DNA of 63,440 nt, the filler included, from Asterionella formosa (Eukaryota): assembly GCA_002256025.1 (NCBI GenBank). It is 11 parts of 11 records of this genome, joined end to end, with 100 filler letters (N's around TTAATTAATTAA, not from the genome) between each part and the next. Parts side by side here need not be neighbours in the genome. Positions count along the whole stretch, not along the records: positions 11,574 to 17,259 come from NKIB01012963.1; 10 more parts are not named here. One strand, given 5' to 3'. Numbering within the stretch: position 1 is the stretch's first letter; each line of letters starts with the position of its first letter. The position numbers were made by a program, and so were the translations under genes. Shown piece after piece: positions 1 through 63,440 of the stretch. Below the pieces are notes generated by a model. It was given only the letters and a program-made list of their open reading frames with translations, made no database searches and had not been told where the DNA came from.

Positions 1-164
1 TGATCTTGATCGGTTGTTTTTGTGGATCGTGTCAAATTCCTCGGGCCGAGCAAATCCTCGGGATTTGGTTTATACAGGTAGGAGTAGCTGGTACCACCAC
101 GTGAATAAGATATTCCTTACACATTTTCAATCTTTCTTCGAAGATATCATCACGATCTATCATC

Positions 165-1076
165 ATGACTCTCTATGTTAGAAAGACTTTTATTGTTCTC
201 GTCGTGACTTCCTTCCCCGCTACTATCTTGGCATGGCCCTTTGGTGCGGGTAGCTGTGCGGCTGGCGTAGCCGCCATCGGAGGCTCCCATCTCACTCGAG
301 CCAACATTACCCAGGGTACATTGGAGGAGGGGGGCTTTCAAGTATCATGTAACAGCAATCTCCTCGTATCTGGAGAAATTACAATCATTGATGTGGGTCA
401 AGATAACACCCTTGTCTTGGAGGGAGGCACATTTAAAGGATTCCTTTTTCGCCTTGGAGGATCCACCTCTTCAGTCTCTACTACAGATTCCTTGAGTGTC
501 GCAACCAGTGATACCAGTGGCGATGTACAAATTTCGCAAGATTATTGTATCAATGTCGAAAAAGTTGGAGGAATCACCCATACTAGTAACAGCGAAAAAG
601 CTAGGATTTCCACAATTCTCAACATGGCAGAGCCAGACGAGGGTATGTTTCTGGATGTCACAGTCGTTGTATTGAATGCTGGTCCCGAGTATTCGCCGTT
701 TCCGAGTGGCGTGAGCGAATACTACTATTCAAGGTATTTGATTACGGCAAGTGGAGCTAGAAATCCCAACACCGTGGCCCCGATATCTCCTGATTCAGCT
801 GCTCCCATCACTTTGGTTCCACATGATTCTCCTGCTCCAATCATGTCTGGTCCACCCGTTTCAATCGCTCCCATAATGTCGGTTCCTCCATATACAGTTG
901 CCCCCATCGCTCCTCCAAGCCCCACACCTATGCCTGCCCTTACCGTGCCAACTAATTCTCCTGCTGTGACGATGGCTCCTAGTACCGTCAGGCCTTTCAC
1001 GTCGTCGGGCATGACAACGTGGAATGATGATATCTTGATGGTGATAGCGTGCGTGTTTGGCGCTTGGTTTTTGTAA
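165..1076 (+). CDS. Secreted/cell-surface protein with reeler-like domain, Pro/Thr-rich stalk and C-terminal hydrophobic (GPI-like) tail
   Basis: 303-aa ORF. It has an N-terminal signal peptide, FKGFLFRL and GITHTSNSEK motifs resembling reeler domains, repeated (V/I/S)API units, and a hydrophobic C-terminus ILMVIACVFGAWFL. Confidence 0.75.
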   Translation: MTLYVRKTFIVLVVTSFPATILAWPFGAGSCAAGVAAIGGSHLTRANITQGTLEEGGFQVSCNSNLLVSGEITIIDVGQDNTLVLEGGTFKGFLFRLGGSTSSVSTTDSLSVATSDTSGDVQISQDYCINVEKVGGITHTSNSEKARISTILNMAEPDEGMFLDVTVVVLNAGPEYSPFPSGVSEYYYSRYLITASGARNPNTVAPISPDSAAPITLVPHDSPAPIMSGPPVSIAPIMSVPPYTVAPIAPPSPTPMPALTVPTNSPAVTMAPSTVRPFTSSGMTTWNDDILMVIACVFGAWFL

Positions 1077-1814
1077 ATTATGTGGCTGGCTACCTGTGCC
1101 AGCCTTTTGTATAAAGTACCTTATCTATTTCTTTGGAGAGGATGTAGCACCTTACTTGACAATTACAGTGTGCATGTTAATGACTGATGTACCAGTAGTT
1201 ATGCATGAATTGATTCAACGAAAAACGAAGCAAGTACAGTAATGCATAAGCATTCTACACTTTGAGTACTTCCCATTGCTTAGTTTTTCTATTGATAGGA
1301 AGTGTATACATTTGCATTCATTGCAATGCTCCATAACGGTATGGCTTGTACCGGTTGTGCGCTTACCCAAGTACTAATATCGGGTAATGAGCTGTAGTGC
1401 GAAAGTGGCCATCATCCCCCCTTTTCTTGGGACACTTTTGTAGTTAGTAAGTCACAACCCTTTTGCATTTGCTTACAGAGAACAAGAAGTTGGGTAGTCC
1501 ATGATTGACCATTTGCAAATCTACGACTATTCACAGTCATCACAACGAGAACTGAGTGAACAACGGAAGTATGAAAGCACATTTCTCGAAACACGAGGTG
1601 ACAATAGATGCCCTTTTGTCAGATAACCTAGCTCCTAAAACCTCACAAACAACGTGGCCACTCAAGAACTTGTAGGAAACAGTGTTGAGCTAACTGTACA
1701 TAGATATGCAGGGAACTCTGTTTAATAGTGTTGCCACAACTTTGTTATCGTTTCTCCTTACTTCAATCGACCATGTCAAATCGCAGATATCACAGTCTAA
1801 ATTGCAGCATAAGT

Positions 1815-3285
1815 CTAGTTCTTTTTGCCCTCGCCTTTTTTTCCAGACGATTTGGATTGTAATTCGGATAAAATGCCACCACAGGCAAGCCCGATTCCAG
1901 ACCAACCAATTAACGACAATGAATGTCCCTTAAGGAAGATGGATAGCAAGACAGAAAAGATCTTTCGCGTCGTCGTGACAGTGGACAAGACCAACGGATC
2001 AAAGTTGGCAATAGTATAAAAGATGAAGGACTGTCCAACTGCAGAACAGATAGCAAACTTGATAATCTTGCTCATAATCTCTGGGTTGGCCGCACAGTAT
2101 GCCATTCCAGTCTGTACTTCTCCCAAGCCACCAGCAATGACAACTGCAGTCAAGCACATGTACAAGTTGGTCCAAAACATAAAGTCATACGGCTTTGGTT
2201 TAATCCCCGCCTTTGCGGTTTCACTTTTGAGACGTTTTTGAAAGCCCGCTGTGACTCCATCCAAAACCAAGGACAAGAAAATAAAGAAAACACCCATGCT
2301 ACTCGACGTTGACGATCCTTTCTTCTTCCCCATGGAAACAATGGCTGTTCCACCAATAATCATGGCCACTTGCAGATATTCCCGAATAGTGTACGATGCT
2401 CCACCCAACAAAAGCGAGCCCAACATGACGGGAGCCATTTTTCCAGACTTGGCCAAGGTGGCGACTGGAAAGGATAGACCATTAGCGAGTGCCAAGGAAG
2501 TACATGCCTTGGCTGTCACTTGGGCCGCGCCTGAAATAGCAAACATGGTCTGAGGGATGCCTTTCGTTGCTCCTGACAACATCATGCCAGCGAAACCAAC
2601 AATGACGTTGGCCAGTGCCTCCAGAACCTGAAGGAACCATGCTTGCTTAAAGGCGGTGCCATCGGCGGCGGCAAATCGAAATACGTCTTCTTGGAGGGAT
2701 CCATAATAGAGAAATGCGCCATAAATACCACCAGCTCCAATGAGAAGCTTCACACCGTCGGGAATCGCAGCTTTGGGCTCGTCAGCAGAGGTCATGGTTG
2801 TTATAGGAAGTGTCTTGTCGTTGTCGTCGGTTGGAATACTGATAATGGAGTAAACGGGAGGTTAGCGAAAGTGAGAATACCGTATGAAGGGGCCCAGACA
2901 ATCAGGGAATAGAAATAGTTGCACTGCTATTGAAATACCGGTAGACCTAGTGGAGAAAAGTTACTGACACGATATCACAGACGAAGACAGGGCAGCTCTC
3001 ACAACTTGCGAGCAAGTCAAGGACTCGAATGTTCACAAACAGATAACGAAGAACGCACCTTTCAGAAGGACTTGGCTCAAAAAGTTGAGGAGACTGTGTG
3101 AGATTTGGCTCTGACAGCACTGATGATGGATCAATAGCGGCGCCAGGGGAAATCACAAATGGGACAGGTGAAGAATTAGCCAGAGGAGGATTGGCAGCAG
3201 CACGTGCAGACGGCGTTTCAGAAGAGGAGCAAGCGGAAACAGAGAGGAGGAGGACGGCAAGTGCGAGGGAGAAGGAAGGTCGCAT
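1815..3285 (-). CDS. UAA-family (SLC35B/UDP-galactose-type) nucleotide-sugar transporter; model complement(join(1815..2838,3059..3285))
   Basis: Motifs YYGSLQE, ATLAKSGKMAPVM, LDGVTAGFQ, AVGQSFIF and TTTRKIFS. An upstream signal-peptide exon splices in frame through intron 3058-2839 (AG|GTGCGT donor, GCTAAC branch, ATCAG acceptor). The core 1815-2795 is secure; the extra exon is a model. Confidence 0.88.
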
Positions 3286-4414
3286 AACTTTTATTGGAGG
3301 CGGGCACAGCGGGCACTCACAGTTTTTTTGTAAGTGGCAGATCGTTTTCTTTGGGTTGACGGTTAGATTTGATTGATGTCTCGTTAATATATTACACGTA
3401 TGGATCAGCATAATGATCACACAGGTAGGGACGAAGGTTGACCTATCGACGAAAGCACATGCGACGCACGCGGTGATCAATATGATGTCAAATGCACTTT
3501 ACCGGTCCTCCGTACCTGGTACCAGGTCCACCAGTTATTATGATGCATACCGGTACGACACGTAATGCAACCGAGTCCAACTACTTTCCACGGGGAAGCT
3601 GGGGCTTCGGTGTTTTGCATGCCATCAGCTATATACGTACTCATCTGCAGGTAGGTACGAATTCCTAACTACATTACGGTCCGTGCATACGCACGTCACT
3701 ACATTTATGTGGCGGATGCAATTTTCAAATTTTGCTTGTTCTTTGCTTTCTTCTTTCTTCTTTGCTTGCTTCATGATGTTATACTAGTACTCACGACCTA
3801 TTTAGTACACCACTACATACACTAAGCAATATGATACCTGGTACCAGGTACCAGGTACCTGGTACCGGAGTGCACCGCAGACAGTCGGCTACGACAATAT
3901 GAATACACGCATACAGTACCTTGCACTGGTATGCATGTATGACTATGTATATATATGATGATATGCTTTTTTCTTCGGGCCTGCGAAAAACCCGGGCACG
4001 GACAATGAGAACAATCGCCTCGTCATCGTCATCAAGAGCCAGCTCCACCACATAAGATAGCATCAGCATGCGCGCGTGCAAGAAACAAAACTCTCTTTGC
4101 GGCTGGCTGTTCAAAGACCCTTTCTGCCGCCCACCCTTTGTAAATATTTGAAGCCAGTCTCTGAGTAATGATATTGGAATGATAGGGTGCAACGCTGTAG
4201 GCATCGTCGTTGCTTCTATTCAACCATCAAGTTCATAAGATTGCCTCTTTTGGATTGGTGAGCCAACGTGATATTCTCTTCCGACGGCCACAAGGACACT
4301 TTACTTGAAAACGCAAACGAGTAACCCCCTTTGTATTCCACAGTAGAACGAGCCTCGCTTCCTGTTGAAACATCTTCGCAATACGCTGCTCATCACCGAG
4401 CCATCACATTAGCA

Positions 4415-4735
4415 ATGGGGAACAGTCAAAGTGCGCCAGAAGTAGTTCAACAAGATTCAAGTTCCACAACGGCGAAGGCGAAGAAAGTTCGAAAAGGGAT
4501 ACACTTGGCGGAATACAAGTGCCGCCGAAAGAAAGCCAATTACAATTTATGCTACAATGCCGCCTACAAACGATTCATTGATGCGCAAGCCGCACAAGCA
4601 GGTCACGAATGTGCTGCTGAATTTGACGACTACCGGACATGCGTCTTGCGAAGCATGAAGAAGCAATTGGTGGACCAAGGTAGAGTAGATATTCATCCAG
4701 AGAGCATGTTGGGGGAGTTAAATGACGATGAATAG
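4415..4735 (+). CDS. Twin CX9C protein, TRIAP1/Mdm35-like
   Basis: ATG at 4415 (MGNSQS). CRRKKANYNLC and CAAEFDDYRTC are both exact CX9C motifs, with spacing and flanking residues like Mdm35/TRIAP1. Confidence 0.75.
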   Translation: MGNSQSAPEVVQQDSSSTTAKAKKVRKGIHLAEYKCRRKKANYNLCYNAAYKRFIDAQAAQAGHECAAEFDDYRTCVLRSMKKQLVDQGRVDIHPESMLGELNDDE

Positions 4736-5687
4736 CTCCAATTTGTTTGCGCGAACTTCTTCAAAAGCTGAGAGTTTGCTTCAGACAACACATTGTTGAA
4801 TTACATAGTGTCTGTATGGTTGACTTCAATGCATGAGTCGATTTTTGACATCACAATTCCCGGATAATGGGTCAGAGTGTAGCACCCGCAATCATGCAGG
4901 TATTCAAAACCCTTTGTATAGACCACGAACAAAACTCTCTATTTTAAAATGGTATGTTTAGATCGGGCCACAACCCATTCATTCAATTGCTCCTTATTTT
5001 TGTACATGTCCCCACATTTGTCCCATAAGGCAATAATTCATAGCTGCTGCTTCTTCTGATAGACCATACCCAGGTACCAGTGAGATAGTACTGGATTACC
5101 TGCAAGTTGCAGTAATTTTGTTAAAATGGACACTGTGATACAGGACAAGTGCTCAAACGAACATCATCAACTCTTGCTTTGAATTGACAGTATGACGACT
5201 TGGTAGTGATGTTAAAAAAATTCGTCTAAACAAGGAAACGTCAAAATGAGGCAAATGGCTGAAAAAAGAAAATGACTGGGGCAATAGATGGGTGGCCTGA
5301 AGCCAAAGTAAGCAAAAGGCTTGCTTACTTTGCTTTATTCTCTCCAAACCCAAAATCGTTTTCCTTTTCTGGCCAATGTGATGAAAACAAACCAATATTG
5401 AACAGTTCGATTTCAATTAGGATCAAAATCTTCACATGCTAGCATCATAATAGCTACGTAACAACTAGTGATACCCAATATAACAACTACTATACCATAC
5501 CACCATGTGCCTGCTGGTGGCTTGACTCATGCTGCTCAGGGTACCTGAGGTAGAACTCGTACGAGGTTGAATATCATTATTTCGCTTAGATTAGTATTCG
5601 CTTCTTTTCTATATATTATGTATATATTTTCCAGTATAGCACTACTGAGTAACTGTGTAGTCGCCGTGAGTAGCAGGGGAATGCATG

Positions 5688-5787
5688 NNNNNNNNNNNNN
5701 NNNNNNNNNNNNNNNNNNNNNNNNNNNNNNNTTAATTAATTAANNNNNNNNNNNNNNNNNNNNNNNNNNNNNNNNNNNNNNNNNNNN
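5688..5787. other. Artificial contig-joining spacer (N44-TTAATTAATTAA-N44), first of ten
   Basis: Identical 100-nt spacers with stops in all six frames also lie at 11474-11573, 17260-17359, 23042-23141, 28824-28923, 34603-34702, 40375-40474, 46149-46248, 51917-52016 and 57682-57781. Intervening contigs shrink almost monotonically from 5687 to 5659 nt. Confidence 0.98.
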
Positions 5788-6739
5788 CTCACCAAATCAA
5801 ACTGAGCGGAACGTTTTGGTCCAAAATATGTCATTTAGATGAACCATAGTGTAAAACGGTTCAATTTACAAGGATTTAGGATGAGATATGTACAATCATT
5901 ATTTTAACTAGTCACATACAAATTGTTTCAGACATAAGTAAAATTGTTTCAGACTATTTCTTGTCAGACGATTTTTTGATAGAAGATTCTCGCTCTTTGT
6001 ACTTTAAAAAGTATATGTATGTATCATGTCGTCACAGCCTTGACCACGAGGAAAATAGCGGAAATCTCTGCGTAAATCCTTGAAGGACGCCCTCCTATTT
6101 GATATATATCTCTAGCACGATATGGACAATATAATAGTAGAAGTATTATTGGTAGAACACTAATGTTAAGAAAGAAAATTAAAGTCGCCGATGGAGAAGT
6201 TTTTCATTTACTTTAGAAATGCAAAACACAATGATCTTTGATAAAGATTCAACACTTCAAAGTAGCAGCACAACGAATAATGCTAACACTATCTCGATTT
6301 ATGTTGATGTTTACAGGCGAGGATAATGCATTTTGTTGATAACAATAAAATGGCTTGTTTCGATATCTCTCATCATCCTTTATACAAACCGGTATGCATG
6401 CATACTAATGATTAGGCACCAGCCATGCGACCTCAATGGACAAACTGCTCTTTGTCATACATACCGGTATGTTATGTCATATTGTCGTCGTTTCATGCTC
6501 GTCTGGACGAAGGGTCTCAGAAGGGCCTCTGTGTTTCCATTTTGTAAGTAGATCAGAGCTTTATTATAGATGTAGACTGACACCTGAGTTCAGATAGAAG
6601 TGATCCAGCCTCACATTAAGAATGAAATCAAACCATAAAATGCATTAACTTTTGTATTTTATGCTATCTATCTATTTTTTGCAGTTGAATCTTCAGATCA
6701 GGTCACTCATGAACCCTTTGATCCCGGTAAGTTTGGTTT

Positions 6740-7490
6740 CTATGATTGGTGCTTTTCAGCGTGATATTCTTCACATAGATAAGAAATGGCTCTTTGCTTC
6801 AAAGGAAGACCTGTCTGGCATAAGACGAGTTACCCCCCGAAAGAAATATTATTCAGAAGTCGCATATCAAAAAGTCTTTTTTAAAGTTCTGTTGCGAGAC
6901 CAAGATATAATGCTGCTGGGAGATGAATTTTGATGGCAAATAGTCATTTGGCCAGTTATTTAAAGGTTATGGCAATAAGGAAGTCGGTGAATAGAGAAAG
7001 GGATGTTCTAGAAACAAAGCTACTGAGTGTAACAAAAGAGTTTTATGCAGACTTTATCACGAACAAGGTAATTCCGGCGATCCATGCTAAATGGCCTAAT
7101 GATGAAACTCTTGAATCCAAAACAGTGTTCCTTCAACATGATAGTGCGACAACTCGTTTTGGCCCAGAATGTCAAAGATTCATTGAAGGTGGAGGAATTA
7201 TGATGGGATGGAATATCAGCCAAACTCACACCTCAGTTGCCAAATTCTCTTGATTTGAATACAAACAATTCATCTTTTTTCTATGCTTTGCAGACTTATC
7301 AGTAGGAATCAACCAATCTAAGGCGCTATAGAAAATGTAGAATTTCTGATCAAGGCTGTGGTGACTGGGTCTTATTGTTTGTTTTGTCAAAGGAAACTGA
7401 ATTCAGCGTTTATAACATTTCAGAGCTATTTGGAAGAAATATTACTATCTCTTGGTCGTAACGATTATAAGATTCCACGTACGGGAACGA
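6740..7490 (+). pseudogene. Degenerate Tc1/mariner (DD39D, plant-mariner-like) transposase
   Basis: Frameshifted fragments DILHIDKKWLF, ETKLLSVTK, KVIPAIHAKWP, VFLQHDSA and an NS-DLN-like segment match the HIDEKWF...QQDNA...PNSPDLN signature. Confidence 0.75.
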
Positions 7491-7619
7491 AACAAAAAAT
7501 ATAGCCTCACTTATATAAAGCGCTTTAAGACTTCTCATTTGCTAGAAGAGAGAAGAGTAGACCGAGTAGCGCTTCCTGGCGCTGCCAGCCCTGATGTTCA
7601 TTTACTGCTTATGTAATTA

Positions 7620-8420
7620 CTTACCAACCCACGATCATGTCATCACAACAACGGGCAATGAAATTTTTGAGAAGGCTGTGAAGATATCCGATATCAATGG
7701 TGTCATGTATGACAAAGCATGGATTTGAAATTGCCAAAGCAACCATGCAAGATGTGACTTTAAGGATGAAAAAGTGATGGAAATTTAGTGATAATGACAA
7801 TGCCATTGTGTTGACCAAGAATGATAATACAATCACATTTGACATCAAAATCTCAACTCCAAAGGGTATGGTGTCGTATACCATGGAAAGGGTCGTCACA
7901 AGGGTTGCAGGTGCAGGCACAGATAGAGGTTCCAAATTGTCAATTGTTACAGAGATGCATGATAAACTTGGACATGTATACTTTGAGGATATAGCAAGAA
8001 GGACAGCGAAAGCTATGATTGGTTGGACCTTGACTGTTGGTGGGAGGAAACCACGTAAAGCTTGTGCTGCAGTTAAGACAAAGCAAAAGAATGTTCCCAA
8101 AGAAAAAATAACAAGAAGAAGCGAAAGAAAACAATAACCGGTTGAATTTAGCTAGACATAATGGAAACTGTGAAAAGAAAGGAAAATGACATCATGGCAA
8201 AGACATAAAAATAAATCCTGCATACTGGAGAATTTTTGATAATGAGAGGACTCGCTCAAATGAAATTCAATGGAATGGTTGAAAAAGCCTTTGAGCAGCT
8301 ATTTAAATGGAAGGCGAGCGAAACACCTGCACATGCGCACCTAACGCTCCTTCCGTCATAAAAAGTGACAATTATTGAACGCAATTCATGATCACTGGTC
8401 TTGACCATTTCATCACCAAG
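7620..8420 (+). mobile_element. Ty1/Copia remnant (protease linker, GAG-pre-integrase, integrase fragments)
   Basis: HDKLGHVYFEDIARRTAKAMIGWTL...RKACAAVKTKQKNVPK is a degenerate HHCC zinc domain. NGMVEKAF lies near 8270. Confidence 0.7.
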
Positions 8421-9610
8421 TGCAACAATTTCCCATACCACACCGATATTTTGTCATTTCCTTGACAGAAAATATTTCATGGAGTCAGAGTCTCCTAAGG
8501 GAGGGCGTTGGAGGTTCAAGAAACTCCAGGTGACATTGAGAGTCTAATGAGTCAAATCGTGAAGTTATGATTTATGTGACTATAAGTGGGATCAAAATTA
8601 GTTGGAGTAGAAGTCTTTAATTGCATTTGGTAAGATTAAATTTGGTAAGATTGATAGTTTAGAATTTATTACAATTAGTTCACAATCTGAGAAACCTTGA
8701 CTTGAGTAAGGTAGTCTTTGGAGTGGTCCTTTAACGACATCTTGTACCTGGTGTATTTATGGTGCCAGAAATACTTTTTCATTTGTTCTTATTCCAAAGA
8801 ACAACATATCGTGTTCACTCATCAGAATTCATTACATTTTATTGCAAGGCAGTATGATAGCCAGAAATTCAGCAGATGCCAACCCAGTCACTGAAATGAC
8901 ACTGGTGGAAGGCAAAAGCAAAGATCTATAGGTTTTCATTGCTTCTGCTGTTGTTGTTACCATTGTTGCAACATTCATCTTAAGGACCATCTTTTACATC
9001 TGTATTTAGGCCTTTCTGTTTTTTACTTCTAGGGGTTCCAAACATGCTCAAGTGACAAATCATTTGATGCCAAAGAACAGCTTAAGCAAGTTCTTTGAGG
9101 CCAAGATTTACCTGATGACAACCTGAATAAGCCCAAAGGACTCCTAAAGTAGGCGTTTGCCAATTGAAATGTAACCCTGGTGACTGAACTCTCAACCTCA
9201 ATGAACTATGATGTGATCTAGTATCATATCATTAGATTTGCGCTGTGGCAACAATGACTGTGCTATCAGTGAATTGCACCTCTGTAAGGGTTGGATTGTG
9301 TCGGAATCGGCACTACTTGTTTTGTCAAGAGCTCAAGGTTGAAAGTGATGGTGAGTAGCGAAATTGTCGATAAGTACAATGAATGTTGTCAGTTGAAGCA
9401 TTTGCGATTTTAGTGTTTTCTGTACATGTCAAGCAATAGCTGTAGATTATAGGTAATCCTTCGATGACAAAGTGAGGAAGCTTGCTACCAGACTGATCAC
9501 TCCCATGATTCGATTGCAACATGCAACTTCTTTTTCCTGCTTTATTCTATGTCCATAAAAATTTAAGATACATATTTAGAATAATATGCAGACCTTTTCA
9601 TCAACGATTT

Positions 9611-10291
9611 CTACTTCCAGCTCCACTTCCCCTTTGAAAAGTCAATCATTTTCGTATTGTCAAAGTCCTCTTGTGTGGGTTCTTCCTCGCAGGTTGGAAT
9701 GTGCCCACAGAGGAGCTTTTCCTTCCAATTCCGTTCTCCTGAGAAACAGCTTTCCGGAATATTCTCACAAACATCATATTGAATCTGACTTATGCGTTCC
9801 CCTGTCTTCTGGAGCGTCACTTGGGACTTGGTTCGAACAGCATTTCCAAGCAACAGACTCTTGCTAATGGTTACGTTCAATATCTTTGCATAGAGAGCAT
9901 CGGGTGGTATTTCACAATATGTGACTTCGGTTACGTCTTCTCTTGTTCGACATGCTCGTCCGAGATGATAGTCTCCCCATTTGATTTTGAAATGGCAACT
10001 ACAGTAGGGCTCGCATCGCACATGTCGCCAATCCCAATAGCAATTCGAGGATGTTTGCGGGATTACCTTCTGTGTCAGGAACTCCTTTGCGGATTCACCA
10101 AACGTATCCAGTAATGTTCGTTCGTCACTTGTTGCGTTTGTTAAGGCATCGGACAACGGCACGAGCAGCAGAATGATCAAACTTATTATTGATGGACAGA
10201 CTACTTGGAAGCGCCGAGTAGAGGCACGCACAACAATACCGAGAGCTTCTCTCGCTCCTATGTTTATCTCTGTGTGACTGAAGTGCAACAT
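9611..10291 (-). CDS. Hypothetical Cys-rich membrane/secreted protein
   Basis: 226-aa ATG-started ORF with one hydrophobic segment and the Cys/Trp-rich motif CYWDWRHVRCEPYCSCHF...GDYHLGRACR. Confidence 0.65.
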   Translation of the reverse strand: MLHFSHTEINIGAREALGIVVRASTRRFQVVCPSIISLIILLLVPLSDALTNATSDERTLLDTFGESAKEFLTQKVIPQTSSNCYWDWRHVRCEPYCSCHFKIKWGDYHLGRACRTREDVTEVTYCEIPPDALYAKILNVTISKSLLLGNAVRTKSQVTLQKTGERISQIQYDVCENIPESCFSGERNWKEKLLCGHIPTCEEEPTQEDFDNTKMIDFSKGKWSWK

Positions 10292-11889
10292 TTCGAGTGG
10301 AGACAGAGAAGAACGCCGTTAAGGATGAATGCAACCATAACTGAAATAGCAAATGGTCTCCTCATGGAAGTTTTTCATTGAGTCTACATTATGCATCAAT
10401 AAGAATTTATACCAGTACCTGGTACCTGGTACCAGTACTCTGCCTCATGGACCTCATACCTCATTTTTCTGTACAGTAGGTTCCTACATTTTATGTATGC
10501 AGGGTCAAATCTAATCCGAATTTTGCCAAGTAGCGGCATACCATGCAACTGCTGAGTATAACGGCACCTGATTGTACGGTACCTGGTACATGGTTGAAAA
10601 AGGGATCCCTGATTTCCAATTAGGTCATGGGTATTTGAAAATAGGATATCACTTTGTTTTGTGTTGTGTTTGATGGGAAAACAGACTAGCATGCCCTTAG
10701 TCTGTTAACCTTCAGACATGTCGTAAAGAGCAACATTGAAGGGTGGACTCCATGAAAGTAAACAGAGTTTACTGATGGTAACTCTCATTTCAAAATTATC
10801 CTAAAACTGCTGAGAGTGATTGACGAGTTTTATTGGCAATGTCAAAGAGATCGAGGGACAAGCCAAGTATCCTCATTGATCTACCTGAAAGAATTATTCA
10901 TTCAAAGGACAGCATCTAGGTCTTTCAATCTACCTAGTCTAGGTAGATAGGTGTATATGTGACAGGGAAGAGGATGCAGTGAATCAAGCTGTGCCTCCAA
11001 AGGAACAATGAATTCATTTCAGACTTATGCTAACCATACATCAATCAAACTGCATTTTAAATAACACATTTACTGTAGTATGTAAATAATCCTTTTCAAA
11101 CACGAGTCTAGGAAATAGCACGCCATCAATCACAGTGATTTTCTCTTATAATAACATAATGGACATATGATGAGTTGTACTTTACCTTGGATCCAACCAA
11201 TTTTGACTATCATGGGCTGATATCTATAATATGAAGTTTTTACTTAATGGATGTCTTTATGCAATATTATATGTTTCCTTTGGATATTACAAGTTAGGAT
11301 TTATGTGTTATTTCTACACAGCATACATGCACCACTGTATGTAGTTGTTGCCATCCTGACCAGGACTGTATGAAACTGGACTTCTATTGATAGCCATAAC
11401 GAGCTTGTGGGTACCACCTAAAAACTGAGAGTCATACAAACTTTCAGTTTTGTACTGATAGTCATAACAAAACNNNNNNNNNNNNNNNNNNNNNNNNNNN
11501 NNNNNNNNNNNNNNNNNTTAATTAATTAANNNNNNNNNNNNNNNNNNNNNNNNNNNNNNNNNNNNNNNNNNNNAACTATTTTTTGAGAGAAAAAGCACAT
11601 CATCAAAGTTAGCATCAAATCATAAAGAAATCAAAAATAATGTAGATGACTGTAGAATGACTTGGCATGCAATGACTGTTAACAATAATGCAAATTTGAT
11701 CCTGAAGGACTTTTGAGTATTGAGACTACCAAAATGATTTAGTGAATGACTTTAAGCGAAAATGCTATTTAAAGGAAGAAATGGCACAGTATGCATTTTT
11801 CAAAGCTCCTGAGTGGGATTCGGATTTCTTTCTATATTCTATTAGGTGTATAATAAAATATATCTCCTTTTAATTCATCTTAATTATAT

Positions 11890-13932
11890 TTATCCAATTC
11901 GACGTCTTTTACTTTTGACAAGACAATTAGAACATATTGTTCCTTGCTCACCTGCAACTTGATAGCCTGATATATGTTTTTTGAAAGAGATGATACATTG
12001 ATGCAATTGAATGAAAATGTCACCACACACATCACACATACCGGTTGTCATCAACGTAGAATTGTATGCATCACCAACTTTCGCAAATTTGGCTACTTCA
12101 ATTGCTTAAGTAATGGTTCCAACTGTGTTTTGTGGAATATGATCCTTGTATGCAGGTTTAGCTGTCAATTCAAATTCAACTGTAGGTTTGATGACACTTT
12201 TTGCCTTCACTGCAGGCATCTCAGTAGCTGATGGTGAAAATGTCAAACCTTGATTAGAAATTTGCAATGCTAGATAGTCGAAATTTGTTGTCAGATGCTG
12301 CTCAATGTTTGTTATGGTAATCATTTTCGAATTCAAACTGGTTAAGGAATCATCTACAACTTGCAGAATGATTGTTGATGTTTTGTTTGTCTTCAAAATG
12401 AGGGCTACAATGCGCTTAACAACTAGCTTGATTCTTGAAAATCTTTTGCTTTCTGCTTGAGTGAAATTGAAACCCCATTGGTTTTTTAATTTCGCTTCTA
12501 GCTGAAAAATGCCGCCCTGGAAACACCCTTGATTATTATTGTGATCAAAGAAGTGTGTACCAAACCATTCATGCCAAATCGACAGGCAGCTCAAATGATT
12601 CTTATAGAGTTCATACCTTGGACATCCATTTTCATTTTTCTTCATGTGAATGGCACTAACAGATGTTGAAACACTTTGATCATTCAAAGATCTATTACTT
12701 TGTATTGATGATGAGGACTGTGCAGAGGATGAAAAATCGAAGGATGAAAAATGATTCAAAAGAGACTGTAAGTGTTGTGGTCGAACTAAGCCATCAACTC
12801 TATCGTTCAACTGTGAAAAGTTTGCTCTCATTTCAGAATGTAAATTTGTAAATCGATCTCTGACACCAGGTAAAATAGAGTCAATTCTAAGATCCACTGG
12901 ATCCTGAACCAAATTCAGATGATGAATCATATTCTTTAAAAATTCTTTGAACTCTTCACAGTTAAACACATCCAATGTGAACAAAAAATGACCCCGACCA
13001 TTCAATATCATTGTTGCTGCATCTTGCAGAATGATGACACAGAGGCAAGAGAGCAAATTAAGAAAAGCATAGGCGGTAGAATTGGTAGCTGCATCAATAG
13101 ATTCAATTTCTTTTTCAATAAATGGAAAGATAGTTTGTTGCAGGTTGATTGAAGGTTTGATGTGATCTCGTGGCAAAAAAACACTTCCTTTTTCATCTGG
13201 ATGGCCAGCCATAACACGCATGGCTTTCATTGGCAGTTTAGCTGAATAAACATCACGTTGAGTATCCACATTCCAATTTTCAAGGTCATTGATGTTATAG
13301 CCATCAAGTTCATCCAGTTCTGCTTTGACTGAACCAGCCGATCGACCAAAATGCACGAAATGTTTTGAAATAATGCCAAGGTGTCTGCAAGCATTCTTCA
13401 TGTTACTCGCATATGCCTGATAAGTTACTGAGATAGTGTTGTCGAAGCCCCGAGAATCTGTCAACAGCTTAATATTGAACCAGGCTTTGTTTGAAGCAAA
13501 ATCAAATGATTCTGCTTCTCCACTCTGCATAAATCTTGCCATTAAATAAAATCCAAGAGCACACTCACTGACATTACGATGTCGAATACAACGTCCATAA
13601 AGAGTCTTTAAACCATTTGTTTTCCCACTAGCAATGCGCATCACATGAATTAAAATATCCTCTAGACTATTTTTATCTTTGTGTAACAAGGAACAAAGAT
13701 CACTAAGTTCGCACTTAAAGAGTGACTCGCCTCTTAAGATCCCATTTGTTGTCATCAAAAGACAATATCGATCACGTAAAGATGCCACTGAATAAATGGA
13801 TGATAACGAATTTTTTTGAAAGAAAAAATCTTCAAGTCTTGGTATATCTTGAGCAGCAGTGTATGGCGTGAATTCACTTGTCAATTTTTCATCGAAATTG
13901 CTTTTCGCAATTTGTGTCTTTCTTATTTTTAC
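11890..13932 (-). mobile_element. Crypton (CryptonF-like) tyrosine-recombinase DNA transposon: YR/Ndc10-II domain plus GCR1_C domain; 5' part cut off by a Copia insertion
   Basis: 592-aa ORF 12106-13884 carries YR catalytic residues R (ILRGES), K (GKTN), HxxR (HFGR), W (NWN) and Y (DVYS). The GCR1_C-like segment is IWHEWFG...GGIFQLEAK...KRFSRIK. The frame continues past one TAA to 11890. Confidence 0.88.
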
Positions 13933-14351
13933 TGTATAAATAACTAATAATAAATATATGTATGATGGTTCATGTCAAGAATATAGCATCAATGGCTATA
14001 ATGAGTCACAAGGACTGTGGACTCGACTATAGTCCAATGAGTCAAATGATGCGTTCCCATGTCAAGAAGGTTGCTAACAAGATTGATGTCTTAGATCAAT
14101 CAGAAGACGGTTTACAGCAACGAAAAGGGAACACGAAGAACAGGTTCTCGAAGTGTGATGAATGAGATTGAAACTTGGATTTAGTTTAAGCTTATAATTA
14201 AGAAACAGTGAGAATTGACAGAGTAAGGTCAATAGCGAAAACTGGCACGAAGGCTAGCAGCAGAAAGAAGATAACAATACTAGTGGTATAGCAGGTAAGT
14301 TCTACGTAAGAGGAACCCGTCAGACAGGAAGGAGTACGAGACCTTTCAACA
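13933..14351 (+). repeat. 5' LTR of a Copia element (about 419 bp)
   Basis: Starts TGTATAA exactly where homology to the uninterrupted Crypton copy (53400-53424) breaks. Ends TTCAACA shortly before the gag ATG at 14393. Confidence 0.7.
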
Positions 14352-14392
14352 TGCCTTAAAGCGCACCTTTGAAGGCCACAGACTACTCAGGA

Positions 14393-17085
14393 ATGATGGG
14401 AAGTGACGAAGACACGTCAGTGAGGTTGCCGACATTCGATGGCCCAGATGCTAAATGGCACATGTGGAAAGCGAAGTTTCTCGCATAGGCGTGCTACAAG
14501 AACTTTCAAGGAATACTTAACGGTGATGAACTACCAAGAGGAGAGAAAGACCTAATGGGTGATACAATCATGTTGTCGGATGCTGATGAGAGACGCATCC
14601 GAAGGAGCAACACAGTTGCTTACGCAAGTCTGATAATGGCATGCCAGAGTGGGCCATTCGGATACGTAAATAATGCAAGAAGTGCCGAGTTTCCTAACGG
14701 CAATGATAAAGAAGCATGGGACAAGCTCATTTCTACGAATGAGTCAGGCAACATGGCAAACGTCATTGCCTTGTCCCACCAATGGATGAAGTGCACTCTA
14801 GGGGAAAACGAGAACCCCGACAGCTGGTATGTGGAGTTGGATCGTATCCGGGAACGATTGGGCAATACAAGCTCCGCTGTTTTGGATAGTGCCTATGTGG
14901 CACACATGATCAACAACCTACCAGAATGCTACAAGAGTTTGGTAGTTGGAAGGTTTGGCCTGGCGCGCAACACGCTAACGGTCGAAGAGATTAAGACAGA
15001 CATCCGGGACTACTGCGATCTATATGTCCGGGATGACGTCAAAATGACTAACAAGAACAAGAGTGAACAGGCCTTCTAAACGAAAGGGAAGTTCAAAGGT
15101 GACTGTCGTAAGTGCGGCAAGTATGGCCACAAGGCGGCTGAATGTCACTGCAAGGGCAATAGTGCCAACAAGAAGGAGCTCACTCCTGAGCAGAAAGAAA
15201 AGAGGAAAACGATCAAGTGTTTCAAGTGCCAACGCATGGGACACTACGCAAGTGAGTGCACCAGTAACATTGCATCTAAAAATAACAAAAGCGAAGAAAA
15301 CAACACGACTACATCTACCCAGCAAGGAAGCAATGTTCGTCGAAATTAACTACGATGAGGAAGTTAACCTCGCTCGTGACGTCAGAAATCGCTGGTTGTT
15401 AGACAGCGGTGCTACCGTTCACGTCTGCACGGACGTGCGCATGATGAAAGACAAGAAACAAGTGAGTGAAACGATCGTGGTAGGGAATGGAACGGAGATA
15501 GTATCAACTGTCTCTGGTACCATGACCCTGACGACCACAGACGAAGGAAAACGCTTGAAACTCACCGATGTGCTTTATACACCGGAGTTCAAGCAGAACA
15601 TCATCAGTGTATCTAGAATGATCGACAAGGGTAATCAAGTGATCTTCGAGGACAATAGGATGACGATACGAAACAAGAGCGTCTTTCTGACCTACAAAAG
15701 AGACAAAACTCGAAAATTCGGAGCAATGTGCGTATCATGTCGAAGGTAATTCGATCATCAAGCAAACGGTGATGGAAGTCGAGCAACTACAAGAGAACAC
15801 AACACAACAATCGATCGACGACTACAACGAAAACGATTGGACGAAAGTTGAAGAAAAGAAAACGAACAAAGGAAAGAACAAATGGAATAATCAAAATGGT
15901 GAGTTTGAAAATAATTATGTGATGGTCGATATTAATGAAGCGCATGCGATGCTTGGTCATGTGGGCGAGAAACGTTTGCACGATACGGCGAAATTATTTG
16001 GATGGAAGTTGAGCGGCATCATGACAGTGTGCACAGGCTGTGCGGCATCGAAAGCGAAAGCACGAGCCGTACCAAAAACAACGCAAGAAAAATCGACGGT
16101 GAAGAGAGACTGCTTTTTGGGCATCAGCGGACCCTACGCGAAATCCGCTGTAGGTCATCATTACTGGGTCATGGCAGTGGACGACTACACAAGAAAGCCC
16201 TGGAGCTATTTCATTGAAAAGAAGAGCGATATCGGAACAGTCATTTAAGTTTTACTATCAAGTTTAGCTGGAGCCGGTCACAAGACAAAGTATGTGCGTT
16301 GCGATGACGCAGGCGAGAAAACTAAACAATTGAGAAAGGTATGTGAAAATCGCGGTATAAAAATGGAATTTACTGCCCCGCACACTCCACAACACAACGG
16401 TGTAGTGGAACGCGGTTTTGTCATTGTGCGACAGAGGACACTAGCAATGATGCTAAGTGCAAAACTAACAGATGAGTACCAAGGGCTATTATGGGCAGAA
16501 GCGGTACATACAGCTACACGTTTCACAAATTGTACATTCAACTTAGTAACTAAAAGAAAGCCCGACGACATGTTCTACAGCGAAATGAATCCAAGAAGGC
16601 CCTACAAGTTATACAAGCAATTTGGGCGTGTAGGCTGGGTTACTGCAAGACACAGCATTAGGAAATTAGACGCACATTCTTTCAAGTGTGTCTTTTTGGG
16701 TTATTCGGAGGACCACTCCCAAGATACGTATTGTATGTATAATCATCATGAGACTAACACCGTAATCAATACACACGATGTTAAGTGGAGTGAGTGGCAT
16801 GGAACAAACGCACCTACGGACAGACTAGGAAAAATCTACAAGGACAATGCTAAATTTATAGTAGCAGTTCAACCAGAAGCTGAAGTCAATAATGATGGAT
16901 TAGATGATGATTTCTACAATGAAAATTTACCACCAGAAGTTTCCGACAACAAGGAAGATGATGACGACAAGGATAAATCAACTACAGACACTGGAAAAGT
17001 AAAATCTACCACAAGGAGTGAAGAAATTTCTGACCTAGAAAAGAGAAATGTTTTGAAGCAACAAGCAAAGACTACATCTAGCTAA
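14393..17085 (+). mobile_element. Ty1/Copia (CoDi-type) gag-pol with stops/frameshifts: gag, two CCHC knuckles, protease, integrase; RT absent
   Basis: LPTFDG...WKAKF, CRKCGKYGHKAAEC, CFKCQRMGHYASEC, WLLDSGATVH, HAMLGH...CTGC and RCDDAGE...TAPHTPQHNGVVER. An unrelated AT-rich sequence with 21-bp tandem repeats begins near 17085. Confidence 0.93.
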
Positions 17086-17359
17086 GACGCCGTTTACGGC
17101 ACTTTTTCGAATTTATGTGTAAAGTGACGTATTTATGTTACTTTTCTAAAATATTATGTTACTTTTTTGAAATATTATGCTACTTTTTCCCTAATTTATT
17201 CGGGTTAAACAAAAATTTATTTCACTTATCGAATAATTATGTGATCACACCAATAATTANNNNNNNNNNNNNNNNNNNNNNNNNNNNNNNNNNNNNNNNN
17301 NNNTTAATTAATTAANNNNNNNNNNNNNNNNNNNNNNNNNNNNNNNNNNNNNNNNNNNN

Positions 17360-17505
17360 CGCACCTTAATCGTGTTCCCTGGCGGAGGCGAGAAGATATC
17401 CCAGATTACCGCGGAAGCGATCATATCCTTGGGTACCATAATATCTTTCGGTGAATCTGTGTTGTTGATTGCCGCATTTCGCGGGGATACATGGCTTTTC
17501 GACAT
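17360..17505 (-). CDS. 5' fragment of a possible BED zinc-finger protein/transposase (runs off the contig)
   Basis: MSKSHVSPR...SAVIWDIFSPPPGNTIKV resembles the SxxWxxF start of BED fingers, but the sequence ends before any Cys pair. Confidence 0.3.
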
Positions 17506-17849
17506 GGTTGTTGAGCTGGTTGTGTGGTAGAATAGCTTTATAATACAGACAAATATAGTAGAAGCAAGATAAAACGAAATCAAGTGATGCTCTGATATCT
17601 TTCTGTCCTCGCTCGCGGAGCCTATGGCTGGTTCCCCATATCAGCCATGTGTACCTGGTATGATGGCGGTAAAAATTGCAACCGTGATACCAGCAAGTTG
17701 CGCTCATTTTGCTTAAACTAACATTTTAATCTCGGATAAAGATAGCAAAATCTTTAGCTTCAGCAAAATTATCGCAACTTGGACAGGTTACCTGCTACTA
17801 GGGTACCAGGTACCTGGTGGTACCAGCAATCTAGTGTCGGTACCAGGTA

Positions 17850-18651
17850 CTCCCTCTGGTCGAAAATAATTGCGGCTATTGTTAAAATTTCTCCAGGGCA
17901 ATTTTGATTCCTACGATTTTCTCCGGCTCAATTGCCCTAATCTGCGAAATCACGTAAAGCTACAGATCAATGCATAATATATATTGAGTAATAATTTTAA
18001 AATTGGCAAACTACGTATCAAAACACGTTTTTGGGCTTTTTCGATTTTCACTTATGGTTATCTCGAGCAAAATGCAGATGCATGAGGACCCATTTTTCTT
18101 CGAACCATCTATTCTCAAAATACATACGAAGTAGCATATCACAGTAGAACAACGGCAAATTGCGTTCAATTATGGAATGCACAACCCCGAAAGTTGCAAT
18201 GGTGGAAAGGAAGAAAATGATGGTATGCTTTTTGAGGAAATTGCCTTGAAAGATCCGGCGGTATGGTCGATATAAGTGCAACAGATGTAGAAAGTATACG
18301 GAACGACAGTTACTCTAATTATTTTATTATTATGATAGTGGCTTGTTGTATTCGGTGGTTTCCCGAAAATATTTGAGTGGCCGGCCAGTATAAAATGGCA
18401 TTTGGCGGTATGCACATACATGTACGTGAATATTATATTCATGTTAAATTGGTTTCGAATAATTTATTAGGATTCTATTAGTTTAATTAATGAAACAGAG
18501 TATATTTTAACGCGAACGCATTTTTTCGAGAAAGCCAATCCTTACGTAGAAAGATGGTATGTTGGCTACGTAATCCTTCCTATGCAAACAGTAAAGACAC
18601 TACCGGTAGTGGTGCCGGCGATTCGACGCAATAATTTTCAACTAGAGGGAG
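17850..18651. mobile_element. Stowaway-like MITE (Tc1/mariner non-autonomous), about 802 bp
   Basis: Left TIR CTCCCTCTGGTCGAAAATAATTGCG matches the reverse complement of the right TIR, CTCCCTCTAGTTGAAAATTATTGCG, at 22/25. It has TA on the left and CA (mutated TA) on the right, within a TACCAGG repeat. Confidence 0.75.
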
Positions 18652-18839
18652 CACCAGGTAATACCAGATAGACTACCAGTAGTCTAGTCGCAGTACCTGG
18701 TACCTTGTACCAGGAACCGGTAGACCGGCAATATACTGTAGTACCAGGTGAACCGGATATTGCTAAATACCGGTACTGGTCGTCATCTTTTTGGATAGAA
18801 AATAAATAATAAAATATTTCTTCTTCAACATCAAGACAA

Positions 18840-18913
18840 GCCGGCGTAGCTCAGCTGGTTAGAGCGTGGGTCTAATAAACCCAAGGTCGTGGGTTCGATC
18901 CCCACCGCTGGTA
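18840..18913 (+). tRNA. tRNA-Ile (anticodon AAT)
   Basis: Cloverleaf: acceptor GCCGGCG/CGCTGGT, D-arm GCTCAGCTGGTTAGAGC, anticodon arm TGGGT-CTAATAA-ACCCA, T-arm GTGGG-TTCGATC-CCCAC. A TTTT terminator follows at 18918-18921. Confidence 0.95.
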
Positions 18914-18935
18914 TCACTTTTGGGCATTGTTGCAT

Positions 18936-18982
18936 GGTTCTCTCTAAACGGAGGGTTGTGGATTCGATCCCCACCGCCGGAA
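18936..18982 (+). pseudogene. Isolated tRNA 3' half (partial anticodon arm, T-arm, acceptor strand)
   Basis: GGTTGTGGATTCGATCCCCACCGCCGGA parallels GGTCGTGGGTTCGATCCCCACCGCTGGT of the upstream tRNA. No D-arm or A box is present. Confidence 0.6.
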
Positions 18983-19012
18983 TGATTATGTTGCTTCTCC
19001 GTACGGGACACT

Positions 19013-19145
19013 GTACCATAGGTCGGTGAATTAATGCTGTGTGCTTTTTTTAGAGAAAGGTAGTATACTGGTATACCGTACCATAGGTCGGTGATTTAAT
19101 GCTGTGTGCTTTTTTTAGAGAAAGGTAGTATACTGGTATACCGTA
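19013..19145. repeat. Near-perfect tandem duplication, 65-bp unit x2
   Basis: GTACCATAGGTCGGTGA(A/T)TTAATGCTGTGTGCTTTTTTTAGAGAAAGGTAGTATACTGGTATACC occurs at 19013 and 19078. Confidence 0.9.
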
Positions 19146-20086
19146 TTCACTTGCCAAACAGTCAAGTATTTCAATATAGATATGACAGTATACCAGTTTA
19201 CCAGTATACTGATACTGCTTCCAAAGTGTTAAGGATTTCAATATAGAAATGACAGTATACCAGTATACTGATACTGCTTCCAAAGCAGTATTCTTATTGT
19301 CACTCAGTCATGCACGCTTGTCCGCTCGTGTGCAATTTTTTCGGCCAATAACAAAGGATGCAGCAGGCAATCATGGCAGCTACTTAACTGCTTTGGTTGT
19401 ATCATGTTAATCTACTTGATCATCATCCATCTCTAATGTGATAGTCCTGCCCATTGCTTTACTGACCACAACCTCATTCTAATAATGTCTATTCAATTTT
19501 AGAAATATGATTGCTTCAAACACAGCAAGTGATGTTGACTTCTTTACACAAGTAGAAATGTGCTTGGCAATGGAAAAGAGGCTTTCACAACTTACAGAAG
19601 TATCAAGGAGGAGGTCAACACAAATACAATTTCTACAATATGCCGATTTTTTCTATTTTGGTGCTGCTTAATAGCCCAAGCATTGAATGGAATTTCGCTC
19701 TCCAATGCTAGTACAAGACATGCCGGATTTTCTGAAGATTCCTACTACATAGCAGTATCCTGGCAAAATTTTGGAACAGCATGGTATTTGGAATATAGAA
19801 TGACAGTATACTGGTATACTGATACTGTGTCTGGAGCAGTATCAGTATCCAATACTGTAGTACTATACTTTCACCAACCTCTGCACTGTGCTATCTTAGG
19901 TGCATAGGAAGAAGCAATGTAGGAAAATGGTACTGTACTGGAGGTACCAGTAACCAAGTACCAGGTACCCCAAATCAGACTGTTGTACTTAATGGTAAAA
20001 AGACGGTTCCTATCATACTATGTATGAGGAAAACAAAGTACCAAGTAGTACCAGTACATAGACATGCATGGATTACATTTAATTAA

Positions 20087-20792
20087 GGTTCCTGCATTTG
20101 AACCCCAAGGCAAAAATTAAAATATTGCTTAGGGTTGCCGAAATTCCCTTGAACTAAGAACTTTTACGCACTTATTTTGAATATCGATGATTCCATTTAA
20201 AATATATGCATCAGCAAATACTGTGCGCACTTACAATGGAATTTTTGGTGTACAGGAAATTTGACAAATAAATATTGCATCACAAGACTCAGATTCAGAT
20301 GATGATGTTTCAGCACTAAGTGGTTCTGATTCCGATAATTTGGACACCACTGAAAAGGCCGATTTTGTCGAATTTTAGGAGATTGATAGCTCAACATTGG
20401 CTGGGTCTGAAGGCAATTTCAATACATAGGTTACCTTCCAATAGCATCAGTATGTATCTTTTGGTGAGAAACTGCAGAAAGGAACTTCGGTTTCCTCACT
20501 ATACCAAATAAACTGATTTCCCCCAAATTTTCTAGTCTTTTTAGCATATTAAATAACCGAAGTTCCTTTCTGCAGTTTCTGGCCAGATCTTATATCCTGA
20601 CGATATATAGAGTGGACCTTCACCCCTACTTTGTCCAAAGACTGTATGTAAGCATATGGAAAGGGTCTCTATTGGTGAAAGTTCTGTTGAGCATTATACA
20701 TATTTAATTTATAAGTGAAAAGTGCATGTTTGATTAGTCTGACTCAATTTCTTTTAACCCTACCTTGAGCTAAGGGTTCAAATGCAGGAACC
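20087..20792. mobile_element. Non-autonomous TIR element with TTAA flanks (Kolobok-like), 706 bp
   Basis: Perfect 19-bp TIRs GGTTCCTGCATTTGAACCC / GGGTTCAAATGCAGGAACC, with TTAA at 20083-20086 and 20793-20796. There is an internal perfect 26-bp inverted repeat at 20467-20492/20555-20580. Confidence 0.85.
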
Positions 20793-21040
20793 TTAAACAT
20801 GCTATCATACCAAGTATGTACAAGGAATTTCATTGTAGAAAGAAGGGACCACCAGTCTACACCAAGGCACAGTACCTGGTCGAGGAACTCCCAGGCATGC
20901 TCCGTACCCTGCTACTAGTGTGGTGATGGTGGGCCTACCAGTACTTTGTTGCTCTAGTTCTGCAATTGTGCATTGCCTCACGCTTTGGATACGGTTACAC
21001 TGTGAAAAAGGGAAAGCTGTTCTTTTCTAGCTGTGTTGCT

Positions 21041-22043
21041 TCAAGGTCCATTAAAAGGAGGATCCCCAGGACCTCGGTATTTGAAGATGGGACTACGGAC
21101 ACAATCTGACCCGTAATATAGTCCAGTTGGCTGTTTACCAACAGCTTCAGATGTCAACAACCAGACTGGAGGGATTGCCCCAATAGAAGGCAAATTGTAT
21201 GCACCCATGCCTGTATTGTTACAACTAGAGGTGTTAGAACAACAAGCTAAAGGAAAACCAAACACATTGGTGCTTCCAAATACTCACCTTTAGTAATGTC
21301 CGTAGCAATAAATCCAGGAGTTACCGAGTTGATAATGAGATCTGGTTCTGATTTGGCGTGAAGGATGGTATATGCGTTGAGAAGAGCTTTCGAGAGGCCA
21401 TATGCCTCATTGCGTGTACCTGCATCTTGCAATGACTTTGCAAGATTGTCCAACTCGCCGATACCTCCAACGAATTGGCTTTCAGGAAATGTCAACTTTT
21501 CTCGGAGTACCGAATCGCTACAACTAGCCACAAAAACAGGACCAGATGCAGATGCTATGTTGACGATTCGCCCCCCAGGTCGCTGAATGTGTGCAGACAG
21601 TGCATCATTAACTCTTCGGGGCCCAAAATAGTTTGTGTTCAGAGTCTCAGCTAAGGAACTACCAAATCCAATACCAGCATTATTGATGATTCCGAATAGT
21701 GGTCCGATGGAGACAGCCGCTTTGTAAACCGAATCATCCGAAGAAGTGTCCAGTTCAACAAGTTCCAAACGGTTGTGGCAAATGGATCCCAACAACTTTT
21801 GAAGATCTTCCACTGCTTTTCGACCTCGATCAGCATCTCGGGAGCCAAGCAGCACATGAACATCTGGGTGATCCTCCAAGAGCAGTTGGCAAATGGCCTT
21901 TCCAATGCCCTTGTTTCCTGTTTAAATCGAGGATGGGTTGGGTTTGTTCAGTGACAACGGATGACAGGCTAAAGAATAGGATATCAAGAGGGACGAGAAA
22001 CCACCAGCATTTGCTTACCTCCGGTGACCAACACTCTTCTCAT
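21041..22043 (-). CDS. Short-chain dehydrogenase/reductase (carbonyl reductase-like); complement(join(21041..21210,21288..21917,22019..22043))
   Basis: Splicing two GT-AG introns restores MRRVLVTGGNKGIG. NNAG, IVNIAS, catalytic YGLSK and VTPGFIATD are present. Confidence 0.92.
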
Positions 22044-22370
22044 CGTTTTCCGCTCATTTAAGGAAGCAAGCATGACAACAAGAGTGCATATCGCTTTCAT
22101 GAGCTTCCTTTTATGTACCTGTGGTGTTCATTGAGGTAAATGTCCATAAGTCGTTTGGGCAAAAAAAACGAATCATGGCGGAAGCAAGCAAAAACTGCTT
22201 CTGACAGTATTTATCACGCTAGATATACTACCGGTATATCATTAGATGGTACTGTATAAGTCCTGTATAACGTTAACCTTATAGGCTATACCGGTGCTTG
22301 TTTACTCTCACTGTAGAGATTTACAAAAGACACACTGTGTATGTACACCACGTCAACCAAAAGTGAAAGA

Positions 22371-23041
22371 TGTAACAAGATACCGGTACCAGGTGAGCGA
22401 TCTTGCGCATCAATACAGATGTATATAGGGTTAGTGTTATATCATGTATGTATAAGAACTCAATAATGAGAGAACTCGACTAACCCTCATTGTATACTTT
22501 GGTGTCGACTTGGAGAACGAGTTACACACAAGGATTAACAAATAAGCTCATATATTCAACAAATACTACTACTTCTAGTTAGATACTTCACTTTGAATTC
22601 AAAAAGAGTCCAATTAGAATTAATATTGTTGATGTTCTCTCAAGTTCCAGTGGTCCCATTGATGAAGGATAACAACATGCTAAACATCAAGATTCAAACT
22701 TCTTTGTGCATCCTTACAAGCCAGGTCGACATTTGGAGTCTTACAGCAAAGATATGATCAATTGACGCTCAGGGGAAGCTTGTTTATTGATTTCAGTAAA
22801 TCCTGTGATATGGCTAACACATATATCTTCAGTCCAGCAGATTCCTTGCTTGTTCACCTACTGCTACAAAAGATGGCTCACAGATATCGTCTTGTCTGAC
22901 TGGATGAGCGTTGCAATACACTCAAATGCTCAGTCCCACCATAACAGTCTCAACAAGAAAGTCATAGTGATGTGGCTGGAAGATTACCTTCTTCATGATA
23001 TCTCTGAGAGTCAATAACAGTGGCTTGATGCCATGATATTA
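22371..23041 (+). mobile_element. Ty3/Gypsy 5' end: LTR (about 22371-22561) and decayed gag
   Basis: TGTAAC...TTCAACA boundaries. Homologous to the reverse complement of 23142-23860 (e.g. YKRWLTDIVLSDWM vs FKRCLTDIALSDWL). Confidence 0.7.
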
Positions 23042-23141
23042 NNNNNNNNNNNNNNNNNNNNNNNNNNNNNNNNNNNNNNNNNNNNTTAATTAATTAANNN
23101 NNNNNNNNNNNNNNNNNNNNNNNNNNNNNNNNNNNNNNNNN

Positions 23142-23860
23142 GAGGCATTAGTTGAAGTAGCCTGTTTAAAGTTTTAATACGAGCTCCGTAATCCATTACC
23201 AACATGGAAAAGGGTTTAGATAAATAACGTAGCATCCATTGTCGTTGATGTTGAAAACTCTCATTTGGCAAACGATCGTCTAACCATAAAGCCATCGCTT
23301 CTTCGAAACTATCGTAAGATTGATCTTCTGGGTGTACTTCCACATTCAACCAATCCGATAAGGCAATGTCTGTCAAACACCTTTTAAAATAGGAAAAGGT
23401 ATCTGCAGGGCTAAAGTCACATGTGTTAGCCATATCACGAAATTGACTAACTCCAATTAACAATGCTTCCACTGAGCTTCCATCGATCATATCTTGATCA
23501 AACGATTCAAACCTTCCACCGGTTAAAGCAACTCTGAACGTTTTAGTTTTGATAGTCAATACATTGTAGTCTTTGATCAAAGGAATCACAGGAACCCTTG
23601 AATACATTGCCATGTTTGTTGTCTTCTAATTCGACTCTTTTTGAATTCAAAGTGAAGTATCTAACTAGAAGTAGTAGTATTTGTTGAATATATGAGCTTA
23701 TTAATTAATCCTTATGTATAACTCATTTCCTGAACTGACATCAAAAGTATAGAATGGGTGTTAGTCGAGTTCTCTCATTATTGAATTCCGATATATTTGA
23801 CATAACCCCAACTCTATATATATCTGTATCGATGTGCAGGATTGCTCACCTGGTACCCGT
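23142..23860 (-). mobile_element. Ty3/Gypsy (GyDi-like) 5' end: LTR, leader and open gag 5' part (ATG 23613)
   Basis: Gag-like motif QRQWMLRYLSKPFSMLVMDYGARIKTLNRLLQLMP. A second copy lies at 22371-23041. Confidence 0.7.
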
Positions 23861-24087
23861 ATTCATAATGCACGATAACCAAGGACATTATCATCGTGGT
23901 TATGCAAATGTACATACCGGTATGTACACAGCATTATTTCTTCAGAAGAGCACCATCACATTTTGTCACAAACAAATTCGCTCGTCCTCCTCCATAGGTT
24001 GTTGTCATGCCTGATCAATCAATGCAGTGCGAAATATTCGCAGTCACGCCCTAATGCAACTACAGTAATAAGAAGTTAATAGACATA

Positions 24088-24816
24088 ATGTCAGACCAGG
24101 AGACCAAGAATGGGGACGAAGCGAACAAGGACGTGGAAGCACCAATAAGCAAGAATGACGAGAGTTCGCAAGGTTTTCATTCCACGTCCCCGGCCGACGA
24201 TGACATCAAACCACCAACAGGTGATGGAAATGATCATCCCGTGACTGAACTAAAGAAATCATTTACTTGGGATCTTGAAACAGCGATATCTCGATTAGTC
24301 AATGAGTCAAACACACCACTAGAAATGCTGTCAGAAACAACATTTGTGTCTTTTCGAGTTGGCACCGCTGGTGATGCATCAGCTATTGCTACGTGGTATC
24401 GAGAGATGGAAGAGGCAAAGAAACTCAAATCATTAACAGGAGATGCGACTAATACCATGGAAGAATTCATAGGGGAAAAATGTAACAACGATTCCCTTGA
24501 GGTCTGGTTGGAGAATGGCCTGGGAGATGAGCGAACCCCACCATGCATCTTTGCCTTGTTAGCTGATGTTGGAACCAAGGGTGAAACCGAAGCCAATCAC
24601 TTAGGTGGTATTGCTCTGGTCACACTAGCTTGGGAAAACAGCCAGCGCCTGCTGAGGGTAGAATGGTTTCATGTAGACCCGACAATGGCTGACGGCGAAG
24701 TTTTGGGACGACGTCTCTGGCTTCGATTATCTGCATTGGCGCTCATGACGGCGTGTCAACTCATGGTAGTTAATTCAGAAAATGTTACGAAATGCAATGG
24801 AGCCGATGAAGCATGA
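24088..24816 (+). CDS. Hypothetical protein, possible GNAT-fold
   Basis: 242-aa ORF with an acidic disordered N-terminus. FRVGTAGDASAI, LRVEWFHVD and LGRRLWLRL resemble N-acetyltransferase motifs. Confidence 0.65.
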   Translation: MSDQETKNGDEANKDVEAPISKNDESSQGFHSTSPADDDIKPPTGDGNDHPVTELKKSFTWDLETAISRLVNESNTPLEMLSETTFVSFRVGTAGDASAIATWYREMEEAKKLKSLTGDATNTMEEFIGEKCNNDSLEVWLENGLGDERTPPCIFALLADVGTKGETEANHLGGIALVTLAWENSQRLLRVEWFHVDPTMADGEVLGRRLWLRLSALALMTACQLMVVNSENVTKCNGADEA

Positions 24817-26367
24817 CCTGAAACTATTCCAGAAACAGTTTCAAGAAAACATTACTTTGACCAAAATACTGGCGTGCCACCCCATACGTCCAATAAATTG
24901 GTTCTCCATATCTTATATACGCTTTTTGACTATCTGAATGTGCATTGAAAAGAAAGTCAGGAATACGAAAATATTGTTTCACATCTTGGGTCTCCTTGAT
25001 TACATTGATGAATCTCACTCCAGAATATGCTTCTTCTGTCGTCAATACAGTTATGTGCGAGCTTTCATTGCCCATCGAATGGCCCTTCTAGATCCAAGGC
25101 ATATTTCTTGTTGATTTATTGCAGTTCCTACATGATGGATGTCATGAAAGTCATATACTCGATGTTATAAATTGTGATTTAATTTCGCATTGGTATTTAT
25201 TTCTTCTCCTCTTGCTTCCCTGAGTAAGTCCCATTTTCATTCGAAAGTTCAAGTTTAGAAAATACAGGAAATATCTAATTCAGGTTTTTTCCAATTCTTG
25301 CGGAAGCGTGATTTGTCCCCATAATTGCAAGTGTCATGCTGAAATGGGGTCACGAGGTTTAGCTGTGTCGTGTACCAGGGTACAGTATCTGGTACACATG
25401 GAGCACTTTACCTGTACAAACTCGAACATTGCTCTCATATATCACCAACTTGCTCTCATATATCACCAACTTGAAACGTGTTGTACAAATGAATACTGAA
25501 AATATTATTTCAGCTTCTTCATCTTTTCCGATAGTAAACAAATCTTTGATTTAATTAGTGCTTGTTTTTTAGACCCCTCTGATGGCTGACCTGATACTAT
25601 ACTGACTACCATCATCCATGATGGTTTCATCAGAAGATAGACATTAACAGCCAGGTGGAAGTCAATATTATTACTACAGTTGCCAGTCAAATGGAGGCTA
25701 ATGTTATGGTTAATAGGAATGCATCTATATTTATAGAGCATCTATTCATTATGCTCCATTCCAGTGAGTTTGTAATTCTCACAAAAGGAAATATTGGAAG
25801 ATTGTTTGGATGTAAAATCATTGAATGAATCCTCCATCCATCAACCGACAGGTTTTGTCTTGCTATACTCTATGTAGAAGTAGTATTTATACATATACTA
25901 TAGAAAAGAATCGCATTTGTCCAGCCAAATAATTATTTACAAGTGCCAAGGGGGTGTGGTGATGGAGGTGTTGCAAATTGCGATTTGCTGATGGATTGTT
26001 TGGAGAACAATTTTTGGAAATGCCATTACATGCAAATTGTCTGGAAAATAGCCTATAGATCTGTCAGATTGTCAAAGTGCCTCAAAACATATGATAGTAA
26101 GTAATCATTAATTTCTATAGTTTGTTATCAGTATACCTGTTCATTAGTTCACCAACGCAACCAAAAGCACCAACATTGTCAATCAGCTGGTTGATTTAAC
26201 ATTGCTAGTGGTTTTTGTGTGCTACATTGTGCTTGAGGGGTATCTGAATGGCTGTTTTTCCAAAATGAGAAAGGAGTTACATGAAGTACTATAGGCATTT
26301 GTTGAGAGACTCCACTAAAACTTTGGTGAAACTCGAAAAAGAAGTTTTACTTATAGGAAAAACAGGC

Positions 26368-26780
26368 TAAGGCCGTTGCTAACCATTGACCGAAACCAAA
26401 ACCAAAAAAATAATTTGGATTGGTTTTGGTTTTGGTCAGACTGACGCAAAAACGATGCTATCGGTTTTTGGTAAATCCTAAATATTGTCAACCACCCATC
26501 TACGGTGATGTAGGATGACAAAACCATTATGAAAAAAGTAAAATATTTCTAAAAGACTACTTTTATAAATGAAATATTATGATTCCTATTTGGGAATTAG
26601 TTAGTTTTTCCCGCAATTTGAGAGATGCTGCTGTCTTGTCATCCAACAACCGGTAGTACACACCAGCAGGTGAACATAGCAACATATGTCAATCGCTGCT
26701 CATCCTCGATCATGGCGCCAGCACCCCTTCCAGCCAAGAAAGCTCATTCTCCCTCTGCATGGCAAAAGGAGTTGCAATGA

Positions 26781-26858
<78 letters not shown>

Positions 26859-27311
26859 CCCATTAGCATCTAGACATGATACAATGTTATGTGGGCGATG
26901 GTCACATGAATCCATGTGTGCCATGTTGGTGAAATGAGGGTTTGATGACATGGTGAAATCAGCGATGATTTGTTGTTGTTGTTGTTGTTCTTCTTGCCAG
27001 TATTGTTCTATATAGATATGATATAGCCATATGATGTGGTGTCCTATATGTAGTGATTCTACGATGATAATAATTGGGTTTCTAGTGACTACATTTAAAG
27101 TAGTCAACATGGAATCCTACGTTTAGGTAACTTTGGAACAAAAAACCTAAACGTAATGTGTTTGGGTAACTTATTGGGATATGGGCACGGAATCCCCTAA
27201 ACATAATGCGTTTGCGTTGGGTTTTTCACTCCCGATAGCATCGTTTTTTAGGGTTAGCGAAACCAAAACACTGTTTGGTTGGCGTTTTGGTCCACTGTTA
27301 GCAACGCCCTA
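26368..27311. mobile_element. hAT-like non-autonomous element, about 940 bp
   Basis: Imperfect TIRs (A)AGGCCGTTGCTAAC vs TAGGGCGTTGCTAAC. An inverted subterminal AAAAACGATGCTATCGG lies near 26448 and 27232. The candidate 8-bp TSD is AAACAGGC/AAACACAC (6/8). Confidence 0.55.
26781..26858. repeat. Microsatellite (GCTGTT)13
   Basis: Perfect hexanucleotide array, 78 bp. Confidence 0.97.
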
Positions 27312-28202
27312 AAACACACCGGAAAATGCAAACATTTGACTACGGTATGTATGTACGACGAAGGTTGCCTAGCTGGTACCAGTACCAGCGCCCTGGTGTG
27401 CGTAACCCCCTGGTGCTCGACAGGTACGTATTGTAAGTTGTATACGGGTACCCCTGGTACCTGGTAGTACCAGGTAACAGCTAAACAGCAGCTTGTTTGA
27501 TCCTTTGAGGACGAGTCCGGATGTTGAACCGGAAATGCATGCGAGCGATCTGCTGTCCTCTTGGATAGTTACCAGGGTACCAGGTAGTAAGTATGGAATC
27601 ATCTGCAGCATGCATCGTCATGCAGGTGATGTGATCATGCTGATGTCACGGTCTCCTCGATCAGATGAATCATCTCTAGTACCGGTAAGAAGGTACCAGG
27701 TACCAGGTACCAGGTACCTGGTACTCCCAGATATCGTGTTAGCGGGTAACGGTACCTGGTACACCTCCTACATAGTATACCAATCCATCATCAGAGGGGC
27801 AAAGTATGAATCATTGTCCCATTGCAACTGACTCTGTCAAATCCATGCCGTGGTGCATAATACCACAAATATATTTCATTTATGCTGGAATATATCATAT
27901 ATTTATATATATATATGTGCAACAAATAGGACGAAGCCGAAGCCCTTTACGGTAGCTTGTGGAGGTACCGGTATGTTACTTACCTGTAGTACATTCTGAA
28001 CAGTACATTACATAGATTCACAGCAACCTCCCTAAATCATCACATCAAGAGAGAGGGTCAAAGAATTAGAAAGCTGAGCATTAGCAAGTTGTCATTAATG
28101 GACGGCGTTGATTGACTTCCTTTGAGAAAACAGGTTGGGAGCAACAAAAACTTTTCATTCAGAGTACAGAAAATCGCATTCTTCGTATACCGGTACACAT
28201 TT

Positions 28203-28823
28203 ATGAAAGTCATCACTATCCTAAGCTTGGCCCTGGTAGCCGACGCCTTTACACCCGTGACAAATCAAGTGAAGGCCGCCCTGCATGCTGATGCAATGTC
28301 CAACAGACGAGGCTTTTTGTCTCAAGTTGTTGCTTCCTCTGCATTGATTTTGGTACTGCCTGAAGTAGCAAGGGCCGATTTTATGCCTGACATGTCCATG
28401 ATAACGCAAGGATCCACCAAAAAGAGATTAGGAGGCCTTGCAGACAAGATTCGGAACATTGCTCGAGTAATGGTAGGTTACCTTGAAGTCGTTTTAATGA
28501 GGGTTATTGCGGGTAAACCTTTTTTCTTGTGGTCACTTACTTGTTTTCTCAGGATGAATTGCAACGCGACTTGATGCAAGAACGATGGGACCTTGTCGAA
28601 ACGTACCCTGCTCAGCTACGCTCCTTTGTGCCACTCTTGACCACGTACACCGATTCAGCCTTTCCCACCGACATTCCAACCGACAAGGGATTGCGTGTAG
28701 CCTTAAGATATGAAGTTGGCCGATTCTTCGCGTCACTAGAACGTCTCCGGCAAGCCACATCTCGAAAAGCTCTTGATGAAGCGTATGTGGCATACAGTGA
28801 CATGGCCTTACATTTCGACAGAT
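28203..28823 (+). CDS. Plastid thylakoid-lumen protein (PsbQ-like helical protein), 3' truncated; join(28203..28472,28553..>28823)
   Basis: Signal peptide ending ADA-FTP (ASAFAP-type), twin-Arg NRRGFL, hydrophobic stretch and ARA cleavage site. An 80-nt phase-0 GTAGGT...CTCAG intron joins the two ORFs. Confidence 0.85.
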
Positions 28824-28923
28824 NNNNNNNNNNNNNNNNNNNNNNNNNNNNNNNNNNNNNNNNNNNNTTAATTAATTAANNNNNNNNNNNNNNNNNNNNN
28901 NNNNNNNNNNNNNNNNNNNNNNN

Positions 28924-31055
28924 ACTGGCAGCGGCTTGCGACGAGTTGTCTTGCCTTTTAGTGTTCCGATGTCAGGTCCAAAAATTTTCTCTGCAATTTT
29001 GATATCATCGGTAGTCACTGGATTATTGTTGATCGTATTCATACGAATTATTGCCTTGAAATCGTTAATTAATGGTGTACCCAAGGCATGAAATAGATCA
29101 CGAGCTCGCTTGGCTCTTTCAAATTGACGCTCAGAGTAAAATGTTTTGCTTTCTTCAAGTGTATTTAACATTTGAGCATTCTCCGCTCTTTCAAATCGAA
29201 CTGTTTTGTCTGGCAAATGAACAATGAATGCATCTTCTTTCTCAGAGTCGTAGGTAATTCTGTACCTATCTGCCATTTCGGCATAACTGAAGATGTTTGT
29301 GATTGCCTTTTCATTAAACCATACTTCTCCCCATTCTGGAAGATCAGCCTTCATATTTGTGACCATGGATCCACCATTTGTGGCCAGGTGCATGCTTCCG
29401 TTGGTTGACATTCGAATGTTATTAACCATTTTTGGATTGCAAAAGACTGTGACACTTGATTGATTATCCAATAGTATCCAGTCACGCATCTCAGATGCTT
29501 GGTAAAATTGTAGTTTCATATGAGCTCCCGTCCATCCAAATTGATTGGCATTTGCTTGTTGTGAAGCTTGTGATGACGGCGGGTTGTTGGAATTAACAGA
29601 GGTAACTGTACTCGTGTCGGATGTATTGGCCTGTGCCTGTGCATGGCTTTGGGCCTTGTTAATTGCCCATTCCTCTTTGGGTTTATTCCTGTCTTGGCAT
29701 GAAGGAGATTTGTGACCTGCTTTTCCACAGCAGTAACATTTTCCTTCTAACTGTGCAAACGATAAGTTCACGTCTTTGTCTTCCCTGCGTGCATCCTTTT
29801 GTTTCCTCTCTTTATCATTATCTCCTGGTTTCTTGTAGGCAGATTTATTTGTTACATCAAACCGATGGTTGCTGAGAACATTATTTGATTCGGTGATGGT
29901 CTTCGGGTATTGATCGTTGCCGAGTGATTGTTGAGTGTTCAGACCGGTCATAATTGAACTGTATTTGGCTTTATCGGCATTTTCGAGATATAAATATGCC
30001 ATAAATTGACTGAAAGCTTGTTCACGAAATTTATCTCGTTGCTTGATGTCGGTCTCGTTGTATCCATCCATGGCTTCAACGAACTTGGTGAGGATAATGG
30101 GTCCTCCCATGTGTGACTTGAGCACATCTCGTGCCACACGAAATCTCTTGGTGTAGTCTTGTAGACTTTCTCCTTCTTTTTGCTTTGTGAACAAAAGCGT
30201 TCTCATTGCATCTAAAATGATTGACATAAAATATCGATTCTCTTGAAAATTTAGTGCGTGTTCTTTAATTGCCATAAGCAATGTTATTGGGATATTTTCG
30301 ATCCTATTGTAATCGGATCTCGCTTCAATCTTGTTCTTCATGGCTTTGTTGCATCTTTCCCAGAGCAACGCATATGCCTTGGTATTATTATTTTCGTAGG
30401 CCTGTACCCTTTTACTGTAGGTGTCATAGTCAGCCTTAAACTCGATCTCAAATTGCGGATTCTCTGCGGCGCAATCTTCTTCTGTTGTTGAAATGCTCAC
30501 TTGCATTCTTGGCTTCCATACCGATGTGTTGATTGGTTCTAATGACTTGAGTGCGATTCCAATGTTGCTGCCATAATCAAACACTTTCTTGATGTAGTTG
30601 ATGAGATACTCAGTAGTAGTCTCATAGTCAGATGCCTGCTTCGATGATCCGAGGTAGTAGATATAGTCATTGACTGACTTCTTGATTGAGTGAGAAGCAA
30701 TATTGCTCCCTCCCTTGGCTTGAAACTTGCCCTTGGCTTGAGCCTTCTTGGTAAACTTTCCTTTGCCACTCATGATGCGCCCTGTGCGACTTCTTCAGAC
30801 TCTGGATGGTCTGGTACCCTCAGATCTTGTCTCTGGACTCTCAATTGTCCGCTTGTTGTTGATTGTGGTATCACGGCTCTTCCTGGCCTGCTAATTCTAT
30901 CAAAACTGTTGAAATTGCGTCCCGAAGCACTCTATGCTTTCTTGTATCCTGTAAGGACACGTCAGGGATCAAATAGGCTGTAGATATGAACAACAATGTC
31001 TCCGTGATCGATTGTAATCGTTCCTAAGAGTTTTAATAGAATTATGGGTTTTAAC
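28924..31055 (-). mobile_element. Ty1/Copia (CoDi-type) leader and open gag-pol 5' part (ATG 30773)
   Basis: Uninterrupted ORF of over 600 aa with CYCCGKAGHKSPSC, protease WILLDNQSSV and the pre-integrase FHALGTP...IFGPDIGTLKGKTTRRKP. Confidence 0.93.
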
Positions 31056-31173
31056 TGTTGGCGTAGATTGTTTTCGAATTCTCTGGTACCATATCCTTTC
31101 TTGATTCATTCGATTCAATATGTAGTAGGTAATTTATACCGGGATTTTCTTTCCTAAAATATTTTCTCCAACA
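31056..31173 (-). repeat. Short 5' LTR (118 bp) of the Copia element
   Basis: Plus strand reads TGTTGGCG...CTCCAACA (7/8 inverted termini). It sits between the Copia leader and Crypton coding sequence. Confidence 0.7.
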
Positions 31174-32476
31174 GCATGGAGTTTCCGCGTAATGTGGCAC
31201 TATCGCTGGCACGTCCACTCCTTTGGGCGGCTTTTGAGCCAAGTCTACTGGGTTCCTAACCAGGCAAGCTGACACAGCGGATCCAGATGGCATACGCACT
31301 TGTACGTAATCTACCGCCAGGTACAAATCCTGTGGGGAAACGGCTAATTGTTGTGAATGGAGCAGAGGCGGAACTCTACATTGACGAGATCTGGGATCCA
31401 GATGAGTTTTCGAACGATGTGGGTGAAGAAGTCGCTGAAGTGTCAACAGGAGTAGCTGCAGTTTCAACAGTAAATAATGGAGGAGGAGGCGTACAGCAGC
31501 ACCACCAACAACAAGCCGTCAATGCATTTATTCAGAGGAACCGGAACAAGAACGAATTCCTTGGGCTGTACTCACAGCAAAGGGAGATTCAACGAGAGGT
31601 GAAGGAGATTCAAAGCCAGATTTCCATCCTTACAAGCACCGTGACCAAAGGGATGGGCAAGATGCAGACAAGCTTGAATCGACTTACCCGGATGCCGGCA
31701 CAAATGTTCAGGGGCAGTGTTTCTAATTTTGCTTTCGGCATAACAAATGCCAACAACAACCCGAATTCAAATGTCGAAAATGTTGCTGTCATAGGAACCA
31801 ACAACAACAGCCAAGCAAGCAACGACAACGAATAAACAAATATGGCTTTGGATCCTGTTTACAATAGTAGCCTTTCCAAGGCACCAAAAACACTATTTGT
31901 TCTTTGGCAAGAATGGGAAGTTGGAATTACAGGACAAAAACCAGCAAGGATATTTACAAGGGCAGAGAGGGGGAGGACAAAATTTATCTATTATCGACGC
32001 AAGGTTTTCTGGGATACAGTGGCAGGTCTTGTTCGAGCTGGGTACACTGCACATGCTGCAATCGACCGAATCTATGAGGCATATGGTCCAGAGAAGACTG
32101 TTACTCAAATTCTCAACCAAATGTTGAAAGATCGCCACAATGATGGTGGGCATCCACAACTAAATGTATAACTAGATTCACATACTAGTGACTATTAAGA
32201 AACTACTACATGCTTACATTCCATTCTCCTTTGATTTACAATTTACATTCTGACTTCATTTTATTTTCGCATGCATAAACCGGTATATTGTGGCTATTTT
32301 CATACAGGCGATATTTGACATGTACTGCCAAGCCAAAAATGATCGAGACCATACTCCAGTGCATCCTTTGTATGTCATGCTAGTAAACTACTAGTGCACT
32401 AGCTTTCACTACGGCAAAAAATGGTAGTATTGGGGGTAGAATTAATTGTCAATACTGGCACAGTATAGAGATATGG
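31174..32476 (+). mobile_element. CryptonS-like element, 3' portion (post-YR helices plus GCR1_C domain), with in-frame stops
   Basis: VALSLARPLLWAAF...RIQMAY...NPVGKRLIVVNG, then GCR1_C LSKAPKTLFVLWQEWEVG...RRKVFWD...AIDRIYEAYG (31842-32171). TATGG at 32472-32476 is only a candidate terminus. Confidence 0.75.
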
Positions 32477-32568
32477 AGGGTTCCTTCATTTCAACCCTAT
32501 GTTCACATATTTTATATTGCATCCTTACCTATGATACGAACAGATGCACCATGCTAACCCTGCTTTGG

Positions 32569-32838
32569 GTGTACAATCGTACGCCAAGCAGTAGGGTGCT
32601 GGCGCGCAAAACGATGGTTTGAGCAGCTGTGTACAAATGTATGTCACTCTATGTAATTTATGTCGTAGGGCATTTGGTCTTAATATTGAGAAGCCTCGAA
32701 ACGCTTTGAGTATACAATCGTAAGCCATGTAGTATAATGCTGGCTCGCAAGACTTAAGTATGATACAAACAGAAGTGCGATGAGAACACACAATAGGGTA
32801 TACAATCGTACGCCACTCAGTAGAATGCTGGCTCGCAA
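32569..32838. repeat. Three imperfect 41-bp direct repeats
   Basis: GTRTACAATCGTAMGCCA...AGTA...TGCTGGCKCGCAA at 32569-32609, 32710-32750 and 32798-32838. Confidence 0.85.
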
Positions 32839-33029
32839 TACGAGCTAGTACGCAGCATACCAGGGCCTGTAGGTAGAAGTCCACGATAAAAATGAAGGTC
32901 AGTCGTCACAACATTACTGACCCTTGTTTATTCATTGACAGAAGGTTCTCCCTTCTCTCCTCTCCTTTCCTCTCACTTCCATTGTCTTTTACTCCCAACC
33001 AGGTACCCACCACAATCAGGTAGAAAACA

Positions 33030-34602
33030 ATGAAGGTTTGGTTCCACTTGTTCCTTGGAAACGCAGGACTATTGCCAGTTTATGTCACTTTGAATCAGAA
33101 TGCTGACATTTCTGACTTGAGAAAGCTGTGAAGATTAAATGTGAAAATAGTCTGAGTGCCATAGATTCAGCGCTGCTCCGTGTGTACCCACCTGGAACTC
33201 AAGTGCCGGTCACTGAGGGAGCTGATGATCCAACCCTGAGACGTGGAGGTCCGGTTGTTCATCTGAATTGGGGAACTAGCTAGCAGCAAGAATGCGTTTG
33301 TGATCGTGATCGTGATCCTGATCGTAGTCATTAAACCTGATATTGGTACGTGTTTTTATCTCATGGAATCCCTTCTATTGTATTGTAGGTCACAGCTCCT
33401 AATACTCACGTATAATTTCGTATCATTTATCCCATACAAATACTCGCAACTGTTGAAAAGACCAAGGAACGACAAAACGCCAGAAACAAAATGATGAGCA
33501 GGAGGAAGTCTCCTTAATAAAATTTATAGACGAGAGGCTCAAACTTCAATTTGATGACTTGAAGAAGGAGCGGAATCAAGATTATGATCAGGAGGAAGCC
33601 TCGTCCTTAATATTGCTTATAAAGGAGAAGCTCAACGTTCATTTCAAGCGCTTGGAGACGGATCAGCAAGTGCGAAGGTGCGGTTCGACGACTGTGTTAG
33701 TAGGGGAATCTTATATCGCCCTAAAATTGTGAAGGAAATGATGAAAGTTGTTGAAGATGCCTTCAAGAAAGAGCCTCGGACTGGAATCATGATCAAAGGA
33801 CCGCATGGAATTGGCAAGTCGCTGGTTCGTAACCTGAAAAATAACAGCAGCTGCAAGTACCTCGTAACTTTCATTCCAGACTGTCAAGAATGGATTGATG
33901 CTAACGAGTTGTACACTGCAATCTGTAGATCATTTGGTACTTCCTTTTCGGCTCTCTCATGGAAGGTAGGCTCAGACAAGGACGAAAAAATGAGAGATCT
34001 CAATACTTTTGTCAATGCCATTGACTTGATTCTTCAAGATATGAACAAGAAATGGGTCCTAGTTTTCGATCAGATCAACAGATTGTTTGCTCCACCAGAG
34101 CTAAAAAAAATCTGTTGATCTGGGCACTCTTCCCTTTCCTTTTCGTGTCATCAACAGCATAATGAAGGGAGACCGCATTGTCTCCATCATTTCGGCTTCC
34201 GCAAACAACGAGATTGCCTACAGGGAAAGTCATCGCGGGTTTGAGGAATACAATCACCCTTGCAAAATGAATTTAGCAGAAATAGAGCTTGCCTTTAATG
34301 AAGTGGCTATAGGGAATGACGGCAAAGAAATATTAAAGGTGATTGGTGGAGTGCCCTTACAAGTGAGGAATCTGATTTCCTTCAGCTTTTCAATTGGCAA
34401 TTATGAAAAGGGTGAATTGTGCTCAATTCTATTTTCTCTTGGAAATTTGTATGACACGAAAATGGAATTGGAGTATGAGGGTACCACAACATCAGCAGTT
34501 GGTTGCATTTTGTCAAATACAGGCAATGCCTTGTATTATGACAGAAAGTATTCAATTCCTGGAAAGGGGGAAGGGTTCACTCACTACGAGCCATTGTGTT
34601 TC
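33030..34602 (+). pseudogene. Crinkler (CRN)-like gene: ubiquitin-like header plus P-loop NTPase, frameshifted, 3' truncated
   Basis: MKVWFHLF...ADISDL/KAVKIKCENSLSAIDSALLRVYPPGT resembles CRN N-terminal domains. Walker A GPHGIGKS and Walker B VLVFDQIN are present. Probable intron from about 33346; frameshifts near 33120 and 34110. Confidence 0.7.
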
Positions 34603-34702
34603 NNNNNNNNNNNNNNNNNNNNNNNNNNNNNNNNNNNNNNNNNNNNTTAATTAATTAANNNNNNNNNNNNNNNNNNNNNNNNNNNNNNNNNNNNNNNNNN
34701 NN

Positions 34703-34985
34703 CTTGATCGTGCAGTGAAGGAGGGGACGAGGGAGATTGACAAGGTCGATGAACAAGGAGACAAGGGAGGAGGGGAGTCCGATAACTAACCTGACAAGCT
34801 CAAAAGGAGATTGGAAGGTGTGTTTGTTAGTAAAAGAGTGATTAGATTAAGTTGATATAGAAGAACGATAATTTAAGCAAGATGCATAGGTACTGACAGA
34901 CAAAGAGACACAGACATATATTGACACGTCATGTAAAGAGGTGATTCATAGCTAACATCCCCCCATCTCATAAAAAAATGAGATA
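34703..34985 (-). mobile_element. Polypurine tract and start of a 3' LTR of an LTR retrotransposon
   Basis: Minus strand GAGATGGGGGGA is followed immediately by TGTTAG (LTR from 34957 to the contig edge). The hairpin ATCTCAT-A6-ATGAGAT overlaps the PPT. Confidence 0.55.
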
Positions 34986-35269
34986 AAATGAGTAGAATCA
35001 ATAATTGTCAAAGAACTGCTGATTTGGCAGGGCGTGCGAGCGTGGCGACTGCACAATGACCTGCATCAATAAATTGATATCCCTCAAGGATGCCTTGGGT
35101 AGATTCATCAATATTTATTTTAATCCTCCTGTTGTCCTTCAAACCTGAACAAATTTTACGCTGAAGGTGATACCATTGCGGCAGCATTGATAAGTGGAAG
35201 TGACGAATTAGCTTTAATCCTATACATAGTCTCTACACATTTTTTTTTGGTTTACTCTTCTTATCAGGA

Positions 35270-36550
35270 TGTTGTCTCGACAATCGACATACACCCGAAC
35301 TACGAGCAACCACGGCCGTGCTACCCAACGCGCTCGTACAACAAGAACAACAACACCACTTGTACTCCCCGAGCACCCCCGATGTTCCACACGCCTTCAT
35401 GGTACTTACCCACGTATCCCAGACGTTTCTCGTACCAGCCGACCGCATCTTTTCCGTGGTTCGGATCGCCAGCTGCCATCTTTACTCAAGACACTTGGAA
35501 CCCCTACTGCAACATCACGTGTACACTCAGCGGCTCCTACTAATCCTACTATGCGTCAAGTCATACCTTACCCTACGACGATCAGCATACAATCTGACCC
35601 ACTTCATGATCATATCACGACACGTGGTCAACGCCATAATTCCTACCACGACCGTATGTCTCTTGAAGAGCGATTCAATACTGCCCCCCACAGTCGAGTC
35701 TCTATTGCTCGCAACATACCTTTGGACGCCCGCTCTACTTATAGTGGCCAACAGTATGATACTCTTACAGATGGGAATACTGTTGATAATTGCGCGAGAG
35801 ATCCTAATCCTCACCAGATATGTCTCTTTCCTTGGTGTGGTGTCAAACATATCTGACCCTCGCTGTTATTGTATTTGTTTTGGTAGTAACCATAAAACTC
35901 CCGATTGTTGGCATCTCAATGGACTCTCAGACAACCGGAAAGAACTACTTGTCAAAGCACATTCTGCTAAAATTGCTCGGCTCCCTCCGTTTGATGCAAC
36001 CCCTGGTCGACCTCCTCGCGAATCTCTTGGTCACTCTGGTCCACCAGGCACCCCTCCAGAAAATACTCAACTCCTTACAGTTGAGGCTATTTCCACCATG
36101 CCTGAGGACAAAGATGCAGAACCTACACACCTTCAGTCTGTCATAGATGATATACATATAACATCCAGAGAGAACATGTATAACATTGCACCATTTTCTC
36201 ATCAATACAGCTGGGATGTCCCCACTCCTCGATCCCCTGGGCCTTGTCATATTGACAATGATCAGGTTATCACATCTTCCCCAGTATATCATACAGGCAT
36301 GGTCGCTTTCGTTGCTCATATTCGTGATTCACACAAGATTCTTGATGACTTAGCTCTGATAAACTCTTATCCACTGAAGTTCTTAAACATATCTCTTCCT
36401 CTCTACCGCACTCCTCCACTCCTCATCCACCACTGGTCTGGAGTTTGCTGCGAAACTCCATGAAGGTGAACATTTGATGCATGAGGACACTGGAGCAAAT
36501 GGGAATGTCACTTGCATGAGCAATGAATTACACAATGTTGTGAGCTCCAT
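35270..36550 (+). mobile_element. Decayed Copia-like gag/protease remnant
   Basis: Knuckle-like CICFGSNHKTPDCW and protease-like HEDTGANGNVT near 36480, with many frame changes. Confidence 0.5.
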
Positions 36551-38641
36551 TGTATCATCGTCAATCTTGCAACACAAAATTGTAAAATCGTAATGAAAAG
36601 AAAACTTGCAATGACAATGATGGCCTTTGCATGGTAAGTTTGATATGATTTTTCTTAGTTCTGAGCTTCTCCTTCTCTCAGCTCAACCTCCTTCCTAATT
36701 CATAGCCTCTTAGCTATGAGAGAATTTTCAAGATTCAACCAAGAATGGGTGCCGTTTTCAAACCTTTATTGTCTTCGCTATTCTTGGTATGATGGTGTTG
36801 TTTATTTCTTTTCCTTTCTCTGTTTGCACTAACAAAATTTTGATATCATTCAGCCATGAGCCGCGAATGCGATGGTGTAAATAGTACATCGACAGCGAAG
36901 TAAATTAAAGGTAAGAATGATGCAGACGATGTTGATTTTGTTGTGGTTATAGATTTGTAATTTTTAAAGCAACACTAACTCACTTTAATATTCTCTCCTG
37001 TTCTTCTCAGATGCATTAAAAAATTGTTGTCTGTTGCTTAGGTCTTTTGCTACTAAAGTAGCTGGTGGAATGGCAGTGCTGCTGTTATCGGGCAGAAGTG
37101 AAAGGAAGAATGCTGCCCAAAGCCAAGCTGGAATGGTGCTCCCATTTGTTTTGTCAACTGACTTATCATGATTAATTGCCTCAGTATATTGATATTCTTA
37201 ATCAAGATTCAACAAGATCTTATGAATTGGCAGTGCTGCTTTTATCAAGAGGAGGTACTGGTGCATTGCTTTCCTTCCAGTACCACCAGCATTATACTAG
37301 CTTCGTTGCTAGTAATAAAATAGATCATACAAACTTCAACTAAATTTATTTTACAAATGCTTGCATTTTGTTTGAATTCATTTTTTTTATAGAAAATTCT
37401 TGATTATTGGGAACAATATTTGTGGTTGGCGCTCAAGAAATTTTTGATCAGACATAAAAAGATATTATTAGTTTGCCCACAAAATTATGTGGGTTTCAAA
37501 AATAAATTATGCCAGCAAGTTGCGGTAATTGTGCTAAAACTAAATGTTTAGCTATCTTTATCCAATATTAAATTTTTTGTTTAAGTAAAATGACTACAAC
37601 TTAAGAAGTTTTTGTCGAAACTTTTTTAGTTCACTCCTATCCTATGAAGCGATGCATCATATTTTTATTTGATGCCATACCCATAAATTATGTACATACT
37701 AGCCAAACTAACCATATTGGTCCACCCAAATTATTAATTTGTGTGATCATATTTGACTAGCTTTTTTGCGGTTGTACGAAGAATAATTGGGATTGTAGAT
37801 GCAGTTGTTGATCAATTTCAATGAATAATCCAGCAATATTTTCAAATAGTAAGCAGGGGGGGGGTGTAGATTTTGATGTCAGTGGTTGGATGACATCCAA
37901 TAATCAACCAAAATCAACCAAATATCCTAATCTTGAGAAGGACCGATTCTCCTTCATGAAGTGTACTAGATAAAGCATCTATTAGCTGATATAGAGCGAG
38001 TTTCTACTGTTGACTAGACCATTAGATGTTTCCTGACTTGCAACAAAGACATCTTCATGAGTAGCTATTATTCTGGATAAGATTTGTTGCAAAGAAATGC
38101 AAGCAATTCACATGTTGAATACCATGTTGAGTCAGAGGTTCAGCAATCAAAACAAGGGGGCCTGAAAGCCTGCTTACTCAGTCGATTATCAGAAAAAATT
38201 AAGAAACTAAAATAATCGCCTCTCCACTACAAAAAGATACATGATGTTCTTCCCGTAGGAGACATCAGCGATTGAAAATCTTATGAATTCATTCTAATGA
38301 CAAAAGTTCTCGATGTGATGGCACAATTTTTTTGCCGAGAATTAAGCGTGGGCGGCAGGCATCGTCATCATGCAGTCTCTATAAGTGTTGGGCGCGCTTC
38401 GAAATACCAAAATAATTTGTGCCAACATTATTACATCACAAATATTCTTTGCTGATAGAATATATATATAATATCGTCATTGCGCTCCTCTGATACTCGA
38501 AATATTTTAGATTGCTTATCTGACAGTAAATAAAATTTATACCAGTTAAATTTTCATAGCGACGCATCCTCTGGTGTGTTATGCCTCCTTTTGTACACTG
38601 TATACATTTTTCCATAATTTCACCAATGTCAGTCACTGACC

Positions 38642-39740
38642 ATGTCGGCTGACCTCTCATCTCCTGATGATGATGATGATGATGATGAAGATGAAGATAT
38701 AATCATCACATTACTTCTGCTAGCAGCATGTGATCTTTCAATAAGCAAGAAAGCATTGTTTCATGAAAGTTTGACTGTTGATGACATCAGAAGAAGAAGT
38801 GGCAAAATCCGGCACCACGCACACTACAGCATCAATTGGCAAGTCCATTCTGGACTTTGTTCAATAGCAAGCATGATGATGCCCTCATCACATTGTGTGG
38901 GTTTGATCATGCTTCCTTCGAGCTCCTGCAGCAGCGATTCAAGCCTTATTTTGATTCCTTCTTTACTCCCTTAGAAAAAAAGGAATTCATTGTCAAGAAT
39001 TCAACAAACAAAATCCTGTCGACCCAGATTGCTGTGTTCCATCAGTTGTCTGGCACTTGGGCTGGCATGTACAAGAACTCGCGGATCCTATATGATTCGT
39101 CTTCAAATCATTTTCTGCTTAACTCATGGTGAGCATTCGATTGTATTTCTCAAGGCAGATGATTGTGAAAGTGCTTCGGACTAATGAAGATGCCATTTTT
39201 CGACAACCTACTGCAGCCGAAACCACTTTATTTGCATCCATGATTCATAAGAACAGCAATCATGGATGGTCTGAAACTCACCCTGTAAACGACCTGGAAA
39301 TGAAAGGCAGCAAAATAATTTCTACAATAGGTGGACTCATGAAGACTATGTGACAAACTTGTTTCTTTTTTCTCCTGATAGAAAAATTCGTTGCTCTTAT
39401 TTTAATTTACCTGGTGTTCTCCACAACTCCACCATTATAATTTGGTCTTTGATCTATGATCAAATTGAAATGGCTTACAGGGATACAGGTAAAAAAGTAG
39501 TTGTGGATTCAGCATTTGCATCTAAGAAATCAAATGCAATGCTAAAATACCATCAAAATAATGTGGATGTAAACGGTAATAATCGACAAAGATTTGGCAT
39601 AAATTGTCAAGCAACTTTAGTCAGGCAGTTTTCTTAATGGAGAATGAGTTGTCTTCAAGGTTTGTTTCCCAGGATGAAAGATAAATTTCGTTATGAAGAG
39701 AATGGTGAAAGGAAACTAATACTCCAAATGATTGTTTTGA
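38642..39740 (+). pseudogene. PIF/Harbinger (DDE_Tnp_4) transposase pseudogene
   Basis: Fragments DDALITLCGFDHASF, RPRLL...LALGLACTRTRGS, DGLKL, VTNLFLFSPD, NLPGVLHNS, VVVDSAF, RQFS-W-M and FPR. Confidence 0.85.
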
Positions 39741-40474
39741 AAATTTTCATTGTGCTTGGATGCTACACATTCCCATTCATGTGATCCAATTGGAAGGTAT
39801 GTCAGAACAGTGCTGTCCAACAATGACATGACCTCGTTCAACCTAAACTGCCACCCCCGACTCTGCAGGTTGCAGTGGGCCTTTGGAAATGTTGGTCATT
39901 AATCTCGCCTGCTATTGATACCCACAGTTGTCTTTTTTGTAACTGTTTGTATGGTTTCACTTCTTGCACTGGGACGTGAAAAATTACTGCCATTGATCCT
40001 TGATGAAAGATGAGAGATACCAATCAGAGAGCCAACAGGAGAGGCATCAGCCCGGCTGTCATCATCACTGGCGCCTTCATCAGCATCATCTTCTTTCTCT
40101 TCCTCATCTTGGGATTGCAACTCTTGTTCCTGCTCGAGATGGCGATGTTCTCGCATCCATGGGGAGGAAGGGACACCCTCTCTGGCTAGTCTCCTTTGCC
40201 CAGCACTGGAAGAGGATGATGACGTCATCGCTGTAATCTGAAACAGAGGATGACAAACAATGTACATACGGCTGATTGATGTGAACATATATATGCATAT
40301 TACCATCAGCCAAGTACCTTTTTTGGCAAGAGCAAGCCATTTTGGGTATGAGCACGCAAGTCATGGAATATTCTNNNNNNNNNNNNNNNNNNNNNNNNNN
40401 NNNNNNNNNNNNNNNNNNTTAATTAATTAANNNNNNNNNNNNNNNNNNNNNNNNNNNNNNNNNNNNNNNNNNNN

Positions 40475-40643
40475 ACTGAATATGAGTCTTGACCGTATCC
40501 AGAGGATATACAAGCACATGTTCACCAACGCCTGCCAAGGAACCTGCCACACAGTGATGCCAAAAGGGAGTTCTGCCGTCCCACTCTTCGAATTCAAGGG
40601 GGTCGTCTACGTTTTCTGCTCCTGCTAGCGACATGTCGGACAT
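40475..40643 (-). CDS. Mitochondrial carrier family protein (mitoferrin-like), 5' fragment
   Basis: AGSLAGVGEHVLVYPLDTVKTHIQ contains the Px[DE]xx[KR] signature and the EH motif typical of mitoferrins. Confidence 0.85.
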
Positions 40644-42988
40644 TGCGATAGATTATGAATAGCGACGTTAGTTGATCGTTGTCAATCGACTGCCAGTATG
40701 ATCTTGAGTGGAGTGGACTATCAATTGGTCGATAATGTACCTAATATAATACCGGCTTTTCAATGGAAGCAGCCTGTTCGTGTTGTTTATCTTGTTGTAT
40801 TTTACGTTTCTTTTACCGGTATATCGGGGTATGATATAATAGCTATATACCTGGTATTCGTACCTGAGTAGTCTGCAGTACCGGAATGCTGTATATTTTT
40901 TGCATTAGCAAACGATCATATTATCTCGGCATATTCAGATGGACCTTCAAGACTTGGGCAAGGCAGAGTCAAGGGGGGGGGAGGCTCTTTCGTGTTCCTT
41001 TTTTCGATTGTCGGCCGTAGTGGTCTCTTTTCGGGCAAATTCCCGCTTCAGCTATCGTCTTGCTTTTGGATGAGAACTGTGGGTGTCTAAGTAATTTTTG
41101 GTATCTCTAAGTATTTTTTATTTGGGGGCAATATTGGGGCACAGTTTATTTTTCGGCAGTCCAATTTTAGGTTTGAGCAGGGACCATCGAGCACTGTCAG
41201 GAGTAGAATTTTCATGGGAAAGTTTAGAAATCGATAGTATGATATCCATCAGCCACATCAAAAATGCATGGAGCCCGAATATGAATGAAAAATGATCACA
41301 CAAGAATGATTGTAACCAAATGTCGAAAAATTCGACACGATTTTTTTAAGCAACCAAGAAAGCATGAAACTGAAACAGAAGGGCAAGAAGCGACAGAGAT
41401 GAGCACAGAGTAGAATAAATAGTGAAAAAGAAAATGGGTTAACGGAAAATTCGTGTGAAAAATTGTCAATGCATGTTCATTTACAATTGTCAACTTACAC
41501 TTTTTTGTTTTTGTTGAAACGGAATTTCTGAAATGTTCAAATTGGGCCCGGAGGAACAGCAACTGATGAATTAATCGACTCAGGAGGATATGGTGCTGGA
41601 GGAACTGTGACTTGGTGTACGTGGTGGTTGTGGAGGAGCATCCACGTAACTGTAGGGTTCAATCCAGGAAAAAGCTGATATGACAATCAACCTGCCTTGT
41701 CAAAATGATATAATTTAACATTCTGGTCTTGTAAAAATAATACTGAGTCTACAGCCTCAAACACATGTATACTTGCAGGCAAGAGACCACATACAACATC
41801 AATAGTTAATCTTGAGCACAATTGGAATTTCTGTATTGGCTATAATATGATCAATACTCTGAAATTCAACTTACAAAGACAACATTGCAAAATTTCACCC
41901 AAAAGATAAATTCTACAAATGCTAGCTACTTTGCCCCAAGAATTAAATCTGTCATATCTGCGCGCTGGCATTCTAGTTTGCCATGTTGTTGAATAAAGGA
42001 ATCGTGAAGATGCCCGAAATTGAATCGACTTTGATGCCTAAGCCTGTCAACACAAGGAAACTGCCCAAACCCATCATACTATCAACTCCCACAAAAAATC
42101 TCTGCCGGCCTATTGGCATCTGCTGGCATTAATGCTCGTGGACCAAATGTCCTTGCATCTTCTGCAATGGTGAGAAAGACAAGTAAGGCAGAGGAGCTGG
42201 TTACTGGCTGACCGTCAAAACAATGAATTTATGAAGCTACAAAACAAATGTATGGCTCTACGTACTACTACAGCTATTAAGCCTGATCATATGCTATCAG
42301 TTGCGTTGGTTTTGAAGCAATGGAGATTTGCAGGCACCACAAACAAGACAAGCCCTACTTATCCACATGGGTGAGACCTCACACCAAGGAGACCAGCAGA
42401 CATCACAAAAATGCTGCTGCAAGTCCTCCCCCCCTCCCCCCCTCAGCCTCCTATGGTTGCCTATGAGGCTGACACACAATGGGGAAGTTGATATTCCAGA
42501 ACTGCCTTGCTTCAGATACAGGTGCTGGCGAGCAAGGAAGAATTATATGAAGAGTGAGAGGAGGAGGCGGAGGTGGAGCAGCAAACAAACAGAAAGTTCT
42601 TGGCTGACATCTGTCATAATATAACCACACCAGTTGTCTGATGTAAGCAGAACACTAAAAGTGACAAATGAAAATAATTCATATATAAATCTATATCAAA
42701 CCATCATCAAAATGAACAAAAGTAAGATTGTTGATACAAAAACTAAAATAATAAAGGGGTTAAAAATCAAATGCCCATCCTAAATGCAATATTGGTATAG
42801 GGTTAAAACATGAAAACAATTAAAAATGAACGGGTAGAAGATGCAATGGACAATAACATTGTGGCAGGAAAAGTTTTACAGTCAACAATAGGGTAGTACT
42901 AAATGAAACCAGAATTTGAATATAAAATTATCTTCAGGTTCATAGTAAAAAATATGTATTGATCGTCTTGCAAAAAAGTGACCATGAT

Positions 42989-44052
42989 TAGCAGAGAAAT
43001 ATTACAACGTGCCCCAGGTAAGCAAAGTCATTCAATAGTGAACAGGCACAGTATGGTGGAAATATGTATGACCAATACATATGTATGTTGAACAACCCAT
43101 GCATGGATTTATACCGGGCAGCCAACAGCTACCTGGCCGGTACCTGGTACCAGACAGCAGTAAAACCAACAGGGTATGAAATTAGTTATATAGCACACAG
43201 TAGTAGAATTCAGTTATATAGCACACATTAGTAGAATTAAACATTTGGTAAACGTTTTTCTCTGTGTCCGGCAACGATTGGGTTTGTTGTGATTTGCAAT
43301 GCAGTTGTTTATATCGTGATCCATTTATCATTTACTAGTTTATCAGACCTTTCCGCTCCCTCTCCTCCTTGGACCCATTGTACTTTGACGCAGATTCCAT
43401 CTGGTCAAAGCAGCTGTTTTCGCAAACAAAAAGTTACCGTGTTGAAGCGGTGCGCCTCAGTAGTTTGTGTGTGTCTCCGCATTTGCTGTTTTATCTCTTT
43501 CCCGAACTCCCCACAGCTTTCTGAACAGAGGTTCCGACTGGCTGTGGACCCATGGCATCAGAATAACAGAAAGGGGAGCTTTTTGCATCACAGAAATCAG
43601 GCAAATCAATTGATGAGATACTTCTCCATATTTTTTCAAATTTCAGATTGATTCCACAGCAAACCTGGGAAATCTTGTGACAACCACCATACATTGATTA
43701 ACAGCTTGAATGAAGGGGAGTAGCAGAGAAATATTACAACGTGCCCCAGGTAAGCAAAGTCATTCAATAGCAGTGAACAGGCACAGTATGGTGGAAATAT
43801 GTATGACCAATACATATGTACTATGTTGAACAACCCATGCATGGATTTATAGCAGGCAGCCAACATCTACCTGGCTGGTACCTGGTACCAGACAGCAGTA
43901 AAACCAACAGGGTATGAAATTAGTTATATAGCACATTAGTAGAATTAAACATTTGGTAAACGTTTTTCTCTGCTGTGTCCGGCAACAATTGTGTTTGTTG
44001 TGATTTGCAATGCAGTTGTTTATAGCTATCGTGATCCATTTATCCTTTACTA
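42989..44052. repeat. Direct repeat pair of about 340 bp (42989-43337 and 43721-44052)
   Basis: High identity with small indels. Copy 1 has an internal duplication of about 23 bp (AGTTATATAGCACAC...GTAGAATT). Confidence 0.9.
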
Positions 44053-44577
44053 ATGATCATCAACTTCAAAACTTCACATCTCTTGAATTGGGAAGCTTCG
44101 TTACTACCGGTATTTAAGCAGACCTATTGACAGCTGTGAGTTGGAAGGTCCGGTAGAACACGTTTTCAACTTACGAAAAGATTAAGCTAAATATCTCGAT
44201 CACCGGACCTTCAACTGTTCTACCGGTACATTGTACTTATGTACCTACCGGTACCTGGTACTTGATTTGTTGTCACCATGAAATTTGACTAAAATAGTTT
44301 GAGTCGAAACATGGCTGGGGTAAACTACCGGTAATATCACTCGTCTCAGTTTTTATTTTAGGTGCTACCAGTACCACCCTTATGTATGGTACTGGTACCA
44401 TCAGGTACCAGGTGGCAGGTACCCATGATAATTTTCCATTCATTCACTCCTTTATAGTGAGTACCTGGTACAAAGAAGAATCCCGTATCATGTGAATGGG
44501 CCTTCATCAATTTTGGTTATATTCCAGTGAACGCCCTTTTGACTTTCCTTGGACTCTCCTGCAATGAAATTTTCACC

Positions 44578-46148
44578 ATGATGACGCCTCCTGGTTCTTC
44601 ACGTGACAGGGTACACGTCGATTTCTTGAATGATAGTGTGGTCCCGGCCGCTCAAGTCGCTGGTGAGGCAAGATTGAGACGAAAAGGATCGAATCTTGTA
44701 GCTTTCCCTGTAAGTGAATTCGTGATGGAAGTCCTGATCACCGGCCTGTGGTGCAGACTATGTTAGTCTTAGTGGCTGGATGTCCTACTGTAAGTCCAAC
44801 GCTAACAACCACCTCGTGTCTTCCAGGGGCGACCCCAAGAGGAAGAAGCGGTCGCTAGCGCCACTACTCGATGTAGTCAACGACTCGCACAATGCTTCCG
44901 TCAGCTCTGCTGTCGTTCTTTGCCCTCTAGAACTGATAGGAGCTCATCGCGGAACAACGTAGCCGGGGATATCGAGAGTCAGGCCAAAAGGTACAATCTC
45001 CGAGCCATCAGGCGAATGGAAATCACCTCCATTTTCTTCAGGCACTTATGCTGCTGCGGCAAAAAGGCCACCACCACATTGACTGGACTTGCATCGGGGA
45101 TATTCCACAATTATTCGATCTCCATGTACTTGCACTGGATTTTTAAAATGAACTTTTCGGTGTTGTTTATTCTTAGTTGCTTGGTCTATTTCGGGCTCAT
45201 TGTGCTATTTACAGGGTTCATTGTCTTGGCGGGGACTGTAGATCCGACTTGCGTTTATATTGGGGGCTCGTCATTTCAAAGTGCAGGAGGAAGCCCGTTT
45301 GCAAACGCATTTTCATTGAGCTGGACAACTTTCTCGACTGTTGGATATGGATCGGCGTCTCCAGCGACCACCAACATGTCCCCGAATCGCAACGATTGCG
45401 CGTTTACCACTATTCTTTGTTCATTTGAATCGTTTATCGGTGTCCTCTACTCTGGATTTTGCGGAGCCATTCTCTTTGGAAAAGTCCTCAGAATTTTATC
45501 TCATGCGCAAGTCATGTTTAGTGACCCACTTGTGGTTCGATACGGGGTTGAAGGAGTTGGACAAATCAGGGGAAGCCAGACTATTAACCACACCCAGTCA
45601 ACCCAAATTCCGTGTCCAGTGCTGGAATTTAGAGTGGCAAACCTTCTCTTTAATGAAGTTGGAGGAGAAATTTTGGACGCCACTCTCAATGTGGTTGCCA
45701 ACGTGGATGCTACTAATGATGGCGGGAACCCACTAACAATTCAAGGCCTTGCTCGCACATTTTCTACGCCTCGAATGGATTCTGTTCTTAACATGATTTC
45801 TTCAAGACCAGGAAGGTCACGACAGCTCTCGAATTTTTCACAATTATCAATAGATCAAAGTAGAAGATCGATGGAAACAAGAAAACCCAACAAAATAGTG
45901 CCCAAGCGCGCTTTTTCTAAAATGAGAATTGAATCACCGGAACATCCCTTCTTCAAACGAGTTTGGGTGGCCCAGCATATCTTGAACGAATTCTCTCCAA
46001 TTGTTACTCCTCGAACCCGACAAGCAATTCGCAACAATGGAGGCTTTTGGCCTGAGTATCTCAACAATTATAAAGGCGTTCGACAATCACTGAAATTCAA
46101 TCAAATTTTGGTTAGTCTGCATGGTGTGTCTAATGTGAGTGCGACGGA
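44578..46148 (+). CDS. Inward-rectifier-type (Kir-like) potassium channel, 3' truncated; join(44578..44709,44827..>46148)
   Basis: M1 helix, pore FSLSWTTFSTVGYG, M2 ESFIGVLYSGFCGAILFGKV, and cytoplasmic FSDPLVV / PVLEFRVAN. The phase-0 intron GTAAGT...GCTAAC...TCCAG splices in frame. Confidence 0.92.
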
Positions 46149-46248
46149 NNNNNNNNNNNNNNNNNNNNNNNNNNNNNNNNNNNNNNNNNNNNTTAATTAA
46201 TTAANNNNNNNNNNNNNNNNNNNNNNNNNNNNNNNNNNNNNNNNNNNN

Positions 46249-46990
46249 CATACAAGGGAGTATAGTGTCTTGATGTTTTCTTTGAGGTATGTTGACCTCT
46301 TTACAAACTCATCCACTTCTTTCTCCCAAATTCGTTCATCTGTGCGTGTAGAATCCTTTGGTGGATCCTTAGGTGTAGTGATGCTGACCATCTCTAGGTT
46401 CTCAACCACCAATCGTATGTCACCACCGTATTTGTAGGTGCGCCCTACAAAACCTGCAATCTCCTTCGTCGTCTTTGCGAATAGGTCTGCTTGCTTCATA
46501 TCCGAGCAGTCATACACATTTCCTCTTAATTCGTTGCATTTGCCTTCGAATTTTGTTGCGGCTGGTGTCCGGGATGCCTGTTGCTTTCCGAAGTTGAAGC
46601 GACCTCTTTTCTTGGCATCAATGCCGAAATCCTTGTCAACCTTCGTGGCGGCGTCCCCACCTTCTGTTTTCACCTTGTCCATCTTATTTACTTTAATTTA
46701 ATTATGTTGAAACCACAATGTTCTCAATATGTCTTCGTGTCCATAAAACAACGAATCCGACAATAAAAGCACACCGGGATGGTATCGTTTATAAAACCAA
46801 ATAATTAAATTAAAGTGAGCCAGTTTCGCTGGTACCAGACACTCTATTTCTGATCCTGAAATGCCTTGATTCGACTGTAGTCCAGTCTTGTTCGTTAGTT
46901 TGCACGCTGGCGTGGTTGGTGCGGTTACTGTCAGTATCGGTGTAATTGGTGTAACCGTTACCGACATGTCCGTTACACATATTCAACAGT
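46249..46990 (-). mobile_element. Ty1/Copia (CoDi-type) 5' end: LTR/leader and gag start (ATG 46682)
   Basis: KFEGKCNELRGNVYDC...QADLFAKTTKEIAGFVGRTYKYGGDI is similar to the gag N-terminus at 30773 (QASDYETTTEYLINYIKK). LTR limits are approximate. Confidence 0.75.
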
Positions 46991-47215
46991 ATATAACTAG
47001 AGTCTATACATGTGTTCTGGTCGGGAGTAAAATTATATCTAAATTGAGCAATGTAGATATAACATAAACGTCTTCATTTTTTTGAAAAGGAACTCTGTCA
47101 ATGTGGCGCCATTTTCTACTCAGTTTAAATATTCAAACAGTTACTTGCATCATGGGAATACACAGAAACAAATTCTATGTTCCTCATCAATTTTACAACC
47201 CTAGCGATTTTTTCT

Positions 47216-48340
47216 TCAAACTAGGACGCCGGGCCGGCTGCAATCGTCAGCCGTGACATTGGCAGTGCCTGCGATGTGGGAGAGGGCACTGTAGTATTGG
47301 TAGTAGCGCTGTTGAAGGGCTTGCAGTCGGAAGAGGAAGGCGGCCTGGACCTTGGTAGAAATGGAACCCCGCTTACACCAGTAGAGTGTCGGGGTGTTGT
47401 CTGTAAAGGATTCAATGGCAGACCCTTGGATGCTGGCATGACTTGCAAGGATGTCATTGTGAGCAACATGACCTGCTAGCTCAAGGTCAGAATTTGTAAT
47501 GGACCCCTGGGGGATGGCAAAGGAGACCGGGGATTGGGTGATGGCCAGGGGGAAACGCTGCCTCCAAAGGAGAGGGGGAGTCTGGTTGCCAGGGACGTCC
47601 CCCCCCCCCCCAAACCACAATCCTCCCATGCCCAGGACGGCGGCATCATGAGCGCCTGTGAATGCTGGGATCTGAGGGACCAGTTCCGTGAAGTGGGTGG
47701 GTGAGCCTGACACGGCCCGTGGTGTGGCGAAGGGCAACCTGTAAGGCGGAGAACATGCCTTGGCCAACAGGGATGGCCAGCCAGAACCATAGACCGCAAT
47801 TCACCCAGGACCTTGTGCCAGGCCTTGGTGCTGACTCGCGGTTTTCAAGGGATATGGTGGCCAGGATTTCATTCAGGCGGAGAATGCGGTGGGGAGGGAG
47901 TTGCATGGACTGAGTGGTCGTGTTGATTAGCCATCCAAGGAAAGTTATTTTGGTCATGATGCAGCCATCGCCCTTTGCCATCTTTGCTAACGAGACGGCC
48001 TCTTTTCGTTCCTGGCGGTCATGGGGGTCAAGGGGCCGGATGACCAGCCCAGCCAGGTCAAGAATTTGAGGAGGATGCGGCGGCGGACCGCTTGTAGGCA
48101 TTCCGGTGTGTTCCTTGTTGTGCAAGGACAAAATCGTCCATGAACTCCTCCACATATTCCAAGGATGTGGAACCCACAGCCTGCCGATGATTGGGTGGAG
48201 GCTGGGTTGTTTTATTGGTCTCCGGGGTGCGACTGTATCCTGCCAATGGGACCCAGGAGTTTCCGGAGATTCGATGAAGGGAAGGGGGTTGCGCAATCCC
48301 GGGGGGGNNNNNNNNNNCCCGCCCCCCCCCCCCGCCCCCC

Positions 48341-48395
<55 letters not shown>

Positions 48396-48399
48396 CCCG

Positions 48400-48439
<40 letters not shown>

Positions 48440-49050
48440 CCCCCCCCAATTGAGGTAGTGTGTTGGCAATGTTGTCATGACGATGGCAGGCTGCAGGGTT
48501 GTAGCCGGCTGCTATACAATCATTTGCTAGATCTGCAATGGTCTCTGTCACTGAGCAAAATGTGGGGGGTGACTCACACCAGCCCATTGGGAGCACCAGG
48601 GGCACCGCCAGCCACCAGAGGGGGTTCCCCTGGAAGATTGGGCACAGCAACAGCAAGCTTGAGGACCATGGCAGGGGAAACAAGGCTTACCCGCATAAAA
48701 GCATCAGCCAGATCATACTTGCTTAAGAAGACAGGCCCATGAAGAGGGTTGACTTTGGCCACTTTGTGGAATTTGCGGGGGAGGGCTTTTCCAGACAACT
48801 GCATATCCTCAGGGGGTGCCAGCCGTTGTGTGCTGTTGTTAATACCGGTGGAGGTGTAGTCAACTATGGGGCGTGGGCAGCGGGCCAGTTGGGGGACAAC
48901 TCCCATGGGGGAGATATGGAGTGTAGGTTCCTGATGGATGGCAGCATAGGGAAGGGCCAACCAATGCCATGCCTTGACCATGTTTGCCAATTCTTCATGC
49001 AGGAAGGCTTGGTGGGCGCGTGCAGAGCCATGTGAGCCATAAGCAATAGC
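47216..49050 (-). mobile_element. Tyrosine-recombinase retrotransposon (DIRS/Ngaro-like) RT-RNaseH, frameshifted
   Basis: ISPMGVVPQ...PRPIVDY, SKYDLADAFMRV, LPMGWCESPPTF, FMDDF and FLGWLINT. RNaseH motifs HDAAVLGMGG, NSDLELAG, TDNT and HIAGTANVTADDCSR. Markedly GC-richer than the flanks. Confidence 0.85.
48301..48447. other. Poly-C run next to an internal N gap (probable sequencing/assembly artefact)
   Basis: About 130 nt of almost pure C abutting 10 Ns inside the RT coding region. Confidence 0.75.
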
Positions 49051-52016
49051 CTCCATCTGCAAATAAAAAGTATCATGCATATAGGATCAAGGGTATCGTA
49101 CGCTAAGTGGCACAGGATTTTCGTATATATAAAAATTTTTGGATCAAAAATATGATCAAGGTATCTTGTAACTAGGATGATTTATTAATATTTTACCAAC
49201 CTTGAAGTATAATGATAACAAGAACATTATCATCACACAATGCATATCAACTGATCAACAACATTTCTTATCAATATCATAAGCCTTCACATTTCATTTT
49301 CACTTCTTGTGATTGCCAAATATAAATCATTACTACAACACATCCTAAAATGAGCTCAACTCTATGCTATCATGTGAATTGTTTTATCGTATTTCTATCT
49401 TAATCATGATAATAAAAATAATCACAAGCATTGTTCAAAATAGATTGAAATGAATCGTAATTTAACTATCAAATTTAGCATTGCTATCTATGATTTTACA
49501 GGCCAGCAACCCGATGTCTCTCTCTACTTGGCTCAATGTATATTGTTCCTGTCTTGCGCTTTCCTTCCTCTATTCTGAATCATGTGTGAGGCGGTGCAAA
49601 CTAATGTTGCGTCTCTTTTCCTGCTGCTAGTGTCACTCTGAACTCGCCGACTATTCCGTTGTTTGATTGGGTTTATTGTCCTGTGCATGCAGTTCCAGTT
49701 ACAATGCGAAGGAATGATTTGTTAGCTAGTCATGTTACATTGACACAAGAACACGCAATTCCTTCATATCCTCTTGCTTCACTTACCACAAATCAATGCT
49801 ACTGATCCATAAGTCTGTAATAGCAACTTGTCAGGATATTCTTGAATAAGTAAGTTTCGGGTATCCAATGTTGTCGAATAAAACTTACCGGTTCTTTTTT
49901 GTCCTTGTCCTGCCTCCCAACGATTGTCATCCAAGTACCACCGTCTGCAAATAAAAACTATCATATTTCCATGATGCATCATAGGATTGTGATCATCTGA
50001 TCATAATTTTTCGTTAGATCATCTAATAATTTTGATAAATGCCTTTGTAATTTAAATAGTAACCCTTTTGACTACATATATTTAATTATTATATGTATTG
50101 TTTCTATTTGATTCCTGTATTCGAATTTCTTGGTAGGATAATGTACCAGTTCAAGTAATGTAGTAATTTGGCTCGTCATTTCCATCCGTCATCACTCCGA
50201 TTTTTGCAACAACACCGAAATACTAGCGATGACAAGCGGAATGAATGTTTGCGATAACGTCTACAATTTGTTGGTCAAGTGATCATTATATCTTCGAGTA
50301 ATCGTCATGTGCAGTGAACCTTTGTTCATAATCATTCAATTAAGAGTTTACAGGAGAGAAGAAATCATTCAAACTTGTAATGGTTCCGCACACAGCACAC
50401 AAAGTATATCCGTTTCGTCCACTTCAGCATGACAATCTCGCCAATCAACCCGAAAACAAACACATTCTACTTGTTCTCGTTGAAATTTTCAATTCTCACA
50501 TGATACTACATCTACTATTGAGATTCAGCATAGAAGGAGATACGAAAATGTGCGTAACAGACTACTGTCCACATAGCTATAGTTATAGAATGATTCTGAT
50601 TAGAACGCATTTCATTTTCATATCGCTCGCTCGTTTCTGCATTTGGCATACTGTACTTGAATTAACTATTGAACTTGTCCGCATCTTTGATACTATCAAG
50701 AGAGCGAAAGCCAGTGGCTCTTTTCACTGTTGTTTGCTCGTAGGAAGAATTTGATATCTGTATCGTCATTTGCTTGTTGGAATTGTCCATTGCCTCAAAC
50801 TTGCTTGCCGTTTGCGTGCAGACACTGTCGACTGGAATTCAATGGTATGTTGTTCTTGTATTCACTGTTGAACTTGTCCGCATCTTTGTTACCATCAATA
50901 GAGCGACGCAGACGAAGTGGGTCTCTTCATTGTTGTTTGCTCCTGGAAAATTCGGTGTCCATGTCATCCTCATCAATAGAGAGACAAGTTCTTTCGTTGG
51001 AAAAATTGGTACCCGTGGTATCATCATTCGCTCGTTGGAACCACTGTCCATTGCCTCAAACCTGATTAGTGTGTGAGTACCGGTATGTGCACTGTCGACT
51101 TTAGTACATTACAGGCGGAGTGACTTCGCTACTAAATTGCGTGATATAATAATATACCCTGTAGCACGACGCAGAATACAGTTGCTTCCCAATCATCTCA
51201 TCCTGATTGATAAGATGATACTGTGATATCATGATAAGGTTACATCGATGCATACATCACCAAAGTGTGATACGTAATATTGAATAAAGTACATCACATA
51301 GCTATGATACATTGATCATAAGACTATGATGATTTTATAAAATGTTTATGATATAATTTTGATCAAAATATGATTATGATAAAATAATACAATGATAATA
51401 AAATACGATAAAATATGTACGCAAGTGTTACCAGGACATCATAGAAAATAAATCAAGCAATCAAAAAGTATGTTAATCAATATATATGTTTGTCGTTTAA
51501 TGTATACAGTTAAAGTCAACAGTTAATATGATAGTATTATACAGTTGATAGGATCTAAGTATACAGATGCGTTGATATGTACATCACTATACCGGTAATA
51601 TGATTTGTGACATGGATTGATGCATATCACATACCGGTATCCTCAACAACCAGCCATCACGTTCATTGTTGTGTCGTCTTTCCTTGTTTTAGCTATATAC
51701 CGGTATATGCCGGCATGTGTATTGTTTTAACACTACGCTGGCGGAACATGCATATTACACTGTGCTTTGTTCAACCATTACTACACTCGGTTACCATCAC
51801 ACCAGTTCCACCATTTTACATCATAGTCTTCTGGCCCTTCGACAACTTTCCAAATGGCATTTCACGGATTTCATGGAAAGGATCAGTCAAACAAGAAACG
51901 AGACTTACTTCCATTGNNNNNNNNNNNNNNNNNNNNNNNNNNNNNNNNNNNNNNNNNNNNTTAATTAATTAANNNNNNNNNNNNNNNNNNNNNNNNNNNN
52001 NNNNNNNNNNNNNNNN

Positions 52017-53888
52017 GATTATTATTGTGATCAAAGAAGTGTGTACCAAACCATTCATGCCAAATCGACAGGCAGCTCAAATGATTCTTATAGAGTTCAT
52101 ACCTTGGACATCCATTTTCATTTTTCTTCATGTGAATGGCACTGACTGATGTTGAAACGCACACTTTGATCAATCAAAAATCTATTACTTTGTATTGACG
52201 ATGAGGACTGTGCAGAGGATGAGAAATCGAAGGATGACAAATGATTCAAAAGAGACTGTAAGTGTTGTGGTCAAACTAAGCCATCAACTCTGTCGTTCAA
52301 CTGTGAAAAGTTTGCTCTCATTTCAGAATGCAAATTTGTAAATCGATCTCTGACACCAGGTAAAATAGAGTTTATTCTAAGATCCACTGGATCCTGAACC
52401 AAATTCAGATGATGAGTCATATTCTTTGAAAATGCTTTGTTTAACACATCTAATGTGAACAAAAAATGACCCCGAACATTCAATATCATTGTTCTTGCAT
52501 CTTGCAGAATGACGACACGGACGCAAGAGAGCAAATTAAGAAAAGCATAGGCGGTAGAATTGGTAGCTAGCTGCATCAATAGATTCAATTTCTTTTTCAA
52601 TAAATGGAAAGATTGTTTGTTGCAGGGTCATTAAAGGTTTGATGTGATCTTGTGGAAAAAACACTTCCTTTTTCATCTGGATGGCCAGCCATAACACGCA
52701 TGGCTTTCATTGGCAGTTTAGCTGAATAAACATCACGTCGAGTATCCACGCTCCGATTTCCAAGGTCATTGATGATATAGCCATCAAGTTCATCCAATTC
52801 TGGTTTGACTGAACCAGCCGATCAACCAAAATGCACGAAATGTTTTGAAATAATAATTCCAAGGTGTCTGCAAGCATTCTTCATGTTACTCACATGTGCC
52901 TGATCAGTTACTGAAATAGTGTTGTCGAAGCCCCAAGAATCTGTCAACAGCTTAATGTTGAACCAGGCATTGTTTGAAGTAAAATCAAATGATTCTGCTT
53001 CTCCACTCTGCATAAATCTTGCCATTAAATAAATCCAAGAGCACCAATAGCACACTCATTGACATTACGATGTCGAATACAACGTCCATAAAGAGTCTTT
53101 AACCCATTTGTTTTCCTAGTAGCGATGCGCATCACATGAATTAAAATATCCTCTTGACTATTTTTATCCTTGTGTAACAAGGAACAAAGATCGCAAAGCT
53201 CGCACGTAAAGAGTGATTTGCCTCTTAAGATCCTATTTCTTGTCATCAAAAGACAATCTTGATCATGTAAAGATGCCACTGAATAAATGGATGACAACGA
53301 ATTTTTTGAAAGAAAAAACTTCAAGTCTTGGGATATCTTGAGCATCAGTGTATGGCGTGAGATCACTTGTCAATTTTTCATCGAAATTGCTTTTCGCAAT
53401 TTGTGTCTTTCTCATTTTTACTGTCTTCAACAATCTTTTGACACAGCCAGACATAAGTACTTCCTTGGGTATGTTGTTGCATCCTCCATCCCGTTGCTGT
53501 GCATGCAAATCTAGGATGGCTGATCAATATTGATTTAGTACACTATATCCAATTGGCTTGTCTGAAATCCAATCAGTGTTGGAAATTACAGATTCATAAT
53601 CATCCTTTGAAAATTGTTCTTCCACTGGTTTACCTTGACCTGGTTGTCCTCTGGGTTGCTGATGATGTCTTGATTGATACCATAGAAAGCCAAAGAACTT
53701 TTCTCCTGTCACTGTTGTAGATGCCTGGGATGCCATCCACCTCAGACGGAAAAGCATAACGATAAAAATCAAGGAATTCTGCCATTTTTCTTCTATAGGC
53801 AAGAAATGGTGTTTTCCGGACAACCAGCCTTATCGTCTGCTGCAACCTGTTTTGCTTGAGCTGCGAATTTTCCACTTGTGTATGACAT
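52017..53888 (-). mobile_element. Second, frameshifted copy of the CryptonF-like element including the N-terminus
   Basis: 52017-53424 is a close, colinear match to 12530-13935. It continues upstream to ATG 53888 (MSYTSGKFAAQAKQV...PENT/AYRRKMAEFLDF...KPIGYSVLNQY). Confidence 0.9.
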
Positions 53889-54316
53889 GCTTAAATCGGA
53901 ATAAATGATTTTTATAATTTGGGAGGAGGTTGCATAGATTATGTGGTAACAAATTCAATTCAAATGAAGAAGGGATAAGAACGAGAGTTTGGTTGTGGTT
54001 GTAACAAGATGATGATAACAGCAGCCTCCAGTCATGATAATGCATCACATAGTTTAAAATATGGCTCGCGCTGGCAGCATCACGCCTACCGGTGTCCCAG
54101 CAGTTTAAGTTTAAGAGATGTACCGGTACACAAATTAACCTTTTGTTTGAAATGTCAATTAAATTTTATAGTACATTAAAGCTATCTAATAATTGCACTT
54201 GCGCCCACCAAATAGATGGACACAATTCATACCGGTTTTATTCGTCCGTACGGTACAATGGGACCTGCCTTTTCGTCAGCCGCACCCCCGGGAATCCTAG
54301 TAGTAGGGACTACATG

Positions 54317-54389
54317 AAAAAGGCAGGTGGAGAATTCAAGAATCGAACCCGCCACCACAGGGGTGTGCTAACCACTAAGCCATTCCCCA
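54317..54389 (-). ncRNA. tRNA-derived element (truncated tRNA pseudogene, SINE head or Pol III ncRNA)
   Basis: Minus strand GGGGAAT-GGCTTAGTGGTTAGC-ACACCCCTGTGGTG-GCGGGTTCGATTCTTGA-ATTCTCC-A, then TTTTT. It has an A box, a B box and a 7-bp terminal stem, but a shortened anticodon arm. Confidence 0.55.
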
Positions 54390-55814
54390 AGTTACTAGCC
54401 TTATGTTTTTGTACCGGTACTGTACTCGAAAGTCATCTAGAATAAATGACGGGTCCCTGGCTGTTGCGACAATGCATTATAGCATAAAGAGACCAGTTAC
54501 TGGTACTAGCTAGTAGTACATATGTAGGACATATGGGACAAACAACCACATTATGTACGCTGTTTTATGGCTAGCATAACACTTTTTTGCCAAGTATAAA
54601 GAAGGCGAGTTTAAGAAAGACTACTACAGTACTACAGCGCTGATCACAGAATTTAGTGCTACATGAGCTACAGGGACCTCCGGGTCCCGATAGTTAATAA
54701 TCCTAAATATGACGGATTCACCATGACGAAAGGCACTATCCAAGTGACCAACAAAGCAAAGAAAGAACAAATCATACATGGGGTACAGAACTACAAGACA
54801 GTAAAAAATCCGACAGAAAGAGAATGCAGAAAGAGGAGGAGATGAAAAAGCAAACAAAGATTAATGCAGGAGCGGTAAAAAACAGCAATTACATGGACGT
54901 CGATTTGATGTTTTACACAAACACTATGCACAGTTGGGGAATTCATGGAAATGGCATCAACACAACCTAAACAGAAGAAGAACCAGGCAAAGAGAGCAAC
55001 AAGAGAAAAGAGAAGAAGAAGTTCAACAACTTTTCACTACAGAGAGCGCTATTACAGTGCCAGCAGCACAAAGAATAAAAGAATAGCGATTTGCTTAACA
55101 TTAACAATAATAAAGAAGAAGACAGAGAAATTAAGACATCACTGATGAAGAAATTGCGCCAGAGCTGGATGTGCTGCTCAAAGCAATAATTTTAGTGATA
55201 ACAAAGACAATGAAGACAAAGACAAAAACAATGAGTTGGAAGCCCTGGAATCACCAATTGTTATTGAGACTTCAAATTGAATCACCAGAAAAAGGGCCAA
55301 ACGTGAAATCTTTAAAATCAATCCACACTCACCATCCCGTTCTCCGGCTGACATGAGAAGTGCAGTCATGGAGAACTGAACCAAGAGCAACACTACCACA
55401 ATTTTTTAAACTACTTCAACACGAGGGAGTAACTACCAACCGCCCCACCTTGCTCATATGGGCGGGCCATGGAGCGCTATGACGGCAACTCTAGAAATAG
55501 AATAGTAAGAATGCGCTATAAATTTTTTTAATATAAATATATATATATACTATATATACATATATATGGTTAGCATAGACTAATGGGGCGAGCATTTAGA
55601 GGATTAGCATATGAATCTCAAATCTGAGAGACACATGAAAATCAAAACATGATGTACCAGGCCAGGCATATGTGTTTACGCTGCCTGCCCTTAACCTGAC
55701 TAGAACGGAAAAACCGGCATACTATATTTCGATTCTAAAATTTAAACACTAATTTCCTCTAACTGACGGTTTGTGCATTTCCCGACACTTTGTGCCAAAA
55801 TTGTATTCTTTCAA

Positions 55815-56930
55815 AACCTTGGCTCTGGAAGGTGTAATGGAAGGCGTCCTTTGTCGGTTTTTTAAAACATTTAATGTTCTTGGCCATGGCAAGTCAGACT
55901 TTAGATTTGATAATTTCCTTATAAGAACATTTGGAGACAGCTTGAATTGTAGAATCATCATCCCAGATGATTGTAGAGTAGATAACACCTTATTTACTAG
56001 TAATGGCATCAACCATCATTTCCACACCCACATCTGGTTCCATTGCCTTCGAACTTCCAGTTACGTGATTCTTGGAGCAAACATGATGCTTGATAGGTTT
56101 CATGTACTGTGTAGCCCTGTTGCAGACATTACAGACCTTTGATTTTACTCGATAGTCCAGCATCTTTCTCGTGTAGCCACCAATACAGAATGTAAGTCCA
56201 CTTACGGAGTAATACTTATTCCCACTGGATCGCTGCTGCCAGCCCATATTATAAGCAACGGTGAGTCGTGGCATATTCAGTACAGACATCCGTTCTGTAA
56301 CAGGTAGATTATTCATTCACTAGATCGTTCTTTTCAGCCCAATCGCCTTGTTCACTCACCATAGCAAGAGCTGTGGTTGCTACTTCCGCCTCACCAACTT
56401 TCTCTTCTACAGCAGTGAAATTACCTTGGGTTGACCAAAATCCAACTGCAAGAGGTAAGTTCATTGCAGAATAAACGATATCTGCGTCACCAGGTCCTAA
56501 TGCATCTTCGTGACAACCAAGAATAAACTGCTGGTTGATTGCAAAGTGTTTTGCTTCTATTTTCCTTATCTCACCATGGTCGTCATCTTCGTCGTTGTTG
56601 CTTATTGCAGATTCGAGTTTGCTTAGCAACCTGTTTCTGGCAGGTCAAACATGTTGCTTTGACGGCGCTTGCCAACCCGTAGTTCTCCGATGGCACAACA
56701 ATCAACGGTTGCATTGCTGATTTTTCTAACCAGGCATGTTCCAAGAAAAAATCGCATTTCTCTGCCATTGTAATTTGGTGGTAGATGTGATTGTTTTGGG
56801 AGGACAGGTTTTTTGATTGTAGGACACCACCAATTCTGATTTTCGTCTTCGACTATATTCTGATGTCCATGACCACCAACTCCAATTTCTGCTAAAAGAC
56901 GGCCAACGCACCACACTGGAACACGGCATG
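55815..56930 (-). pseudogene. Kolobok-type (Mutator-like domain) DDE transposase remnant
   Basis: LTVAYNMGWQQRSSG...SVSG...IGGYTRKMLDYRVKSKVCNVC...HVCSKNHVTGSSKAME, then IIWDDDSTI and DKGRLP...PEP. An upstream ENYGLAS...CLTC motif is also present. Confidence 0.8.
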
Positions 56931-57124
56931 GTGCTGTTGTTGTCTATGTTGTTTGTTGTTATTACTGATGTGTTAAATTTTTAAATAATAGCACAACATT
57001 AACAAAATAATATAGAAAACAAGAAAAATACATGCAACCTCACTTCTAGATGATGAGTATGAAACAACATGCGTAGTACTAGTTGTATTGAAGTAAATAT
57101 TCTATTGAAATGAATGCAAATAAT

Positions 57125-57586
57125 TTAAATAAACGAATCACTACTAGATTTAGAACTTTTAGAAACAGGTTTGAAGCCAGTGTACTCTTCGTTTCTTTCC
57201 TTGCTTTTCAATAGGGATCGAACCCCCTTCAAATAACAGTCAGGAAGTCCCACCATACAAATACTTTTTCCCAATGGTCCACAGTAAACTCTGATTAAAA
57301 ACTTGTAGGGAAGATTGCGGGCTCTTGACGCCGTAATCTCATCATCCTTCAATTTGCTGAGAATGTTATCCACTTACAAGAAATTTTCCACCAATTCTTC
57401 GACTTCATCCCATCAGCACTGATATTCAGGGCAACCAAAATCACAGCATTTGCAGAAGATGCGACTCTCACATCCCTCCACATCCGACTTTACAATCAAC
57501 TGGTCTAGAAAAGTTGGACAAGTATCATGAATGAAATTGAATGGGTCATCTCCCTTGTTGTCACGGTGATGTGATTTTTCGCTCAT
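57125..57586 (-). pseudogene. KolX-like / P2X7-ballast-like accessory ORF with two in-frame stops
   Basis: One frame reads CKCCDFGCPEYQC*WDEV...*VDN...RARNLPYKFLIRVYCGPLGK...LPDCYLKGVRSLL...EYTGFK. Confidence 0.6.
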
Positions 57587-58288
57587 GGTTGATTGTTGCT
57601 TCTTTTTTGTTTTTACCAGTATAGTCATCAACGATATTTGCCATGCTGCCAGGTTGATGCTCTGACATACCGGTATACATANNNNNNNNNNNNNNNNNNN
57701 NNNNNNNNNNNNNNNNNNNNNNNNNTTAATTAATTAANNNNNNNNNNNNNNNNNNNNNNNNNNNNNNNNNNNNNNNNNNNNCTACCACCGGTATGTCATA
57801 GGAAAGAAGCAATGGTATTTTAAAACCGGTATACATACCGGTAATGCTGTGGATAACGATGTGTTAACTTTTGGCATAAACCCCAAGAGTTAATCCCGGA
57901 GCATCAGTTAGGCCGTTGAAAATTTCAAGGGCATTCTTTGATTTTTGAGGCTTTTCCAGGCCCACATCTACTGCCGGTCATCAAATTTGCCTCCCCGTTC
58001 GGACGTGGAAAATATATGGAGCAAAGCGCAAATTTGATAACAACAAAATATACAACCCATCCCGGAAGATTATAGGTTACTGCCGGTAATTGCAGAAAAT
58101 CAAGGGTGCGAAGTCGAGAGGTTGCTATCCTTGGTTTGATTGTCGACATCGAGTTTCCTATCGAAGGCTCTAGAGCTGATATTGAATATCCCTGTGTCCT
58201 CCCTTTGGTGCTTAGAGACGAGCGAAAACGAAGAAAACTCCCTTGCAAGCATCCATTTTCCAGCCATCAAAGTGACTAATACACCACC

Positions 58289-59959
58289 ATGTCAAATCCT
58301 GCGAGCGAAGATGGAGACGTTAACATTACTGTAGAGGAGCTTCTTAAGGACAAGGATGCTACAATAGGTATGTTGGAGCGACAAAAAGGGAAACAGGATG
58401 AAGCTATTTTGCAGCTGCAGCAAGAGCTAGGTGAAGCGGAAATCCGGCACAAGGACGAAGTGTATTGGCTGCGTCTCGAAGTCGACGGTCTTCGACGCGA
58501 GAAGGAAGGCATAGAGGATCGCGTTGCGGACCTCTACCGCGAGTTGAGAGAGATTGAGTCCGAAGCGGACATTAAGGAACAACCACAGTCTTTGGACGCT
58601 GATTATGTCATGAGTCTCCAGCAGCAGGTAGGAAAATATGCACGTGCGTATAGCGTCTTAGAATCGCAGGTTTCCATGGTCAAGCAGTCTTGCGATGAAG
58701 TGGTCAAAAGTCTGAAGGAGGAGATTGCCGATGTTATGGATGACAAGACCAGGATGGAGATGGATCTCTTGAACCAGCTTGCTGTCCTTGATAATGAAAA
58801 GAGAGAACTCGAAATGGACTTCGAGGAGCAGGTCAAGATGAAGGATGACAAGATTGCTGATTTGAAGAAAGGTATTGGAGTAGTCACTGGTGGAAAAGGA
58901 AAAGAGAAGGAGGAAGATTTTGTCAACCAAATCAGTGACTTGAAGGATGCCAAGAGGAAGGTTGAAGACGAGCTCCATGCTGAGCGCAATGAGTCTGATG
59001 ATGCCATAGCACGTTTAGAGGAGGCAAACGCTGATCTCGAAAACCAGATTGAATCAATGGCCAGTGACTTGGAGGTAATGCGGCAGGGTGCTGCAGCCGA
59101 AGCTGTCCAAGTTCTTGATGCCTTGACCCGTGACCGCCAAGAAACCCTGACAACATTGGAACGTGTAGCTGTAATTTGGGAGAAGGCTGACGATTCTATT
59201 CAAGGCCTTGAAGATATAATGGACGAACTTAGACCAAATGATGATGATGCGATCCAGGGGGATCGTGAAAGGTTGCTCTCGACATTGGAAACTGCATCAC
59301 TTGTCCATGGCCAGATCAAAGTATCACTATTATTGGTAGAATTAAAGCTTCGGAACCAACTCAGCTCGTTGAAGAACGACAAGCTACGCATGGGCATGGG
59401 AAGTATTGCTCCAGACCAGAACCTGACAGAAAGAATGAAGGAGATTCAACAAGAAGCTTTGACGGCTCTCGATCAAGTTGAGGACAGCTTGACTGACCAA
59501 ATAAAGCAGCTCGAGAACCTCACCCGGGAGGAAACGAGCCAGGTTAAGGACGACCTACAGGAAAAGACAGATGAGCTACGCGTTCTGCAAGGGCAACACA
59601 AGAAGCTTGAATCAGAGATTTCCAGGTTACGCAAGCAGGATGAAGAAAGGAAGAACAAGGACTCAGACGAAAAGCCTTCAGAAAATGGGAAGATGGAGAC
59701 CGCTGTCAGCAAAGCTGTCTTGGAACGCCTTCAGAATGAGGTGCTAACAGTTGTGGAGCGTATCAGGGATAAAAATGAAACAATTGGGCGGCTAACAACT
59801 TCGATTGAGGAACACAAGATGAGAGAGGGTGCTCTGAAGAAAGAGCTGAAACGTATGATGAAGCGATCCCGGGGGACAGATGAAGACCAAGGGGGGCTTT
59901 CAGGAGCATCAAACAGGCAATCACGACGTCACTCCAGTGCTGCTCGGCCCAACAACTGA
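58289..59959 (+). CDS. Long coiled-coil protein of unknown function
   Basis: Intact 556-aa ORF, E/K/Q/L-rich heptads, with coding-like base composition. Confidence 0.88.
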   Translation: MSNPASEDGDVNITVEELLKDKDATIGMLERQKGKQDEAILQLQQELGEAEIRHKDEVYWLRLEVDGLRREKEGIEDRVADLYRELREIESEADIKEQPQSLDADYVMSLQQQVGKYARAYSVLESQVSMVKQSCDEVVKSLKEEIADVMDDKTRMEMDLLNQLAVLDNEKRELEMDFEEQVKMKDDKIADLKKGIGVVTGGKGKEKEEDFVNQISDLKDAKRKVEDELHAERNESDDAIARLEEANADLENQIESMASDLEVMRQGAAAEAVQVLDALTRDRQETLTTLERVAVIWEKADDSIQGLEDIMDELRPNDDDAIQGDRERLLSTLETASLVHGQIKVSLLLVELKLRNQLSSLKNDKLRMGMGSIAPDQNLTERMKEIQQEALTALDQVEDSLTDQIKQLENLTREETSQVKDDLQEKTDELRVLQGQHKKLESEISRLRKQDEERKNKDSDEKPSENGKMETAVSKAVLERLQNEVLTVVERIRDKNETIGRLTTSIEEHKMREGALKKELKRMMKRSRGTDEDQGGLSGASNRQSRRHSSAARPNN

Positions 59960-61379
59960 GCTCAGCTCCTTCAATTCAAATTCCATAATGTAAAAGTGAT
60001 TACAAAATTTTCACATTAATTGCGGGCTTATACGTTTGAGATCCTTAGATAGGATTATGACAATTGCAGGGGGCACATATTAGGCTTCTGCCATAGGGTC
60101 TTTCTGACATCGAGTGCCTAGCAAAGTTGTAGTATATCACATATTTTGCCATTTTATAGTTGATTGAAATTTCCTTCCTTTCTCCAAAATCAACTTTTCA
60201 TTAATAAGTCAATCGATGTGCAGATAATTTCTAAATCATTTACACATATTCAAGCGTCATGATCACCAGGCATAAACCTGTTGCTGATTGCAGAATGATT
60301 TAATTGATCTCCTTTCTCATCAAGTCAATTGTTTGCAAAGATTGCAGGCAAGGTTCAATAAATGTGTTGTTTCAATTTCATTACTTGATAAAAAACTAGT
60401 CACTACTATGTTTAATCTTCGTCGGCACTGATTTGATACCATTGTTGAAACTCTTCATTGGGTTCTTGCTTAAAAAACTGAACTGGTTCAAGACACTGTC
60501 TGGACGCACCTTTTAAACTCCATTTCCCCAAGGACCACTGAAAGTCCTGACTGATTAGGAATTTCTAAAGGATTTCCTTGTCCTGCGAGGAGAAATGTCG
60601 CCTGCCTTAACCAGCTCAACAACCGAATCAGCAATCATGCCTCCTTCACCAAGCCTTCAAGTGTCCCTAACATCTTAATTCTGGGTGCCCAAGCAAAGTC
60701 ACAAGGGTCGCAGAAGATGTTATCACTGGCTACCTCACCTTAGGGAAAAATGGTGAGGAGATTAGCTACTGTTATCAATATATTACTAGCAACGTCACCA
60801 GGGTGAGATTTTTCGTCGTGGTGGAAATACTACGAAGGAATTATTCTACGCAGCTGCGACAGAAACAATAGGGAAAAAATAGTAAAGAGATTACCATCAT
60901 CACTATATTACTACCGGTAAGTAATGCATAGCGATGATATGAGCAAGAACACATTTGTACGAAAAATTATTCTAAAAATAAAGCGCATGGTGTATGGCTT
61001 TATTGCTTATTTCTTCAAGTATACTGGTATGTCAACATAGGAAGGAAAGTTTGGAACAAGAAAACTAATAACTTCACGACATCTTGGCAATGCTGAAATG
61101 AAACTTGTTCCCGTCACAACCTGGTGGTTTCAAAGAGCTCCACTGGGTCGGACAATGGTGATGAAGTTATCAGTTCTAATGATAATACTGCTCCCCGAAG
61201 AAGTAGGTAGTTTTGATGACGATGAAAGGTGGTCAGAGGGAAACAAAGAAGTAAATGTTGACAACAAAAAGTCTAGGAAACGTTGACAACAAAATGTCTG
61301 CTCTCGACGAAGAAGGTGGCTGTGAATTGGATGAAATTGAAGGTGGCAATGTTGAAGATAAAGTCCTGGCTGTACTTGG

Positions 61380-62100
61380 CTGACAAAGCAAAAATCGATG
61401 TATGGGTTAAAATAAAGTTTTGCTCCCTGTTTCCTTTAGCTTTCATTTGTTGAATGCTCAAATCTTGCTCAGTTCATTAAGGCTGACTGTTTTTATGCCC
61501 TCAATGACAGTTGCTCACAACCTCGCTGTATACCACTGACTGGAAGCCTGTCAATTATGTTTGCAATGGCTTCCATCTCCTTTTTTCTTGAATGCTGGAT
61601 CGATGGCCATCATCATGCTTTGCATTGGGTCTAGCTCGATGAACCATTCATCTGGGTCAGAGGAGCTGTTGTTTAGCATGCACTTGTTGAACTTGCTTGC
61701 TAACTGGATCAGGTCCGACACAGAATGGGGGTTATACCTCGCGTGCTTCAAGGTTCGTCCTCTTCCATGCCATGTATGCGTCGCCATCAACCAATTTATT
61801 CGTTTTCGCTTGATTGACGAGTCCGAAAGCGATTCCAGTGCAGCTCATGATATGCCTTGTTATCGTTGGCCTCGTAGATTGCCTTGATTCCCTTGTGCGT
61901 TTCTTTCTTGTACTCTTTGTCAGAGCATGGGTTGTAGTCTTGCTTTTGCGTACATCATGCGTAATCCTCTGGATTTGGCGAGAGCAAAGCGTCTTCACAC
62001 CTCACTTGTACTAATTCGTTTTTTCCCATCAAACTTGATGAGCCTCATGGTCTCTTCAGATAGACATGTTGCGTTGTCTTTAAAACTTAGGTTTTTCAAT
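61380..62100 (-). mobile_element. Decayed Copia gag remnant
   Basis: MRLIKFDGKK, IAFGLVNQAKT...DGDAYMAWK and SSSDPDEWFIELD parallel the gag at 14393-15079 (LPTFDG, PFGYVNNAR, NPDSWYVELD). Confidence 0.75.
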
Positions 62101-62208
62101 AAACACATCTGATTACACTGGTATATTGTCTGCCCTTTTCTCTCAAAATGCATTATGAATACTGCCAATCTAGTATCACTCATTTTTTAAATTTCAGTGT
62201 AACAGGTA

Positions 62209-63240
62209 CTCCCTCTGTTCAATAACAATTGCATTTATTATTGGAACCCAAAGTACCGAGCAGCTTGTTCTAGGATGGATTACATGACTATATACCATCT
62301 TTCTATGTGAGGGTCTGTTTACTCGAGAATATGCGTTTTTATTAGTTATTTAGATGTGAGTATAAATTTGCAATCACTAATTGAATTATTACCATCTTAA
62401 TAAATTATTCAAAACCAATTGAACATACATATAGTCATTGAGTAAATCTACATATCCTCACCAAATGCTGTTTAACATTGGCCAGCCTCTCAAATATCTG
62501 CGGGAAACAGAATGACACAAGTCACAATTATGATTATAATATGAAGAGAATAACAGTTATACGACACACTTTCTATGGTTGTTACATTTACATTGAGCAT
62601 ACCGCCAGATATTGAATGGTTGCGATGATCAAAATGTGCATTACCAGTCTTGTTTTCTTCCTTTGCATCATTGCCACTTTCGTGGTTGCGCAATCCACAA
62701 TCGAAGTCAGGTTTCCATTGTTCAACTGTTATATCCTACAATCTGGATGTTGAGAATAGGTTGTCAATGCAATATCAAAAGATGAAATGCAAAATTATAA
62801 TATTACTCAGGATATTCTTCTACGATAGGAATGTAGTAGGTAGATGTAGTGTAGATGCATATCAAGTACACACCGTAGTGTAGTGCAGTAGTGCATCACT
62901 ACTAGTACATACATCATAGTACCTGGTACCACGTAGTACAGAACTATGTATGTCACACTAACAATAGGTGGTTCCAAGAAAAATGGGTCCTCATGTATAT
63001 CTGCATTTGGCTCGAGATGGCCAAAGTTGCCAATTTTATTACTTCTGTAAAGATCCGGTAAATAAATATTGTATACGGGCGGGCGGCACATGGATCTGTA
63101 GCTTAGGGCAAGCTGCACAAGAGGGCGAAGCCGGAGAAAATCGTAAAAATCAAAATGGCCCCGGAGAAATTTTAGGAATCGATACAGCTGGTTTAATCCT
63201 GAGGCTGGCATTCCGTAGAATCTACCCAGTGCTCCTGGTA
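62209..63240. mobile_element. Stowaway-like MITE-related sequence
   Basis: TA|CTCCCTCTGTTCAATAACAATTGC at 62209 resembles the TIR at 17850. Blocks 62965-63020 and 63128-63175 are reverse-complement matches to 18058-18111 and 17883-17929. The right TIR is not clearly identified. Confidence 0.5.
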
Positions 63241-63440
63241 TATCCAGTATTCTTCTCCGCTGACCAAATATTTGAACATATATAACAGTAGTATATCTAA
63301 ATTGGATATAATTCATGTACATAAAAACTCTCCAATCAGCCGTGATATCATCGATTGACAACAACCGGAGGGATGCGAGCTGTCCATGCTATGCATTGCC
63401 TAATGAACATGCTCTTGTCAATGCATAGGTACAGTGGCAG

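What the first reader, a model, noticed from the sequence alone, without database searches (positions are those of the whole stretch)
11890..13932. CryptonF-like tyrosine recombinase with intact catalytic set and a hidden C-terminal Cys/His domain
Seen: the ORF keeps R-K-HxxR-W-Y and a GCR1_C-like domain. Reading through the single TAA at 12108-12106 gives 71 more codons: AIEVAKFAKVGDAYNSTLMTTGMCDVCGDIFIQLHQCIISFKKHISGYQVAGEQGTICSNCLVKSKRRRIG. This contains CxxC, HxC, CxxC and a basic NLS-like end. Known: CryptonF elements encode YR plus GCR1_C and are described mainly from fungi and oomycetes, with CryptonS the usual diatom group. Inference: the TAA is a recent nonsense mutation (e.g. CAA>TAA), and this family carries an extra Zn-binding module that I do not recognise from described Cryptons.
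Basis: partly seen in the sequence, partly recalled or inferred. Interest (0 to 1): 0.72.

Follow-up and report, generated by a model that had tools for sequence, protein, structure and literature searches.

The report
Dead Crypton copy; "finger" half intron
This is a broken copy of a Cre-like jumping gene, probably from a diatom; its early stop is a one-off mutation, and about half of the supposed hidden zinc finger behind it appears to be an intron that is cut out of the RNA, so it is probably a vestige rather than a new working domain.

Summary
In detail: one TAA (12108-12106) interrupts a CryptonF-type tyrosine-recombinase frame. The stop is private: 19 of 19 other genomic loci read GAA/GAG, and uninterrupted 837-838 aa frames exist in metagenomes. 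The window copy is dead anyway, lacking its first 154 residues and three invariant residues. The ~4.8-kb multicopy element has ~6-bp ATAACT terminal direct repeats and head-to-tail junctions; the scan noted such junctions before elsewhere in this genome.

The tail is family-specific (0 of 65 more distant relatives), but the Zn-module reading weakens. One poly(A) RNA contig skips exactly 75 nt, GT..AG (window 12041-11967), removing the first CxxC and HxC; the same sample's DNA shows no such joint. In 11 of 23 copies this stretch is 73 or 76 nt, frameshifting the unspliced frame but not the spliced one. An older copy weakly resembles a SCAND3/PHD-like finger (Pfam E=0.15; 7/2000 shuffles), suggesting a decayed finger turned into an intron. 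Splicing rests on one contig, and another RNA contig is unspliced. New member of a known kind; modest interest.

The parts
11574..13935 (-). 5'-truncated copy of a ~4.8-kb CryptonF-type element; it runs off its contig at 11574
   Evidence: 98% identical over 2371 nt to metagenome copies L180/L181; element length 4807 nt from L180's left end plus L181's right end; N spacers mark contig ends
12946..13779 (-). Tyrosine-recombinase catalytic domain (NDC10_II), with R 13734, K 13623, H 13353, R 13344, W 13275, Y 13248
   Evidence: Pfam E=2e-24; residue mapping; model of P0001 matches Ndc10 (E=2e-8) and, more weakly, Cre (E about 0.01)
12352..12612 (-). GCR1_C DNA-binding domain (carries R645G at an invariant position in this copy)
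12042..12246 (-). Family-specific linker of about 68 residues, added behind the normal C-terminus
   Evidence: absent from the 18 other rows of alignment A2; mostly pLDDT <50
12106..12108 (-). Private nonsense codon, GAA>TAA
   Evidence: 18 GAA and 1 GAG in 19 of 19 other loci
11967..12041 (-). 75-nt GT..AG intron (donor GTATGT, acceptor CAG) that codes the first CxxC and HxC only when retained
   Evidence: poly(A) contig joint L182 2917>2993, absent from same-sample DNA contigs; mapped to the window and to 23 copies
11890..11966 (-). Last exon: 25 codons with one CxxC and a basic, NLS-like end, then the stop
   Evidence: same spliced frame in 21 of 23 copies; the NLS role is inferred from composition
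11574..11889 (-). Start of the element's ~1.85-kb 3' region, which has no open frame and no recognised family
13934..13946 (+). 13-nt match to the element's right end, in opposite orientation, exactly at the 5' break (possible internal inversion)
   Evidence: window sequence against right ends
52017..54022 (-). Second, frameshifted copy of the same family on another contig; it ends before the tail
   Evidence: 92-94% identity

Best explanation
The locus is a dead, 5'-truncated copy of a multicopy CryptonF-type DNA transposon of a probable diatom. An active copy makes a Cre-like recombinase with a GCR1_C domain. It recombines the element's two ends across a shared ~6-bp ATAACT core, excises a circle, and integrates at ATAACT-like AT-rich sites, including the ends of resident copies, which gives head-to-tail dimers. 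The end structure is shown; circle and enzyme activity are inferred from the Crypton model. This family added a ~120-residue tail behind GCR1_C (shown). The tail probably once ended in a PHD-like, SCAND3-type C4HC3 finger (inferred, about 60%). In the lineage that gave most present copies, deletions removed the HxxC ligand stretch and one Cys, and the finger's first half became a 73-76-nt spliceosomal intron (splicing shown in one contig; order of events inferred). The usual product therefore ends in one CxxC plus a basic, NLS-like end and has no complete finger. The TAA is a post-insertion GAA>TAA change in this one copy (shown).
For: Private stop; uninterrupted frames. Dead copy. Multicopy: 41 matches in the own genome. 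Ends and core; 10 of 26 left ends listed are head-to-tail junctions, and so is L182. Tail family-specific: 0 of 65 relatives below 90% identity have a CxxC after GCR1_C; region search finds only P0001; profile search of 1.84 billion representatives gives 3 own-family hits and 3 repeat-protein artefacts. Intron: joint with GT..AG ends, 103 letters on the short side, depth 17.4, in poly(A) run X18, and 0 contigs with it in DNA run X5 of the same sample (9641 laid). GT and AG are kept in 23 of 23 young and middle copies; lengths are 75 (12), 76 (5), 73 (6); the spliced frame is the same in 21 of 23. The tree places the frameshifting length below the 75-nt clade. Finger ancestry: old copy L030 has CxxC-x4-HxxC, its only Pfam hit is Znf_SCAND3 (E=0.15), and 7 of 2000 shuffles match its score against a profile of 10 such fingers from this genome; two old copies share a 102-nt C3-to-C7 spacing against 66-67 nt in younger ones.
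Against: Splicing rests on one contig of one run. A metatranscriptome contig (X16 record 5) spans the stretch unspliced, and X7 contigs read 9 nt into it. Other frameshifts in the ORF are shared by 3-5 copies, so a shared frameshift alone is not unique to the intron, though it is the most widely shared (8 of 17). Core and tail do not differ significantly in selection (Fisher p=0.67), and none of 12 shared replacements in the finger hits a Cys/His ligand. Finger ancestry is weak: L031 scores no better than 262 of 2000 shuffles, the HxxC cysteine is seen in one copy only, majority readings of A1 do not meet the full C4HC3 pattern and score at shuffle level, hhalign gives 32% in another register, and the fold attempt failed (pLDDT 36). 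Several counted loci may be alleles or duplicates of one insertion.
Confidence: 0.62

Rival explanations
1. One reading: the unspliced 837-838 aa protein is functional and its tail binds one Zn (for example first and last CxxC as a ribbon). Splicing is a minor or regulatory event, and the youngest subfamily was selected to make the intron a multiple of three.
For: The intact-frame copies (P0001, L180) are of the 75-nt type. An unspliced RNA contig exists. No shared replacement hits a ligand (0 of 12; about 16% expected by chance, my estimate).
Against: 11 of 23 copies, including a whole older clade, break the unspliced frame, and metagenome protein P0116 (cluster of 22) shows the shifted ending. 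No fold, no profile match, no relative carries it.
Confidence: 0.13
2. The intron is real but the tail never was a finger. The frame was extended into former 3' sequence, and the TG-rich donor region gives Cys/Val codons by chance.
For: Only one old copy has the full middle motif; majority readings score at shuffle level; no outside homolog. Two old copies show a possible weak donor GTCTGT, so the intron may be old.
Against: L030's match to SCAND3-type fingers; three CxxC pairs in the majority reading (shuffle rate 0.9-2.3%); both old copies keep an open frame across the stretch (93 and 117 nt); such fingers sit on other recombinase ORFs of this genome.
Confidence: 0.19
3. The RNA joint comes from a transcribed genomic copy with a 75-nt deletion, or from an assembly artefact. 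There is no intron and the tail is simply a decaying coding extension.
For: One contig only; internally deleted copies are common in DNA run X5; contigs drop rare variants.
Against: Exact GT..AG ends at the best donor-like hexamer of the ORF (one search lists four donor-like sites, this the only GTATGT), intron-like length, absence from same-sample DNA contigs, and the skip rescues the frame of 9 of the 11 shifted copies.
Confidence: 0.06

Closest known systems
CryptonF elements of fungi and oomycetes (Kojima and Jurka 2011, PMC3212892; parts 1-3 of 7 of the text, further passages, and passages of supplements 1 and 4 read)
   Same: [quoted passage not shown]
   Different: Host is a probable diatom, where that paper lists only CryptonS-1_PTri. 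This family has an extra ~120-residue tail with an intron. No C48 peptidase was recognised in the 3' region.
CryptonF-1_cRei of Chlamydomonas reinhardtii (PMC9977147; passages read)
   Same: An algal CryptonF that recombines a short terminal motif with a near-identical target, excises cleanly and causes inversions.
   Different: Core is CACCG/CAYCG there and ATAACT here. Activity was observed there and is only inferred here.
Yeast Ndc10/Cbf2 and Gcr1 (domesticated CryptonF)
   Same: Pfam NDC10_II and GCR1_C; best structural match is 4ACO, E=2e-8.
   Different: Those lost the catalytic site (PMC3212892); this family keeps it and is a dispersed repeat.
Znf_SCAND3 (PF23663), a PHD-like finger; 29 matches at E<=1 in this genome, many at the N-terminus of other recombinase ORFs
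   Same: Old copy L030 has the CxxC-x4-HxxCG core.
   Different: Below the curated cut-off (12.5 against 27 bits). The window's version lacks one Cys and the HxxC stretch and has no match.
Glomhopper CryptonA elements (PMC13465315; passages read)
   Same: Crypton recombinase genes with introns, some supported by RNA reads.
   Different: Different Crypton group, with no consistent intron positions. Here one intron position is shared across the family and overlies a finger-like frame.

Membership tests
CryptonF | Tyrosine recombinase with the R-H-R-Y tetrad | tested here: met
   fold match to Ndc10 and Cre
CryptonF | C-terminal GCR1_C domain | tested here: met
   P0001 25.9 bits against cut-off 23; window copy below cut-off at 17.7
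CryptonF | Short (4-6 bp) terminal direct repeats as the element boundaries | tested here: met
   ATAACT core at both ends across independent flanks; short inverted motifs also occur subterminally
CryptonF | Dispersed multicopy repeat without reverse transcriptase or DDE transposase | tested here: met
   41 matches; no other long ORF in L180-L182; no such Pfam hit in the 3' region
CryptonF | Recombinase groups with CryptonF in a phylogeny with Repbase references | not tested
   No reference set was held as sequence; only a by-eye motif comparison with supplement 4 of PMC3212892
CryptonF | Circular excision intermediate and active transposition | tested here: inconclusive
   Head-to-tail junctions fit circles or tandem insertion; free circles not shown
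CryptonS | No GCR1_C domain; mostly TATGG termini | tested here: not met
   GCR1_C present, ATAACT termini
Znf_SCAND3 / PHD-like C4HC3 finger (window subfamily) | Eight ligands C-C, C-C, H-C, C-C in one translated frame | tested here: not met
   Fourth Cys and HxxC Cys missing; first half lies in the skipped stretch; 1580 of 2000 shuffles score as well
Znf_SCAND3 / PHD-like C4HC3 finger (old subfamily) | Profile match over cut-off and full ligand set | tested here: inconclusive
   E=0.15, 12.5 of 27 bits; 7/2000 for L030 but 262/2000 for L031; no single copy has all eight
Spliceosomal (U2) intron | GT..AG ends, removed in RNA but present in DNA | tested here: met
   One poly(A) contig against same-sample DNA; single observation

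The most novel reading that the evidence does not exclude
A diatom CryptonF lineage captured a PHD-like finger and now controls it by splicing: retaining the 75-nt in-frame intron gives a Zn-binding isoform (chromatin reading or target choice), and splicing gives a finger-less isoform. That would be a splice switch on a eukaryotic tyrosine-recombinase transposase, caught in transition from exon to intron, with a defined enzyme (P0001) and site (ATAACT junction) to test.
Probability: 0.12. Interest if true: 0.62.

Novelty: new member of a known kind. Interest (0 to 1): 0.3.

Why it matters
As it most likely stands, the value is modest. It extends CryptonF to a broad group of probable diatom elements (69 proteins; named hits from Fragilaria crotonensis and Pseudo-nitzschia gene models), which my searches did not find described in print (Repbase could not be searched). 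It supplies a natural intact recombinase with defined ends for testing the circle model of Cryptons. It also gives a dated series of copies in which a coding, finger-like stretch seems to turn into an intron. And it is a warning that read-through 'hidden domains' in eukaryotic DNA can be introns of in-frame length.

Tried and rejected
CAA>TAA: rejected, the codon is GAA. Stop-codon reassignment or programmed read-through: rejected, since no other copy has the stop. A conserved extra domain across relatives: none in 65 proteins, in the region search or in the representative search (three hits were repeat-protein artefacts). ESM Atlas for the window tail and the L030 tail: recognition scores below threshold and no usable family. 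Folding the old finger failed (pLDDT 36). Profile-profile and majority-reading tests of finger ancestry were weak or negative. Pairwise dN/dS by region gave 0.4-0.8 for the core and 0.8-3.2 for linker and finger, but the comparisons are not independent and the old-copy finger value is affected by indels; the shared-variant test could not separate core from tail. A second ORF (C48 peptidase) in the 3' region: no open frame in the family majority reading or in L180-L182, no codon periodicity, and no credible Pfam hit in 12 read-through frames (best E=1e-4, below cut-off). My interim idea that L034/L027 'restored' the frame was dropped: under splicing their deletion is a real frameshift. A simple Copia insertion as the cause of the 5' break is not supported: the LTR starts ~37 nt away and the missing 5' part is not on this contig. 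RNA depth was not used as expression evidence (contigs only). No complex prediction was run.

Full report
Observation. The minus-strand frame 13932-11890 has one internal TAA at 12108-12106 and continues for the 71 residues quoted. Pfam finds NDC10_II (E=2e-24) and a weak GCR1_C (E=0.0046), and nothing better than E=0.043 for the extension. The six catalytic residues are present. The window is a chain of contigs joined by N spacers, and this copy runs off its contig at 11574.

The stop. A search of the own genome gave 41 matches, of which 20 were fetched. Leaving out the window's own contig, 19 of 19 have a sense codon there: 18 GAA and 1 GAG. Some of these loci may be alleles or duplicates. 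A natural 838-aa protein (P0001) and an uninterrupted 837-codon frame in metagenome contig L180 run through the tail. So the TAA is a private GAA>TAA change. The copy is dead regardless: it lacks residues 1-154, has lost I280-A282 including invariant G281, and carries G375E and R645G at invariant positions.

The element. It is about 4.8 kb. Both ends share an ATAACT core, with unrelated flanks beyond. Ten of 26 left ends listed directly follow a right end across a single core, as does L182; four of the ten have near-identical flanks and may be one event. This fits the Crypton model of recombination between short direct repeats with a circular intermediate (Goodwin 2003, not read, as cited in PMC3212892) and the behaviour of CryptonF-1_cRei (PMC9977147, passages). 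Free circles are not shown. I found the junctions before reading earlier scan notes, which report such junctions for Crypton families elsewhere in this genome. The model of P0001 matches Ndc10 (E=2e-8) and, more weakly, Cre, and the motifs run as in the published CryptonF alignment. The host is inferred to be a diatom from the named relatives. The 3' ~1.85 kb has no open frame and no recognised family.

The tail is family-specific. Searches gave 70 distinct proteins. Five are at least 90% identical family members; none of the other 65 has a CxxC behind GCR1_C (many are partial, but the full-length ones mostly end 47-89 residues after the GCR1_C marker, against 183 in P0001). A search on residues 775-838 found only P0001 among 9 candidates. 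A profile search of 1.84 billion representatives gave 6 hits: 3 own-family and 3 repeat artefacts.

Half of the finger is an intron. Four runs were laid on L182, out of 24 listed. In poly(A) run X18 one 417-nt contig (depth 17.4, 103 letters on the short side) skips 75 nt with GT..AG ends. DNA run X5 of the same sample has no contig with this joint among 9641 laid. The skip maps to window 12041-11967 and removes the first CxxC, the HxC and the following His. Of 30 loci examined, 23 young and middle copies have GT and AG at these places, with lengths 75 (12), 76 (5) and 73 (6). Three older copies have GC at the donor place, two lack the donor region, and two were not parsed. The 11 copies of 73 or 76 nt break the unspliced frame, yet 21 of 23 give the same spliced frame. 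A tree of 26 copies puts the frameshifting length in a well-supported older clade and in branches next to the 75-nt clade. So the family multiplied while the unspliced finger frame was broken, unless those copies were moved in trans. Against this: the evidence is one contig; an X16 contig spans the stretch unspliced and X7 contigs read 9 nt into it (DNA or retained intron); other frameshifts are shared by 3-5 copies, against 8 of 17 for the intron one.

Selection. Variants shared by three or more of 36 copies give omega 0.58 for the core (p=0.012 against neutrality) and 0.79 for the tail (p=0.32). The two do not differ significantly (p=0.67), and no shared replacement hits a Cys or His ligand. 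The test is weak and decides nothing alone. AlphaFold leaves 721-838 almost entirely under pLDDT 50, but had no alignment depth there.

Origin of the tail. Old copies, 70-80% identical, have a longer version: 102 nt from the third to the seventh cysteine position, against 66-67 nt, and in L030 a CxxC-x4-HxxC core. I had recalled the SCAND3-type finger pattern before testing. It was then L030's only Pfam hit (E=0.15, below cut-off), and 7 of 2000 shuffles reached its score against a profile of 10 such fingers from this genome. L031 (262 of 2000) and the window tail (1580 of 2000) did not match. Majority readings had three CxxC pairs (shuffle rate 0.9-2.3%) but not the full pattern, and scored at shuffle level; hhalign and folding did not help. 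I put finger ancestry at about 60%. The genome has 29 Znf_SCAND3 matches at E<=1 (2 over cut-off), many at the start of other, CryptonS-like recombinase ORFs (the CryptonS label is my reading of their motifs), so a source of such fingers is at hand. No direct donor was identified.

Mechanism, step by step. Shown: domain content, ends, copy number, private stop, family-specific tail, one spliced transcript, frame-breaking intron lengths. Inferred: recombinase activity, circle, binding of subterminal motifs by GCR1_C, NLS role of the basic end, finger ancestry, and the order deletion then intronisation.

Comparison and verdict. It works like, and meets the tested features of, CryptonF; the phylogenetic test with Repbase references was not run. 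Searches for CryptonF, for Crypton with diatoms or zinc finger, and for Crypton with PHD finger listed no description of a diatom CryptonF or of such a tail. Most hits were seen as listings only; Repbase and subscription journals were not searchable, and unseen supplements of diatom genome papers may hold such families. Introns in Crypton genes are known (PMC13465315, passages). Verdict: new member of a known kind, with a probably vestigial, partly intronic tail; interest 0.3. The splice-switch reading remains open at about 12%.

Noticed in passing
window 13934-13946 (+): The 5' break abuts a 13-nt exact match to the element's right end in the opposite orientation, suggesting that this copy is an internally inverted element. 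The Copia LTR starts only at about 13973.
   Followed up: partly
window 13973-17085 (+): Frameshifted Copia retrotransposon (gag, protease, integrase pieces); its LTR has at least 40 copies at about 95% identity in the genome.
   Followed up: partly
L153:2-1255 (-), L162:1-1686 (-), L170:1366-2619 (+): Other recombinase ORFs of this genome, CryptonS-like by their motifs, begin with a Znf_SCAND3/PHD-like finger; at least two distinct families.
   Followed up: partly
L062/L095 (C11638), L087, L088, L090-L093, L107, L110, L111, L182: Head-to-tail junctions with one ATAACT core. In several, the upstream partner matches the young family only over the last ~80-330 nt, as if copies insert at the ends of older copies.
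   Followed up: partly
element ends, e.g. L062:2150-2350: Short motifs recur in both orientations within ~150 nt of each end (TCAGACTT and its complement; ATAATAACC and its complement): candidate binding sites.
   Followed up: no
L181:2834-4680: The ~1.85-kb 3' region is kept at 75-78% between old and young copies without an open frame; it may be the relic of a convergent second gene. Middle-clade copies (L025, L026) seem to carry a different 3' region.
   Followed up: partly
window 11984 (-): The window copy has CTTTC where most copies have CTTAC, about 18 nt before the acceptor: a possible branch-point loss.
   Followed up: no
L180:2167: The uninterrupted metagenome frame L180 has Q in place of the second catalytic R (HxxR), so P0001 is the better intact candidate.
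   Followed up: no
window 52017-54022 (-): Second, frameshifted copy of the same family, also lacking its left end.
   Followed up: partly
window spacers, e.g. 11474-11573: The window is a chain of ~5.8-kb contigs joined by N-TTAATTAATTAA-N spacers, so neighbours across spacers need not be adjacent in the genome.
   Followed up: yes
window 28872-30794 (-), 58280-59959 (+), 35204-36463 (+): Long ORFs (640, 559, 419 aa) without a credible Pfam match.
   Followed up: no
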